DNA of 63,275 nt, the filler included, from Craspedostauros australis (Eukaryota): the NCBI GenBank assembly GCA_030167865.1. It is 14 parts of 14 records of this genome, joined end to end, with 100 filler letters (N's around TTAATTAATTAA, not from the genome) between each part and the next. Parts side by side here need not be neighbours in the genome. Positions count along the whole stretch, not along the records: positions 19,064 to 30,791 come from JALAGF010004696.1; 13 more parts are not named here. One strand, written 5' to 3'. Under the pieces are notes generated by a model. It searched no databases and was not told the DNA's origin. It saw nothing but the letters and a program-made list of their open reading frames with translations. The position numbers and the translations under genes are program-made. Shown piece after piece: positions 1 to 63,275 of the stretch; the first letter of the stretch is position 1, and each line of letters begins with the position of its first letter.

Positions 1-980
1 TTGTTGGCAACAAGGAGGAGCGTTGGTTTCTTGTGTGAGGTGATCCACACTCAACTCTCAACACAAACATGAAGAAACTTGTTGATAAGACTACTGCCAA
101 TCAATGCTGCTTCTTCCCTCCCTTCTTTCCAACTCAACTTCATCTGCAGAGCAAGTATGTAGCTCATGCAGCAGTGGGACTGAAAGTGCAAGAAAAGGCA
201 CATCATGCCCAGAACCCAAGCCATGCAATAAACAGTCCCCAACAACAAATAAGTCCAACACAACAGTTGCCACCCTCTCCATCTTCAGCCACTCCATACT
301 TGGCATTCCACAAATGTTGGCAAGTTGTGTGGACGGATACCTTGCAATCGTGGAAGACGGTGATGGTTGTTATGATTCTGTTTGCTATTTCATTATGTGA
401 GCACTCCAATCCTCTTGGTGTCTCTTGTTCTCTTGCCCGATACTCTTGGCGCGTCTATCTGTTTTGTAGATTGGGTCTTTGACTATGGGTTGGTATGCAA
501 GATGCTCTCTTGCCGCTACTGTACTCTCTCTCTCTCTCTCTCTTCAATATTCCATGTTCATGTTGCATGATACTCCNTGTTCAATGCATACTCTGCATTC
601 AACACTCTGTTCATTCACTACTGGTTCCTACTCCATGAGTACTTACCACTTGAACTCCTCTTTGTGCATCCATAATCTTGATGCTCTTCGGTCATCAAAT
701 CTTTACTTTCTGCTCCTGACATGGAGACAGATGTCAATGTGGTGACATGATGACATCCTGTCAATGTCAGCTGTTGTCCTTCTGCTCTCCAGATGTCACG
801 TTCCATCGATGATGCAATGGTCTGTCAGATGATATTGTCATCTGAGGTTTACTTGGGAGGTACATCAAGCTTTGCTCGATACCATACGTTTCCATTGATG
901 GATGGACAGACGATGTTCCTGATTCTCTCAGAAATCGTTGATCGCAAATTTCCTCCAGAAATTCTGCTCATTTTCGTGTG

Positions 981-1806
981 TGTCAGGAATCGGGTGTTCT
1001 GAAACATCGAATTGCCGCCCCTCCCAAGAGTAGGAAGTCAAATGTCAAGAAATGCTATACTACCGCAACTCACTCTTTGGATCTTTGTGACAGAAAATGT
1101 GAGCTACACGTGTCCTGCGGTGGAGAACGCCACGTGCTGAATGCGAACCGGACCGTGACGTTCGTGACCTCAATGCAGGAATGCGAATCACATGTGAATG
1201 TTGCAGGGGGCAGGGATGTTGGATTCATGACCAACATCACAATACATGCGACTATGGCCCCCATGTTGTATCGAATGAAAAGAGAGTATTCGAGACATGC
1301 TGATGTCACAAAGAGTGAGATGGCCTGTGAACGGATCACCGATGACAAACCAGCAAAAGATTGGTGAAGTGTTGGTGAAGTGTTGGTGATGTATCGGAGA
1401 GGTACCGGAAATGTATTGGAGATGATCGGAGATAAGCGATGATGAGAAGCTGAGGGAGAGCAACCATCCAAGCTGTTCAGGTGAAGGATGGGATGCTGTG
1501 ATCTGATCAAATGGACCAAGCCAAGCAATGCCTGCAACTTGGCGATGTCTAAGCCAACAAAACTATTGATGGGAAGACAACGTGATGAGTGCACGGACAT
1601 GGGGTACTCGGTAGTGCATGCATGTCCATGATGAATTCGTGATGAATTGAAGATGAATGCACGCTAGACCAACTGATGGACCCATGGAGGTCTCAGGAGG
1701 AGATCGAATTTGGAAGACAAGAGCAGTGAAGAGCTCACAGTTCAGAGAAGTAGATTCTAACAAACAATTAGCTTTCTACTATCACCACCACCCTGGATTT
1801 CCAACA
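981..1806 (+). mobile_element. Solo or recombinant LTR of a Copia-type family
   Basis: Starts TGTCAGGAATCGGG (same start as the LTR at 31236) and ends CTCACAGTTC...GGATTTCCAACA (same end as the LTRs at 30711, 31632 and 36444). TG...CA termini form an imperfect inverted repeat. Confidence 0.75.
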
Positions 1807-2337
1807 CAAGTGAACAAACAACCACTTCTCATCCACATGGACAACATCATCCAAACTCTGAAACAACCCATCATTTGCAATGTGATTGATGCAAAAGCAT
1901 AGATGATCTGCCTAGTGCTTCTCTGCGAGTCCAAATATGTTGTTAATACACTGCCTTGTTGCAATTTTCATATTGAATAGCGTAGTTGGTGACACACCAA
2001 CGGCAGCATCAGCTGTACAAAGGGTTGCTGCATCATTGTTGTTAAGGTGCTGTAGGTGCTCTTTCAGGTCCTCTTGGTCCCACTTCCATGCTCTACCACA
2101 AGGACCACAATGCAACAGCAAGCTCCAAGATGATTGGAAGTTGCTGGCCACAGTCTTTCTCATGTTGATCATCATTTTCTGGGCTGTGGCATGATGAACA
2201 TCGTATTGTGCCACCAGATGATCGAGTGCCCTGTCCTTGCAACAGCCATTGACTTGTGAAAGCAAGAGTGTCACCATGATCTGAATCCGTTCGTCTGCAG
2301 ACAAGTGCTTCCTCTTCTTGCGTTCCATCAATTCCAT
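1807..2337 (-). pseudogene. Decayed Tc1/mariner (DD39D-type) transposase, N-terminal part
   Basis: HTH-like region RKHLSADERIQI...CGR...VGVSPTTL. After an in-frame stop at 1912 it continues ...FQSLDDVVHVDEKW, the first catalytic Asp motif of DD39D mariners, and is then cut by the LTR. Confidence 0.8.
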
Positions 2338-3885
2338 TGTCTAGATGAGACTTGTGACAAGAAGTGCATGAAGGGCTCTCGCCCGAAGCTAAACACTGAG
2401 GAATTGGCAAGGTGCATTACGGAGACTGTCAATGACAACAAGTCGGAACAAAACGAGCAAGTTCCAGCACGCAACGTAAAGCGCACACTAATTTGATGCA
2501 CACAAGGACATTGAATAAACGCAAGTGGAATGCGACAATCCCAGTACGATGGAGCACCTTGATAGTGGTGGTAGGTCATCATGTCATCTGATTCAGTATG
2601 GATTATAATGCTGTAATCGCGATCATGATGTGCAGCAGGTCACTCCCCAAAAAGATGACTCGTAGCCCGCGGCGAGCTGCGCTGTTGTCTACTCACGAGG
2701 TTCGCATCAACACACATGATCACCACGAACAGAAAGGAGACAAATCGAACGAAGGTCTGATACCGAGATGGAGGTACCTCAATGTCCAATTCGAACAGCT
2801 GACGTCACATGATGACGTACTAATGCGACACCATTCAGACAAGAATGCGGTTCTGGATGACGTGCTTGCGAGCCTGCAACACTCGTGAAGAAGGATTGGG
2901 AGTAACAAGTAAGTAATTTACCGCATATACAAATATAACCCTTTTACGTTAAATCATGTCCCAACCCATGTCGCACACAAATCTCGACCGATCGGAGTCG
3001 TATGGATTTGTTGTTCCGATTTTGAACGCTTCTGGGAGACCAGTCATAATTTCATAACGAGTTGTGTGCAACATGCATTTAGTCAGTAGCTCCACGGGAC
3101 TCATTTCCGCTGAGTCTGTGTTGTCAATACTCCACAAGACTCGTAATCGCCACTTGAGATCAGGATGAGTGAGGCTCGTCAGTTGTGAAATTATGTGCCT
3201 TGCGACTACCAACACTCACAAAGTGTACGTCTTTGGAGANACANNGCAATCCGTAGNCGTACTTCTCCCAGATTTGGAGGTGCTCGATGCAAGCGTGAAA
3301 TTACAGAAGANGGAAGCAACATCATTTCCCTCCATCCGACCAAGAATGAAGAGAAAGAACCAACCGATGGCCAACCGATGGCCAACGTATGTATGCCAAC
3401 AATCTCAACACCACGTCGCTACCAAGAATCAAAGGAGGAAGACGACACAACAAGAGGAAGCACCTTGCGGCAATGATTGTTTCGGACCAGCAAGAGGAGG
3501 GTTGGACGCAGCAAAGCAGAGCACAGAAGGACTGTTGTGGTGGATGATACTGATTGCGACGAGCAAGCGCAAGCATCCTTGGAAGTGGAAGCGCAGATGG
3601 AAGTGCAGATGTAAGCGCAAGGACCTACTCTGCTCTACTCGACTCAAATCGTATCAAAAGCGACATCGGCGCCACCAAGATCACGAGGCTCATCATCCCA
3701 TCATGGCCGACACCTCCCAAAACCAACACATTGTTCACNNNNNNNNNNNNNNNNNNNNNNNNNNNNNNNNNNNNNNNNNNNNNNNNNNNNNNNNNNNNNN
3801 NNNNNNNNNNNNNNNNNNNNNNNNNNNNNNNNNNNNNNNNNNNNNNNNNNNNNNNNNNNNNNNNNNNNNNNNNNNNNNNNNNNNN

Positions 3886-4155
3886 GGAGATGGCAACCAC
3901 GGTGCAAACAACAATGACAACGATAATGACAGCAGAACCAGCGCAGATGGATTCATGGGCTTCATTCCCTTGTTGGAAAAGCTCGTCATCTGCTGGAGCA
4001 TAGTCATGGTGATCCTCTTGACATCCGTGTTGTCCTACGGACTGTTCGATATCGTTGTGATGCCATCCCACGACATCACGATGCCACTCTACTTCGATTC
4101 CACTGAGATGTCCATCCATCCAACTGAACATCATCTCGTGCAACAATGGTGGCTG
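3886..4155 (+). pseudogene. Seipin-like N-terminal fragment (TM1 and start of luminal domain)
   Basis: Hydrophobic helix followed by YGLFDIVVMPSHDITMPLYFDS, resembling the seipin Y..FY...MP......PLYFDY motif with substitutions. Bounded by gaps. Confidence 0.4.
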
Positions 4156-4257
4156 GNNNNNNNNNNNNNNNNNNNNNNNNNNNNNNNNNNNNNNNNNNNN
4201 TTAATTAATTAANNNNNNNNNNNNNNNNNNNNNNNNNNNNNNNNNNNNNNNNNNNNG
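4156..4257. other. Artificial contig linker (N-run, TTAATTAATTAA, N-run); first of 13
   Basis: The 12-mer has stops in all six frames and is flanked by ~44 N. It recurs at 4201, 5768, 9838, 19008, 30836, 33245, 35962, 40981, 42812, 46150, 54810, 58365 and 61882. Confidence 0.98.
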
Positions 4258-5823
4258 CTCACACAGTGAAGGCGAATGCAGAAAGTGAGGCTGTGTTGGA
4301 TGATGATGGCACGAAAATTTTGTGAGGGGTGTGCATCGCCCCGATAACACGAGTTGTGGAGTTTTGTGGGTGGCAGACCATGCTACTACAACGAGTCTAG
4401 AGGCCATCCAAAAACACATCCAAATATCGGCTTATCATGCTATATCTCAACAACACATTGCTTAAAATTAAATCTAAACATTGCATTCAGACGGCTGGCT
4501 ATCTGTTAATCAGAATATTGAAGTTAAATGAGTATAGAACATATTTTGGAAGTCATGTTGGTTTGCTGTGTGTTGTGTGGTGGATTCGAGAAAAAATTGT
4601 TGATGCCACAATGTTGCCTTCCAACGAGCGCACATGATCATCATCATCATCCTTGTATTTCAGAAAAATGTGCATACCATTTGCTCTGCATACCTCCCAG
4701 CTATCCGCTCCATGAAGCATGGCCACAGATATTGGCTCTGCATGCAGCAATGCATCCACACACTGAANNNNNNNNNNNNNNNNNNNNNNNNNNNNNNNNN
4801 NNNNNNNNNNNNNNNNNNNNNNNNNNNNNNNNNNNNNNNNNNNNNNNNNNNCTCCAAGCGCTCCTCGTGCATTACCACACTCCATGGCGACACGCGGATG
4901 CATCCAGACTGGGCTGGGAGTGCATGGCCGACGTGGTGCACCTCCATATGATGATGTGGTGGTGCATTTATTGCTCCCACCAAACATGACCATTCCGCAG
5001 ATATGGTTGGCTGCAGCGTCTTCCAGACAACTTGAGAAGAGCATGCTTCACGACGTGCATCTTCAATTGATGCCGCACGCATCTTGTATGGGTGGCTTGA
5101 CGATTGAGGGGCGTCGTCNCATCGCCCCTCACNNCCAAAGCCACGCGACCGGTGCTGCGCGAGCCCCAACCAAAACTCCTCAAAACCACCTTTGCCTCTG
5201 CGCGGACACCTTCCCGGTGCTCCGCGACCCTCAAACTTCGAGGGTGCCTTCATATTGGCCTTCTCGAGGCATCCTGCGCATCCATAGGCGCTGATATGGC
5301 CTGTGTGTGTCACACATTGGCCAAAACCAACCAGCCGATTTGGGGCCAAATTGTGATCGTATTTCTGGGGCCTACAACGGCCCCAAATCAACCCCTCTCC
5401 CCACCTCCGTTCGTCCACCCATCAAACGTTGCGTGGAGATGACGGCGATGTGCTTGGATCTTGAATTGGNNNNNNNNNNNNNNNNNNNNNNNNNNNNNNN
5501 NNNNNNNNNNNNNNNNNNNNNNNNNNNNNNNNNNNNNNNNNNNNNNNNGGTGTGTCGAGTTTGCCACTCTCAACCGGCCTCACATGTTGGGGGATGTGGA
5601 GATTTGCCTCCAATTGTACCGACTGTCCAAAAAGACCATGACACAAAACACTCGAGGAGTACCAACCCCACTCAACCACTTCGCCACGACGAAGCAGACC
5701 TGATGATGTTGCGCATCGTGATANNNNNNNNNNNNNNNNNNNNNNNNNNNNNNNNNNNNNNNNNNNNTTAATTAATTAANNNNNNNNNNNNNNNNNNNNN
5801 NNNNNNNNNNNNNNNNNNNNNNN

Positions 5824-6801
5824 CAAGAACGGACCAGACTGTGGTCATCGGAGGATACCACGAGCAGCACCACCGAGGAAGCATCATCCGCCTCGTTCCT
5901 GACTGACAGCGAGTGGGACACGATCAAGGCGCTGCACGACAAGGCGCAGCAGGAAGATGGAACCTCACTGACTGACAGCGTGCTGCAGGCACTGCCGACC
6001 TTCGAACCAGCCTTGGTCATGAAGCTGCGCCAGCTCGGCGAGGATTCCACGTTGGATGACCGTCCTGAGTCCATCGCGATCGCCGGCGCCGTCAACGTCA
6101 TCATGGATGAACGTCTCAACGAAGCACGCGATATCTTGCAGGATCTGCTGGGTGCCGGCGAGATTCGCAAGCTGGATTCGTTGATCGGGAAGTACGCACG
6201 CGGTGGCAAGTTGGACGTGGCATTCTTCCAGGTGCTCAACATGAACCTGCAGGATGCCTCCAAGAGCATGGAGGAGGCCGGCGGTGGTGATAGTGACGAC
6301 GGCGACAATCCGTTGCAGAATGCAGGTGCCAATCGATTCCAGATCCTGAAGCACATCTACACGCGCTGCCAGGAGGAGGTGGAGAAGACGATCCCAGCTG
6401 GTGTTGCGTTGCTCAACAAGCTTTTGCGCACAGAGCAGGCACCCATCCGATCCAACCAGCTGCAGCATTACCTGTGCCCGCAACCCAACACGATCACGAC
6501 CCCGGATGGGAAGGAGCTGGAGCTGGATGGCCCAGGCCCGATCCTGGTTGCGCACACGGACTTCGTCGATGCCATTGGCAACGCTGTGAAGCAGATCCGC
6601 ACCATCGAGAAGGGCGGTGGTGCCAGTGGTGAGGTGACCGCTGGATTGGTGGAATCCTGCCGGATCGTCGCGAAGGAGGCGCGGATCGTGATCGGTGAGA
6701 ATTTCGGTGTGGAAAGCGAGGAGCTGATAGCATTCGAGGATGGGTTGATGCCCGTCTTCCGTCCATCGTCGCCGGACAGTCCGTACATACAGGGCGAGTA
6801 G
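5824..6801 (+). CDS. Conserved hypothetical protein, 5'-truncated, probably plastid-targeted (weak resemblance to the At4g37920/PAC-like family)
   Basis: Frame is open from the contig edge (QERTRLWSSED...) to a TAG at 6799-6801. GC3-rich codon usage, helical protein. RTRLWS looks like the end of a transit peptide. Confidence 0.8.
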   Translation, partial: QERTRLWSSEDTTSSTTEEASSASFLTDSEWDTIKALHDKAQQEDGTSLTDSVLQALPTFEPALVMKLRQLGEDSTLDDRPESIAIAGAVNVIMDERLNEARDILQDLLGAGEIRKLDSLIGKYARGGKLDVAFFQVLNMNLQDASKSMEEAGGGDSDDGDNPLQNAGANRFQILKHIYTRCQEEVEKTIPAGVALLNKLLRTEQAPIRSNQLQHYLCPQPNTITTPDGKELELDGPGPILVAHTDFVDAIGNAVKQIRTIEKGGGASGEVTAGLVESCRIVAKEARIVIGENFGVESEELIAFEDGLMPVFRPSSPDSPYIQGE

Positions 6802-6972
6802 ACGTGGGCGTACAAGTACTTTTGTGGAGTATCATATCGTAGCGTTGTAGCCGTACTCCTTTGTACTGATATGGCTCTACGAGTCTTGCACACGTAGTGT
6901 CAGTACGGTGTTCCACAATTACTTTCACAACACTCCCTAGATCATAGGTATTGTAGTCTTTCCAAAAAGAAT

Positions 6973-7656
6973 TCACGTGTTGTAAAACCGATCGCCGTAG
7001 TCTCCCAACCCCGGAACGATGTACTTGGCCTCATTCAGGTGACTATCGACGCACGCCGTGACGATCTTGACGTCTGGGAACTCCTCCGCCAAAGCCTCAA
7101 GTCCTTCGGGCGCACAAATGACGTTGGCAAACACAATCTGAGATGTCTTGACCTGATACTTGTCGACCAGCGTGCGGATTGCCAGCTTGGCCGAACCACC
7201 CGTGGCCAGCATGGGATCGCACAGGAGCACATGGCGCTGTGCCATACCGGGTGGCATCTTGGAGTAGTACAGCTTCGCCTTCTTTCCGGGATCGTCTTCA
7301 TCACGCTGAATCAGGATCTTGCCAACCGGAATACTGGGATCGATGGAGCGGACGGTGTCCACCAGCGCATCACCGCTACGAACGATGGAAACGGCGCAAA
7401 GATCCGTGGCGAAATCCGTCAGAGTGCACCGGACGCCTTCGCATGGACCGCATGGAGTGTGCACCGTGATGTTCGTCGTTGGCAATTCCGCCAGCGATTC
7501 CTCCACCAACAGCGTCATGATGCGTTTGCTCGTGCAAGCGAAGTCAGCAGACGAGGTATCCTTGTCGCGGATCTTTGTGAACAGTCCCTTCAGCGCTTTG
7601 TTCGGGCAGACTATGAGGTTGGGATGCATCCGGTCGGATGCTTCTGCGTTGCTCAT
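6973..7656 (-). CDS. UPRT: Uracil phosphoribosyltransferase
   Basis: Motifs TKIRDKDTS, VSIVRSG, IGKILIQRDE-like (VGKILIQRDE), PRPP-binding LLCDPMLATGGS and C-terminal YIVPGLGDYGDRFY. Confidence 0.97.
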   Translation of the reverse strand: MSNAEASDRMHPNLIVCPNKALKGLFTKIRDKDTSSADFACTSKRIMTLLVEESLAELPTTNITVHTPCGPCEGVRCTLTDFATDLCAVSIVRSGDALVDTVRSIDPSIPVGKILIQRDEDDPGKKAKLYYSKMPPGMAQRHVLLCDPMLATGGSAKLAIRTLVDKYQVKTSQIVFANVICAPEGLEALAEEFPDVKIVTACVDSHLNEAKYIVPGLGDYGDRFYNT

Positions 7657-8200
7657 GGCTGATTGCTTGTTGCAGTGCTTTGCTGTGCTTCAGGGCTTCA
7701 GGACTTTGCTGTGCAGTGCTTTTCAGTTTGTTTCTGTTGATCTTGGATGAACGGCCATGTGGATACTCCTACTCGTATCTTTGCACTGTACCATACGATG
7801 CCTGATGCCTGATGTTCGATGTTCGATGTATTGGAGAGAGAGAGAGAGAGAAGCAGAGAAAGAAGGAACTGGACGATCTAGCTGTATTCGTCTGTGGTGG
7901 ACGTTGGCCAAGTGCTCTTCAGATGGGCATGATGTGCATTCCTCGAATCCGCTGTGCAGTTGGACACAGAACAAGTGTGGTGTTGTTGAGGATCTTTGGG
8001 TCGTGTTCAGTTCTGGTACATCGGGGTGAACGGTATATATAATTATATTCGATATATGAGACAGTCGAATACGAAATTTGTTTAATAATATTATATGTGC
8101 ATTACCCGCATACCCCATGGTTGATTCGAACGATACCCTCGGTCGTCTCAGTCGAATGGGTCTTGTTACGATTTACGCTCGTGAACAAATCAAGAAATAC

Positions 8201-9793
8201 GAGCCCGATCAGTGAGTCGACCTGCACTTTGTCATGGGACTCAATAACTGTTCTCTAGTAGATCCAAACCAAGCACATAGTCGTAATCCTTATAATCTTC
8301 TTACAAATGATTAACCGATCGATTTTTGTTGTATATCCTTTTTTAAGTTTTATGTACAGTCAAAGATATGCTAAAGTCCTATGAGTCGACCCCATGAAAC
8401 TCCTGGTTGTTTTTCAGAAGGCTCCATGCTGTTCCAAAGTATTTATCGTCGGATGATCAGTCACGGACCTGCTCCGGAAGGAGTCGTTCGTTTGGTACAC
8501 GTTAAATACACGTTAGCATCTGCGACATGATCTCACATTTTGCTCGTCACAAAACACATCACACAAAACACATCACACATCCAAAATCATCGCCATCCCC
8601 TCACAATTTCGCAAATCATCGCCACTTTTTCGCTCCATCTCACAACTTTCCTCGCCAATGCCATGCGCACTCGCTGTTGTGTTCCATGCTTGTGCTCGCC
8701 CTGGTAGTGTTCGTGTAGTAGTAGTAGTTGTAGTTGTTGTCGTTGTTCCTGAATGATCGACCTTCCTTTGGATGCTCTCCTTCCTCACTTCGTCTCAGAC
8801 CAGTGCAGTTCATCACAGACAACCAGCCAACAACTACTCTCTCCAGCANNNNNNNNNNNNNNNNNNNNNNNNNNNNNNNNNNNNNNNNNNCCAACGATGC
8901 TAACCCCTCCCCCAGTAAGAAACCGCGTTCTGCTCGCCTTGCATCTGCTCCTCCCTTCGATTCGAAGGGGTTCCTGCAGCCTACTGCAGAGCAACTGTTG
9001 CCTAACAAGCCGTCTGCTACGTTGAGGAAGCCGAGCACCATCACGCAAGTGATCGATGTGAAGCCAATGCATGCAGCGGATGGCGGCCTCGTCCCGAACA
9101 GTACGCATGCGCATGCTCGCGAGCTGCACGTGTTCGTACACATCCTCGATGANAANGGAGGTGTCTACGACAACTCCAACGTCAGGGTGCGCTCGGAAGG
9201 ACGAGGTGTCGGCGATGGTACGTTGGTGAGCGTTATCGTGAACGCGCCACCCCCGCCTGCTGCAGCTGATGTTGCACCACCTGTCGAGCCTGCCCCACCG
9301 GCGAGGCTCCCTCGTCGCTGCAATGCTGTTGTTGCTGGTGGCTATGCAGACACCTCCAATGACAGCGACACCACCTACAACGACAACGACAGGGGGAACG
9401 AACGCGCGCCAGCAGGAACAGGAGAGGAGGTCAGTTTGGGTATGACCCGGAAGAGGGGGTAAATTGGAGGCGCCCTGCTGTGATTCGTGTGATGGAGGAG
9501 CTCACGGATCACTTCGATGTGAACGTGTTCAATTCCATGCCTCCCACAGGATTCGTGCTAGGTGGCAATTGNGANAGGCNCACATGGTGGAATGCAACAC
9601 GTGTGTGGGTCACTGTGGCAACTGCGCTCTGGGGTGTCTTGCTCCCTCAGGAGGCTCCGCCAACTCGCCAGATGCAACAGGTGGTGGCGTTTGTCCATGC
9701 TCGCGTGGACCTCCCGCCTCCTACACTTGGTGCGAACCTGTACACCCTATGTGTGAGGGGAGAAAAGACACTTGCTAACGCTGCCAGAGCTGT
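8201..9793 (+). mobile_element. Unclassified repeat family A, copy 1: conserved upstream block plus frameshifted ORF
   Basis: Homologous to 34314-35917 in both the upstream block (CCAAACCAAGCACATA.TCGTAATCCTTATAATCTT) and the ORF (DANPSPSKKPR...FDSKGFL). Frame break near 9400-9460. Confidence 0.7.
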
Positions 9794-9893
9794 NNNNNNN
9801 NNNNNNNNNNNNNNNNNNNNNNNNNNNNNNNNNNNNNTTAATTAATTAANNNNNNNNNNNNNNNNNNNNNNNNNNNNNNNNNNNNNNNNNNNN

Positions 9894-10683
9894 TGAGGAT
9901 ACGGTTGTTGGCTCGGGTGGCCGCATCATCGGGATCCGCGCTGAAACGTGACATCCTTGGTCGAGTCGTGGATGAGGTCGAAACGTGGGTCGTGCGAACA
10001 GTTGGAATGGCGGTTTCACCGGTTACTGTGTCAGTGACGTCAGCAGGAATTTCGACAGTGAGATTCGTGTCAGCAAAAATGCCAGGACGAATGTTGCCAG
10101 GATCTGCGAGGGCTGACTGGAGTTCCTCAAGGGCTTGGGATTCAAAAGTGTCCAAGGTTAAGTCCAGAATTTCGCCTTCAGCCAGAAGAAGTTCCGGTTC
10201 TGTTCGAAGAGGAGTTCTGTCACGCGGAAGTTGTGGTTGCTGCGCGAAGACGCCAGCTGCCTGTGTGCTGGTGTCCTGTGCAGCTCGTGTTGTTGTTGTT
10301 GTTGAAACAGAAGGAGAGGCGCGTCCGCCTGGGTCCTGTGCTGTCTCTTGAGGTGCAGGAGAAGAGGCTTCTTGAGCGGTCTCGGTCGCTGCAGGTCGTT
10401 GCTGAAGAGAGGCAGGTGTTGCGGTCTCAGGTTGTTGCTGTGCGAGAGGAGGGACGGTGATGTCGGCTGCGGTCTCGACTTGTTCAGGTGGCTGGAGAGG
10501 AGGGACGAGTGCGTCGGCTGCGGTCTCTGCCTGTTGTTGTTGTCGTCCGAGAGGAGGGACAGAATCGTCGGCTGCGGTCTCGGAGAGTGCGACCTCGGGC
10601 TCTTCTGCTAGCGAAGGCGGGTCGGAGTCGTCTGTGTCACTGGAGGAGGTTGCGTTCGTTGTCTGTTGACGATGCGGGTCCAT
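9894..10683 (-). CDS. Probable Gag N-terminus of an LTR retrotransposon (truncated by contig end)
   Basis: ATG at 10683, ~180 nt downstream of the PBS. Disordered Pro/Gln/Thr-rich sequence with three TAAD..VPPL repeats. Open to the contig edge. Confidence 0.6.
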
Positions 10684-10861
10684 GAGCTTTGCGTTGTTTT
10701 GTTGTTTGTGTTGGATGATTGCGACGGTGAGAGTTTGTCTGTGTTTTGGTCGCTGTCGGCAATGTGCATCCACACGCGGCATCGCTGTGATGGAGCGCGT
10801 TCGCCATGGTGCAGTTAGCACCGTGTGGTGCGGCAGGTGACGAACAGGCAGTGCCTGCGGT

Positions 10862-10876
10862 CCAGGCTCATAACCT
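10862..10876 (-). promoter_or_regulatory. Copia-type primer-binding site complementary to the tRNA-Met anticodon arm
   Basis: Minus strand reads AGGTTATGAGCCTGG, 3 nt after the LTR-terminal CA. The plus strand reads CCAGG-CTCATAA-CCT, a CAU anticodon loop. Confidence 0.75.
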
Positions 10877-10879
10877 AAT

Positions 10880-11122
10880 TGCTACGGGCAAGTGTGTGAG
10901 TGCGTGTGTGTGTGTGTGCTAAAGTTGAGTTGTGCCCATTTAGAGGGCCCATGGAAGGTCCCATGGAATTGTGAGCTTATTCTACTGTGGTCTTGACTTT
11001 GCGTCAAGTTCGCTAAATGTTGCGTGCGTCGCGGGCGCTCCTAATCGTGGCGTTGCTGACGCAGCGGCGTGCTGGTTCGGGTTTGGTGTCGTATCGATCA
11101 GCTGGACTAATTCATGATAACA
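10880..11122 (-). mobile_element. 5' LTR (243 bp) of a Copia-type element
   Basis: Minus-strand termini TGTTA...TAGCA, followed by the PBS and ORF. Its outer edge coincides exactly with the start of homology of the repeat at 11123. Confidence 0.7.
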
Positions 11123-11448
11123 GTCACCATCCATTCCAATCTTCGAAGCGAGCAGTGCCAGTGTGGTGGAAAAACAAGAACCGACGAGCCAGCGCAGTCC
11201 AAGCATCCAGAGAGCTTGACGAGCAACAGAAGAAACCAACGAATCAACCAACCAACGAACCAACAAGCAACCCCATGCAGAGTGCGAGTATTGTATTGCG
11301 GATCATGGTTGACACAGAGTTTCCATATGGCACAAGAATCATGCGGTCAGCGATCCATGGACCATGAGCACTGTATTCCCACATGTCCTCCTTCGTGGTG
11401 CTCCCAACTTCGTTGATGAGGCGGATGTTCTTGTCGATCGCCTCGGTT
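11123..11448 (+). repeat. Dispersed repeat family C, copy 1
   Basis: GTCACCATCCATTCCAATCTTCGAAGCGAGCAGTGCCAG... aligns by eye with 18640-18963 over ~325 bp. Confidence 0.9.
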
Positions 11449-12320
11449 GAGCATCGATGCTCTGAAAGTCATGAGCCAAGACGGCGGCGCTCGTGCCTCT
11501 GGATAGAGCGCGCATGGTATTGTATGTTTGTGGTGCGTGCAACAGGAACAGTGGAGGTGGCACGGTATCACTCCACCTGTTGATTGCTGAACGTGTCACC
11601 CCATCCCAATATGCAATGTGGTGTTGGTTGGATGTTGAGGACTCTTGTTGCCCGCGCGGATGGTGATGCTTGCAATGCGGTGGGATGGCAACCAGCCAAA
11701 TCCAACTGAGATGGGTCGCAACCAACAGAGGCAATCAACAAAGGCAGTCACATTGGTGGCTTCATCTTTGTCCGAGGCATTGGCTCACACCTCAAGTTGG
11801 TGCTTGCGATGGCAGGCGGACGAGGGTCAGATGTCTTGCAGATGCCACGATGACGCAAGCAAGCGTGGGCCATGGTGCACATGGTGGTGGCGACGATGAC
11901 AGCTCTCTGTGTTTCCGAAGACTTTCACGTTGTTTGCTTCGGATTGGTGTTGCGTTGATTGTGGCCAAACGAGAACTCTGTTGTGGTGCTTCTTTCTTGT
12001 TGTTGGTCGCACGCATTTTCGTGATGGATGGGAACAGAAAGATCCAATCCGCGCGAACCAGACGCGTTTGATCAAGAGAAGGAGACAAACACAGGCAAAC
12101 AGAAGGAGGAGACCATGCGAACAAGACAACAACACATACACACCACTCAACCGCATACTCAACCGCGTGAACAACAGACATCGAATTGCCACTCATATTC
12201 ATCACACAGCGTATGGTGCTCATACTCATACTAATACAAGCTGTTGCATACACAAACATCGATATCTCTTCCATAGGCAGCTCCGACCACAGACATCCTC
12301 GACAGCCAATCCAACGTAAA

Positions 12321-12377
12321 TCGTCCAACGTCCAACGTCCAACGTCCAACGTCCAACGTCCAACGTCAATCGTCCAA
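12321..12377 (+). repeat. Heptamer tandem repeat (AACGTCC)n
   Basis: About 7 tandem copies just upstream of the ankyrin ORF. Confidence 0.9.
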
Positions 12378-12400
12378 CAACCATCGACCATCCTCTCAAA

Positions 12401-13183
12401 ATGCCGAATGTTTCGAACGAACAACTCTTTGATGCTGTCGAGGCAGGTGACTTGTCAGTGTTGAAGGAGTGGAAGAAGCAGAACGAGACACATAATGAAG
12501 GAAATGGTGTCGACAATGTCACAGACTGGAATGGTTCCACTCCCCTTCATGATGCATGCTCCAACGGCCACCTGGAGTGTGTCAAGTACCTCATCGAATC
12601 ATGTGAGGCGGACATCAGCTGCACCGCCAATGATGGTGACACTCCCCTTCATTGGGCATGCTACAACGGCCACCTGGAGTGTGTCAAGTACCTCATCGAA
12701 TCATGTGAGGCGAACATCAACTGCAAAGACAACGATGGTGACACTCCCCTTCATCTGGCATGCTACAACGGCCACCTGGAGTGTATCGAGTACCTCATCG
12801 AATCAGGTAGGGCTAACATCAACTGTCAAAACAACCGAGGTGAAACTCCCCTTCGTTGGGCATGCACGCATGGCCACCTGGAGTGTATGGAGTCCCTCAT
12901 TAGAGGACTTTCACCTTCAGCTCACCCACAACTGCAACAACTGCAGCAACACTTACAACAAAACGAACAAGCAAATGAACAACCACAAGAACAGTTGAGA
13001 CAGCAGTTGAAGCGAAAGAGCCAAGAGAATGAACACAAACACAGCAGCAACAAGAGGACCAACATCAACATTGGAGAAGATCGGCCATATCCTTCCAAAC
13101 CGAGAACAGGGCAGACACCATCCCCTCGTGTGGACAGAGCGACCAACAACAACCAATCAAGGCAAACTCTGGAGTCCTCATGA
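12401..13183 (+). CDS. Ankyrin-repeat protein
   Basis: Four GxTPLHxAC.NGHLECVKYLI repeats with a 34-aa (102-nt) period, followed by a Gln-rich tail. Confidence 0.9.
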   Translation: MPNVSNEQLFDAVEAGDLSVLKEWKKQNETHNEGNGVDNVTDWNGSTPLHDACSNGHLECVKYLIESCEADISCTANDGDTPLHWACYNGHLECVKYLIESCEANINCKDNDGDTPLHLACYNGHLECIEYLIESGRANINCQNNRGETPLRWACTHGHLECMESLIRGLSPSAHPQLQQLQQHLQQNEQANEQPQEQLRQQLKRKSQENEHKHSSNKRTNINIGEDRPYPSKPRTGQTPSPRVDRATNNNQSRQTLESS

Positions 13184-13439
13184 TCGCTGCCCCATCCATT
13201 GAGACACTGATCAACTCTGGAATCCAACATCAATGCGCACATGATGGCACCAAGGACGGCGCGGCTCAATCCAAACAACCATCCCTCTTCCCCACCTCCA
13301 ACCAAGGCACGTCCGATACGTCCTCCAATGCATCTACACAGGCAAGATATCCTTCAATGACAGCGCTCGTGACAACGCCGCCGCTCACATCGGTGCTCAC
13401 GCCAACGCTCACCACGATACAGATGCCTCTCACCAGCCA

Positions 13440-13934
13440 ACTCATATCCTCACTGGACAGGATGATCTGCAACAGCTGATCCTTGTGGCCAACGAGTTCA
13501 GCTTCTGGCGACTCAAGCTTGTTCTTGAAGCAGAGTTGGCCCGCAATCATCTCACAGAAGACACCATGATAGATGTGTTGATATTCGCCCACCAACACAA
13601 CTGCGTGGTGTTGAAGGATATGGCGATGAGAATGGCAGCTGAAAGTGAGAAGGATACGTTCACTCATCTAGATTTAAGCAAACTAATTCTACAACCTCAA
13701 CTGATGGGAGGTATTCGTGTCCTCCGCAATGGGGGAGCGGAGAGTGATGGTATTGATGATGAGTACAGCCACATGTCCATGGTGGAGCTGTACAAGGTTA
13801 TGGATCAGGATGAGGGTACAGCACAAGTGGATTCATACATGGATTGGGTGACATTGGTGGACTTCGTCCGCTCTCTGAGTACCAAATCATCCATAGTGGT
13901 TGAGACGGACGGTGCTGCTGCAGAAGAGGAGTGA
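13440..13934 (+). CDS. BTB/POZ C-terminal plus BACK-like fragment (possibly a broken gene or a downstream exon)
   Basis: LILVANEFSFWRLKLVLEAEL...TMIDVLIFAHQHNCVVLKDMAM resembles the SPOP-type BTB-end/BACK consensus. No ATG upstream of this motif in the frame. Confidence 0.6.
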   Translation, partial: THILTGQDDLQQLILVANEFSFWRLKLVLEAELARNHLTEDTMIDVLIFAHQHNCVVLKDMAMRMAAESEKDTFTHLDLSKLILQPQLMGGIRVLRNGGAESDGIDDEYSHMSMVELYKVMDQDEGTAQVDSYMDWVTLVDFVRSLSTKSSIVVETDGAAAEEE

Positions 13935-15774
13935 AGTGTCAGACCATTTCATACCATGCCATACCGTACCAGAAATCTTCCACAAGTGAACGCATGGCGG
14001 AATTGAGTTGATTGATAAAAATAGTCGTCAGAATAGTCATTAGGATAGTAACTATATGAAAGGAGCTGGAGCAATTTATGATCGATTCATTCAATGGTGC
14101 GTCCGGCATTCCTTCACCGTCCACCCTATCGTTCGCAGCGCGGTCTGGTTGGGCCGCGAGATACGCATAATCTTCTGTGAATGAATTGCAGATGATCCCG
14201 GTTGGCGTATGGCACGTTGGTGTGCATCATCATTTGCCAATGCGACATGAAGACGATGATTCAGCCACCGCTGTCATCGTCATGGTCGTCATTGCCGATC
14301 ATATGGTTTCCGCATTTGCTTGTTTCGTTGGTGTGGAAGGAGGTGCGTGGGAAGCTATGGTGGACCTCGCTGGCGTCATGCATGGCTTGTAGGAATCGAA
14401 TCCAACGTGACGGAGCGGGATGTACTACGGCTGTCAGCTTGTTGGTGGTGGTGGTGCTGCAGTTCGTGCATGATGTCGCGCAGGGCACAAGCGCATGCCA
14501 ACAGCTGCTGTATGGTTTTCGATATGGCGGACCAAGATGATGAGCCATGGGAGAAGTTGCCAACGTCATTGTACACGGTTTCAATAATGGTGGATCCGAT
14601 GAGAGCATGCCTCTATCTCATCGTTTGCGGTTTGTGGCGGAGATGCATCGCTTCGAGCATCGGTATGAGCAGGCGTGGCTGGTTGTGGTGCGTGTTGTGG
14701 AAACTGAGGAACATCTCCGAACTGATGGCTCTGTTGGTCTCGGGAAAGTCGCTGCGTCCGATCTCACGGATGCACCTGTCCAACATGTGCTGAATCTCCG
14801 TTTCAGACAACGCATCGGATGTTTATGTGCGTGGATGCTGCTGCTGATGACTTGAATCCAGACCGCACCATGGGCCATGACAAGTCTTGCCATTGCTGTT
14901 GGTTCTGTTGTTGGCTCTGCGATTTCACATGTCCCAAGCTCTCCTCTACTCCGGAGCAGTTGGTGTGATATCTTCCTTTCGGATGTCGCTGAGCGATGCG
15001 ACAAGTTTGAGATAGCTGTTCATCACCGCTTGCCATTCATCATCGGCATCAGCGTCATCGTTGGCATCGTCATCGTCTCTTGCCATGGTCGCCTTCGTTG
15101 ATTCTGGTTGGCGTGCCATATTTGCGCAGCCGCCGCTTGCTTGATTACTTCATTGCTTCATTGCTCTGCTGCTTGACGGACAACGTCTCAGTGTTGGCTG
15201 ATACCTCCATCAATGCAAACATAGTCATGCCACTTCATCTCTCTTGCTCTCTCTCTCTCTCTCTCTCTCTCTTTTGTGTTGATGTTGATGTTGTTTGATG
15301 GATCATTGTGCAAAATCGGAGATTCGTCATTTGTGCGGCGCCAAGAATTTTTGGCGCGTTTGGTGGGTGCTCGTCTGTCTGCCATCCGTCGTTCATTCAA
15401 CCAATGACACACGCACACACTCGCGACAAACATCACCAATGCGTTGTCTTCGTGCAATGCAACTCTGTTCGACGATGGTGAGGGTGATGGCAACCACTCC
15501 AATGACGCCGCATCCCTTCACATTGGTATCACCACCACCAACACCAACGCAAACACAAACAATCAGACAAGATGACGAGGCATCGACATCCAAGAGGAAC
15601 TGTGGGAAGGCTCGCCAGTTGCTCCGTACCCTTGACCCACCCGTCGTACGATTATGAGTATTACTATGGAACCTTCCATGAGTACGATCTACTCTGGGAG
15701 TTGCCACAGCAAAGCGTCCAGCCTGATACTCTGTTCGAACCTGCGTCCAGCCCGTGCGCTCATGACAATCGAAG

Positions 15775-17623
15775 TTGCTGGAAGAGGACGGTGACAGACT
15801 GATAGCAGAGAAGCAAACGGAGACCAGGCGACCGCAACAGGCCGACACGAAATCGAAGGCGAACAAGCCCACCAGCGTTGCCAAAGAGGCCAAACCAGCT
15901 GCAAAATCAGGTGGTCGTGCCAGTGTCAGCACAGATACACCAAGCAGCGCCAATAGAAGGACAGCCAAAGATGCGAAAGCTTCGGCTGTGAAACGATCAC
16001 GTGCAAAGAGTCTGGAGATGCTCGACATGCAAGCTCACGAGATGTCATTCAGCTCCCTTGATCCCAACAAGTTCATCAACAACGAATCGATGCCGGTGCC
16101 AATCACCCCAGGTGGACTCAGCTTCGCCACAGCCCCAGCACTTAGCGCAACCCGCAAATGGAGCAGTCAAGACAAGATGATGCTTGCGCAGAGTCGGAGA
16201 CGCAGGCCAAGGACACAAACGAATTCCAACGCAACGACCAGCGGCGACAAATCGAGGAGCAAGAGTTTGGAATTCTCGAAGGACGGACACAACATGCCAG
16301 TCACACCAGACACATTAGGCACATTGAGCGCAGCCAGCACCCTGGCTCTACCTCGAGTGGCGACAACGGAGACGTCACGCAGCAACAGCCTGGAGTCACG
16401 CTCCAATCTTCCAAATCTCCACGATGATGACAACGTCGACGTTGCGACAAGTGCTGCTGCAACGAATGGTGGGAGAAGCTTGGCGGCCCCTGTCACGCCT
16501 GGAGGTCGGAGCTCAGCATCTACACCAGCCCCGTTCAGCCACATACATGAATAGAGACAACAGTCTTCGTCGTTGAACAAGCGCAGGTCGACGTTGGCAA
16601 GCATCCTCAAGATCAAATCATCATCATTACGTGAAGTGTCGTCAACCAATCCTCCCAAATCGAAGCAACGACCATCTCTCGAATCCCGACCATCGCAATT
16701 GGCCGACCTTGCCTTGACCAAAGCATCCGCAACGGCGTCATCATCATCGCCGTCACCACCGTCATCATCATCACAGTCCAAATCCAAGCTCAATCTTCAA
16801 CAGTTCGAACGCAACCACGGAGGTGTCTCGGCCACAACCCCAAGCCCCATCCAGTCCTGGAGCCTTGAGTTTGGGAATCGAATTGCAATCGAGCAAGAAG
16901 GAACGAGGGGCTCCTTCTCACAACAGATCTGCATGCAGTTCGTTGCGCCCAAGTGAAGACTCGAAGCAACGACGTTCACGCGGACGAAGCACGGGTGCTC
17001 TGCGTGAGGCGATCAAGGAAAGGATCTCCAAGGTGCTTGGCAATGGCCCCCGACGTCACCACTCCAGCAAAACAAGAGACGTGTCATCACCATCGATACC
17101 ACCATCGTTATCACCGTCGCCACGGCATCGGCGGAGAAGCGCGCATCACACCAGTGGCAAACCGCACTCGACATCGTCAAGATCAAAGAGTGTGGAGCGT
17201 TCGCCATCATTGCGTCATCGTCGTGACGGAGCAATTCACACTTGCTCCTCTGGAAGAAGCCGCCGCTCGCCATCGGTGCGGAGTCGTCGAAGTCCGTCCG
17301 ATCGCGATCACAGAAGAACTGCGCAAGTATCGATGGACTCATCGCCATCATCACGGCGACAACGAGCATCTGGCAGTTCGGATGATGTGAACGCAGCCTC
17401 GCGTTCACGCCAATCCAACTCAAATGCGCACTCCACCGGTACTGGTTTGCACCAACGCAAGGGCTCACCTTCCCGAACGCATGCCCGGGGAAGTTCACGA
17501 AGACCAAATCAATGTGGCCGTAGCCAATCGACACCACGTGGCGAAGATCAGCGAAGGAAGTCCTCTGATGAACGATCACCATCGGCGCGACAACAAAGCA
17601 GATCAAGAGGATATCGAAATTAG
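15775..17623 (+). pseudogene. Disrupted Ser/Arg-rich low-complexity protein
   Basis: 15775-16554 and 16573-16956 share a frame split by one TAG, and the sequence continues in another frame (16823-17623). Repeated RSKSLE and PVTPGG motifs. Confidence 0.5.
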
Positions 17624-18639
17624 AGCGTCGAACGGCACAGCGATGAGAGAGATGAAGATGGACGACATGGCGAACAACAACATGGCAACAAACGTTCGTC
17701 ATCACACGAGGCCCTTCAATCAAATTGTTGTGGACGAAGCAGATCATCGACTCGCGATGCTGTCTACCATGAGAAGCTGTCTGACACAAAGCCACTGCAA
17801 CTCATATCAAAGAAAGCAGTCAGGAACAAGAGCGCGTCTCAGTACCGCCATCCCTTGATGAATGGTACCAAAACTCCCACCCTGTGATGCATCACGACAT
17901 GATGGGATGGAATGAGATGGATGGGCCGCTCCGTATTTGTATCATACTCATAGAGGTATGGTAGACTCATGTCGCTGTATGAAATACACCTACGAATAAA
18001 CTGTACTTCTCTACGTATGTTTGGAACAGTACCGCATGCACTATATCTGCTCGTGCAATAGAACACTGTGATGAAGTCACCGGATGTTTCAAGAGATTGA
18101 AGGGCTGGATACTGCTCCCGCGCTGCCTCTGCCTTGTCTACGACTACTCGTGTGCGCCCTCTGCAGTACATACCCACACAGGGATGTTGCCGATGTCATT
18201 CACGAACGGATTGGACATCTGTGGTTCCATCCACACTCCGCCATGAGCATCGTTGTTGGTTCGTTGCTCAGACAAAGGACGCATGGCAGCAGCATTATCA
18301 CAAGCCGTGCGGTCGTCACCGTGCCGCCGGATTCACACACAGAACACTCCACTCCAAGTCACACTGCCAAACAGATTGAAAGCTACAGTGCCGATGCCAG
18401 CCGATCCAAGCTTCTGAAAGAGGCGATCTACGAAGAGCACATGGCGAACAAGGCAGAGGGAGATGATGAGAAGTCACGAGGAGCATGGGTGCTGCACGGT
18501 TCCATCGACTGTCTCGTATCACGCTATTGTCCTCATCTCTCCATGAGTTGCACTCCGCCATTGTGCCAGAACTGCAGTCGAGACCCTTGCCAAGCCCCAG
18601 GAGGAGTGATCACTCGCGGTTACAGCAACAATTGCCAGG

Positions 18640-18963
18640 GTCACCATCCATTCCAATCTTCGAAGCGAGCAGTGCCAGCGCGGCGGAAAGACAAGAACCG
18701 ACGAGCCAGCGCAGTCCAAACATCCAGAGAGCTTGACGAGCAAAAGAAGAAACCAACGAATCAACCAACCAACCAACAAGCAACCCCATGCAGAGTGCGA
18801 GTGCCGTATTGCGGATCATGGTTGGCACAGAGTTTCCGTATGGCACAAGAAGCACATGGTCAGCGATCCCTGGCCCATTCGCGCACCGTATACCCACATG
18901 TCCTCCTTCGTGGTGCTCCCAACTTCGTTGATGAGGCGGATGTTCCTGTCGATCGCCTCAGTT
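18640..18963 (+). repeat. Dispersed repeat family C, copy 2 (cut by contig end)
   Basis: Direct copy of 11123-11448. Confidence 0.9.
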
Positions 18964-19289
18964 NNNNNNNNNNNNNNNNNNNNNNNNNNNNNNNNNNNNN
19001 NNNNNNNTTAATTAATTAANNNNNNNNNNNNNNNNNNNNNNNNNNNNNNNNNNNNNNNNNNNNAATATTGCATACACGGTTGCCATACGTACCATGCCAG
19101 CACGAATGTGGTTACCTCTGTGATATTCGTATTATGACGCACCCTGGTTGCCGTCGGCTTCGCTGCCAGTATAGCACACCCGCCTCCTGCCTCATGTCCC
19201 CAGAGAAGAGATAGTGACATCTTCTTTCCACTTCGCCGTGCACCCCTTCGCATACACGTCGGTACGCCCAACGCGGTCCGAGAGCGACA

Positions 19290-19750
19290 GTTGTGTGCTG
19301 TCCTGCTGACCCTGCATTGACACCAGTGGTACTTGTGGACGAGTAAATGCAGGGCCAGCCTCGCCACTGGAACTGTTGCATCAACGATGGGGGCAAAAGA
19401 GGCACAGGATCACATCCCGAGAACGAAAATACTATCACCAGAGCACTTCCAGTTCGCTCATGCCAGAAAGACTGAGTTCACTTGACGAGCTTTCGCTGCA
19501 TTCCGCTTCATGATACCACTGCAACGCGAGAGGCGCTCCGAAAGTTGCCAGCAAGAGATTGTGCTTCTTCTCTCGAGCCGTACGATACATGGGGCTCGTC
19601 CTCTGCACGCACACACGCACACACAACACAAACCTACAGCCGCAGATGCTCGTCTCGCGCTTCTTCGTGGATGAAGTTTGCTCGTCGCAACTCACTCCTC
19701 GTCCTCACAAAAAGCATTCGCTGACAACCAAAACAACGAGCAACACACAG
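19290..19750 (+). repeat. Dispersed repeat family B, copy 1
   Basis: Blocks such as GCAGGGCCAGCCTCGCCACTGGAACTGTTGCATCAACGAT and CTCACAAAAAGCATTCGCTGACAACC occur reverse-complemented at 33301-33770. Confidence 0.85.
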
Positions 19751-20077
19751 CAACCAGCAACCAGCANNNNNNNNNNNNNNNNNNNNNNNNNNNNNNNNNN
19801 NNNNNNNNNNNNNNNNNNNNNNNNNNNNNNNNNNNNNNNNNNNNNNNNNNNNNNNNNNNNNNNNNNNNNNNNNNNNNNNNNNNNNNNNNNNNNNNNNNNN
19901 NNNNNNNNNNNNNNNNNNNNNNNNNNNNNNNNNNNNNNNNNNNNNNNNNNNNNNNNNNNNNNNNNNTGGATGATCATCCAACTCACATCTCCGTTTGCAC
20001 CGACATGCGTCTGCATCGTCCATTGTCCATCGCAACTCTCAATGTGTATCCTCCTCCCGCTTCCTCCATCACAATAG

Positions 20078-21204
20078 AATTGCAACTCATGCTCCAGAGA
20101 ACTCGCCGTCTCAAAGGTGCCGGCCGCAGCCTTCAGAAGAAGAAATCCAGGAAAGGAGGATTTCTGCCCAAGCAACCAGGGGTTGACACGGAGGCATGGA
20201 GGCGCAGCGACTCTGCTTGGTACTACGAGCAACTCGGTCAAATTCAAAGCATGGAACTCATCGAGCAACTGGCTAGAGTCACCGTCATTCCTGTCGGTGG
20301 TCCGGACACCACGCTTGNCNNCNCANTGGACNCGNNTGTTGGTGTCGATGCCTGCGTGGACGGCAATCCAGGGATCGGACGAANCGGGGAATTCACNGAG
20401 ACGNCTTGCGNTACTCTCAAGAAGCTCATCGAGTTTTGGTCGCTGGATCCTGCCATCGACAACACGCAAGTGGCAAGGATCCAAATGCAAGGTGTGAAGG
20501 GACAACTTCTGGCAAATACAGCCTTGCTGAAGGAAACCTTCGCCGGTTCTCCATTCATCAGTGACGAACTCATCCAACGGCTGCAGGCAGGGATCCAGAT
20601 GGGGCTGCCAGGTGGTTTCAACAACCCTCTGCTCACGTCCAGCACGGCTGTTAATGGGCTACTGACCGACGCAGGAACGCTTATCGAGCCAATTATCGAT
20701 CCATCCGGCGCCAGGACCTTCCAGGAATTCTCCACCGCTTCCATCAGTCTTGGAGACGGTTTCATGGATAGGTTGGCAGAAATGGATCTCGCATCAACCT
20801 TCTTTCTGGAGAGGGTCATCGTCAATCTCTTCCCCTTATTCTTCATCTCCGTTGTTGAACCAATTTCCAGCACAAATCCTCCCGGGTTGGCTCCGGAAAC
20901 GCCAATCGACACCGATTTCCGTCTTACCGAACGTGATGTCATCCGCCATACGATGGAGGGATACTTTTTTGCTCATATGAAGGGTACCCTCTATTTTGAT
21001 ACCTTCTGTGACATGTTGGAGCAGCCGCGCGGATCCGGAGCGCGTGGCAACTGCGGTTTCATCGTCGGCGCAAAGCTTGCTGAGATGGACGGGGAGGTGG
21101 TGAATGCGAAGAGGGTCATCGAATATGCCAGAGCCAACAGGGATGGCATTTTGAGCGCCGACCCATCCATCTGCCCAACCCCACCCGGCTGCTTCGATGG
21201 TTGA
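20078..21204 (+). CDS. Secreted-type protein, probable neutral zinc metallopeptidase family homologue without HExxH (last exon)
   Basis: Long open frame. Pyrimidine tract and TAG acceptor at 20075-20077; first in-frame ATG after it at 20089. RRL/RSLQ propeptide-like motifs; motifs EFW, GGFNNPLLT, SLGDG, GYFFAH.KG, GNCGF. Confidence 0.6.
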
Positions 21205-21730
21205 GCTGTCAACCTTTGCGCACCTTGTCGATGCGAAAGCCATACTTGCGAATGCCCATGTCGGCATCAAACTTAAAAACCATAATATAATGTCATATGT
21301 TCGTTACTAATTCATGGAATTGAACGATCATCGATCTCCCCCAGAGATCTCATTCATACTTGCATTTGTACTTGTGAGAGTTGTTGATCGAGGTCTTGGT
21401 GCGAGCGGAGAGAGTCCGTGCCGCTTGGTGGAAGCACTCGTAGATCGTACCATATGCCACGTAGTACGAGCTACACACACAGAGCCGAGCACACACCAAC
21501 GGTGGGCGACTGCACACGGCCATACGAGCGAGCGCAACAATTGCGAGCGGAGTAGAGGACAGCGGAGTAGTTTGGTTTGATCGAAGCAACCTTGTTTTCG
21601 CCCATGGCGCAGCGACCTTCAAAGTTCCAACCAGATGTCGCATAGTTTCGGAACTCCGGCAACTCAAACCAATCAGAAATAAAACTATAACAGTACCAAA
21701 AAGACAGCAAACAACACGAAAAACATCACG

Positions 21731-24333
21731 ATGACAAGCAACGGATCGACCATGGCGAGCCGTGACAATGGGCCACTTTCAAACAACGACGACGGCAATA
21801 CAGAGCAACCCTTGCACAACATCTCCCAAGATAAGGAACCGCCTCATCGCAGCAGTGTTATGGCAAAAAGAGCGGAGTCCAACGGAGCAGAAACGGGGAT
21901 ACCCGACCCAGATGAGTTCTCCATTGGATACAAGCCACGAACAAGCACGTGGAAGACAACCGAGAAGAAGTATGGACACGACATCGAGCCATTCGAGTCG
22001 TCCACTGGCCAGCACTCCATCGACTACATGGCAGGTCAGATGTGGAGCGCGAGAGCCAAATGGTACGGTAAGGACGAGTCGGAGGCATCCGCAGCCAATC
22101 CATCTGTGAAAGACTGGGAGCTTTTCTTCCGGCGCGTACTCAACGGTCGTCACACCCAGTATGGCCCCATGAGCTTGCCTTCCGATGACCCGCGCCGCAA
22201 ACGTGTGAGCATGGCAATCATGAGAATGGCGTCCACTAACCCCAAGAAGGTGTTCTCTATCACCAAGGGTGGGGGCATCAGCTCCAGGTCTCGCCCAGCC
22301 CGAGCATGGGAAGCCGCCCGCCGTGTACTCGGCACCAACTACGACATAGGCACGGCCCCGGCTACCAGCGACACTGGAGAGATTGGCAACGAAGACGAGG
22401 AGGCACCACCCAAACACACAGAGACACCGCACTCCCCCGAGTCAGCAGCATCCAATCCATCCCCTGGAGGCTCCAAGCCGACAAAGCGGACCAGGATCTC
22501 AAGCTCGCCCAGGCGTCAGGCGTCGGTGCTGGGCACAAGCACGAACAGATTCGCGGCGCTGAACGCAGAAGAACCAGACACCCAATCCGACAGCCCAGTG
22601 GAAACGCAGCCAGGCCCCGGCCAAGATGAATCACGTCCAAACCAAGGCGGGGCGCATCTTGGGGCCACGGCCAACGGCTCAACCAACGGCAAAGCCCGTC
22701 GGGTGCGGCCAGGAGTGACATTCAGCCAGGTTGCCTCAGAGATCGATGTTGAAGACATCTCAGTCAAGTCAAACTCAAGTCAAACCCTCATTGGGCTGCC
22801 CAGTCTTCAGCACACGACCAGGTTTATGTTCAAGATCAAGGCAGATCAAACAGAACCGGACACGACCAAAGCCCTTCGAGACAGGATTGTGGCCTGGTTC
22901 CGACAAGTGCGCATCACTGACCCATCAGCTGTCATCCTCCCATGGAAAGACACGCTCGAAGAACGCAGATACATTCAGCATGTGGGCCAAGTTCCCACCG
23001 AACTAAATGAGCTGCGTGTGTTCTTCAAGGGCATCCGAGCCTCCACCATGGACAGTGGCTTGACCTACACAAATGTCCGGATCACTACAGACATGCACCC
23101 AACAAACATCACGGCCGAGAGGGATGCAGAAATGAACCCGTACTACTACAAAACTCAAGAGGGTCTGTACATCAGCACACTCCAAGTCGAAAGCACGAAG
23201 GAGATCGGATTCCTGCTGTACTCGGGAGGCTTCAATGACGTGAAGGGCACAATGGAGCTCATTAACCGGGAGTTCCGCAGGCGCAACAAGAATACCAGAG
23301 TAGGAGGCAAGATGAAGAATCTGGTGGCAGTATGCGACGTGACAAAGGAGAAGTACAAAAACAGTGGCAAGCACTGGACCATGCAGCCGTGGCGCGCAAT
23401 CAAAGTCGAGACGGAGAGTTCGCAGGCGCCCATTGCGGTGGAGAGGCTGTGTGAGCTGCTCAACGAGGATGCAAATAGGCCTGCGGGCCTCCGACTACGC
23501 TTCCTCCCGGAGACTCGATATGAGCAGATGACAGCGAAGAAGAAGAGGCATCGGGACATGCTGATCCAAAAACATCAGGCCGTGTTATCGGGCCTCAAGT
23601 ACGTTGACACGGCAGGTGTTGCGAAGCTTGACGACCCAATACACGGTGACAATAGGGAGCATATCTCCCTCAGGGCACACATCATGGGGATGCGGAACGA
23701 CAAGGTCTTCCAATTTTTCAAAGCCTTGACATGGCACGAGCACACGACGACCAACTCATTGGTCACGTGTTCGAGGAGAACATGGCGCAGGCCATGGCAA
23801 TCATGAGTCTCCTTCCAGCGATAGCACGAATCCAGCTGGGCACCAAGACGGAGAAGTGGTTCAGCATTGACGCGTGGTATGCCAATCTCAACGTCACGTA
23901 CGACCCAGAGACCAAGGAATACAACGCACCTGACAACAGCAACCTGGAGCACCTGCTGGAGGAGGAGTTCCCAGCCAGTGTGGTCATCACAAACCTTCCA
24001 GCAGAACTGGATGGAGGGGTGAACCACCGGCCTGCAGCGTTGGACTATCGAAGTCTGTTCGGGACGGGCACCACAGTGGGGTCGCATATGACAATGAACT
24101 CTGCAATGACAGGAGCGCCTGGCGATGCTGACGCGGGGTCAATCGAGACCACGGCGTCGGAGAAACGCAGAGAAGCCACGAGGGCAGCCGCGTTGGAGCA
24201 AGAAAGACAGAGGAAGACCTCTCTGGATCAAGCACGGCTGGAGATACAGAGAGCCGAAATTGACAAACTGCGGCGCCTACTCGAAAAGCAACAAAGCCAC
24301 GCCAACCCCGGGGCCGGGGAACCGCCGCCATGA
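21731..24333 (+). CDS. LINE ORF1 protein, split by one -1 frame change near 23700
   Basis: ORFs 21731-23806 and 23731-24333 overlap; the second frame is open from 23656. It has a coiled-coil-like C-terminus, and its TGA overlaps the ORF2 ATG. Confidence 0.8.
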
Positions 24334-27300
24334 TAGTTGGCACGGCAAGCCGGTCGAAGATCAGCCGGCAGAGCGAAAGGCAAACGCACCCAGGTCGACC
24401 AGGCACGGAAGAGGTGGTCGACCAGTTCACCCCAGTCGGCAGCGACGCACAGCATGTTGTACCAGATCATATCCGGGTAGCAGCCCTCAATCTTGGAGGT
24501 CTCCCCACGGACAACACAGACCCAAAGTACCTTGACCTTTGGGAAACCATCAGCAGGTACAGCGTTGATGTCATGCTTCTGACGGAGGTGGGCATAAACT
24601 GGAGTAGGGTTCCCAGGCATAAACAACTTCACGAATTGGTCCAAGCCAATGTGCCCCAGTCGCGCACAGTCACTTCTCACAACCAAGTCAACCCGATGCG
24701 GGTACGTCAGTGGGGAGGCACAGCAATCATCATCAAGGGAGATACCAGAGGGCGAGTCCTGGGCTGCGACAAGGACACTCACCGGTGGGGCAGATGGGTC
24801 AGTGTGCTCCTCCAAGGTAAGGGGCCTATCAAAATCAGACTGGTGGCAACGTATGTGGCCAGCAAGTCCACCAAAACCCCCGGGACCGTGTACAACCAGC
24901 AGGCGGCCAATGCTGCTGCAGCAGGCCTGGAGGGCGAGCCCATTGATCTCCACATCAGGGAGCTGCAACAACAGTTGCACCAGTGGCGGCAGGCTGGCGA
25001 GACGGTCATACTGGGCGGAGACGTGAACATGGACGTTCGGAAGTCCCGCATGAGCTCCATGATGGCAGAGGAAGGCCTGGAGGAAGTACTCTCTGCTCGG
25101 CACACCCAACCGGTGGCAACCCACATCCGAAATCGGAGCTCCACGCAGATCGATGGCATCTGGTCCAACCGGGAGGCGGTGGCCACTCAGGTGGGAGCTA
25201 CCCCATTTGGCCGCTGGGATCACCGCATGATCTGGGTCGACTATTCCTTTCAACAGCTGATGGGTCGAGGCCGCACGCCGACACAGCCGTTCAAAGGCCG
25301 GCGGCTCCAGCTCCAAAGCCCGGCCACTGTCAGCAGGTACCTGGAGTCCTACGCGAAAGCGGCCAGCCAAAGCAATCTGCTGGAGAGAGCCAATGCCCTG
25401 GAATCCGAAGTGACGGGAGCTCCACTGACAATCGCCCAGGTCCAAGTCATTGAAGCCATCGACCGCGATCGCACACGAGCGATGCTTACAGCTGAAAGGT
25501 CGTGCAGGAGAGTCCGGATGGGGAACGTGCCCTACTCTCCCCATGTGAGTCGCATACAGAAAGCTCACCAATTCTGGACTGAATCCATCCGACGCCGATC
25601 CGGACACAAGGTCAAAGGGTCTACGATTGACAGGATCAAAAAGAAAGCGGAATTGGGGCATGTGCGGACTCGAGGCATGAGCATAGCCGACATGACGGCG
25701 GAACGCAACAAAGTGTGGAAGCAGCTCCAAAAGGAAAAGAAAGCGGCGGCACAACACAGGTCGGACTTTCTTCGATCCAACCAGGACTTTGTCCAACGCG
25801 GCGGACAAGATCCAGAGAAGTACAGGAGACAGATGGCAGAGCGCGAAGAGACCCGTGCGACGTACAGGCGTATCAAGCACGCCCTGTCAGGCACGGCTCT
25901 CGACTCCCAAGTCAGCATGGTCGTTCACGACGGTCCTGGTGGTCGAGGCCAAATCCTCATGGAGGCTGAAGAAGTGGCAGGTGCGTGCTGCGCAACAAAC
26001 ATCGCGAAATACCAGCAGGCATGGTCATCGGAGCTGTGCCAGCCGCAGATGAGCCGGCAGGTGGGCAAGTACGGCACCTCCGCCGCCGCCGACGCGATTG
26101 TCCAAGGGCTGGTACCCACACAGATACAGCCGGGCACGGCCGAGTTGCTCCAGGCCCTCCGGCAACCGGTACATGCGACGCCGTGGGACACAGCCGAAAC
26201 CGTCATCTCTACAGAAGGTCATGTGGAGGGATGGCGGAAGGTCAAGGAACGCACCTCGTCGGGCCCGTCAGGTCTCCACTTTGGGTGCTGGAAGGCCAAC
26301 ACCAGGCTACCTCAGCTGGCGGCAATTGATTCAATCATGCGTTCAGTTCCCTACCGCACCGGGTACAGTCTGAGCCGGTGGCAGCAATGCACGGATGTCC
26401 AGCTGCGCAAGCAACCAGGCAACCTGTCGGTGACCAGGACGCGCACCATTGGCCTCATGGAAGGAGACTTCAACATGAACACGAAACAGCTTGGTCGTTC
26501 CGCGCGCAAGCATGCGGAGGCCAACGGGACCATCGCTGCGGATCAGTACGGCAGTTGGCAAAGGCACACTGCGCAGGAGGTGCTAACCAATGTGTGCATG
26601 ACAGACGACATCATGCGCATATCCGGCAGGGCAGCGGCGGTGTGCTCAAATGATGCCAAAGGGTGTTATGACAGGATCTCGCATCCGGCATTCGGCATGG
26701 CGATGCGGCGGCAAGGGGTTCCCAAGCAGCCAATTGACAGTGTGCTGCGCACCATACAGCGTATGCGCCACCGCATTAGTATGGGATCGGGGATCTCTGC
26801 GACCAGCTATTCAGGAGCGGGACTCTCGCAGCCGATCCAAGGGCTGGTGCAAGGATTGGGGGCGGCTCCGACGGGCTGGTTGATGATAAGCTCGGCGCTG
26901 ATTGAGCGCATGAGCGTCAAAGGGTTTGGATTCCGTTTCGGCGAGGCACAACACGGACAACATCACGTGGTCTGCTTCGCATATGTGGACGACACCAATC
27001 TTGTCCACACGCTCCACAGCCAGGACGCGGCTTCGCAAGCACGCGAGTTTCAACGCGCGGTCACTGCCTGGGAAAGCATGCTGGCAGCCTCAGGAGGGTG
27101 CCTAGCGCCCGAGAAGAGCTTCTGGCAACTTATGAGATTCAAGTGGGGCAACAGTCGGTGGCAGTACGACAACAACTTCCAGCAGGGCGAAGTACTCATG
27201 AAGGGTCCCGAGGGGTCCAACCAGCGGCTCCAGCATAAGGCAGTGGGCGTGGCCAGCAAATACCTCGGGATGATGTCGCGTAGGGACGGCGGTCAGAGAG

Positions 27301-29960
27301 AACAGGTGGAGTACCTACGGCAGAAAGCGGTGGTGTGGGCCGATCACATCCAGTCATCGCGGATCTCAAAGCAAGACACGGAGATCGCCCTAAAATCAGT
27401 ACTGTGGCCTGCACTCGCGTATTCCCTGGCGGCTACTACGTTCACCCGCAGTCAGTGCGAGAGCATCATGAGGCCTGCGCTCATGACAGCTCTCCCACAC
27501 ATGGGCATTGCGCGCACCATTGCGAGGCAATACGTCCACGGACCCAAACAGCTGAACGGTCTGAGCATCCCCCACTTGTACACGATGCAGTGCAAGGCCC
27601 ACCTCGATATGGTGTGGAGGCACTTTGACGCCGGCACCACCACCGGCAAGCTGATGAGGTCGTCTCTCATGCAGCTTCATCTCTGGTCTGGCGTACTGAC
27701 TCATATGCAGCGACGCCAGCACCAATGGAAGGCATGGACACACAGCACATGGTGGTCACATACCTTCGATATGATGCACCAGACCGGCTTGAGCATGCGC
27801 CGCATTTCTCCCGATCTGCAGCCGCCACGAACGGGTGACTCCCCCATCATGGAGCTGTTCATTGACGGTGCGGGCGAGGTGGCAGACTTGCGCAAGGCCA
27901 ATGCGGTCCGGATTCACCTGCAAGCCATGTGGCTGTCCGACATCTGCAACGCCGCAGGCGACAGCATCCACCCGAACGTCCTCAACCGCCGCCAAGCCTC
28001 GCGGGAGACCTGCGAACTTCCATGGCCGCGGGCTGTGGCTCCTTCGCGGGCTTCGTGGGAAGCATGGGACAACCTTGTCCTCTCCTTACTGGCTAAGGAC
28101 CGGCCGGGAGCCATGCTGGCCAAGCCTCTAGGTCCATGGAGAGTTTCGGACAAGTTCCCTGCGCGACAGAATTCGGCTGGCAGTCTCCAGATCCATCGCA
28201 GAGGCCGGCAGCCACAACCGGTCCGGCGCTCGGAATACAGGTGCCGTAAAATCCGGGGAGAAGCTGTTGCAGACGTGGTTGAGCATAGAGGCACAATGGT
28301 GGTCCTCTCTCTGGGCCCGGTGGTATCGCCGAAGCCGGCAACCACGCTCCAGGATCACATCGGCAGGCTGGGAGGTCTCGCTGGGCCCATGCTCCGGCAC
28401 GTCCGCAACTTTGGGCCCCCTGCCTTCATCGCGTCTGCCATCTCTGAGCACAGGTGTGTGGCCTGCAGCGACGCGTCTGCTAAGGACTGCAAGGGCGCGG
28501 CGGCGATGGTGATCCAAGACCGTCTCGACAAGCCGACCTCGGGAATCATCATAAGGTCGGAGGTGCCAGAGGGTTCACAGGCCATGACTTCCAATCGAGC
28601 GGAGACGGCTGGTGTTCTCCTCTGCATTCAGTTCCTGCGGGCATTCGCTCAGTGGTCGAATGTGACGGGATCAGTGATCATTGCATGCGACAACATGCAA
28701 GCGATCCGGGCCGGCCAGCTCAGCAGCCATATCTCTGCTGACGATGCCGACTACGACCTACGGCAGGAGATTCAGCGCCAGCTGCGGTTCCCGGGGGTCC
28801 AATTTAAAGTCCAACACGTCAAGGGCCACGCGGATGCCATGTCCAACCACCGGATGTCGGACTGGGAGGTGCTCAATGTGATTGCCGACCATGAGGCTGG
28901 CGAGCACTGGCGGTCCCTCCAACAGGATGGCCGATGGGGTACGGTGGCGGGATCGCCGCAGTCTGCCGGCTGGGTAGTGTCCAGCGCTACAGGCCCCTTG
29001 TCGGAGGCCAGCTACAAAGCGGTGTCGCAGGAAGCGGCTACGGCCAGCCTACGGCTCAAGTGGCGACAGCGATGGGGCACTGGTGACCACTACTGCGTGG
29101 ATTGGAGGCCCATGTCCAAGGCATCCGGCCGATGGTCTGGGGGGCAGCACAGAGCCATCCTCAAGCTGGCATCGGGTAACGCGGCTTCAGGTCGCAACAT
29201 GTGCAGGCGGCAGCAGTCCGACTCAGGAGCGTGCCCGCGATGCGGAGCGGCTGAGGACAATCAGCATGTCGTCCAATGCCAGAGTGATGCCAGCAAGGTG
29301 ATCTGGGAGGAATGCATCCAGCGCGTTCGTAACGTCATTCAGCCGCCGAAGGTTCGAAGGGAAGCTGCCCAGCTGCTGGTGAAAGCCCTCCGAGTTCTGC
29401 AACGGGGAGGCAACCCCCCGCAAGGCATCAGGCGAACGGCCACGCATGGCATTGAGGTTGCCCAGAGCGGAGTGGGGTGGGATGGTCTCATCTGGGGCGG
29501 CTGGTCCGACGAGTGGGAGAAATTCAGCCCGAATCCTGCGCCTGCAGCCGGTCGAAGAAGACCGGTTCATTGGCAAGCCGAAGTGACCCATGAACTTTGG
29601 CTTATGGTGCTACAGCAGTGGGCGAGCCGAAACCAGCAGAAGCACGACGCAGTCACTCATGACACTATGGCCCAGCGCATGGGGTTCTACTGTCGCGCCA
29701 TTCAGGAGCTGCCCATACAGTCCCTGCCAGTGCATCTCCGCCAGCTCTCCCACCAAGTACCCGCAACGGCATCCCGGCAAGCAGAGTGGCTGCTGACCTT
29801 GCTCCACGCCATGCCTCACATTGCCGCCACCGTCCCCCCTCCCCAGCTTGCGTGGATGCGGCGCCAAGCCTCCGCAGCCCCCGGCCGCGGCAGCCCCACC
29901 AACGCGGAAGCCCCGCCAGCCTTACGCCGCGACGACCGAGTCGGCGAGGCCGGGCCCTAA
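24330..29960 (+). CDS. LINE ORF2: AP endonuclease, reverse transcriptase, RNase H, CCHC knuckle (1876 aa)
   Basis: APE: AALNLGG, LLTE, LGGDVN, IDGIW, DHRMIWVD. RT: NDAKGCYDRI, GLVQG, YVDD, KYLG. RNase H: SDAS, RAE, CDN, HVKGH, NVIADHEA. Knuckle: CPRC.....NQHVVQC. Confidence 0.96.
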   Translation: MIVGTASRSKISRQSERQTHPGRPGTEEVVDQFTPVGSDAQHVVPDHIRVAALNLGGLPTDNTDPKYLDLWETISRYSVDVMLLTEVGINWSRVPRHKQLHELVQANVPQSRTVTSHNQVNPMRVRQWGGTAIIIKGDTRGRVLGCDKDTHRWGRWVSVLLQGKGPIKIRLVATYVASKSTKTPGTVYNQQAANAAAAGLEGEPIDLHIRELQQQLHQWRQAGETVILGGDVNMDVRKSRMSSMMAEEGLEEVLSARHTQPVATHIRNRSSTQIDGIWSNREAVATQVGATPFGRWDHRMIWVDYSFQQLMGRGRTPTQPFKGRRLQLQSPATVSRYLESYAKAASQSNLLERANALESEVTGAPLTIAQVQVIEAIDRDRTRAMLTAERSCRRVRMGNVPYSPHVSRIQKAHQFWTESIRRRSGHKVKGSTIDRIKKKAELGHVRTRGMSIADMTAERNKVWKQLQKEKKAAAQHRSDFLRSNQDFVQRGGQDPEKYRRQMAEREETRATYRRIKHALSGTALDSQVSMVVHDGPGGRGQILMEAEEVAGACCATNIAKYQQAWSSELCQPQMSRQVGKYGTSAAADAIVQGLVPTQIQPGTAELLQALRQPVHATPWDTAETVISTEGHVEGWRKVKERTSSGPSGLHFGCWKANTRLPQLAAIDSIMRSVPYRTGYSLSRWQQCTDVQLRKQPGNLSVTRTRTIGLMEGDFNMNTKQLGRSARKHAEANGTIAADQYGSWQRHTAQEVLTNVCMTDDIMRISGRAAAVCSNDAKGCYDRISHPAFGMAMRRQGVPKQPIDSVLRTIQRMRHRISMGSGISATSYSGAGLSQPIQGLVQGLGAAPTGWLMISSALIERMSVKGFGFRFGEAQHGQHHVVCFAYVDDTNLVHTLHSQDAASQAREFQRAVTAWESMLAASGGCLAPEKSFWQLMRFKWGNSRWQYDNNFQQGEVLMKGPEGSNQRLQHKAVGVASKYLGMMSRRDGGQREQVEYLRQKAVVWADHIQSSRISKQDTEIALKSVLWPALAYSLAATTFTRSQCESIMRPALMTALPHMGIARTIARQYVHGPKQLNGLSIPHLYTMQCKAHLDMVWRHFDAGTTTGKLMRSSLMQLHLWSGVLTHMQRRQHQWKAWTHSTWWSHTFDMMHQTGLSMRRISPDLQPPRTGDSPIMELFIDGAGEVADLRKANAVRIHLQAMWLSDICNAAGDSIHPNVLNRRQASRETCELPWPRAVAPSRASWEAWDNLVLSLLAKDRPGAMLAKPLGPWRVSDKFPARQNSAGSLQIHRRGRQPQPVRRSEYRCRKIRGEAVADVVEHRGTMVVLSLGPVVSPKPATTLQDHIGRLGGLAGPMLRHVRNFGPPAFIASAISEHRCVACSDASAKDCKGAAAMVIQDRLDKPTSGIIIRSEVPEGSQAMTSNRAETAGVLLCIQFLRAFAQWSNVTGSVIIACDNMQAIRAGQLSSHISADDADYDLRQEIQRQLRFPGVQFKVQHVKGHADAMSNHRMSDWEVLNVIADHEAGEHWRSLQQDGRWGTVAGSPQSAGWVVSSATGPLSEASYKAVSQEAATASLRLKWRQRWGTGDHYCVDWRPMSKASGRWSGGQHRAILKLASGNAASGRNMCRRQQSDSGACPRCGAAEDNQHVVQCQSDASKVIWEECIQRVRNVIQPPKVRREAAQLLVKALRVLQRGGNPPQGIRRTATHGIEVAQSGVGWDGLIWGGWSDEWEKFSPNPAPAAGRRRPVHWQAEVTHELWLMVLQQWASRNQQKHDAVTHDTMAQRMGFYCRAIQELPIQSLPVHLRQLSHQVPATASRQAEWLLTLLHAMPHIAATVPPPQLAWMRRQASAAPGRGSPTNAEAPPALRRDDRVGEAGP

Positions 29961-30149
29961 TGCACGCGCCGCCATCGCGTCCTGGTCATCCTTCGCCCTC
30001 CTACACAGACAGCCTCTGATACTACAAGACAATTCCGTTCCCGCTGCATGACTCATGCAGAATAAACGAGGCGGCACAAAAGCGCCCTCGGCGCATAGGT
30101 AAAACTATAATCATTGTGGTACAACAACATCCAACCAGATGTCGCCTTC

Positions 30150-30184
30150 AGTAGGTAGGTAGGTAGGCAGGCAGGCAGGCAGGC
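30150..30184 (+). repeat. Compound microsatellite (GTAG)n(GCAG)n
   Basis: Seen directly, just 3' of the right TSD. Confidence 0.9.
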
Positions 30185-30200
30185 TGGAGTGGAATGGAGT

Positions 30201-30424
30201 GCTCTCTAGACCATGTACCTTGTACTAGAGGGTATGTTCCGATATTCTCTAGCTTGCTTCTGTTGGTTGCGGCATCAGTCACGCCCGGGACTCGATGCTC
30301 TTTCAGCTCGAACGGATGTGTGTCAGGTCGGCTCTGATTTGTCCGTTCGAGTTCGAAACAATGGCGTTCACAGATGATCGCTTTTCACCGTGATGGTTAA
30401 TTGACGTTATGGTTTGTATTAACA
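30201..30424 (+). ncRNA. Candidate structured RNA (four consecutive hairpins), family not recognised
   Basis: Stems 30225-35/30242-52, 30272-80/30289-98, 30307-16/30342-51 (perfect 10 bp) and 30361-68/30403-10. G-U pairs favour the plus strand. Confidence 0.35.
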
Positions 30425-30710
30425 TATACTACCACATGAATGTTACATACAAATATGACCGACGCGACGCTGACGCCAGCCGTCACCGATTCCATTTTGC
30501 GGACTACGAGCTTGCTTCACTCATCTTTTCGAAAATCAAACAACAAACACAAACGAAAGCAAAGGAATGGCAAGTCAAGCAGACGCAGAAGCGACCAGGA
30601 AAATGTGAGAACAACCAGCATCACGTACTATTACAGAGATGTTGTTTCCCAGCAGTGGACTCGCCTGGTTTGGACGAGGACGCTGCTTGGCTCTGGTGAC
30701 AACTAGTAAC

Positions 30711-30791
30711 TGTTGGAAATCCGGGGTTATTGTTAGTACTGTAATCTAATCCGCTGTTAGAAACTGTACCGTTTTAGAACTGTGAGCACAA
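30711..30791 (-). mobile_element. 3' end of a Copia LTR (cut by contig end)
   Basis: TGTTGGAAATCCGGGGTTA...CTGTACCGTTTTAGAACTGTGAGCACAA, near-identical to 31632-31704. Confidence 0.85.
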
Positions 30792-30891
30792 NNNNNNNNN
30801 NNNNNNNNNNNNNNNNNNNNNNNNNNNNNNNNNNNTTAATTAATTAANNNNNNNNNNNNNNNNNNNNNNNNNNNNNNNNNNNNNNNNNNNN

Positions 30892-31236
30892 GCGTCGACT
30901 TGTTCAGATATATTGGTTGTCGCGCTCACTCGATTCACTCATGGGCTGGTGTGTTGCCATCCTCATAGATCTCTCGGTTCCCGACCGTTATCGGGACATG
31001 GCCGAGTAGGCCACTGGATGAGGGTGCTTGGATGTCGCATAAGACAGGTAAGGCCATTGGGCTGTCCGAGTGCAACTGGTCGATTGCTAGGTTGCGGTTT
31101 GTCTGGGAGATGCTATTGGGGGTTGCGGCAATCGTGGGTATCTTTGCACTTAATACCATTCCGGTTCCAGTCAGTCCTCATGGGAGCTGCGGTAGAATAG
31201 GGTATCTTTGCAAAGTCGTACCCCCGATTCCTGACA
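30892..31236 (-). mobile_element. 5' part of a second LTR of the same family
   Basis: Minus-strand start TGTCAGGAATCGGGGGTAC. Sequence nearly identical to 32065-32409. Confidence 0.85.
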
Positions 31237-31631
31237 AGAATGGATCCCATCATGTTCACCCATATTGGTCTGAGCACTCCTTGTGCGACTCCTGGGAACA
31301 GTTTCACTCCTGCTTCCATTACGGCATCAAAGATGAGTTGTTTCTGGATTATCAATGCTGTCGCCGTTCCGTATGGGATGGTATCATGACGATGAAGGTA
31401 GTTTGAGTTGTTGGGACTCTCAATCGGTGGGAATTCGATATTCACTGGGTAGACGACACGCTCATTTGGGTTGAAGCTGTCGTCTGGATGATCCTTGGTT
31501 TCGTTGCTGTCATCTTCATCGAAGATGCCCGATCTGTTGTTCCCCGCTGCTGGAGGAGGCGGCGCCGCGCCGCTGTTCGTTTCGTCTTGGCCTCTATCAA
31601 TCTCGTTGGTCTCATCGTCGCCCTCTTCACT

Positions 31632-32409
31632 TGTTGGAAATCTGGGGTTATAGTAGTAGACTAATCTGTTATCAGTCTGTACCGTTTTAGAACTGTGAGC
31701 ACAACATGCTCATCTCCTTTCGATTCCNNNNNNNNNNNNNNNNNNNNNNNNNNNNNNNNNNNNNNNNNNNNNNNNNNNNNNNNNNNNNNNNNNNNNNNNN
31801 NNNNNNNNNNNNNNNNNNGTGGTTCATCGCTTGCTTAGCTGAGGATTGGAGAGTACCTACATTCGTCAAGTTCATACTCGTAGACCTGTAGGTACCTCTC
31901 CTTCGGTCTCCTGTCACCTCACTGGTCCCACTTCATTTCAGTTCCTCCCTCCGGTCATCTCGATGGTTGCCTTTGGATGTTTGGAACTTATCGTCGTCTG
32001 GATCATGGTCTTGGGTGAATAGGGATCGCCTCTGTTTTGCTTTCTCATATTAGGTTCTCAGGGACGCGTCGACTTGTTCAGATATATTGGTTGTCGCGCT
32101 CATTCGATTCACTCAGGGCTGGTGTGTTGCCNNNNNNNNNNNNNNNNNNNNNNNNNNNNNNNNNNNNNNNNNNNNNNNNNNNNNNNNNNNNNNNNNNNNN
32201 NNNNNNNNNNNNNNNNNNNNNNNNNNNNNNNNNNNNNNNNNNNNNNNNNNNNNNNNNNNNNNNNNNNNNNNNNNNNNNNNNNNNNNNNNNNNNNNNNNNN
32301 NNNNNNNNNNNNNNNTTTGCACTTAATACCATTCCGGTTCCAGTCAGTCCTCATGGGAGCTGCGGTAGAATAGGGTATCTTTGCAAAGTTGTACCCCCGA
32401 TTCCTCACA
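31632..32409 (-). mobile_element. 3' LTR of a Ty1/Copia element
   Basis: TGTGAGGAATC...GATTTCCAACA, directly preceded by the purine tract AATGGAAGGG (32410-32419) downstream of RNase H. Confidence 0.88.
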
Positions 32410-32503
32410 CCCTTCCATTGTCGCACCACCATACTCACCCACACACAAATCGTCTCTCGTCACACTCCCTTGTCTCGCTCTCGCACTCATCTCTTCTGTC
32501 CCA

Positions 32504-33200
32504 TTAATCCATGGTCGATCTCAACTGAATGATGCTTCCTTTGTGTCTATCGTAGATCTCCTTCTTTGTGTTTTTGGTGAAGCCGTCTGCGATGTTGTCC
32601 TCTGAGCGCACAAATTGAATTCGTGCCTCTCCGTTGTCTATCAGCTCCCGAGTGAAATGATGTCGTATGTCGATGTGTCTCGTCCGCGCTGATGTCGATG
32701 GATTGGAGGCAATGAAGATAGCCCCCACATTGTCCACATACACATCCACTGGTTTGGTCATCGTCAAGCCGATATCCTCCATTAGGTGCGTAAGGAAGCG
32801 AATCTCCTTTCCTGCTTCTGATAGGGCGACGTATTCCGCTTCTGTTGAGCTGAGAGTTACACTTTGTTGTGCCTTCGATCTCCATACAATGGGCACCCCT
32901 TGCAATAGGACGAGATGTCCCCCGACACTGATCCGGTTATCCTTGTCTCCCGCAAACTCACTGTCTGCGTAGATCTCGATCTTCCATGCGTTGTTCTCCA
33001 GTGGGGTTGGTTTCATTCGTAGTCCGTAGTCCCTCGTGTCCGATACGAACTTCATTACTCGCAGCATCTCCTTGTATGCTGCAGCTGATGGTCCGTCCAA
33101 TACTTTGGTAAGCTCACGCACTGCATTCGCAATGTCTGGTCGCGAGTGCTTCACCAAGTATAGCAGCATACCTACTCCGCTTCGGTATCTGCTGTGTCGG
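32504..33200 (-). CDS. Ty1/Copia Pol C-terminus (end of RT plus RNase H)
   Basis: YRSGVGMLLYL..HSRPDIANAV, YADSEFAGD, VTLSSTEAEY, YVDN, TRHIDIRHHF, NIADGFTK. Confidence 0.96.
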
Positions 33201-33300
33201 NNNNNNNNNNNNNNNNNNNNNNNNNNNNNNNNNNNNNNNNNNNNTTAATTAATTAANNNNNNNNNNNNNNNNNNNNNNNNNNNNNNNNNNNNNNNNNNNN

Positions 33301-33770
33301 TGTGTGTTGCTCGTTGCTTTGGTTGTCAGCGAATGCTTTTTGTGAGGATGAGGAGTGAGTTGCGATGAGTAAACTTCATCCACGAAGAAGCGCGAGAAGA
33401 GTATCCTTATCGGCAGGGTGCTCTGTTGTTGTTTGTCCTTGTCACGACAAAACCCGCGGTGTGTGTAGATCATGGTGTTGGAAAGTTGGGCTTACGCGAG
33501 CGGAGAGGATGAAATGCACGCTGCACGTGTGGCGACTGCACCCGATTGGATGTTGGCGAACCTGCCCGAGCGATTTTTGTTTCAGGCGAGGGCATCGCGT
33601 ATCGCAAGCAGGCAGGGATGTTGTGGTGTGTGTTTTCGTCGAGGATGTGATCCTGCGCCTCTTTTGCCCCAATCGTTGATGCAACAGTTCCAGTGGCGAG
33701 GCTGGCCCTGCACTAACGCAAGTACTATCAGTACCAGTGGTGTCAATGCATGGTCAGCAGGACAGCAGGG
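33301..33770 (-). repeat. Dispersed repeat family B, copy 2
   Basis: Inverted homologue of 19290-19750 with a different middle segment. Confidence 0.85.
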
Positions 33771-34313
33771 GCCGAAGCCACGAAGGCTCGCGCTCATCGA
33801 TGCGACAACTGGCGAAGAAGTGGCTTCGCGCCCCACGAGTCAGAAGATGGCGAAAGGGAGCCAACGGAAATTGGAGTGCGCCATAAGACTGCATTATTGG
33901 TTGCCCGCAGAGTGTTGTGCGACACAAGGAACATCGAGAGGGGGCTGTTGCAAGAGTGGACAACTGGCACCCTCCTCTTATTTGTGGCGACGATCTCGAA
34001 AAGACCAGCAAGAAATCAATGCAAAAAGTGAGCACAGAGGTTCCAGTGACGAGGTACAAGGACACCCGGCAAGTCCATCGAAACGTGTGACATTTGACTC
34101 ATTTGACCAGAGAGATGAATCGAGACTGCTTAATCGAATTAGTCTTGCCTCAACAATCTGTGTCGTTGCATTCGCTAAAAATGACCTGTAAATGTCGTGT
34201 CGTTAAGTATCATAGTTAACGAGATCGTCTATTGGTGTTCAATGACCGCCGTTGTGACTGTTGTTGTTTAAGTCACGAATTGATCTGATGCACAACTGAA
34301 AGTGCATTTTTAA

Positions 34314-35917
34314 GAGCCCCCCGAGTGAGTCGACCACTCGTTTGAAACGGGCATTCTAACTTTTCATCTTCGATATCCAAACCAAGCACATATTCGTAAT
34401 CCTTATAATCTTNTTACAAATAATTAACCGATCGATTTTTGATGTATATCCTGTTTTAAGTTTTATGGATCGATCTATATGTTCATTCTAGTCGCGTGGA
34501 TCCAACAGCACAAAACCCGCTGTTTTTCGCCGAAGGTTCTATGCTGTTCTCATGCATTTATCGTGAGGTGATCAGTCACGGACTTGCTTCCGAAGGTCTC
34601 AGTCGTTTGGTACGCGTTAATTACACGTTAGCATGTGGCACNNNNNNNNNNNNNNNNNNNNNNNNNNNNNNNNNNNNNNNNNNNNNNNNNNNNNNNNNNN
34701 NNNNNNNNNNNNNNNNNNCACAAAACACATCACACAAAACACATCATCTCCATCATTTCGCAAAATCGCGCCACACTTTGGCTCCATTCACAACTTTCCT
34801 CGCCAATGCCCTGCACACTCGCCCTTTCGCTCCATGCCCGTTCTCGTCAGAGTAGTAGTAGTAGTAGTAGCAGTAGCAGTAGTAGTAGTAGTAGTAGTAG
34901 TAGTTGTTGTTGTTGTTGTTGCTGTTGTCAACGAATGGTCCACTCATCATCGCATGCTCTCCTTTCCTCACTTCGTCTCGGACCAGTGCACACCATCACA
35001 TCGAACTAGCAAACAGCACTACTCTACAACAACAACTACATCATGCCTCTCTCTACCACCCCCAAGGCCCTCTCCAAGGATGCCAACCCCTCCCCCAGTA
35101 AGAAACCACGTGCTCACCCTGTGTCTGCTCCCTTCGATTCGAAGGGATTCCTGTTGCCGACTGCAGAGCAACTGTTGCCCGACAAGCCGTCTGCTACGTT
35201 GAGGAAGCAGAGCACCATCACGCGAGTGATGGATGTGAAGCCGATGCATGCAGCGGATGGCAACCTCGTCCCGAACNGTATGCATGCGCACGCTCGCGAG
35301 CTGCACGTGTACGTTCACATCCTCGACAACAACGGATGCGTCTACGACGACTCCCACGTCGAGGTGCGTTCGGAGGGACGAGGTGTCGGCGATGGGACTT
35401 CGGTGAGCGTTATCGTGAACGCGCCACCCCCGCCTGCTGCAGCTGACGTTGCATCACCTGTCGCGCCGACCCCACCAGCGAGGCTCTCTCGTCGCTGCAA
35501 TGCTGTTGTTGCTGGGGGCTACGCAGATGCCTCTAGCGATAGCGACAGTGCGTACGAGGACAACGGCAAGGAGCAACGAACACGTGCCAGCAGGAGCAGG
35601 AGAGGAGGCCAGTTCGGGTACGATCCGGAAGAGGCGGGAAACTGGAGGCGTGATGCCATCGTCGATGTGATTGCAGTGCTAAGATCTAACCTAGATCCAG
35701 AACTGTTGCACCACATGCCCAAAAAAGGATTCGTTCTTGCAGGCACACACGATCGGACCATCTGGAGCTATGTGAAACAGATGTGGAGTGTCCTATCTTC
35801 TGCACTTTGGACTGTCCTGCTCCCAGAGGAGGACATGCCAACTCGTCAGATGGAACAGGTACTTACATACATACGCGGCAACGTGGAGCTTCCTCCTGTG
35901 ATGTTGGCATCTAACCT
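34314..35917 (+). mobile_element. Unclassified repeat family A, copy 2, with an open ORF (35043 to contig end)
   Basis: Homologous to 8201-9793. (GTA)n(GTT)n tract at 34851-34928. ORF begins MPLSTTPKALSKDANPSPSKKPR (NLS-like). Confidence 0.7.
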
Positions 35918-36017
35918 NNNNNNNNNNNNNNNNNNNNNNNNNNNNNNNNNNNNNNNNNNNNTTAATTAATTAANNNNNNNNNNNNNNNNNNNNNNNNNNN
36001 NNNNNNNNNNNNNNNNN

Positions 36018-36444
36018 AGGAAGATGATGACCGACACATTGATGATCACCCCATCTGGAGATCATGGCACGTGTCAGCCAGGGACTAGAACAACTCAGAA
36101 AAGGCATCATCCATGACACCAATCATGACACCAATCGTAAAGTTTGGTGTCAGGAGATCAAGAGCGAAACGCAAGACTGTGGAATCGTACCGCAGGGAAT
36201 GTAGAATAAGGATATGCACGACGAGGTGCATGGCAAGGATGCCTGCGGATGAGATCTCATGCACGCAAGCGTTGATTCATGATGATGAGATGCATGAATA
36301 CAACAGTCTAACACGATGCTGCTGCAGGAGATGCTACATGAGAAACGAAAGGCAAAGGAGCTGAAGAGAATGAACTCACAGTTCTGAATAGTACGATCTA
36401 ACAACCAATTAGTTCTTACTAACACTAACCCCGGATTTCCAACA
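36018..36444 (+). mobile_element. LTR 3' portion related to the TGTCAGGAATC...GATTTCCAACA family
   Basis: Ends CTCACAGTTC...CAATTAG...AACCCCGGATTTCCAACA. Left boundary uncertain. Confidence 0.6.
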
Positions 36445-37490
36445 GGTGGGACCCCGTGGGACCCCATCCCACCGACATCGAGTCACGCTTCAATCCCGCT
36501 TAAACACTCTGAGCAGTCGGACAGTTGACTAACTAGACTAAATCTTAACACGACTAATGGGAATACTAGTTTGAGCTAATAACAGTTCACTCATGACACA
36601 AATGTAGTTTTGCTGCTTGCGTGTAGAATAAGATAACAATGGGTGAGCAATGCACATGTACATATGCACATTCCAACAATGAATGAGCTTTCCAAGGCTG
36701 TTCATGAGGTATTTTGCTTTGAAAGCTGTTGTTTTGTAGATGATGGGTACATTGGGGCCAGTGACACTGCGGTTGGAATTGATGGGCCCCACGAAGTGCG
36801 GATCGTTCTCTTGCATCATCATGAATTGTGAAAGGGCCAGATCTGTTGCACTTCCCATATTGGACCAGTCGGCTGTTCAGTTGCATGTATCTCTGATGAT
36901 GGCGATGCAGTGATCAAGTTCACCTGTTCCTGTGTATTCGTATGTGTATGAGCATGAGTGTGTATCTGCATGCTGGTATTGGTAGGTTCCTGTGCAATTG
37001 TCTGCATTGCCAGCTCCTCCGTACTTGCAGCGTCATTCAATACGGACTGAATCTGCATCTGGATCACGGCTGCATTCAAAGTCTGTATGGAAGCACGCAA
37101 CGAAAGACCGCAGAGGAGTGCGCCGAAGATCGCCGCACGTCTACATCAAGTGGCTGACCGTAATATGGTCCGCGCTCTGTGAAAGCATGGAGATGGTGCT
37201 GTGTCTTGTTGTGAATAGTATTATACATTGTGAGCTCAGCAATTTGGATCCGTCAAGGCATCCACATCATTGGTGTTGTTGCGAATGTTGGGTTGTTGAT
37301 AGTTTCACGATTGAAGGACACGTTCAGTCACGATCTTTTCGTGATCGCGTGCGAATCTAGTACCAAGGCACCACGACAGAAACGAAGGTGCTCATATAAT
37401 ATGCATTATATGATCTACCATGTAAATATTGGTATATAGGCATGGATTGATGAAGGTAGCAAGATTATATATGCTTAACACTATGAACCA

Positions 37491-39095
37491 TTATGATTCG
37501 ACGGCATCGCCGCCACCACCGCCACAACAAGCCCGCCAATTGTTCAGTTCGATTTGTACCGCTTCAATGATTGGCGCAATGCCGGCACACAAGTTGTCCG
37601 CGCGCCCCTGTTTGCGGTCGCGCAAGGACTGCATACTTGCATACGCTTCACTGGTGTTCCTACCCAAGAAGATGTGCGCATGATGCAAGCCGCAGACTGT
37701 GGCCAACGAACCAAAGAAGTCGGGCAAGTAGTACTTGGACGGGAAGATTTCGATCACCGATCCGCATCGCGGCATGAAGAAGATACCGGTGAGCTGCGCA
37801 CCGTGTGGTGCGATGAGAATGTCGACGTTGGTGAATGCCCGCGCTTGGTCCTGATAGGACATGTCCTCAAAGTAGAATACGGGTGGTTTGTAGGGGAGGT
37901 GGAAATGCTCCTGCAGGCGCAGCGATATCGTCGTAGATTGCAGAAGGCGGCGAGTCACACGTCGATTCAGAATGGCGATGCGCGGAAATGTGCTGTTGGT
38001 CAAGTGATGTTGGATGGAAGCCCCACCGCCGTCGCTGGTTTGAACTTCTGAACCACTGGCACCTCCGCAATACGTCGTTTCGCTTGGAAGGATTGGAATC
38101 AGTTCCATGGCTTTGCTTCGGAAGTGTGGCACATCCGTGATGTTTCCCACGCGAAAAATGTTGCTGTTTCTGGACCATGCAACCAACATGCCGCGTTTCT
38201 TGCCCTTCGCGTTTTTGACGTATTCAGGTGGATTCGAGATTGTGGTATCCAGAATGATGTTGTTGCGATCCAACAATTCCACCAAGGCGGAGCTGAAGCT
38301 CGTTCGAGTCGTCATCGTGCGCTTCTGCTCCGGGCTCAGCATCATGATATACTTGGCGCGGGGGAAACGCCGCCACATGGACCAGCACTGGAGGATGTGC
38401 TGCAGGGCGTGGGGGAAGTGATGCATGTCGCTGCGTTGAGAAATTGCGCAGACCGCCGTGTGCAATGGTTTGTTTCCCGCGGCCAGCCTCTTCTGATCCG
38501 TATCCATGCAATTACCATGCACACATTTGATGATCTTGATGATCGGGAACGTTCGTTCATATTTCAAGCTTGCGTACATCACTGGAAGTGAAGCATCGGT
38601 GACGTTGCAAGCTGAATCTGAGGGTTCCGCGAACATCGGATCAGCCTCTTGCACGGTCATGAAGCGTGGGAATTGCACGATTCGTGACATCAAACCCGAT
38701 GGTACGACTTGTATCGGTTGTTTTGTGGACCCTTGTTGTGTCGGCTGCTGAGTTGGCTGCTTCGTCGGTGGTTGTGTGGATGCTTGTTGTGTCGACTGCT
38801 CCGTAGATTGCACCGTTTCATGTTCTGCCTGTGAATGCTCTTGAATCTGCATCGGCGGCTCTGTGGAGAATCGCTCAGTATTCGTAGGCACTGACGTATT
38901 TGTCTCCAACCCGATTTGCGGCAGCGTCAATCGCTGTTCCGCAACCGGCAACCCTTGAGATGGGATTGACATTGCGGCCTCATACTCATCGAGATTGGTG
39001 GGGATTGCCGTCATGGACGTCAACAACGAGGCCACAAACATGATCATGGTCACCACGGCTACGACGGCCTTTCCGATCGTCCGTGCGCGCATCAT
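37491..39095 (-). CDS. Glycosyltransferase family 61 (DUF563) protein, type II membrane
   Basis: N-terminal TM helix (AVVAVVTMIMFVASLL) and Thr/Gln-rich stem. RIAILNR, YFEDMSYQDQ, DILIAPHGAQLTGIFFM, SVIEIFP. First ATG at 39095. Confidence 0.88.
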   Translation of the reverse strand: MMRARTIGKAVVAVVTMIMFVASLLTSMTAIPTNLDEYEAAMSIPSQGLPVAEQRLTLPQIGLETNTSVPTNTERFSTEPPMQIQEHSQAEHETVQSTEQSTQQASTQPPTKQPTQQPTQQGSTKQPIQVVPSGLMSRIVQFPRFMTVQEADPMFAEPSDSACNVTDASLPVMYASLKYERTFPIIKIIKCVHGNCMDTDQKRLAAGNKPLHTAVCAISQRSDMHHFPHALQHILQCWSMWRRFPRAKYIMMLSPEQKRTMTTRTSFSSALVELLDRNNIILDTTISNPPEYVKNAKGKKRGMLVAWSRNSNIFRVGNITDVPHFRSKAMELIPILPSETTYCGGASGSEVQTSDGGGASIQHHLTNSTFPRIAILNRRVTRRLLQSTTISLRLQEHFHLPYKPPVFYFEDMSYQDQARAFTNVDILIAPHGAQLTGIFFMPRCGSVIEIFPSKYYLPDFFGSLATVCGLHHAHIFLGRNTSEAYASMQSLRDRKQGRADNLCAGIAPIIEAVQIELNNWRACCGGGGGDAVES

Positions 39096-39519
39096 GGTGC
39101 AAGCGCTTCTCCGATCACGGGGGAAATCAAGGTTGATGGCGGAGATGGAATGATTGTGATCATGTCCAAGCCCAAGTCGGAATGAGGCCAACAATGACAA
39201 CAATGACGTGATGCGTCGGAACGAGCCGTTGATTTTGTTCGCTCACATTGTAGTCGAACGAGTCGAATATCAATGGTGATTTTCGCGCCAAGTTCACTGC
39301 ATTCAATGGAAACAATGACAGGAGACGAATCTGCAGAATAGTACTATATGGTATTATACGAGTAGTCCTGATGAGAGTTCCTCGAAGAGAGGCAGTGTGG
39401 GTCGTACGAGTACTAGTCGCAAGCAGGAAAATCATGCTTCATTGAGTGCGTATCCCTTTCCGACTCAGCTCGTTCTTCAACTCTGCCCGCTGCTTCGTGC
39501 GTGCCTCCAGCCACACTCC

Positions 39520-40935
39520 TTATGACATCACCGCCGCCTCGTCCCCAAACCCACAACACCGTCGCCACTCATCAATCTGCGTGCGCACGGCTTCCAAAAT
39601 CCGCGGCGCCGGCAGGCACAATTGCTTATTGCGCGCTGCGCTGCGCGATGTCAATGTCTTCATGACCTCGACCGCCTCTGCTTGCATGTTGGTGCCCAAG
39701 TAGATGTAGGAATGATTCAGCAGGGAGATGCGCGCCAGGCGTCCGTAGAAGACGGGATAATCCAATCCCAACGGAAACGATTCGATCAGCGATCCGCACT
39801 GCGGCATGAAGAAAGCGCCGGTGCATTGCGCGCCGTGCGGTGTTACGACGATATCGGCCTGCAGGAAGGTTTCCGCCTGGTGATCGAACGAGAAGTCTTC
39901 GAAGTAAACGACGGGCGGCCGGTAGGATAATCCCAATTCGTCTTGCAACAGCCGCGCGATGGAATCGGGAGCGAGCAAACGACGTGCGCCCTTTCGATTG
40001 ATGATAACGATGCGCGGCATGGGCAGCGCGTGCTGCTGTGGTTTCGTGACATTGCTGGGGAAGAGCGGATTGTCAATGTGCAAGTTTTTGGAGCAATATT
40101 CGATGGAATCGCGATGCGACGAAATCGATTCCAACATTTTCTGCCTGAAATCCTTGAGATCCTCCGTATCGGCGATTTTGTATCCTTTGAATTTGCTGGT
40201 CACGCCCACGAAGAGCTTGTTGGCATCGCCATTGTAGGTTTGTGAGTAGTTCTTGGGTGTTGTGAAGTTGGAGTCCACGATGACGCCCTGCGCCGTGATC
40301 ATGCTCGTGAGGCCGAGGTTGAAGGTGCTTCCCGTCGTCATGGAACGGTTCTGGATGTCATCCAGCAGCATGACGTGCTTGGAGTTGGGGTACCGACGCC
40401 ACAACGACCAGCACTGCAGAAGATGCTGCAGCTTGTGGGGAAAAGGGCCAAACACTGAGCCTCCAGCGATGGCACAGGCCACGGTTTCAGGCTGATTGGC
40501 GGAGTCGCCCGGTGGGAACTTGCTGAAGTTGCCGTCGAGGCACCCAATGAATTCATGGAGCGGATAACTGGTCGGGAAGTTGCCGGTAAGGTACCGGCCG
40601 GGAAGATCGGGATCCGTGATGGTGCAGTTGGCGTCGGTCGCCTCCGCGAAGGCGGCATTGTGCTGTTGTTGCATGATGAAGTCTGGGAAGTACGTAGCGT
40701 CTGACGTTGATGGTGTCGACTGTGTCGATATTGTCGTTGTGGATTGTGATTGCGTCGTTGCTTCTGTCGTTGTTACTTGCGTAGTCGTCGGTTGCGTAGT
40801 CGTTGCAGATTGCGGCTCCGCACTTCGTTCCATCTTCATCTGCTCTTCTGCTTGCTGCTCTTCCATACCTGCAATACCGCCATTGTCATTGTCATTGTCA
40901 TTGCCATTGTGGGATACCGAGTTGCTGGCAAATAC
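39520..40935 (-). CDS. Glycosyltransferase family 61 protein, 5'-truncated paralogue
   Basis: RIVIINRK, YFEDFSFDHQ, DIVVTPHGAQCTGAFFM, SLIESFP. Frame open to the contig edge. Confidence 0.88.
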   Translation of the reverse strand, partial: VFASNSVSHNGNDNDNDNGGIAGMEEQQAEEQMKMERSAEPQSATTTQPTTTQVTTTEATTQSQSTTTISTQSTPSTSDATYFPDFIMQQQHNAAFAEATDANCTITDPDLPGRYLTGNFPTSYPLHEFIGCLDGNFSKFPPGDSANQPETVACAIAGGSVFGPFPHKLQHLLQCWSLWRRYPNSKHVMLLDDIQNRSMTTGSTFNLGLTSMITAQGVIVDSNFTTPKNYSQTYNGDANKLFVGVTSKFKGYKIADTEDLKDFRQKMLESISSHRDSIEYCSKNLHIDNPLFPSNVTKPQQHALPMPRIVIINRKGARRLLAPDSIARLLQDELGLSYRPPVVYFEDFSFDHQAETFLQADIVVTPHGAQCTGAFFMPQCGSLIESFPLGLDYPVFYGRLARISLLNHSYIYLGTNMQAEAVEVMKTLTSRSAARNKQLCLPAPRILEAVRTQIDEWRRCCGFGDEAAVMS

Positions 40936-42867
40936 TNNNNNNNNNNNNNNNNNNNNNNNNNNNNNNNNNNNNNNNNNNNNTTAATTAATTAANNNNNNNN
41001 NNNNNNNNNNNNNNNNNNNNNNNNNNNNNNNNNNNNAAAAACTGCTAGCATACTTGAGCCGGATAGTGGGATGGTCAGGATTGATGATTCCCTTGCCCTG
41101 GAGCTTGTCTAACAGCTTGCCGCTCGTGGAGAAGACACAAGAGCCATGGACCTTCCTGGGAATCACTGCTGTGCTGGGGTACAACAAATCCAATGAGCAA
41201 AAGTGGACATCCACCAATACCACAGCAGCATGGAGCTGCGCGTACCACAAGAAGACTTGATCGAGTGTATCATCCGAGTTAGGATTCGGACGTAGGCGTC
41301 GCGAATCGGTGGAGAATGCCTCATGAATCTGCCGGCTTCGGGATAGCCGTGTGATGCAGTTCAAGAGAGGTGTACTGGTTGAAGAGTTATAACTTGTAAC
41401 AATGAGTAGTAGAGTGCTTTGTGGCTAATCCTTGTCTGTTTTTATGAGTTAGCTTATTGGTGTTAGTAGGGTGAAGAAACGATGCCACACAACTTGGCGA
41501 GACCCCGCACTGATGCACTTGATTCAGTGCAACAGAGTAGACAATCAATACAGTACNTTGCTCTCCGCACATGTAGTTACACTGCAGTGTAGGTCATGAC
41601 AATCAGTGATGACGGTCATGAAGCAGTGGCTGTGGCTGAAGCTGACCCTCGGATTCCATTGCTTGAGTTGAAGCAGGTTGGATATACATGTTGAGACCAC
41701 GGTGGTAGTGTGGTGGTCATCAGCATGAAGGAATCAAGGTATGTTGTAGTAAGGAGGATCTGAAGAGCATATAGTTCCCAGGTGGGGTGTGAGTCAGGTC
41801 GGTCAGGTTTGAGTCATGATGGATTCGTGAATGGAGGAGAGNNNNNNNNNNNNNNNNNNNNNNNNNNNNNNNNNNNGGAAGATTTCGCGCCAAAACAAGA
41901 ATTTCTCCCATCGGGTTGATACCGTGTTCGGTAATAGTCTGTCCCTCATTGAATCTCAACTATCCGCAAGCTTGATCTGCTGTCAATCCTGCACCTGCGA
42001 TGCACCAAAACAGAGCAAATCGAGGGCATCACCAATGGTGTAGCAATTGTGCCGACAGAGGGCAGGGGTGGAGTTTGTCACTGTGTAGGAAACACCAGAC
42101 CCAGCAATGTAGCTGAACTCAAATGGATCTTGGGAAGGAATGGTGTCCTCAACAGGGACAGAAAATACTGTCCTTGTGGAGAAAGCACAGGGGGCATGGC
42201 ATCGGTGTGGTTGGCACAGCCACTGTTGGCAGCCTCATCAACAGGGGTGTCATCATTGACAGGAGCCTTGGAAACCTGGCATCACTGTCAGCGGTGGTGT
42301 CAACGGCATCAAACATGGGAACTAATGGTGGTGCAGTGCACATTGATGGAGTGATGTTGTAGACATGCAGGACAGTGATGGAGTGGCGCAGAANATCGNG
42401 GAACTNGCAGGCCTGGAGGTTGGTGACCCAATCGTCATTGTCGATGTNGTCTCCACAAGTGCAAAACCACAATCAAACTTTCCACATGCCATGGATGTGG
42501 ACAAGACTGCCACCCCAATGCACCAATTGGGCATGGAAGAAGGCATCATCACCATTGAGNAAATTGTAGAATTCATGGTTGGTGGTGGTCTTGTTATCGT
42601 CCCACATGAGGGGAAACCATGTCCAACTGAGCTGCTCAGAGATGAGGCAGGCATCAACAAGAGCATGGCACTCCATGCTATCATTGTTGGCAGCCATGAT
42701 GAAAGGAAGAAGGAAGCAAGAACAGAGAGTATGGGGCAAAGAGGTTGAGGGAAGATACTGTGAATGTNNNNNNNNNNNNNNNNNNNNNNNNNNNNNNNNN
42801 NNNNNNNNNNNTTAATTAATTAANNNNNNNNNNNNNNNNNNNNNNNNNNNNNNNNNNNNNNNNNNNN

Positions 42868-44725
42868 CAACTCACCAAACCAACAGCAGCATGCCCGATC
42901 AACTTCCACTCCAGTGATGGAGAGCATCAGCAATGCGCGCAACCCACCAAACCAACGGCAGCATGCTCAATCAACTTCCACCCCAGCGATGGAGAGCATC
43001 AGCAATGCGCACAACTCACCAAACCAACAGCAGCATGCTCGATCAACTTCCACCCCAGTGACGGACAGCATCATCAATGCGAACAACTCAACAAAGCAAC
43101 GGCACCGTGCTCGATCAACTTCCACCCCAGTGACGGGCAGCATCATCAACGCGAACAACTCACCAAACCAACAGCACCGTGCTCAATCAACTTCCACCCC
43201 AGCGATGGACAACATCATCAACGCAAACAACTCACCAAACCAACCGCAGCACACTCGATCAACTTCCACCCCAGCAATGGAGAGCATCATCAATGCGCGC
43301 AACCCACCAAACCAACCGCAGCACACTCAATCAACTTCCACCCCAGCGATGGAGAGTGGCATCAACGCGAACAACTCACCAAACCAACCGCAGCACACTC
43401 AATCAACATCCACCCCGGCAATGGAGAGCAGCATCAACACGAACAACTCACCAAACAAACAGCAGCACACTCGATCAACTTCCACTCCAGTGATGGAGAG
43501 CGGCATCAATGCGAACAACTCACCAAACCAACAACACCATGCTCGATCAACTTCCACCCCAGCGATGGACAACATCATCAATGTGCGCAACTTACCAAAC
43601 CAACGGCAGCGCACTCGATCAACTTCCACTCCAGTGATGGACAGCATCATCGATGCACGCAACTCACCAAACCAACAGCAGCGCACTCGATCAACTTCCA
43701 CCCCAGTGGACAGCATCATCAATGCGCGCAACTCACCAAACCAACAGCAGCACACTCGATCAACTTCCACCCCAGTGACGGACAGCATCATCAATGTGCG
43801 CAACTCACAAAACCAACAGCAGCACATTCGATCAACTTCCACCCCAGTGTACAGCATCATCGATGCGCGCAACTCACCAAACCAACAGCAGCGCACTCGA
43901 TCAACTTCCACTCCAGTGACGGGCAGCATCATCAATGCGCGCAACTCACAAAACCAACAGCAGCACATTCGATCAACTTCCACTCCAGTGACGGACAGCA
44001 GCATCAACGTGCGCAACTCACCAAACCAACAGCAGCGCACTCGATCAACTTCCACTCCAATGACGGACAGCATCATCAATGCGCGCAACTCACCAAACCA
44101 ACGGCAGCGCACTCGATCAACTTCCACCCCAGTGTACAGCATCATCAATGCGAACAAGTCACCAAACCTACGGCACCGTGCTCGATCAACTTCCACCCCA
44201 GTGGACAGCATCATCAATGCGCGCAACTCACCAAACCAACAGCAGCGCACTCGATCAACTTCCACTCCAGTGACGGACAGCATCATCAATGCGCGCAACT
44301 CACAAAACCAACGGCAGCACATTCGATCAACTTCCACCCCAGTGGACAGCATCATCAACATGCGCAACTTACCAAACCAACAGCACCGTGCCCGATCAAC
44401 TTCCACCCCAGCGATGGAGAGCATCAGCAATGCGCGCAACTTACCAAACCAACGGCAGCGCACTGGATCAATTTCCACTCCAGTGATGGACAGCATCATC
44501 AACGCAAACAACTCACCAAACCAACAGCACCGTGCTCGATCAACTTCCACTCCAGTGACGGACAGCATCATCAATGCAAACAACTCACCAAACCTACGGC
44601 ACCGTGCTCGATCAACTTCCACTCCTGTGACGGACAACATCATCAATACAAACAAGTCACCAAACCAACAGCAGCGCACTCGATCAACTTCCACCCCAGC
44701 GATGGAGAGCAGCATCAATGCGAGC
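42868..44725 (+). repeat. Coding minisatellite, 63/66-bp unit, roughly 28 copies
   Basis: Unit ...AGCATCATCAATGCGCGCAACTCACCAAACCAACAGCAGCGCACTCGATCAACTTCCACCCCAGTG..., translating as SIINARNSPNQQQRTRSTSTPV(T)D. All length variants keep the frame. Confidence 0.95.
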
Positions 44726-46105
44726 AACAATGGGCAGGGCGTCAGCACTGGCACATTCAGCATGCATATTGCAACACAGGACCCAAATCCACAGCCAGCC
44801 ACAGAACCTGTGGATGGTGACATCCATCAAGTGTCCCAGAGTCCACCTCGACATATTTCAGTTGCGCCAAACCAATCCTTGATTGGTGTTGCCACTGGCC
44901 TCGGTGTATGCCTCAACAGTGGTGACGACAACACCAGCAACAACAATGTCGACCACAACAATGCCAACACCAACGCCGACAATGATAACAATGGCAATGT
45001 TGGCTGCAATATTGACAGCATAAGCAATGGAGATGACAACGGTCATGGAGATGAAAATGGCAATGATGGCTACCTTGTCACTTTGCCTTCGCAGACTCTC
45101 CATGACAACAACGCCTCTGGAATCAAGACTATGCCGATGAAGTGGGACCTTCTGCCTTGGCGTACATGCAAATTCTCTGTCTCCGTCAGCGCTGCACAGC
45201 GGCTTTGCCACAAGCTCATGGTGGCTGAGGTTCTTCAGATTCGTGCTCGTGCAGTACTCAACCCAAGAAACACAACCCAACCACAGACGACTTCACAAAG
45301 TTTGTGTTCGGAGAACACTCCGCCCTCTTTTCATCAGCTTTCGGTCCAGCAGGGTTGGGCATGGGGTTCAAGAACTTCCTGCAGTTCATGGTTGGTTTCA
45401 CAACTCAGGCATGCTTCAATCTGTCGGTGAAGGAGATGTACTCCACCAAAATTCTGCAAACTGGCAGTGGATTTCCAACCAGGGAGGAGTACATGCAGGC
45501 ATGGGACCTCATTTCATTTGACAGTGAAGTACCAGAAAGTGACCGACCCACTTACCTATGGTTCACTCTGGAGAAGTGCTGCAATGAAGTCCTCGATCAC
45601 ATGGTGCTACGAAATATGACATCCGAGAGGTACATCACCCTTGACGATGACAAGGTCCAATGCGGAAGTCGTGGCAGCAAGAGCAACCTTCGCAGAGTAC
45701 GACACATCCAAAAAAATCGGTTTGGGTACGTGTGCGATGATCATCACAATGGTTGAGTTGGCCGTGTGATTTTGTTTCTCTGTGAAGTTCCAGTCAAATG
45801 CTTCCACACTCTCAACCTATTTTCTTTTCTTGCATTCCACTCTCCTTCTATTCTTTCTCAGCCTTGTTGCCAACACAATGGCGTTCACCTGTTCAGGTAT
45901 GCCATGTGGTCTGTTCTGGCTCAGGAAATCTCAAGGTGGAGACACGAAGTTGACGCTGGACGCCATCAAGCAGCAGCTCGGGAAGGGAATGCTGTGGCTG
46001 GAGGATGTAACTGTCCTATTTGATCGAGGCTACAGCTGCGAAGAGATAGTCAAGAACCTCATCGAAGTTGGAGCTGATATCCTCAGCACCCACAAGCGTG
46101 ACGGA
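42868..46105 (+). mobile_element. piggyBac-like (DDD) transposase gene with repeat-expanded N-terminus, one frameshift and one intron
   Basis: YITLDDDK, then KNRFG|LVANTMAFTCSG after splicing 45726-45861 (GTACGT...TTCTCAG), then VLFDRGY and GADILSTHKR. Frameshift near 45260. Confidence 0.65.
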
Positions 46106-46689
46106 NNNNNNNNNNNNNNNNNNNNNNNNNNNNNNNNNNNNNNNNNNNNTTAATTAATTAANNNNNNNNNNNNNNNNNNNNNNNNNNNNNNNNNNNNNNN
46201 NNNNNTTTTTTTTTGTTTTCCACCATTGTCATGTTGTTGTTTCGAGTTTGGCGCTCTCAACCAGTCGCACATCTTGGGGGACCCGGTAATTACGAATAAT
46301 ATTAACAAATGTACGAAGGAAGCATCACACAAAACACTTCGAGAGTACCAATGTAACTCAACCATTCCGTTACGACGAAATGTAGCCAAGGATGATTCAC
46401 ATCGTGCTGTGATTGGTATTTCATGACGCAGTAACCAGGTTGGTGACGTAGATGACGGATCAGGCAAACATTGGGTAGAATGGATGTAAATGCGAAATCG
46501 CCGCTTCTCCCCAAACTCTACAACTAGCGCTATCGTGGAGGAGGGGTTGGATGGTCTCATCGGAACACCTCAAAAAGAGACTAAACAATTCAAAATCGGA
46601 ACAAACTTGCTGAAACGAAGAACAGCAAAGGGTTAAGTTGGATCGATGTAGTCGTAGCCAAAGGGCTGAAACCCGAAAGAGATCGGAAA

Positions 46690-46890
46690 ATATGNACATC
46701 CATCGGTCCATAAAACATAAAATAGGAGCAATAGCAGAACCAAAATGGATCAGTATATGTTTTAGATCTATGAGGATTACGAATATATGCTTAGTTTTTA
46801 AATCGGAGGAAAAAAGTATGAAAGTTCATTTCAAACAGTTGGTCGACTCGCTCGAGGGGCTCCTATGTATTGGTTTGTGTCACGAAGAAA
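46690..46890 (-). repeat. Diverged third copy of the family A upstream block
   Basis: Reverse complement reads GAGCCCCTCGAGCGAGTCGACC...AAGCATATATTCGTAATCCT...TTTTATGGACCGAT, matching 8201 and 34314. Confidence 0.7.
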
Positions 46891-49800
46891 ATCAGGGAAT
46901 GACGTTTGCATTGAATTGGTGCCACGACGAGACGCAGAAGTATGCGCAGCCTCCGAAAGCAGCAAAATAGTAATAGCGGGTCTGTTCGTTCTGGCCGTGG
47001 TGTGTTAATTGAGGGATATTGCATAGAGTATCACATTGTGGGTGCCACGATACAAAATAGCCCCTTGGAGATGTTCTTCGAGGGGCAAAATGCGAGCTTC
47101 CCCCTCGGCGTGCTGAAGAGATTTCAGCCCTCGCACGCTGAGCCGAAGTGTTCTCAGCTCGTACAGACCCGGCAAATACTATCACTTCCACGCGTAAGCA
47201 GCCTACTGCCAACCATGTTGCTTCATTTTGAAAGTTTTGGTCGTTGTTGTCGTTCGTATCGATCTTTGTTTGTCGCGATGCTACGCCGTATGCACTCAAT
47301 TCCGGGCAACAACATCCAAGAGAACAACAATAACACAAGCATCACATCAGATTTACATCTGTTCCTATTTCCTGTCCATCATCTACAATCTCAGAACAGC
47401 CATGACCAAAATCGGATGATGCCAACCTGGAACTGAAGTGGACTTGTCTAAACTAGATAGCTTAGTCATGGCACGGACTCATAATCACTCGAGTTACTCC
47501 AAACAGTATTCTGTCACGAAACAGTCCTGTGAAGCTTCACTTCTCAAGAGCCCATGTAAACTGCGACCATGACAGAGGGACTGAGGGAGCTGGACGTGGG
47601 AGTCCTCCAATGGTAGAAGACGGCATACAGGAATGCAACTCGAGAGGGCCAGAGCGTCTGATGGAGTTGCCAAGAGTCATGCCGCACTTCAACGTCCTCC
47701 ATGTAGTAGTAGTATGCCCGTCGAACAGCCCCTCGGTCATTCCACATTCGTCCAGGAGTCAAATTAGCAACACAAGTAGCATCATTGTTGACCGCATCGC
47801 CAATGTCAGCGCTTCCTGGACGTGTGCGCGATGAGGAGCACACCCGAGAACAAGACCAACCTCAAGGTCATCGCCGAGTGCGTCATTGGCTTTTTTCTGC
47901 AAAGTGTTGGAGTATCTCGACGAAGACCAGGCAAGCCTTGGTGAGAAAAAAACGCAAACGTGAAGGGAAATTCGCGCTCCTGCCGTTCACAAGTGAGGTG
48001 ACGAGACGACGGAAATGGACGCGGCGACATCCCAGCCTCTCCGAGGCGGAGCAATTCCGGCTTGCGATTCGCAATGACCCATCAACGCTCCACACAGCAA
48101 AGCGGGAGCGCTGGTCGATTTGCACGTGTTTTATGTTGGGCGTTGAGAGCTCTCTCTCTCTCTCACCCTCAAAGTTCCGGATGTTGCTCGAGATGACTTT
48201 TGCATAACTCACGAGGCAACGCCTCGTTCGACAATCAAATCGATGGACATGATGCCAACCACACACACACACAACTTCCATTTCAATGAGTACCGGTTTG
48301 ATAGCAATCATGGAATCGTTCAAGAGTACTCGCTGACGAAGTTGGATTCCATGTCTGTGTGGAATGAGATTACCCAAGTCCCCAGTCCTTGGCGTCGTGG
48401 GGTTCCGGTAATTATCGAATTGAACATCAAATTGAATTTATTCGCATGTTCACACACGTCACATGATTCCGCGAAGTTCCGCGCAACAATGGGGAGCGAG
48501 ACAAACCAGAACGAATACCAACTAAATATCGCCAAGCTGTCAGCCCACTAACTCACAAATCGGCAATGGACAACCATCAATCACCCACCACAACACCTCT
48601 TGCAATGTTCATTCATTCTTGAATAGTTCGTAGATCATGCAATAGCTCTGTGAGCCTGGATCACTCCCACGTAATGTCAGACCTGTCACAGATGCGAGTA
48701 ATTTTATCTACCTGCCTCTGTGCCATCCTTTTCGGTGGTACATAAAACTCTTCGTGTTTGATTGTATCTTGTCTCCACCAATGGAATACTTGGAATCTTT
48801 GCGACAGAGAGATCTTTACAACTTTCTGTTGCCGTCAACACTGGAGTCATGTCGATCAGCCATCACGTCGTTCACACCGCGGCCGTCATCGATGCAGCGC
48901 TCGTTGCCAATCTTTGATCGGTCAGTCATTGAAGCAAAAGCAATTCGGTACTTGGGAGTGTGAAGGAGCAGTTGCGATTGCTCTACACCATTGTGCAATC
49001 GCGATCAATCGGTCAATCAATTGTTGCATTTGCCCCATCCTTCGTCACCACAGGTGCTGGTATCATTCTGCTACTGCATGCAAGGTCCACTCTCCATTCC
49101 ATCCAACATGTCTGCCGTGCTCTTCCCCTTTCCATTTGCGTGCTTCCATACCATACCATACCATACCATACCACACCGCACCGCACATAAAACACACCAT
49201 CACAAATCACATTTCTACATCGGACCGCACCGCACTACATCAACAATTCCATGCCCATACATTTGCTTGCGAATTAGGAGTACCATTCATCACCGACCGG
49301 CCAAGCCGACATGAGCGGCGCCGCTATTCACATCTGCCCATCCTGTCGCAGCACCGATCGCAATGCAGAAATAGCCATGAGGTGCGCGTGATGAATCCGC
49401 GGTCACCATGATGGCGCATTTCATGCGACGCGTCGGACACAGCATGCAAAAGGGCAACAGCAGCGACGCCACCTCACCGCGGATACTATTGATGTTGCGG
49501 GATGAGGCGCGCACCATCCAACACAATACAGATCTATCGACCAGCGCAACACCTGCAAACCAGACATCGTCTCAACGCAGAGCGGAGTGCACAGAGCAGC
49601 ATCGAATTCAGAGAATGGCATGATCTGCGCGACACAGCATTGCGCTGATCGTTGATTATTGATCGTTGATCGTTGATCATCTCCCTTGCTCATCCTCTGG
49701 ATATATTCGGTGGTGGTCTCATCACATGGCGAAAAACATGGCAAAATGGAATGTATGCAGCAGCGCACATGAAGTCTCATGTGCAACCACCTGCTCGCAG

Positions 49801-50491
49801 TCTGCACTACTTCTGTTCGTTAAACTGTGAGTACGATTGGCAATCTGTATTGAATTTGTATAGCGTACAGTATGCAGTGTGTATAGTAGGTTGTGGGATG
49901 CATCGAGTATCAGTGGCGTTGGCATGGCGTTTCGCCGGCTGCCGATGTGGCGGCGACCTCGATTACAACGACAACGATCAATGTCCCGATAGGGCAGAAT
50001 TGAAAAGGAAAAGTGCTGAGAGCAGCAGCATTGAAGTCCTCTGCTATGTACGATGGTACTCGTGTGCAGCCTGTTGTATCTTCGTCCACCGCAGCTCGTA
50101 CTACTCGTAGTACACAGAGTAGACAGATGTCGCTGGTAAGGAATGCAACGTGCATGGACGATCTTCCGCGAATGGAAGCAAATGAAATTCGGCATCGTAG
50201 CGAATCGTCGAGAATCGTGGTTGCTCTTCCTCTTGATGTTGTTCATCGTGCTGTGATTGGTGCTGCCGCCATTGCTACTCCTAATATGTGCTCACCACCC
50301 AGCGAATGTTGGTGACCTCGTAATCTGTCGAGAGAGACTTCACTTTGCTCGACGTGACCTTCTCCATCACGACTGCACGAAAAGCCACCAATGGACTGGG
50401 GCAGAGTGCGAGTATGATTGTTCGTGCGATTTCAACAGATTCCTCTCTCATTACGAATTCCATACATGCGCACGCCTACATTCTCGACCGC

Positions 50492-53077
50492 TTACGTGAA
50501 CAAAATCTCACAGAAGGTACCTTCGTAGTCTGTATCTGAACAGTCGCAACCTTCCACAGGGCCGCACTCTCCACCATTCTGGCACACACTCGGGTCAGTG
50601 CAGTCAAATTCAATGCAATCTTCACCGATGTATCCTGGAGGACACTCACAAGTACCATCGGGGTTGCAAATGGTTGCACCGTTGAAGCAGAAGGTTCCTG
50701 TTTCGGCGCAGTACTTGATCTGACAAAGCCGACCGTCGAAGTCGATGTCACAGTCACACACACCAGTGACCAAGTTGCAGGTTCCACCATTTGCGCAGTC
50801 CTCTTCCAAACAAGAGATCTCCCTCTCGCAAAGCATACCACTGGCCTTCGTCAGCGGTGTGAAGCACTCGCATTCTGTGCCGTAGCATTCACCTTCATTA
50901 AAGCATGCGTTGGTGGTGTTGTCGCAGATTTCGCAGAGAAAGCGAGAATCGACTGGCTGCCCAAGGCTGTAGTCCTGCGCAGATACGGGGCCACGGCGGG
51001 ACCAGCTGAGGCTCGTGGGCGTGGCAGCGTTGGAGGGCGTGGCAAGATCGACGGCGGATGAGAGATAGTACGGCCCCCTGCTGAAGTCATTTGTGAGGGA
51101 GAGGTGGAATTGATCCGCCAGCAGCTCGTTGATGAATTGCTGCGTGCTGTTGAAGACATTGACTGTGTCCATGATCATCCACCTGCGGCCGTTGAAAATG
51201 AGAAAATCGTGCTCGCCGGAGGAGAATGGGTAGTCATCGATGTAGACTGGGCGGCTATTGATCTTGACTGGCTTGGTGACGTTGGTTGCCTCGTCTGTGT
51301 ATGTTAGCAAAACGAAGGCTTCAGCGAAGAAGAAGTTGGCATTGGAGAAGGCGGGGGTTCTGGAATCGATCGAGATCGAGGAGCAGGCACCGTCGAATTC
51401 GCACCTCTCGCCGAACTGATTATCCTCGCAAATGCACCGGTCGTTGCGGCACGGTCCCCGACAGGCCCCGCTGCCACACTCGGTGCACTGGATGTAGAAA
51501 TGGTCGACCGGTTCTTCCAGACTGGAAAGACGAAAGTTGGTGGTGTCGAGCGTTCGAATCTTCCAGTCGGAAGCGCTGCTGAGGCTCATCAGGTTGAAAG
51601 TCTCCGTGGTCTTGGAGATCATGAGGTAGTCATCGCAGATATTATGGACGGATGTGGCATCGGTGAACGCCATGACTTGGAAGACCCAGGCCGTATGTTT
51701 GTGGCAGTAGCGAAAGTAGGAAGCCAAGTCTCCATCGTAATCACGCGAGACGTACACCTGGCGGCCGTCAAGGTGCTTGCTTCCCCTCTTGACGAAGACA
51801 CCGCTGTGGGTTGGCAGCGTGGCATGATAAGCATCGCCGAACTGCACGAGGATGGCGTCACAGAGGAAGTAGCCGTTGAATTGCTGGTGCATGATGACGG
51901 ACCATCCTGCGATCATGCCCAGAAGGATGACGAGCATGACGGTCTTGTGAATGGGGTACTTGCGCCGTCGGACGGGGATCCTTTGCTCATCGACGAGCTG
52001 GCAAACATGCTGGATCGAGGCCTCGAAGAATCCCTGCTGACCGAGCTGGAAAAAGACATCGTCAATTTCCGAGATGAAGGCGAGCGCCGCGAAGTTGAGG
52101 AAGATCTCGATGACAGAACTGCTGCGCACGACGAGGATGAAGATCACGGCGAGGAATGCCAACCCCACGAGGAGCTGCGCGGTGTAAGCGATGGCCCAGG
52201 TGAGGAAGGTGGCGTCTGGCAAGCGCTCCCTGATGCTGCGGTCGTAGCCCGCGTGAATGATCTGGATGGACTCCTTGACGTCTCCTTGCACAGCCACCGA
52301 GAGGACGAGGGCAAGCCCCTGTGCGGAACGGATGATGATGTCGACGTCTTCTGGAACCTTGAGGGGATTCTTGCTGTTGTTCTTGTCGATGAGGTCCACA
52401 AGGGCGAGGGACGTCATGGCAGCCTGGAAAGTGAAGACGACCATCGCAAAAGCAAAACTCTTGCTGTTGAGAGCGGCGAGGAACATGACGCTGTACATAT
52501 TGTGAGGCAGTTCTTGAAGCTCCACCTTGGCCTGCTTCGTCTTCCGGCCCACGGATTCAGTGAAGCCAGTCGTTTCTTCGGCGTCGAGGTTGTCAATGTG
52601 GCTGTCATCCTCTGCGTCGTCTTCGTCACCGGGCTTGCTGGTACTAGTAGCCTGGAGAGTATTGTTGCCATTGGTGTTGGTGGTGGTGGTGTTGGCGATG
52701 GTGTTGCTTGTGGCATTGGGGATAACAGTTTCACTGGGTTGGTGAAGATCCTCCATATCGCTGCTGACATGAGTTCCATGTCTATTGCCATCCGAATCGA
52801 AGAGGGCCTTGACCTCTTCTCCATTGTTGCCATTGGTCTCAACGTCTCCATGCGCGAACGCCCGTGCATTCACATCGACCTGATCTTCGCCGTTGGAGGA
52901 GTCCATTGTGAAGGCAACTCTATTCGACTGCAGTTTTGTCTTGTTGTTTCGATCGGTGGCACAGTTGGTGGCAACGTTGCTGAGCCAAACCTCTTGGCTG
53001 TGGTTGTGGTTGTAGCTATCGCTGCTATTATGACTGCTGAGTTGGTCGTTGCGATGGATGGCGTCACGACCTTGCAT
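50492..53077 (-). CDS. Multi-pass membrane protein with C-terminal EGF-like repeats (alternative start 52906)
   Basis: About 5 hydrophobic helices, including IFLNFAALAFISEIDD. EGF-like Cys patterns CFNEGEC..TECEC, CANGGTC...TGVCDC..DFDGRLC, CECPPGYIGEDC, CQNGGEC. Confidence 0.88.
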   Translation of the reverse strand: MQGRDAIHRNDQLSSHNSSDSYNHNHSQEVWLSNVATNCATDRNNKTKLQSNRVAFTMDSSNGEDQVDVNARAFAHGDVETNGNNGEEVKALFDSDGNRHGTHVSSDMEDLHQPSETVIPNATSNTIANTTTTNTNGNNTLQATSTSKPGDEDDAEDDSHIDNLDAEETTGFTESVGRKTKQAKVELQELPHNMYSVMFLAALNSKSFAFAMVVFTFQAAMTSLALVDLIDKNNSKNPLKVPEDVDIIIRSAQGLALVLSVAVQGDVKESIQIIHAGYDRSIRERLPDATFLTWAIAYTAQLLVGLAFLAVIFILVVRSSSVIEIFLNFAALAFISEIDDVFFQLGQQGFFEASIQHVCQLVDEQRIPVRRRKYPIHKTVMLVILLGMIAGWSVIMHQQFNGYFLCDAILVQFGDAYHATLPTHSGVFVKRGSKHLDGRQVYVSRDYDGDLASYFRYCHKHTAWVFQVMAFTDATSVHNICDDYLMISKTTETFNLMSLSSASDWKIRTLDTTNFRLSSLEEPVDHFYIQCTECGSGACRGPCRNDRCICEDNQFGERCEFDGACSSISIDSRTPAFSNANFFFAEAFVLLTYTDEATNVTKPVKINSRPVYIDDYPFSSGEHDFLIFNGRRWMIMDTVNVFNSTQQFINELLADQFHLSLTNDFSRGPYYLSSAVDLATPSNAATPTSLSWSRRGPVSAQDYSLGQPVDSRFLCEICDNTTNACFNEGECYGTECECFTPLTKASGMLCEREISCLEEDCANGGTCNLVTGVCDCDIDFDGRLCQIKYCAETGTFCFNGATICNPDGTCECPPGYIGEDCIEFDCTDPSVCQNGGECGPVEGCDCSDTDYEGTFCEILFT

Positions 53078-53141
53078 CTATTCAAATGCGGTGATGCAAT
53101 GCTCGTGCGAGTGGGTTGTTGGTAGTGAGACTGAACACAGG

Positions 53142-53229
53142 CGGACGCAGATGGACGCAGATGGACGCAGATGATGCAGATGGATGCAGATGGATGCAGA
53201 TGGATGCAGATGGATGCAGATGGATGCAA
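53142..53229 (+). repeat. Decamer tandem repeat (GCAGATGGAT)n
   Basis: Seen directly. Confidence 0.9.
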
Positions 53230-53829
53230 GGTTTTCACAGCACAAGGTGTCCTGACTGCTGCCAGCCTCAGTCGTTGGCAGTACTCGTGGTTGCACTTGT
53301 ACTCGTGGTTGCACTTTTACTCGTACTTGTGATCGTCGCCAGATGGATGGTACTGGTACGACGCCACTTGAACAGAACAGACCAGTTTGCAATTGCCTGT
53401 GATGTTGTTCCATTCCCGAAGCAACCATGGCGATGTTCATGTCCATCCCCTTGGAGAACTCACAGCTCGCGAGGCGCCACACCTCACAGCCCAAAACAAC
53501 ATCACGTTGTTCGTCGTTCTGGTCATCCATCCACGTTCGAAGATCCTTCACACGAGACGCGCAAAAAGATCACCATGAAGTGTTCAACATGCTTCCCGTC
53601 TGCCTCCGCAGAAGATCGAAGAACGAACAACCTCCGCGCTAATTCCGCTCGATTTCTCGTCTTCGCCCAAAACAAGTGACTGGGACACTCGGCAGAAAGT
53701 CGGGATTCCATTCAACCTATCATTCGTTAAGTAATTTAGTATCATGACATTATCCACCAGTCATTCAAAGTTGTTGCGTTTGGCATCAATTACTCCCTTT
53801 CGAAAACCTTGAGTCGCAACAGAGAAACT

Positions 53830-53972
53830 CCCGACATTCCCGACAAAGCACCCGACATTCCCGACAACGCACCCGACATTCCCGACAAAGCACCCGACAT
53901 TCCCGACAAGACACCCGACATTCCCGACAAAGCGCCCGACATTCTCGACATTCCCGACATTCCCGACAAAGC
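53830..53972 (+). repeat. 21-bp tandem array built from the CCCGACA motif
   Basis: Unit CCCGACATTCCCGACAAAGCA; about 14 CCCGACA-type motifs. Confidence 0.92.
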
Positions 53973-54435
53973 GCTCAATACTCGTCACAAGGCAGTCGGC
54001 GTGTTTGAGTACCTTTGCCCATCTGCATGTGCTCGCTTGTTGGATAACGTTGATAGAGTGTGTCCCAGTGCGATCCATCAGTTGTACCCAGAACACACAC
54101 CAAACACCACTCAAAGCGCTGAGGCTATTTGGATCGTTACAGTGCGTTCATTGGTTCTACCGTGGGGATTCGGACAATCAAGGGACAACCTTTTCCATTT
54201 GATGACACAACAACACCCCATTTCGCCTCGTGCCATTTTGCCTCACATCATTTCGCCTCACATCACATCACATCACATCACACCACACCACATCACAAAA
54301 CATCACACAACATCGCACCACAACGCATCGCATCGTGCGAAAAAAGACAACTGATTGAGCCTGTTCTTTGTTTTGCTGATTGGCATTGAACTATAATAGG
54401 TTAATCCAGAGAGTGTTGCTTGATGGACATTCGAC

Positions 54436-54765
54436 TCACTTGGAGCTCTTCTTCGATGCTTGCTGGATCGCAAGGTAATGAATGAACTTCTGATGACGGA
54501 CCTCCTGATAAATTCGATGGCGAAACACGTCCTTGTTAAAATGCATGTACTCCTTGCGTGTCTTTTGGAACTCGGAAGGTGGCAGTTGAGTGTGTCGGTT
54601 GTTCTTGACATCATCAGCAAGCAGTGCCTTTGCCTCAGACATGTCGAATACTGGCTGTCCCATGTTGTTGGTTGATGCTCTTGGATGCATTGCACGATCA
54701 CGTTCAAGCGCTCTGCGTTCCAAGCACGATCTTACATGCCGCTCGCTGGCTTTCTTCTTGTAGTC
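54436..54765 (-). CDS. C-terminus of an unknown, probably TE-associated diatom protein
   Basis: SEAKALLADDV...H..L.PSEF...RKEY..F....FRHRIYQE matches a helical domain I recall from many diatom hypothetical proteins. Confidence 0.6.
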   Translation of the reverse strand, partial: DYKKKASERHVRSCLERRALERDRAMHPRASTNNMGQPVFDMSEAKALLADDVKNNRHTQLPPSEFQKTRKEYMHFNKDVFRHRIYQEVRHQKFIHYLAIQQASKKSSK

Positions 54766-54864
54766 NNNNNNNNNNNNNNNNNNNNNNNNNNNNNNNNNNN
54801 NNNNNNNNNTTAATTAATTAANNNNNNNNNNNNNNNNNNNNNNNNNNNNNNNNNNNNNNNNNNN

Positions 54865-57447
54865 NGCCTCAGCTGGGGCGGCGTCCTGGGGTCCGACGTC
54901 CTGGGGATCGGCGTTGTTCTCTACCGCAGGTACCACCACCTCGCCCTCAACGCCGACACCAGGAGGGGGGCCAGAGAAAGGAAGAGCGGGCGGGTCGGCG
55001 GGAAAGAAATGCGGGTCGGGCGGCGGAAGCGGGCCATCAATAGCAGCGTCATGGAACTCCAGCACGTGCTCGCGAGAGGTGCGGAAGAGATCGTGCCAGA
55101 GCGGGTCCAGGTCACCGGAGGAGGCATTGGAGACAGTGGAGAACGTCTCGTCGTACACCACATGATACTGCCGGGAGACCCATCCGGTCTGGATGCTGCG
55201 GATGAGGCCAACCGAGGACGAGTGCTCGGGATCGAAGCCAAGGTACTGGCCGAGCCGGGCCCGTGGCTCCCAGCGAGGGATGGACTTGTCGGCCTGCAGC
55301 CGAGGGTCGAGGACGTAGGCGGGGCACCCCCAGACGCGAGAGCGAGGGAGGTACTGGGACCCGACGGAGGAACCAGTGAAAGCGTCATGCGGAGTGGTGC
55401 GGGAGGTGCGGCGCGGCGTGTGATTGTACAACCACGCGGCATGCGACATGGCGGTCGGCCACAAGTCGGTGGCGAACTCCTTAGGCCAGTGAAGCTGGGC
55501 GTGAACCATCATGGCCCGGGCGCGAAGGGTACAGGTGAGGATGGCGCGCTCGGCCGCTCCATTCTGGTGATGGGCACCGACAGCACCGAAAGTGAGGCGT
55601 TGGTCGGCATCGAGGCTGTCACGCCAGGCAGCAGAGGTGAAGACCCCACGGTCGGTGTGGTAGTGCTGGACTTGAACCCCGTGGGCGCGGGCGGACTGCT
55701 CGAAGACACGCTTGGACGCAATGGTGTCGGAGGCACCGAAGGAGACCTGGTGGTGGATGGAGATGAAGCCAGTGTGCGAGTCAACGAAGATGGTCCCACC
55801 GACGTAGCGCTGGGTCTGGGGCTCCAGGCCGAAGGTGTTGAGACGCCGGCCACGAACACTGCTCTCGAACTGATCGACAGACACGTGCTCGCCCGGAAGC
55901 GCAGTTCCGGGAGCGATGGGACGGATATCGCCGGCGGGAGCGGAGCGACGGTTGGGGAGGCGTTGCTTGCGGGACTTCGCAAGGACGCAGGAGGCGCACT
56001 TCGGCAGGGGGCACCGCTTCATGCCGGAGACAGAGGGAATGAGATGGGACTGGGGCACCTCGTCCTCCGGGTCCAGGACCTCATGGGCGCGGAACAGCTG
56101 CTGCACATGAGCCATGCCGAGATGGCCAAGCTTGAGATGGGCATGCAGGAGAGCCTTCTGCGCGGTGGAAAGGTTGGCGTTGGCTGGCTCGAGGGCTTCG
56201 ACGCCGGCCAGAGCGGTGGACTCGGTGAGATGGGCGGCAGAGCGATGGGCGGAGCCGCGAGACGGCTTAGCAGATGGGCGGCCAAGCGCAGTCGGGATGT
56301 TGGAGTGCGGGTGGACCGGGACGGTGATGGTGCCCTTGTCGGCAGTCTTCATCCAGAACTGCCGGCTGTTCCCACCGAACGTTTCTGCATCGTAGAGACG
56401 CGCGGTCTTGGCGTAGTCCTGGGGGGAAACGAGGCGAACGTTGCTGCCGGGGATGAGATGGCCGGGCATGACCACTGTATCGAAGGTACCGTCGATCGAC
56501 ATGATGTCGTACGACACGGTGCCGATGGCGGTGATGTTCATTGACCCGCTGGCGGTGTGCACTTTGCCGTAGGATCCGAAGATGGGCTCGTCCAGGAAGT
56601 CGTCAACGTCATAGGTCATGGCGAAGGAACAGCCAGTGTCCATGATGATGGGAACGAGATTCTTGTGAGTGCCCTTCGGCGAGTGGTAGGCGTTGTGGAT
56701 GAGCTGCGACATGAACTGGTGGTCGACGTTGAAAGATGAAGCTTGGAAAGCAAGTGGGTGAATATCCAGCGGAGCAGAGATGGTGAGGGGGCCCTTGGAG
56801 ACAGGTCGAAAAGGGTCTGAGGCCCGACTGATGAGGCGGAAGAGATCCGGTGGGATGGCGTCGTCAGTGGCGGCAACGGACTCCGGAGCAGGCAGGCGGG
56901 ATGCCTGGACGGCGGCGGAGGCATGGCGATGGGCCATGAGATCGTCGAACTGGTGCCCGAAACCGGATAGGTGGAGAGTAGAGGACGGAGAGGGAGGAGC
57001 GGCACCAAGAGAGGAGGAGCCGGCCTCGACTTCCTGCAGGATGCGGCAGGGAGCGAGGACTGGGAGAGGGGAACCCCGAGCATGTACAAGGCGGCTGGAC
57101 CGGACTTGCGCGTACTCGAAGTATCGGAGAGTAGACGCCGGGATGGTCAGGTAGGATAGGACCATCAGGCGGGCGGGGAGGCCAAGGCCGAGGCGGCTGG
57201 AGTGCCGGACGACATGGCGAGGGACGGAGGGAAGGCTGGATCCGCCTGGACGACGGAGGAGGTGCCGGAGGGTGGTGACGACCCAAGCATCGGCGGGGAG
57301 CACCCACTGAAGGACCCAAGTAGTCGAGACTGCGAGTTGCTCAATGAAGAGCCCCAGGCACCCTACCACCCCCTCAATGAGGAAGAGCAGGATGACTGGC
57401 AGGCAGAGGAGAGGGCTTACGCGAAGAAGGGCCGCCTTTAAAAACCC
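54865..57447 (-). CDS. Copia (CoDi-like) Pol: protease, GAG-pre-integrase, integrase (3'-truncated)
   Basis: IIMDTGCS, HLKLGH...CASC, VSVDQ, YHTDRG, HHQNGAAER, WGCPAYVLDPRLQ...RWEPRARLGQYLG. The frame opens at the slippery site 57447-57441. Confidence 0.93.
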
Positions 57448-58319
57448 GATGCATCATCGGCCATGCGGACGCGAAGGGTGGTCGGGGGAGGCGCGGCCAC
57501 GGAAGCGGAGTCGTCGACGGCGGTGGCTTTGGCCTCAGCGGAGGCCTGGCGCTCGCCGCGCTTGCGCTTGAACTCCTGGAACCAGGCGTCGTGGCCGTCG
57601 GTCTCGTGGTTGCCCCAGCGCTGGCAGCGGGGGTTGCCGCACCAGTGCTCCGTACCGGAGCCATTTGCGCGGTCCCGGGTGTGGCTCTCGCCCTCCTGAG
57701 GAGGAGTGCGGTCGATGGGGTTGCCCCGACGGTCGACGGAGGGCTTGGTGCCCGACCCAGACCCGGTGGTGTTGTTGGCAGCAGCGGGGTGGCGACGGCG
57801 GATGTGCCAAGAGTCCGTGGCAACGAGCTTGCGGTACTTGCCGAGGGAGACGTCAAGGACGCCCTCCCAGGTGTCCAAGGTGGACGACGTTCCAATCTCC
57901 ATGGACATCTCCATGAAACCCAGGTGGGTTTTGAAGGCCTGGCAGGTGCANNNNNNNNNNNNNNNNNNNNNNNNNNNNNNNNNNNNNNNNNNNNNNNNNN
58001 NNNNNNNNGCCGCAATGCGGGAGATGGCCGAGCGGAGGTAGGCACACGCCACTTCGATGTTCTCGCCCTCAATCTGGCTGACCTTGAAATGCTGGATCCG
58101 GTTGAGGATCTCGCGGGCCGTATCGGAGTTGGTGCGGGCCACCAACTCGACGATGTAGAAGAGCGCGAGCGGTCCACCCTTTTCGTCATAGGGCACAAGG
58201 CGGAGGCGGTTGGCGACGATCGCGCGGAGCTCCTCAGTGCAGGAGTTCAGGATGAAACGCTGAGAGACCTCGAGGTCGGTCGCGATCTCATCGCTGCTTG
58301 CGAAGTTGTGGTACGTCCA
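57438..58319 (-). CDS. Copia (CoDi-like) Gag C-terminal half
   Basis: GGPLALFYI...IEGENIEVAC and zinc-knuckle-like WCGNPRCQRWGNHETDGH. Lies directly upstream of Pol. Confidence 0.85.
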   Translation of the reverse strand, partial: WTYHNFASSDEIATDLEVSQRFILNSCTEELRAIVANRLRLVPYDEKGGPLALFYIVELVARTNSDTAREILNRIQHFKVSQIEGENIEVACAYLRSAISRIAXXXXXXXXXXXXXXXXXXXXCTCQAFKTHLGFMEMSMEIGTSSTLDTWEGVLDVSLGKYRKLVATDSWHIRRRHPAAANNTTGSGSGTKPSVDRRGNPIDRTPPQEGESHTRDRANGSGTEHWCGNPRCQRWGNHETDGHDAWFQEFKRKRGERQASAEAKATAVDDSASVAAPPPTTLRVRMADDASGF

Positions 58320-58879
58320 ANNNNNNNNNNNNNNNNNNNNNNNNNNNNNNNNNNNNNNNNNNNNTTAATTAATTAANNNNNNNNNNNNNNNNNNNNNNNN
58401 NNNNNNNNNNNNNNNNNNNNGCAATGATGCCGACAGTGACAGTCTCCACGAGCATGGTGGGAGTGCGATGAGTAAGACGTACAGAGTACGCAATGTGATA
58501 AGGATGGCGGCGGTTCCACCGACAGTGGCGGCGAGAGAGACGAAGATCTCTTCGCATCGCAGCCGCGTCGCTGCCAGATGCTCCCAATGATCCTGCCGTC
58601 GCTCGTCACTATCTGTACCTCCATCCGTGCAAGTCCATGACTACCACCAACGTGCGTGACGAGACCAAGCCACAGCCATTCCAACTCATCCGATCCCACG
58701 CCCATCGTACTCCTTTTCTCTCTCTCTCTCTCGCTGTCTCGTGTGCTTACCCATGCCGACAGTCCCTCTTGTATCCACAGTGTACGAACCTCACTCGCGG
58801 CATTCCATCAAGCCAAAAGACACTAGACCCAAGCATCATATTCCGAGCACAATCAACCAACAATCACCCATATCTCACA

Positions 58880-61837
58880 ATGAAGTTCGCAACCAGCTCC
58901 TTGGTTTTGGCGAACATCGCCGCGACCGCCGCTGTGAATAACAATGCCGTCACCAACATCCGCAGTGGAGCCAACAGAGACGATAAGAATGCCAGAGACG
59001 GTAAGCCGTCATGGACGTACTACGGAAACGATGAAAGGAAGCTCCAGGAGATCACTGATACGCCCAATAAGCTCCGTCGCAATGCCCAGGAGGCAGGTTC
59101 GGATGTGGACTTCAAGAGCACTGAGGACATGTCTGCATCCAACTCCAAGTCACCGAAGAGCGAGAAGTCAAGCAACACGAAGAGCAAGAAGTCGAAGAGT
59201 TCCGACGACACACAGGCACCAACCGCAGCCACCGGAACCATCAAGCCAACACAAGTGCCAACAAGCGGACCAATTGGAACACCCCTAGATGAGGGCGGAA
59301 TCATAACCACTGCCCTTACTTCCAATCAAGCGAGAGGCCTGACAAGCATCCAGACCTCGGCTCCAACCCTCGGCGCGACTTCAATCCCGCTCGGCAGTCC
59401 CCATGCTCCTACCTCAGCACCAACTAGTGCCCCGACCTCGGCACCAACCGGCATTCCCGCTCCTCTCACCACAGCTCCAACAAGTGTTTCGACTTCAGCA
59501 CCGACTTCGGCACCAACCGGTGTGTCCGCTCCTCTCACCACAGCTCCAACAAGTGCACCGACTTCAGCACCAACCAACGCGCCCGCTCCTCTCACCACAA
59601 CTCCAACAAGTGCACCGACTTCAGCACCAACCGGCGTGTCCGCTCCTCTCACCACAACTCCAACAAGTGCACCGACTTCGGCACCAACCGGCATTCCCGC
59701 TCTTCTCACCACAGCTCCAACAAGTGCTCCAACAAGTACACCGACTTCAGCAGAAACTGGCATGCCCGCTCCTCTCACCACAACTCCAACAAGTGCTCCA
59801 ACAAGTACACCGACTTCGGCACCAACCGGCATTCCCGCTCCTCTCACCGCGGCTCCAACCAGTTCTCCTACTTCAGCACCGACTTCGGCAGAAACTGGCG
59901 TGCCCGCTCCTCTCACCACAGCTCCAACAAGTGCACCGACTTCAGCACTGACTTCGGCAGAGACCGGCATTCCCGTTCCTCTCACCACAACTCCAACCAG
60001 TGCTCCAACAAGTGCACCGACTTCGGCAGAGACCGGCGTGCCCGCTCCTCTCACCACAGCTCCAACAAGTTCTCCTACTTCAGCACTGACTTCGGCAGAA
60101 ACTGGCGTGCCCGCTCCTCTCACCACAGCTCCAACAAGTGCTCCAACAAGTGCACCGACTTCGGCAGAGACCGGCATTCCCGCTCCTCTCACCACAGCTC
60201 CAACAAGTTCTCCAACAAGTACACCGACTTCGGCACAATCCGAATTTCCCACTCTTCTCACCACGGCTCCAACAAGTGCTCCAACAAATGCACCGACTTC
60301 GGCACAGACCGGCGTGCCCGCTCCTCTCACCGCAGCTCCAACTAGTGCACCGACTTCGGCAGAAACCAGCGTGCCCGCTCCTCTCACCTCGGCTCCAACC
60401 AGTGCTCCAACAAATACACCGACTTCGGCAGAAACTGGCGTACCCGCTCCTCTCACCGCAGCTCCAACTAGTGCACCGACTTCGGCGCAAACTGGCGTGC
60501 CAGCTCCTCTCACCTCGGCTCCAACAAGTGCTCCAACAAGTGCACCGACTTCGGCAGAAACTAGCTTGCCAGCTCCTCTCACCTCGGCTCCAACAAGTGC
60601 ACCGACTTCTGCACCAACCGGCGTGTCCGCTCTTCTCACCACAAGTCCAACAAGTGCTCCAACAAGTGCACCGACTTCGGCGCAAACTGGCGTGCCCGCT
60701 CCTCTCACCGCGGTTCCAACAAGTACTGCGACAAGTACACCAACTTCGGCACAGACCAGCGTGCCTGCTCTTCTCACCACAAGTCCAACAAGTGCTCCAA
60801 CAAATACACCGACTTCAGCAGAAACTGGCGTGCCCGCTCCTCTCACCACAGCTCCAACAAGTGCTCCAACAAATACACCGACTTCAGCACAGACCGGCAT
60901 TCCCGCTCCTCTCACCACAGCTCCAACAAGTGCTCCAACAAATGCACCGACTTCGGCACAGACCGGCATTCCCGCTCCTCTCACCACAGCTCCAACAAGT
61001 TCTCCTACTTCAGCACTGACTTCGGCAGAAACCAGCGTGCCCGTTCCTCTCACCTCGGCTCCAACAAGTGCTCCAACAAATACGCCGACTTCGGCAGAAA
61101 CTGGCGTACCCGCTCCTCTCACCGCAGCTCCAACTAGTGCACCGACTTCGGCGCAAACTGGCGTATCCGCTCCTCTCACCTCGGCTCCAACAAGTGCACC
61201 GACTTCGGCAGAAACCAGCGTGCCCGCTCCTCTCACCTCGGCTCCAACTAGTGCACCGACTTCGGCAGAAACTAGCTTGCCAGCTCCTCTCACCTCGGCT
61301 CCAACAAGTGCTCCAACAAATACACCGACTTCGGCAGAAACTGGCGTGCCAGCTCCTCTCACCACAAGTCCAACAAGTGCTCCGACTTCGGCAGAAACTG
61401 GCGTACCCGCTCCTCTCACCGCAGCTCCAACTAGTGCACCGACTTCGGCGCAAACTGGCGTGCCAGCTCCTCTCACCTCGGCTCCAACAAGTGCTCCAAC
61501 AAATACACCGACTTCGGCAGAAACTGGCGAACCCGCTCCTCTCACCACAGCTCCAACAAGTTCTCCTACTTCAGCACTGACTTCGGCAGAAACCAGCGTG
61601 CCCGTTCCTCTCACCTCGGCTCCAACAAGTGCTCCAACAAATACTCCGACTTCGGCAGAAACTGGCGTACCCGCTCCTCTCACCGCAGCTCCAACTAGTG
61701 CACCGACTTCGGCGCAAACTGGCGTACCCGCTCCTCTCACCTCGGCTCCAACAAGTGCTCCAACAAATACACCGACTTCGGCAGAAACTGGCGTACCCGC
61801 TCCTCTCACCGCAGCTCCAACAAGTGCACCGACTTCG
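58880..61837 (+). CDS. Secreted Pro/Thr/Ser-rich mucin-like protein (3'-truncated)
   Basis: Signal peptide MKFATSSLVLANIAATAA, RKLQ motif, Lys/Ser cluster KSPKSEKSSNTKSKKSKS, then ~800 aa of TSAP / ETGVPAPLT repeats. Confidence 0.9.
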
Positions 61838-61938
61838 NNNNNNNNNNNNNNNNNNNNNNNNNNNNNNNNNNNNNNNNNNNNTTAATTAATTAANNNNNNN
61901 NNNNNNNNNNNNNNNNNNNNNNNNNNNNNNNNNNNNNC

Positions 61939-62043
61939 GACGATGAATCGTACTGGTACTGGCTGGTGCTTATCGCGCTGTTCGTGGTGTTCCGTCTGCT
62001 GGCACTCACAGTCTTGACCAATAAGGCCAGCAAATTCTACTAA
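61939..62043 (+). CDS. C-terminus of an ABCG-type transporter
   Basis: DDESYWYWLVLIALFVVFRLLALTVLTNKASKFY* matches the last TM helix pattern (F..FR.LA...L) of White/ABCG proteins. Confidence 0.65.
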   Translation, partial: DDESYWYWLVLIALFVVFRLLALTVLTNKASKFY

Positions 62044-62350
62044 TTGGTGATGGGGGCAGTGCTACGTACTTATGTGTGGCGCCATACAAGTACATACCAT
62101 ACCATGTACTCGTACGTATGAGCACCATTGCTCTCTACAGTGAAGTAGCACGTAGTAATAAACAATAGAGTGTGCATCTGATAGTCAGAGAGTGACGAAA
62201 TGTTGGACGAAGCGGTGCACTGCGCAGTCTCCTCACACAGCATAGCACTCGGATGGTTGTCATAAGCGTACTCGCACTCGTCGATTGGCGTTACATTATG
62301 AGATATAGCCTTCATATTGATAGGGAGAGGCATCGCAGTGAATGCTCTTT

Positions 62351-63275
62351 CTACTCGTCGAGTTGAAGATCTGACGGATCTGGGAGCTCAAGGGCTGGTC
62401 CATGCTTCTTCTTGAACTCCAAATACTGTTCCAGATAAAGACCTGCGCACTTACAAAAGTCAGCATCTGTGTTTATGCAAATGGAACCCAGTGATGGGCG
62501 ATACGAAGGGTTCTGCGATCGGACGAAGTACCATCGTGGCAATAATCGACTGTTGAGCGATACGGCCACATACGAAACCGACAGTGCCGCATTTTGTTGG
62601 CATATTTCCCAATCGTCCGACAGCAGCACGTAGCCAGTTCGGTTGAAAAAGTCGAGCGTTGGTTTGAGGTTGCTTTCTACACTCAGCCCGATAAGTATGG
62701 GAAACTGGCGCAAGTTCCGAACCAATGAGGCTTCACCCCACACTTTGCTGATGAAATCGATTTTGGGCTGAACATTTGTTGAGAAGTTGAAGTCAAAGAC
62801 CCTTGGTGCAATGGTGAGTATGCACGCTGCTAGCGATCGCTCTTCCACTCCTTGTGGTACGTTCGGCGTGTGAGAAGACCAACGTGTGAAGTGGCGTCGT
62901 TCGATGCCATCGAAGAACTCAACCCTGGATTGCAAAGTCTCTATCGCCAAATTCAGTAAGAGTGGCATTCTCATCACACACTTCTTCAGTTCCTGCTGAT
63001 TCAACATGGTTCGCAGGTATTCCAACATTGGTCTGATCTTGTCTTCCGACGAAANNGTCAATGNCCCTCCACCACCTNGGTTCATGAACACCGTGAAATC
63101 TGTTTCAGTCATGTTCACTCTTCGCATCAGATACTCAACGCGTGGCTTCAACACAGTCTTGGTGTCCAACAAGAGTGCAGCTGGCCGACGGATGATCAGC
63201 TGTTCGGTGATAGTGGATGTCGTCTTCTTTCGTTTCTCCAACCATTCTGTATCCATCACTGAATCCAAGTAGGTC
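62351..63275 (-). CDS. mTERF family protein (5'-truncated)
   Basis: Repeated P..L..S....L.P...FL motifs: LKPRVEYL, IRPMLEYL, LSVESNLKPTLDFF, SLNSRLLPRW. Confidence 0.85.
   Translation of the reverse strand, partial: TYLDSVMDTEWLEKRKKTTSTITEQLIIRRPAALLLDTKTVLKPRVEYLMRRVNMTETDFTVFMNXGGGGXLXXSSEDKIRPMLEYLRTMLNQQELKKCVMRMPLLLNLAIETLQSRVEFFDGIERRHFTRWSSHTPNVPQGVEERSLAACILTIAPRVFDFNFSTNVQPKIDFISKVWGEASLVRNLRQFPILIGLSVESNLKPTLDFFNRTGYVLLSDDWEICQQNAALSVSYVAVSLNSRLLPRWYFVRSQNPSYRPSLGSICINTDADFCKCAGLYLEQYLEFKKKHGPALELPDPSDLQLDE

Follow-up and report, generated by a model that had tools for sequence, protein, structure and literature searches.

A full-length two-ORF non-LTR retrotransposon of a diatom LINE clade, perhaps Ambal, with conserved RNA hairpins at the ORF1/ORF2 junction

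A 63,275-nt stretch of Craspedostauros australis DNA (the window), made of contigs joined by N spacers, carries on a single 11,728-bp contig (C4696) what we consider likely to be a full-length two-ORF non-LTR insertion of a dominant diatom LINE clade. In this reading, it was generated recently by target-primed reverse transcription, its ORF1 is frameshifted so that the copy is probably dead in cis, its ORF2 is most likely translated via reinitiation, and the clade is perhaps Ambal. A sequence-only reading of the window had proposed a full-length APE-RT-RNase H-CCHC non-LTR element from a diatom-associated clade, which is supported by the domains, the ends shared with other copies and the Bacillariophyta RT clusters described below. 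Taken as an insertion it is unremarkable, and the copy is probably dead. What makes it useful is the access it gives to a large, poorly described clade which dominates the LINE content of this diatom, and for which the termini, the range of TSD lengths, the tail, the domains and the fold of ORF1 are defined here; the conserved RNA structure at the junction of the two ORFs adds to this.

The element is bracketed by identical 16-mers at 21626-21641 and 30130-30145 (all features are on the + strand). This 16-mer occurs exactly twice in the window, and two matches were obtained in 0/100 shuffles. The insert between the two copies is 8,488 bp long, as first proposed, and contains no N. It terminates in an (ACA)3 microsatellite tail at 30121-30129, which does stand in place of poly(A). 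The empty site, recommended as a check, was sought on the genome contigs and found at six homologous loci. It is exact on contigs C5935 and C1049; the four further loci also carry a single copy of the site. In three of these the 16-mer has a single substitution, and the sixth locus shows the same 16-bp flank overlap as judged by alignment. The flanks of the insertion belong to a duplicated unit, and the empty loci may be alleles or paralogues alike. The features of an APE-type non-LTR retrotransposon are thus all present: TSDs of variable length, no LTRs, a simple-repeat tail, an empty site, and APE and RT in ORF2.

The ends had been taken as defined to the base. They are indeed fixed, but only within 1 nt. 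A C precedes ATAG in 8/12 family 5′ ends and, since this C is absent from the target in 2/10 TSD pairs, the 5′ boundary is uncertain by one base. The final C of the 16-bp duplication may be the first base of the element, and the ‘exact 16-bp TSD’ holds as an identical 16-mer pair whose last C possibly belongs to the insert. One 5′-truncated sister copy was found (C4842); its apparent 21-bp TSD was rejected as part of a longer duplicated flank.

Other copies of the family share both ends, so the boundaries are real. The same 5′ terminus was found with unrelated flanks on twelve contigs, where 5′ ends were located by the terminus motif and ends without it fall outside the count. The 5′ UTR (21642-21730) begins with this family-conserved 10-nt terminus, an invariant run, and at 89 nt is as short as anticipated. 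It presumably holds an internal promoter; its fold is no more stable than that of shuffles (z -0.02). Ten family insertions could be paired at their 5′ and 3′ ends (five of these pairings span two contigs) and have TSDs of 15-18 bp. Comparison of their flanks for target preference, a check that had been advised, revealed ten unrelated targets and no shared target sequence among the 10 sites. Position 1 of the TSD is A in 6/10, a short overlap with the tail only. Target specificity of the site-specific R1 or Tx1 type was therefore rejected. In more distant subfamilies, 7/16 regions show 15-18-bp TSDs around elements of 8,357-8,838 bp, with tails of (TA)n, (TTAT)n or (TTA)n; a TSD search in 16 metagenome loci gave two 12-bp candidates, judged to be chance.

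The end of the 3′ UTR is structured. A fold derived from 22 distinct 3′ ends, out of 30 loci fetched, places four short helices in the final ~95 nt (30032-30120 in this copy), with 96.7% of cells paired and 4 pairs changed on both sides (0/500 shuffles). This folded end is a probable RT-recognition element. An Rfam search over 21500-30300 gave 0 matches at E <= 1. The AATAAA noted earlier is present at 30061, 63 nt from the element end, but it is unconserved, AACAAA replacing it in 3/10 TSD-bounded insertions. As it is in addition partly paired in the 3′ fold and distant from the end, its interpretation as a poly(A) signal was rejected.

ORF2 (24330-29960) is an intact frame of 1,876 aa with no stop. 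Its domain order, APE-RT-RNase H-CCHC, had been read correctly, as confirmed by Pfam, fold and the position of the CCHC. The APE endonuclease (24486-25226) was detected by PF03372 (E 3.7e-6), and the family profile matches PDB 2v0s_A (LR1) at E 3.3e-6, the only significant PDB match of this profile; we take 2v0s to be an L1-derived endonuclease. The reverse transcriptase region (26175-27614) has SNDAK at 26646 and YVDD at 26982, and PF00078 is found in 37/37 aligned members. The RNase H1 domain (28434-28946) carries the D-E-D-H-D set D1381, E1425, D1454, H1500 and D1520, in conserved columns. Its model (pLDDT 82.6) superposes on RNase H1 3aly with Z 16.7 and rmsd 2.4 over 136 residues. By the criteria of PMC5348765, the RNase H is of the His type, upstream of the CCHC. 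PF00075 was detected in 12/35 members; in this copy it is missed by Pfam. Finally, the C-terminal domain (29034-29660) contains WxxRN and a CCHC at 29232-29279 (residues 1635-1650); its model resembles R2Tg (Z 9.9, rmsd 3.7, 168 residues), human L1 ORF2p (Z 8.2, rmsd 3.8, 144 residues) and the R2 structure 8ibw (Z 7.8, rmsd 4.0, 169 residues). A PD-(D/E)xK motif downstream of the CCHC is absent from this ORF2 protein, and a loose form of the pattern occurs in 5/86 homologs. Purifying selection acts on both ORFs (dN/dS 0.07-0.14), with values of 0.09-0.13 for ORF2 against three intact relatives.

APE-type LINEs integrate by target-primed reverse transcription. This mode of insertion is proposed here because of the TSDs, the tail, the domains and that established biology. 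By analogy with known LINEs, APE would nick DNA with little sequence preference, RT would recognize its own RNA by the folded 3′ end, priming would take place at the (CAA)n tail, and the element's own RNase H would remove the RNA.

The two ORFs overlap at AUGA (24330-24333), where the ORF2 start meets the ORF1 stop. Three conserved hairpins surround this overlap. H1 (24306-24319) is a 5-bp hairpin that stops 10 nt short of the ORF2 AUG, with 98% of cells paired and one compensatory pair. H2 (24349-24369), in the ORF2 leader, has 85% of cells paired and 2 pairs changed on both sides. H3 (24393-24423) has a 9-bp stem and a 13-nt loop, with 96% of cells paired and 3 pairs changed on both sides. 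Across six lineages, H3 also contains the longest stretch of invariant DNA in the whole element (17 nt at 24400-24416), and the next longest, 15 nt at 24305-24319, is shared by five of the six; four-fold sites of these lineages are only 35-45% identical. Across ten junction copies, the three hairpins have 93% of 199 cells paired and 6 pairs changed on both sides. Their covariation score of 0.258 was reached in 0/500 shuffles and slid controls were at most 50% paired, counts that come from related sequences with few independent events (in A2, 18/500 shuffles reached 6 covarying pairs). The resulting model matched 6 sister-subfamily junctions among 16 held-out regions (rough E values of 3e-8 to 1e-3), and no distant metagenome relative significantly. 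An independent fold of the six sister junctions placed hairpins at the same three positions, with 96.8% paired and the covariation attained in 2/500 shuffles.

At larger distances, the position of the upstream structure is kept. In 24 representatives, hand-chosen as one per lineage and still related enough to inflate counts, a 36-nt window that closes 7 nt ahead of the stop codon's end ranks within the most stable 10% locally in 19/24. The -7 offset was picked after viewing the data; offsets -10 and 0 each give 17/24, and the peak falls to 1/24 at -20 and -30. The mean z of the upstream hairpin against dinucleotide shuffles is -2.1, compared with -0.7 to +0.2 for upstream and far-downstream windows, and a second stability peak lies 40-50 nt downstream of the stop (z -1.2). 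In the copy studied here the upstream hairpin is itself weak and short (14th percentile, z +1.0), and the junction as a whole is no more stable than its shuffles (z -1.03). Start codons were compared in 40 junction copies with both ORF ends (15 from this genome and 25 from metagenomes, not all independent). An in-frame AUG lies <=9 nt from the ORF1 stop in 26/40 and is lacking in 14/40, while stop/start overlaps recur as AUGA, UAAUG, AUGnUAG and stop-nn-AUG; C4754 has a junction of the AAG type. Near-cognate start codons, seen in 11/40, were rejected as evidence, one among six codons being often expected by chance.

Together, the junction hairpins and the overlap suggest termination-reinitiation of ORF2, which we regard as the more probable route of its translation. 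The hairpins may thereby govern production of the second protein: ribosomes ending ORF1 would start ORF2 at the overlapping stop/start, with hairpins on both sides assisting, their conservation being observed and this function proposed. It is less probable that the hairpins instead act in packaging or ORF1p binding, give rise to a separate ORF2 mRNA through an internal promoter or a splice signal, or form an IRES that works without ORF1 termination. The invariant loop of H3, 70-87 nt inside ORF2, does suggest sequence-specific binding, and both the near absence of UGGGA and the copies devoid of a nearby AUG fit such a role. Against it, the stability peak keeps a fixed position relative to the ORF1 stop and overlaps recur in several forms, both of which favour reinitiation.

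In SART1, coupling occurs at UAAUG and the required structure is downstream, not upstream; in viruses, AUGA or UAAUG overlaps are served by structures that lie upstream (PMC10275272, PMC5972666, PMC3894237; for viruses also PMC2881922). The diatom element is like SART1 in its ORF1/ORF2 stop/start overlap and in having RNA structure downstream of it. It differs in that the signal seen across the clade is a hairpin located immediately before the stop, and in that SART1 is telomere-specific while this element has no target specificity. The upstream hairpin is as in viral reinitiation elements, but their UGGGA motif is missing. UGGGA is the 18S-complementary motif of viral TURBS, and it was found within 90 nt upstream in 1/40 copies; a TURBS-type element is thus not recognized. 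In reviews, the LINE cases of reinitiation named are SART1 and mammalian L1 only (PMC10275272, PMC5972666, PMC3894237), and the mode of ORF2 initiation in LINEs is presented as an open question (PMC3894237). Literature searches turned up no paper on a signal of this kind in diatom LINEs; Repbase Reports or supplements may already cover it and the other features described here.

Extended to the whole group, the proposal becomes more tentative. A large diatom LINE clade, perhaps distinct from Ambal, might use virus-like termination-reinitiation that requires a hairpin lying 5-10 nt ahead of the ORF1 stop. Structure rather than sequence would be conserved across members 27-34% identical in ORF2, downstream hairpins would assist, and the AUG would be dispensable in about a third of copies. 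The overlaps, an upstream hairpin at a constant position, naturally occurring variants without AUG and young copies that are still intact make the clade a compact system in which ORF2 initiation can be studied with reporters.

Which clade this is was examined from its host, its size and its RT. The genome gives 92 silicon-transporter matches and the nearest Atlas clusters of the RT are Bacillariophyta (0.95; few members with taxa); the host is therefore a diatom. Of the best 30 of 104 RT loci, 27 belong to the clade of this element, for which public data contain 524 clusters at E <= 1e-30. The elements measure 8.4-8.8 kb, and the 91 fetched homologs above 1,700 aa span 1,722-2,191 aa; a weak search for homologs of 3,284-5,000 aa found none, and cluster look-up of 10 homologs returned no informative names. 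An RT tree of 54 rows, built by a quick method and without labelled references, shows within-clade structure only.

Membership of the Repbase clade Ambal is plausible, and we rate it as somewhat more likely than not. Ambal elements reside in diatoms and have two ORFs with APE-RT-RNase H in ORF2; they exceed 10 kb, with proteins above 3,000 aa, a size which may be wrong. The likeness concerns the diatom host, the two ORFs and an APE-RT-RNase H order that is shared with other clades. If that size is right, the 8.5 kb and 1,876 aa of this element, like the lengths of its relatives, depart from it and leave some room for a large unnamed diatom LINE clade that is not Ambal, a reading we hold as the less plausible of the two. 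It would also accord with the RT, whose profile matches nothing in the PDB at E <= 10 (a group II intron RT control did not show that an L1/R2 RT is detectable) and whose motifs QGNG and CYDR have 0 occurrences in a reference RT alignment of the other main clades, from which Ambal is itself missing. ‘Ambal’ gave 0 matches in the supplement alignment of PMC5348765. Ambal is listed as a Repbase non-LTR clade (PMC4455052 Table 2, PMC5753468 Table 2, PMC4438587). On the other hand, a high abundance of LINE/Ambal is reported for the diatom Pleurosigma (PMC12803021). A clade of 524 clusters would moreover be unlikely to have been missed by Repbase, which again speaks for Ambal.

The sequence-only reading missed that ORF1 (21731-24333) is not a single frame. 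It consists of two overlapping frames, 21731-23806 (691 aa) and 23731-24333 (200 aa). When 10 full-length sequences were aligned, this copy among them, one base near 23702 proved to be missing here and present in 9/9 relatives, 8 of which have a continuous ORF1 of 869-870 aa; no other copy of the same subfamily spans the site. The core of ORF1, modelled from the intact C181 copy (pLDDT 85), comprises two ferredoxin/RRM-like domains and a third alpha/beta part, in which the frameshift is located according to its position. The best structural match of this model is weak (Z 6.5), within the range of common arrangements. ORF1 has no Pfam family at cut-off, its best Atlas score is 0.77, a Foldseek structure search gave nothing at E <= 0.001, and 2 unnamed homologs were retrieved. 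The frameshift would strip the last ~210 residues from ORF1p. If coupling is real, the premature stop at 23806 would also halt ribosomes ~525 nt short of the ORF2 start and uncouple ORF2.

An autonomous copy has both ORFs intact, and this one as assembled does not; the earlier description of it as complete and possibly active is thus not supported. Because ORF1 is frameshifted, the copy is probably dead in cis as assembled, or the missing base is an assembly error. That such an error hides a fully intact, potentially active copy is unlikely, even if the 5.6 kb of ORF2 contain neither stop nor frameshift, the assembly is fragmented (6,734 contigs) with many Ns outside the element, and a nearly single-copy subfamily would leave local read depth unboosted by repeats. 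No N lies inside the element, and ordinary decay is seen in other family copies of the same assembly (ORF2 is broken in C3693 and C3848, and both ORFs in C922). The sole sister found, C4842, is 5′-truncated and 5% diverged, with no sign of a current burst. We thus retain a probably dead copy.

A recent insertion had been deduced from the unmutated TSD and the intact ORF2. The TSD was rejected as a date by itself, an identical 16-bp pair limiting divergence only to 17% or less. The open ORF2 is better evidence: when substitutions were simulated (300 runs per divergence level), the share of runs in which it survived was 14% at a divergence of 1% and 3% at 2%, and it survived in no run at 3%. The insertion therefore probably took place recently, under about 1-2% divergence ago. 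Compared with C4842 (95% identity), 51 of 622 codons show synonymous and 29 non-synonymous differences, so that selection acted on the lineage during this interval. Youngest among the relatives are the insertions C181/C182 and C3286/C1261, which differ by 0-1 base, an identity that collapse in the assembly may inflate, and have both ORFs intact. Judged from their sequences, they are the best candidates for current activity.

A divergent L1/Tx1 element with a captured RNase H is improbable: the LR1 match of the APE profile, Pfam zf-RVT in 8/35 members and the C-terminal fold similarity to L1 ORF2p point that way, but that fold is equally or better matched to R2, the CCHC follows a His-type RNase H, and the RT motifs are unlike the L1 rows of the reference alignment. 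By motif and profile, the RT seems unlike L1/Tx1. Plant and oomycete L1s that bear an RNase H have it at the C-terminus, of the Arg type and preceded by the CCHC (PMC5348765), the reverse of the arrangement here, where His 1500 precedes the CCHC at 1635-1650. With L1/Tx1, including plant Ta11 and oomycete L1, the element does share two ORFs, an N-terminal APE, a CCHC C-terminal domain and, weakly, RRM-like ORF1 folds. It departs further from them in its microsatellite tail and folded 3′ end instead of poly(A), and in the lack of an A/T-rich target consensus among its 10 sites.

Dualen/RandI elements are also algal LINEs, and cryptophyte Dualen has the same order of APE, RT, RNase H and CCHC (PMC5029228). 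Dualen is defined by an additional restriction-like endonuclease, and Dualen-1_GCr measures 5,287 aa (PMC5029228). The 1,876-aa protein studied here differs in size and in having no PD-(D/E)xK after the CCHC, and the RandI-6 RT row has canonical motifs, unlike this clade. Given the R2 C-terminal-region alignment at Z 9.9, the modelled C-terminal domain may nevertheless contain a degenerate remnant of a restriction-like endonuclease. RTE-like elements have been reported in two diatoms (PMC2806351).

The AUG of ORF2 is replaced in three relatives of the window element by AAG, lying 5 nt before the ORF1 stop (L220, L221 and L222, on contigs C4820, C6435 and C4754 of the same assembly, G000). Sister copies on C671 and C4178 carry AUG at this position. 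In the three AAG copies the ORF2 frames are open over 1,901-1,925 codons, and the first in-frame AUG is found 121-292 nt further downstream. These copies are natural candidates for non-AUG initiation.

Two other insertions (C181/C182 and C3286/C1261; L002-L005) occupy different sites, are 0-1 base apart and have both ORFs intact. They form the youngest subfamily among those seen. The 3′ flank on C182 resembles coding sequence from another repeat. Three fragments on C6081, C2790 and C5890 (L015, L011 and L020) are probably a single TSD-bounded copy split by two later insertions. Older 3′ ends (L035-L050) fall into groups with a common downstream flank over several contigs, which suggests that these copies were transported within another repeat or a segmental duplication.

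The target site lies ∼660-680 bp upstream of a silicon-transporter start codon in two homologous loci devoid of the insertion, on C4683 (L072) and C1904 (L071). In the window (region 21626-30640), the homology breaks off at about 30640 with the start of a different multi-copy repeat; the silicon-transporter upstream region was therefore struck twice. Genome-wide, the silicon-transporter family is greatly expanded in G000, with 92 matches, some of them containing internal stops. A 399-aa ORF (window 20005-21204, +), for which no Pfam family was found, belongs to a multi-copy unit preceding a silicon-transporter gene at other loci. Directly 3′ of the TSD, a (TAGG)n(CAGG)n microsatellite (window 30151-30186) varies in length between homologous loci.

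Elsewhere in the window, a long frame (54817-57453, -) with weak, below cut-off matches to GAG-pre-integrase and retroviral SH3 domains is probably a Copia-type LTR element, and two glycosyltransferase family 61 frames are adjacent to each other (37494-39242 and 39523-40980, -). Among the homologs of P0006, one with 41% identity is assigned in its record to a bacterial MAG (Cetobacterium sp.); this label probably reflects eukaryotic contamination in a bin. Finally, a 719-aa frame on C1217 (L183) encodes a group II intron-type RT/maturase, probably organellar.
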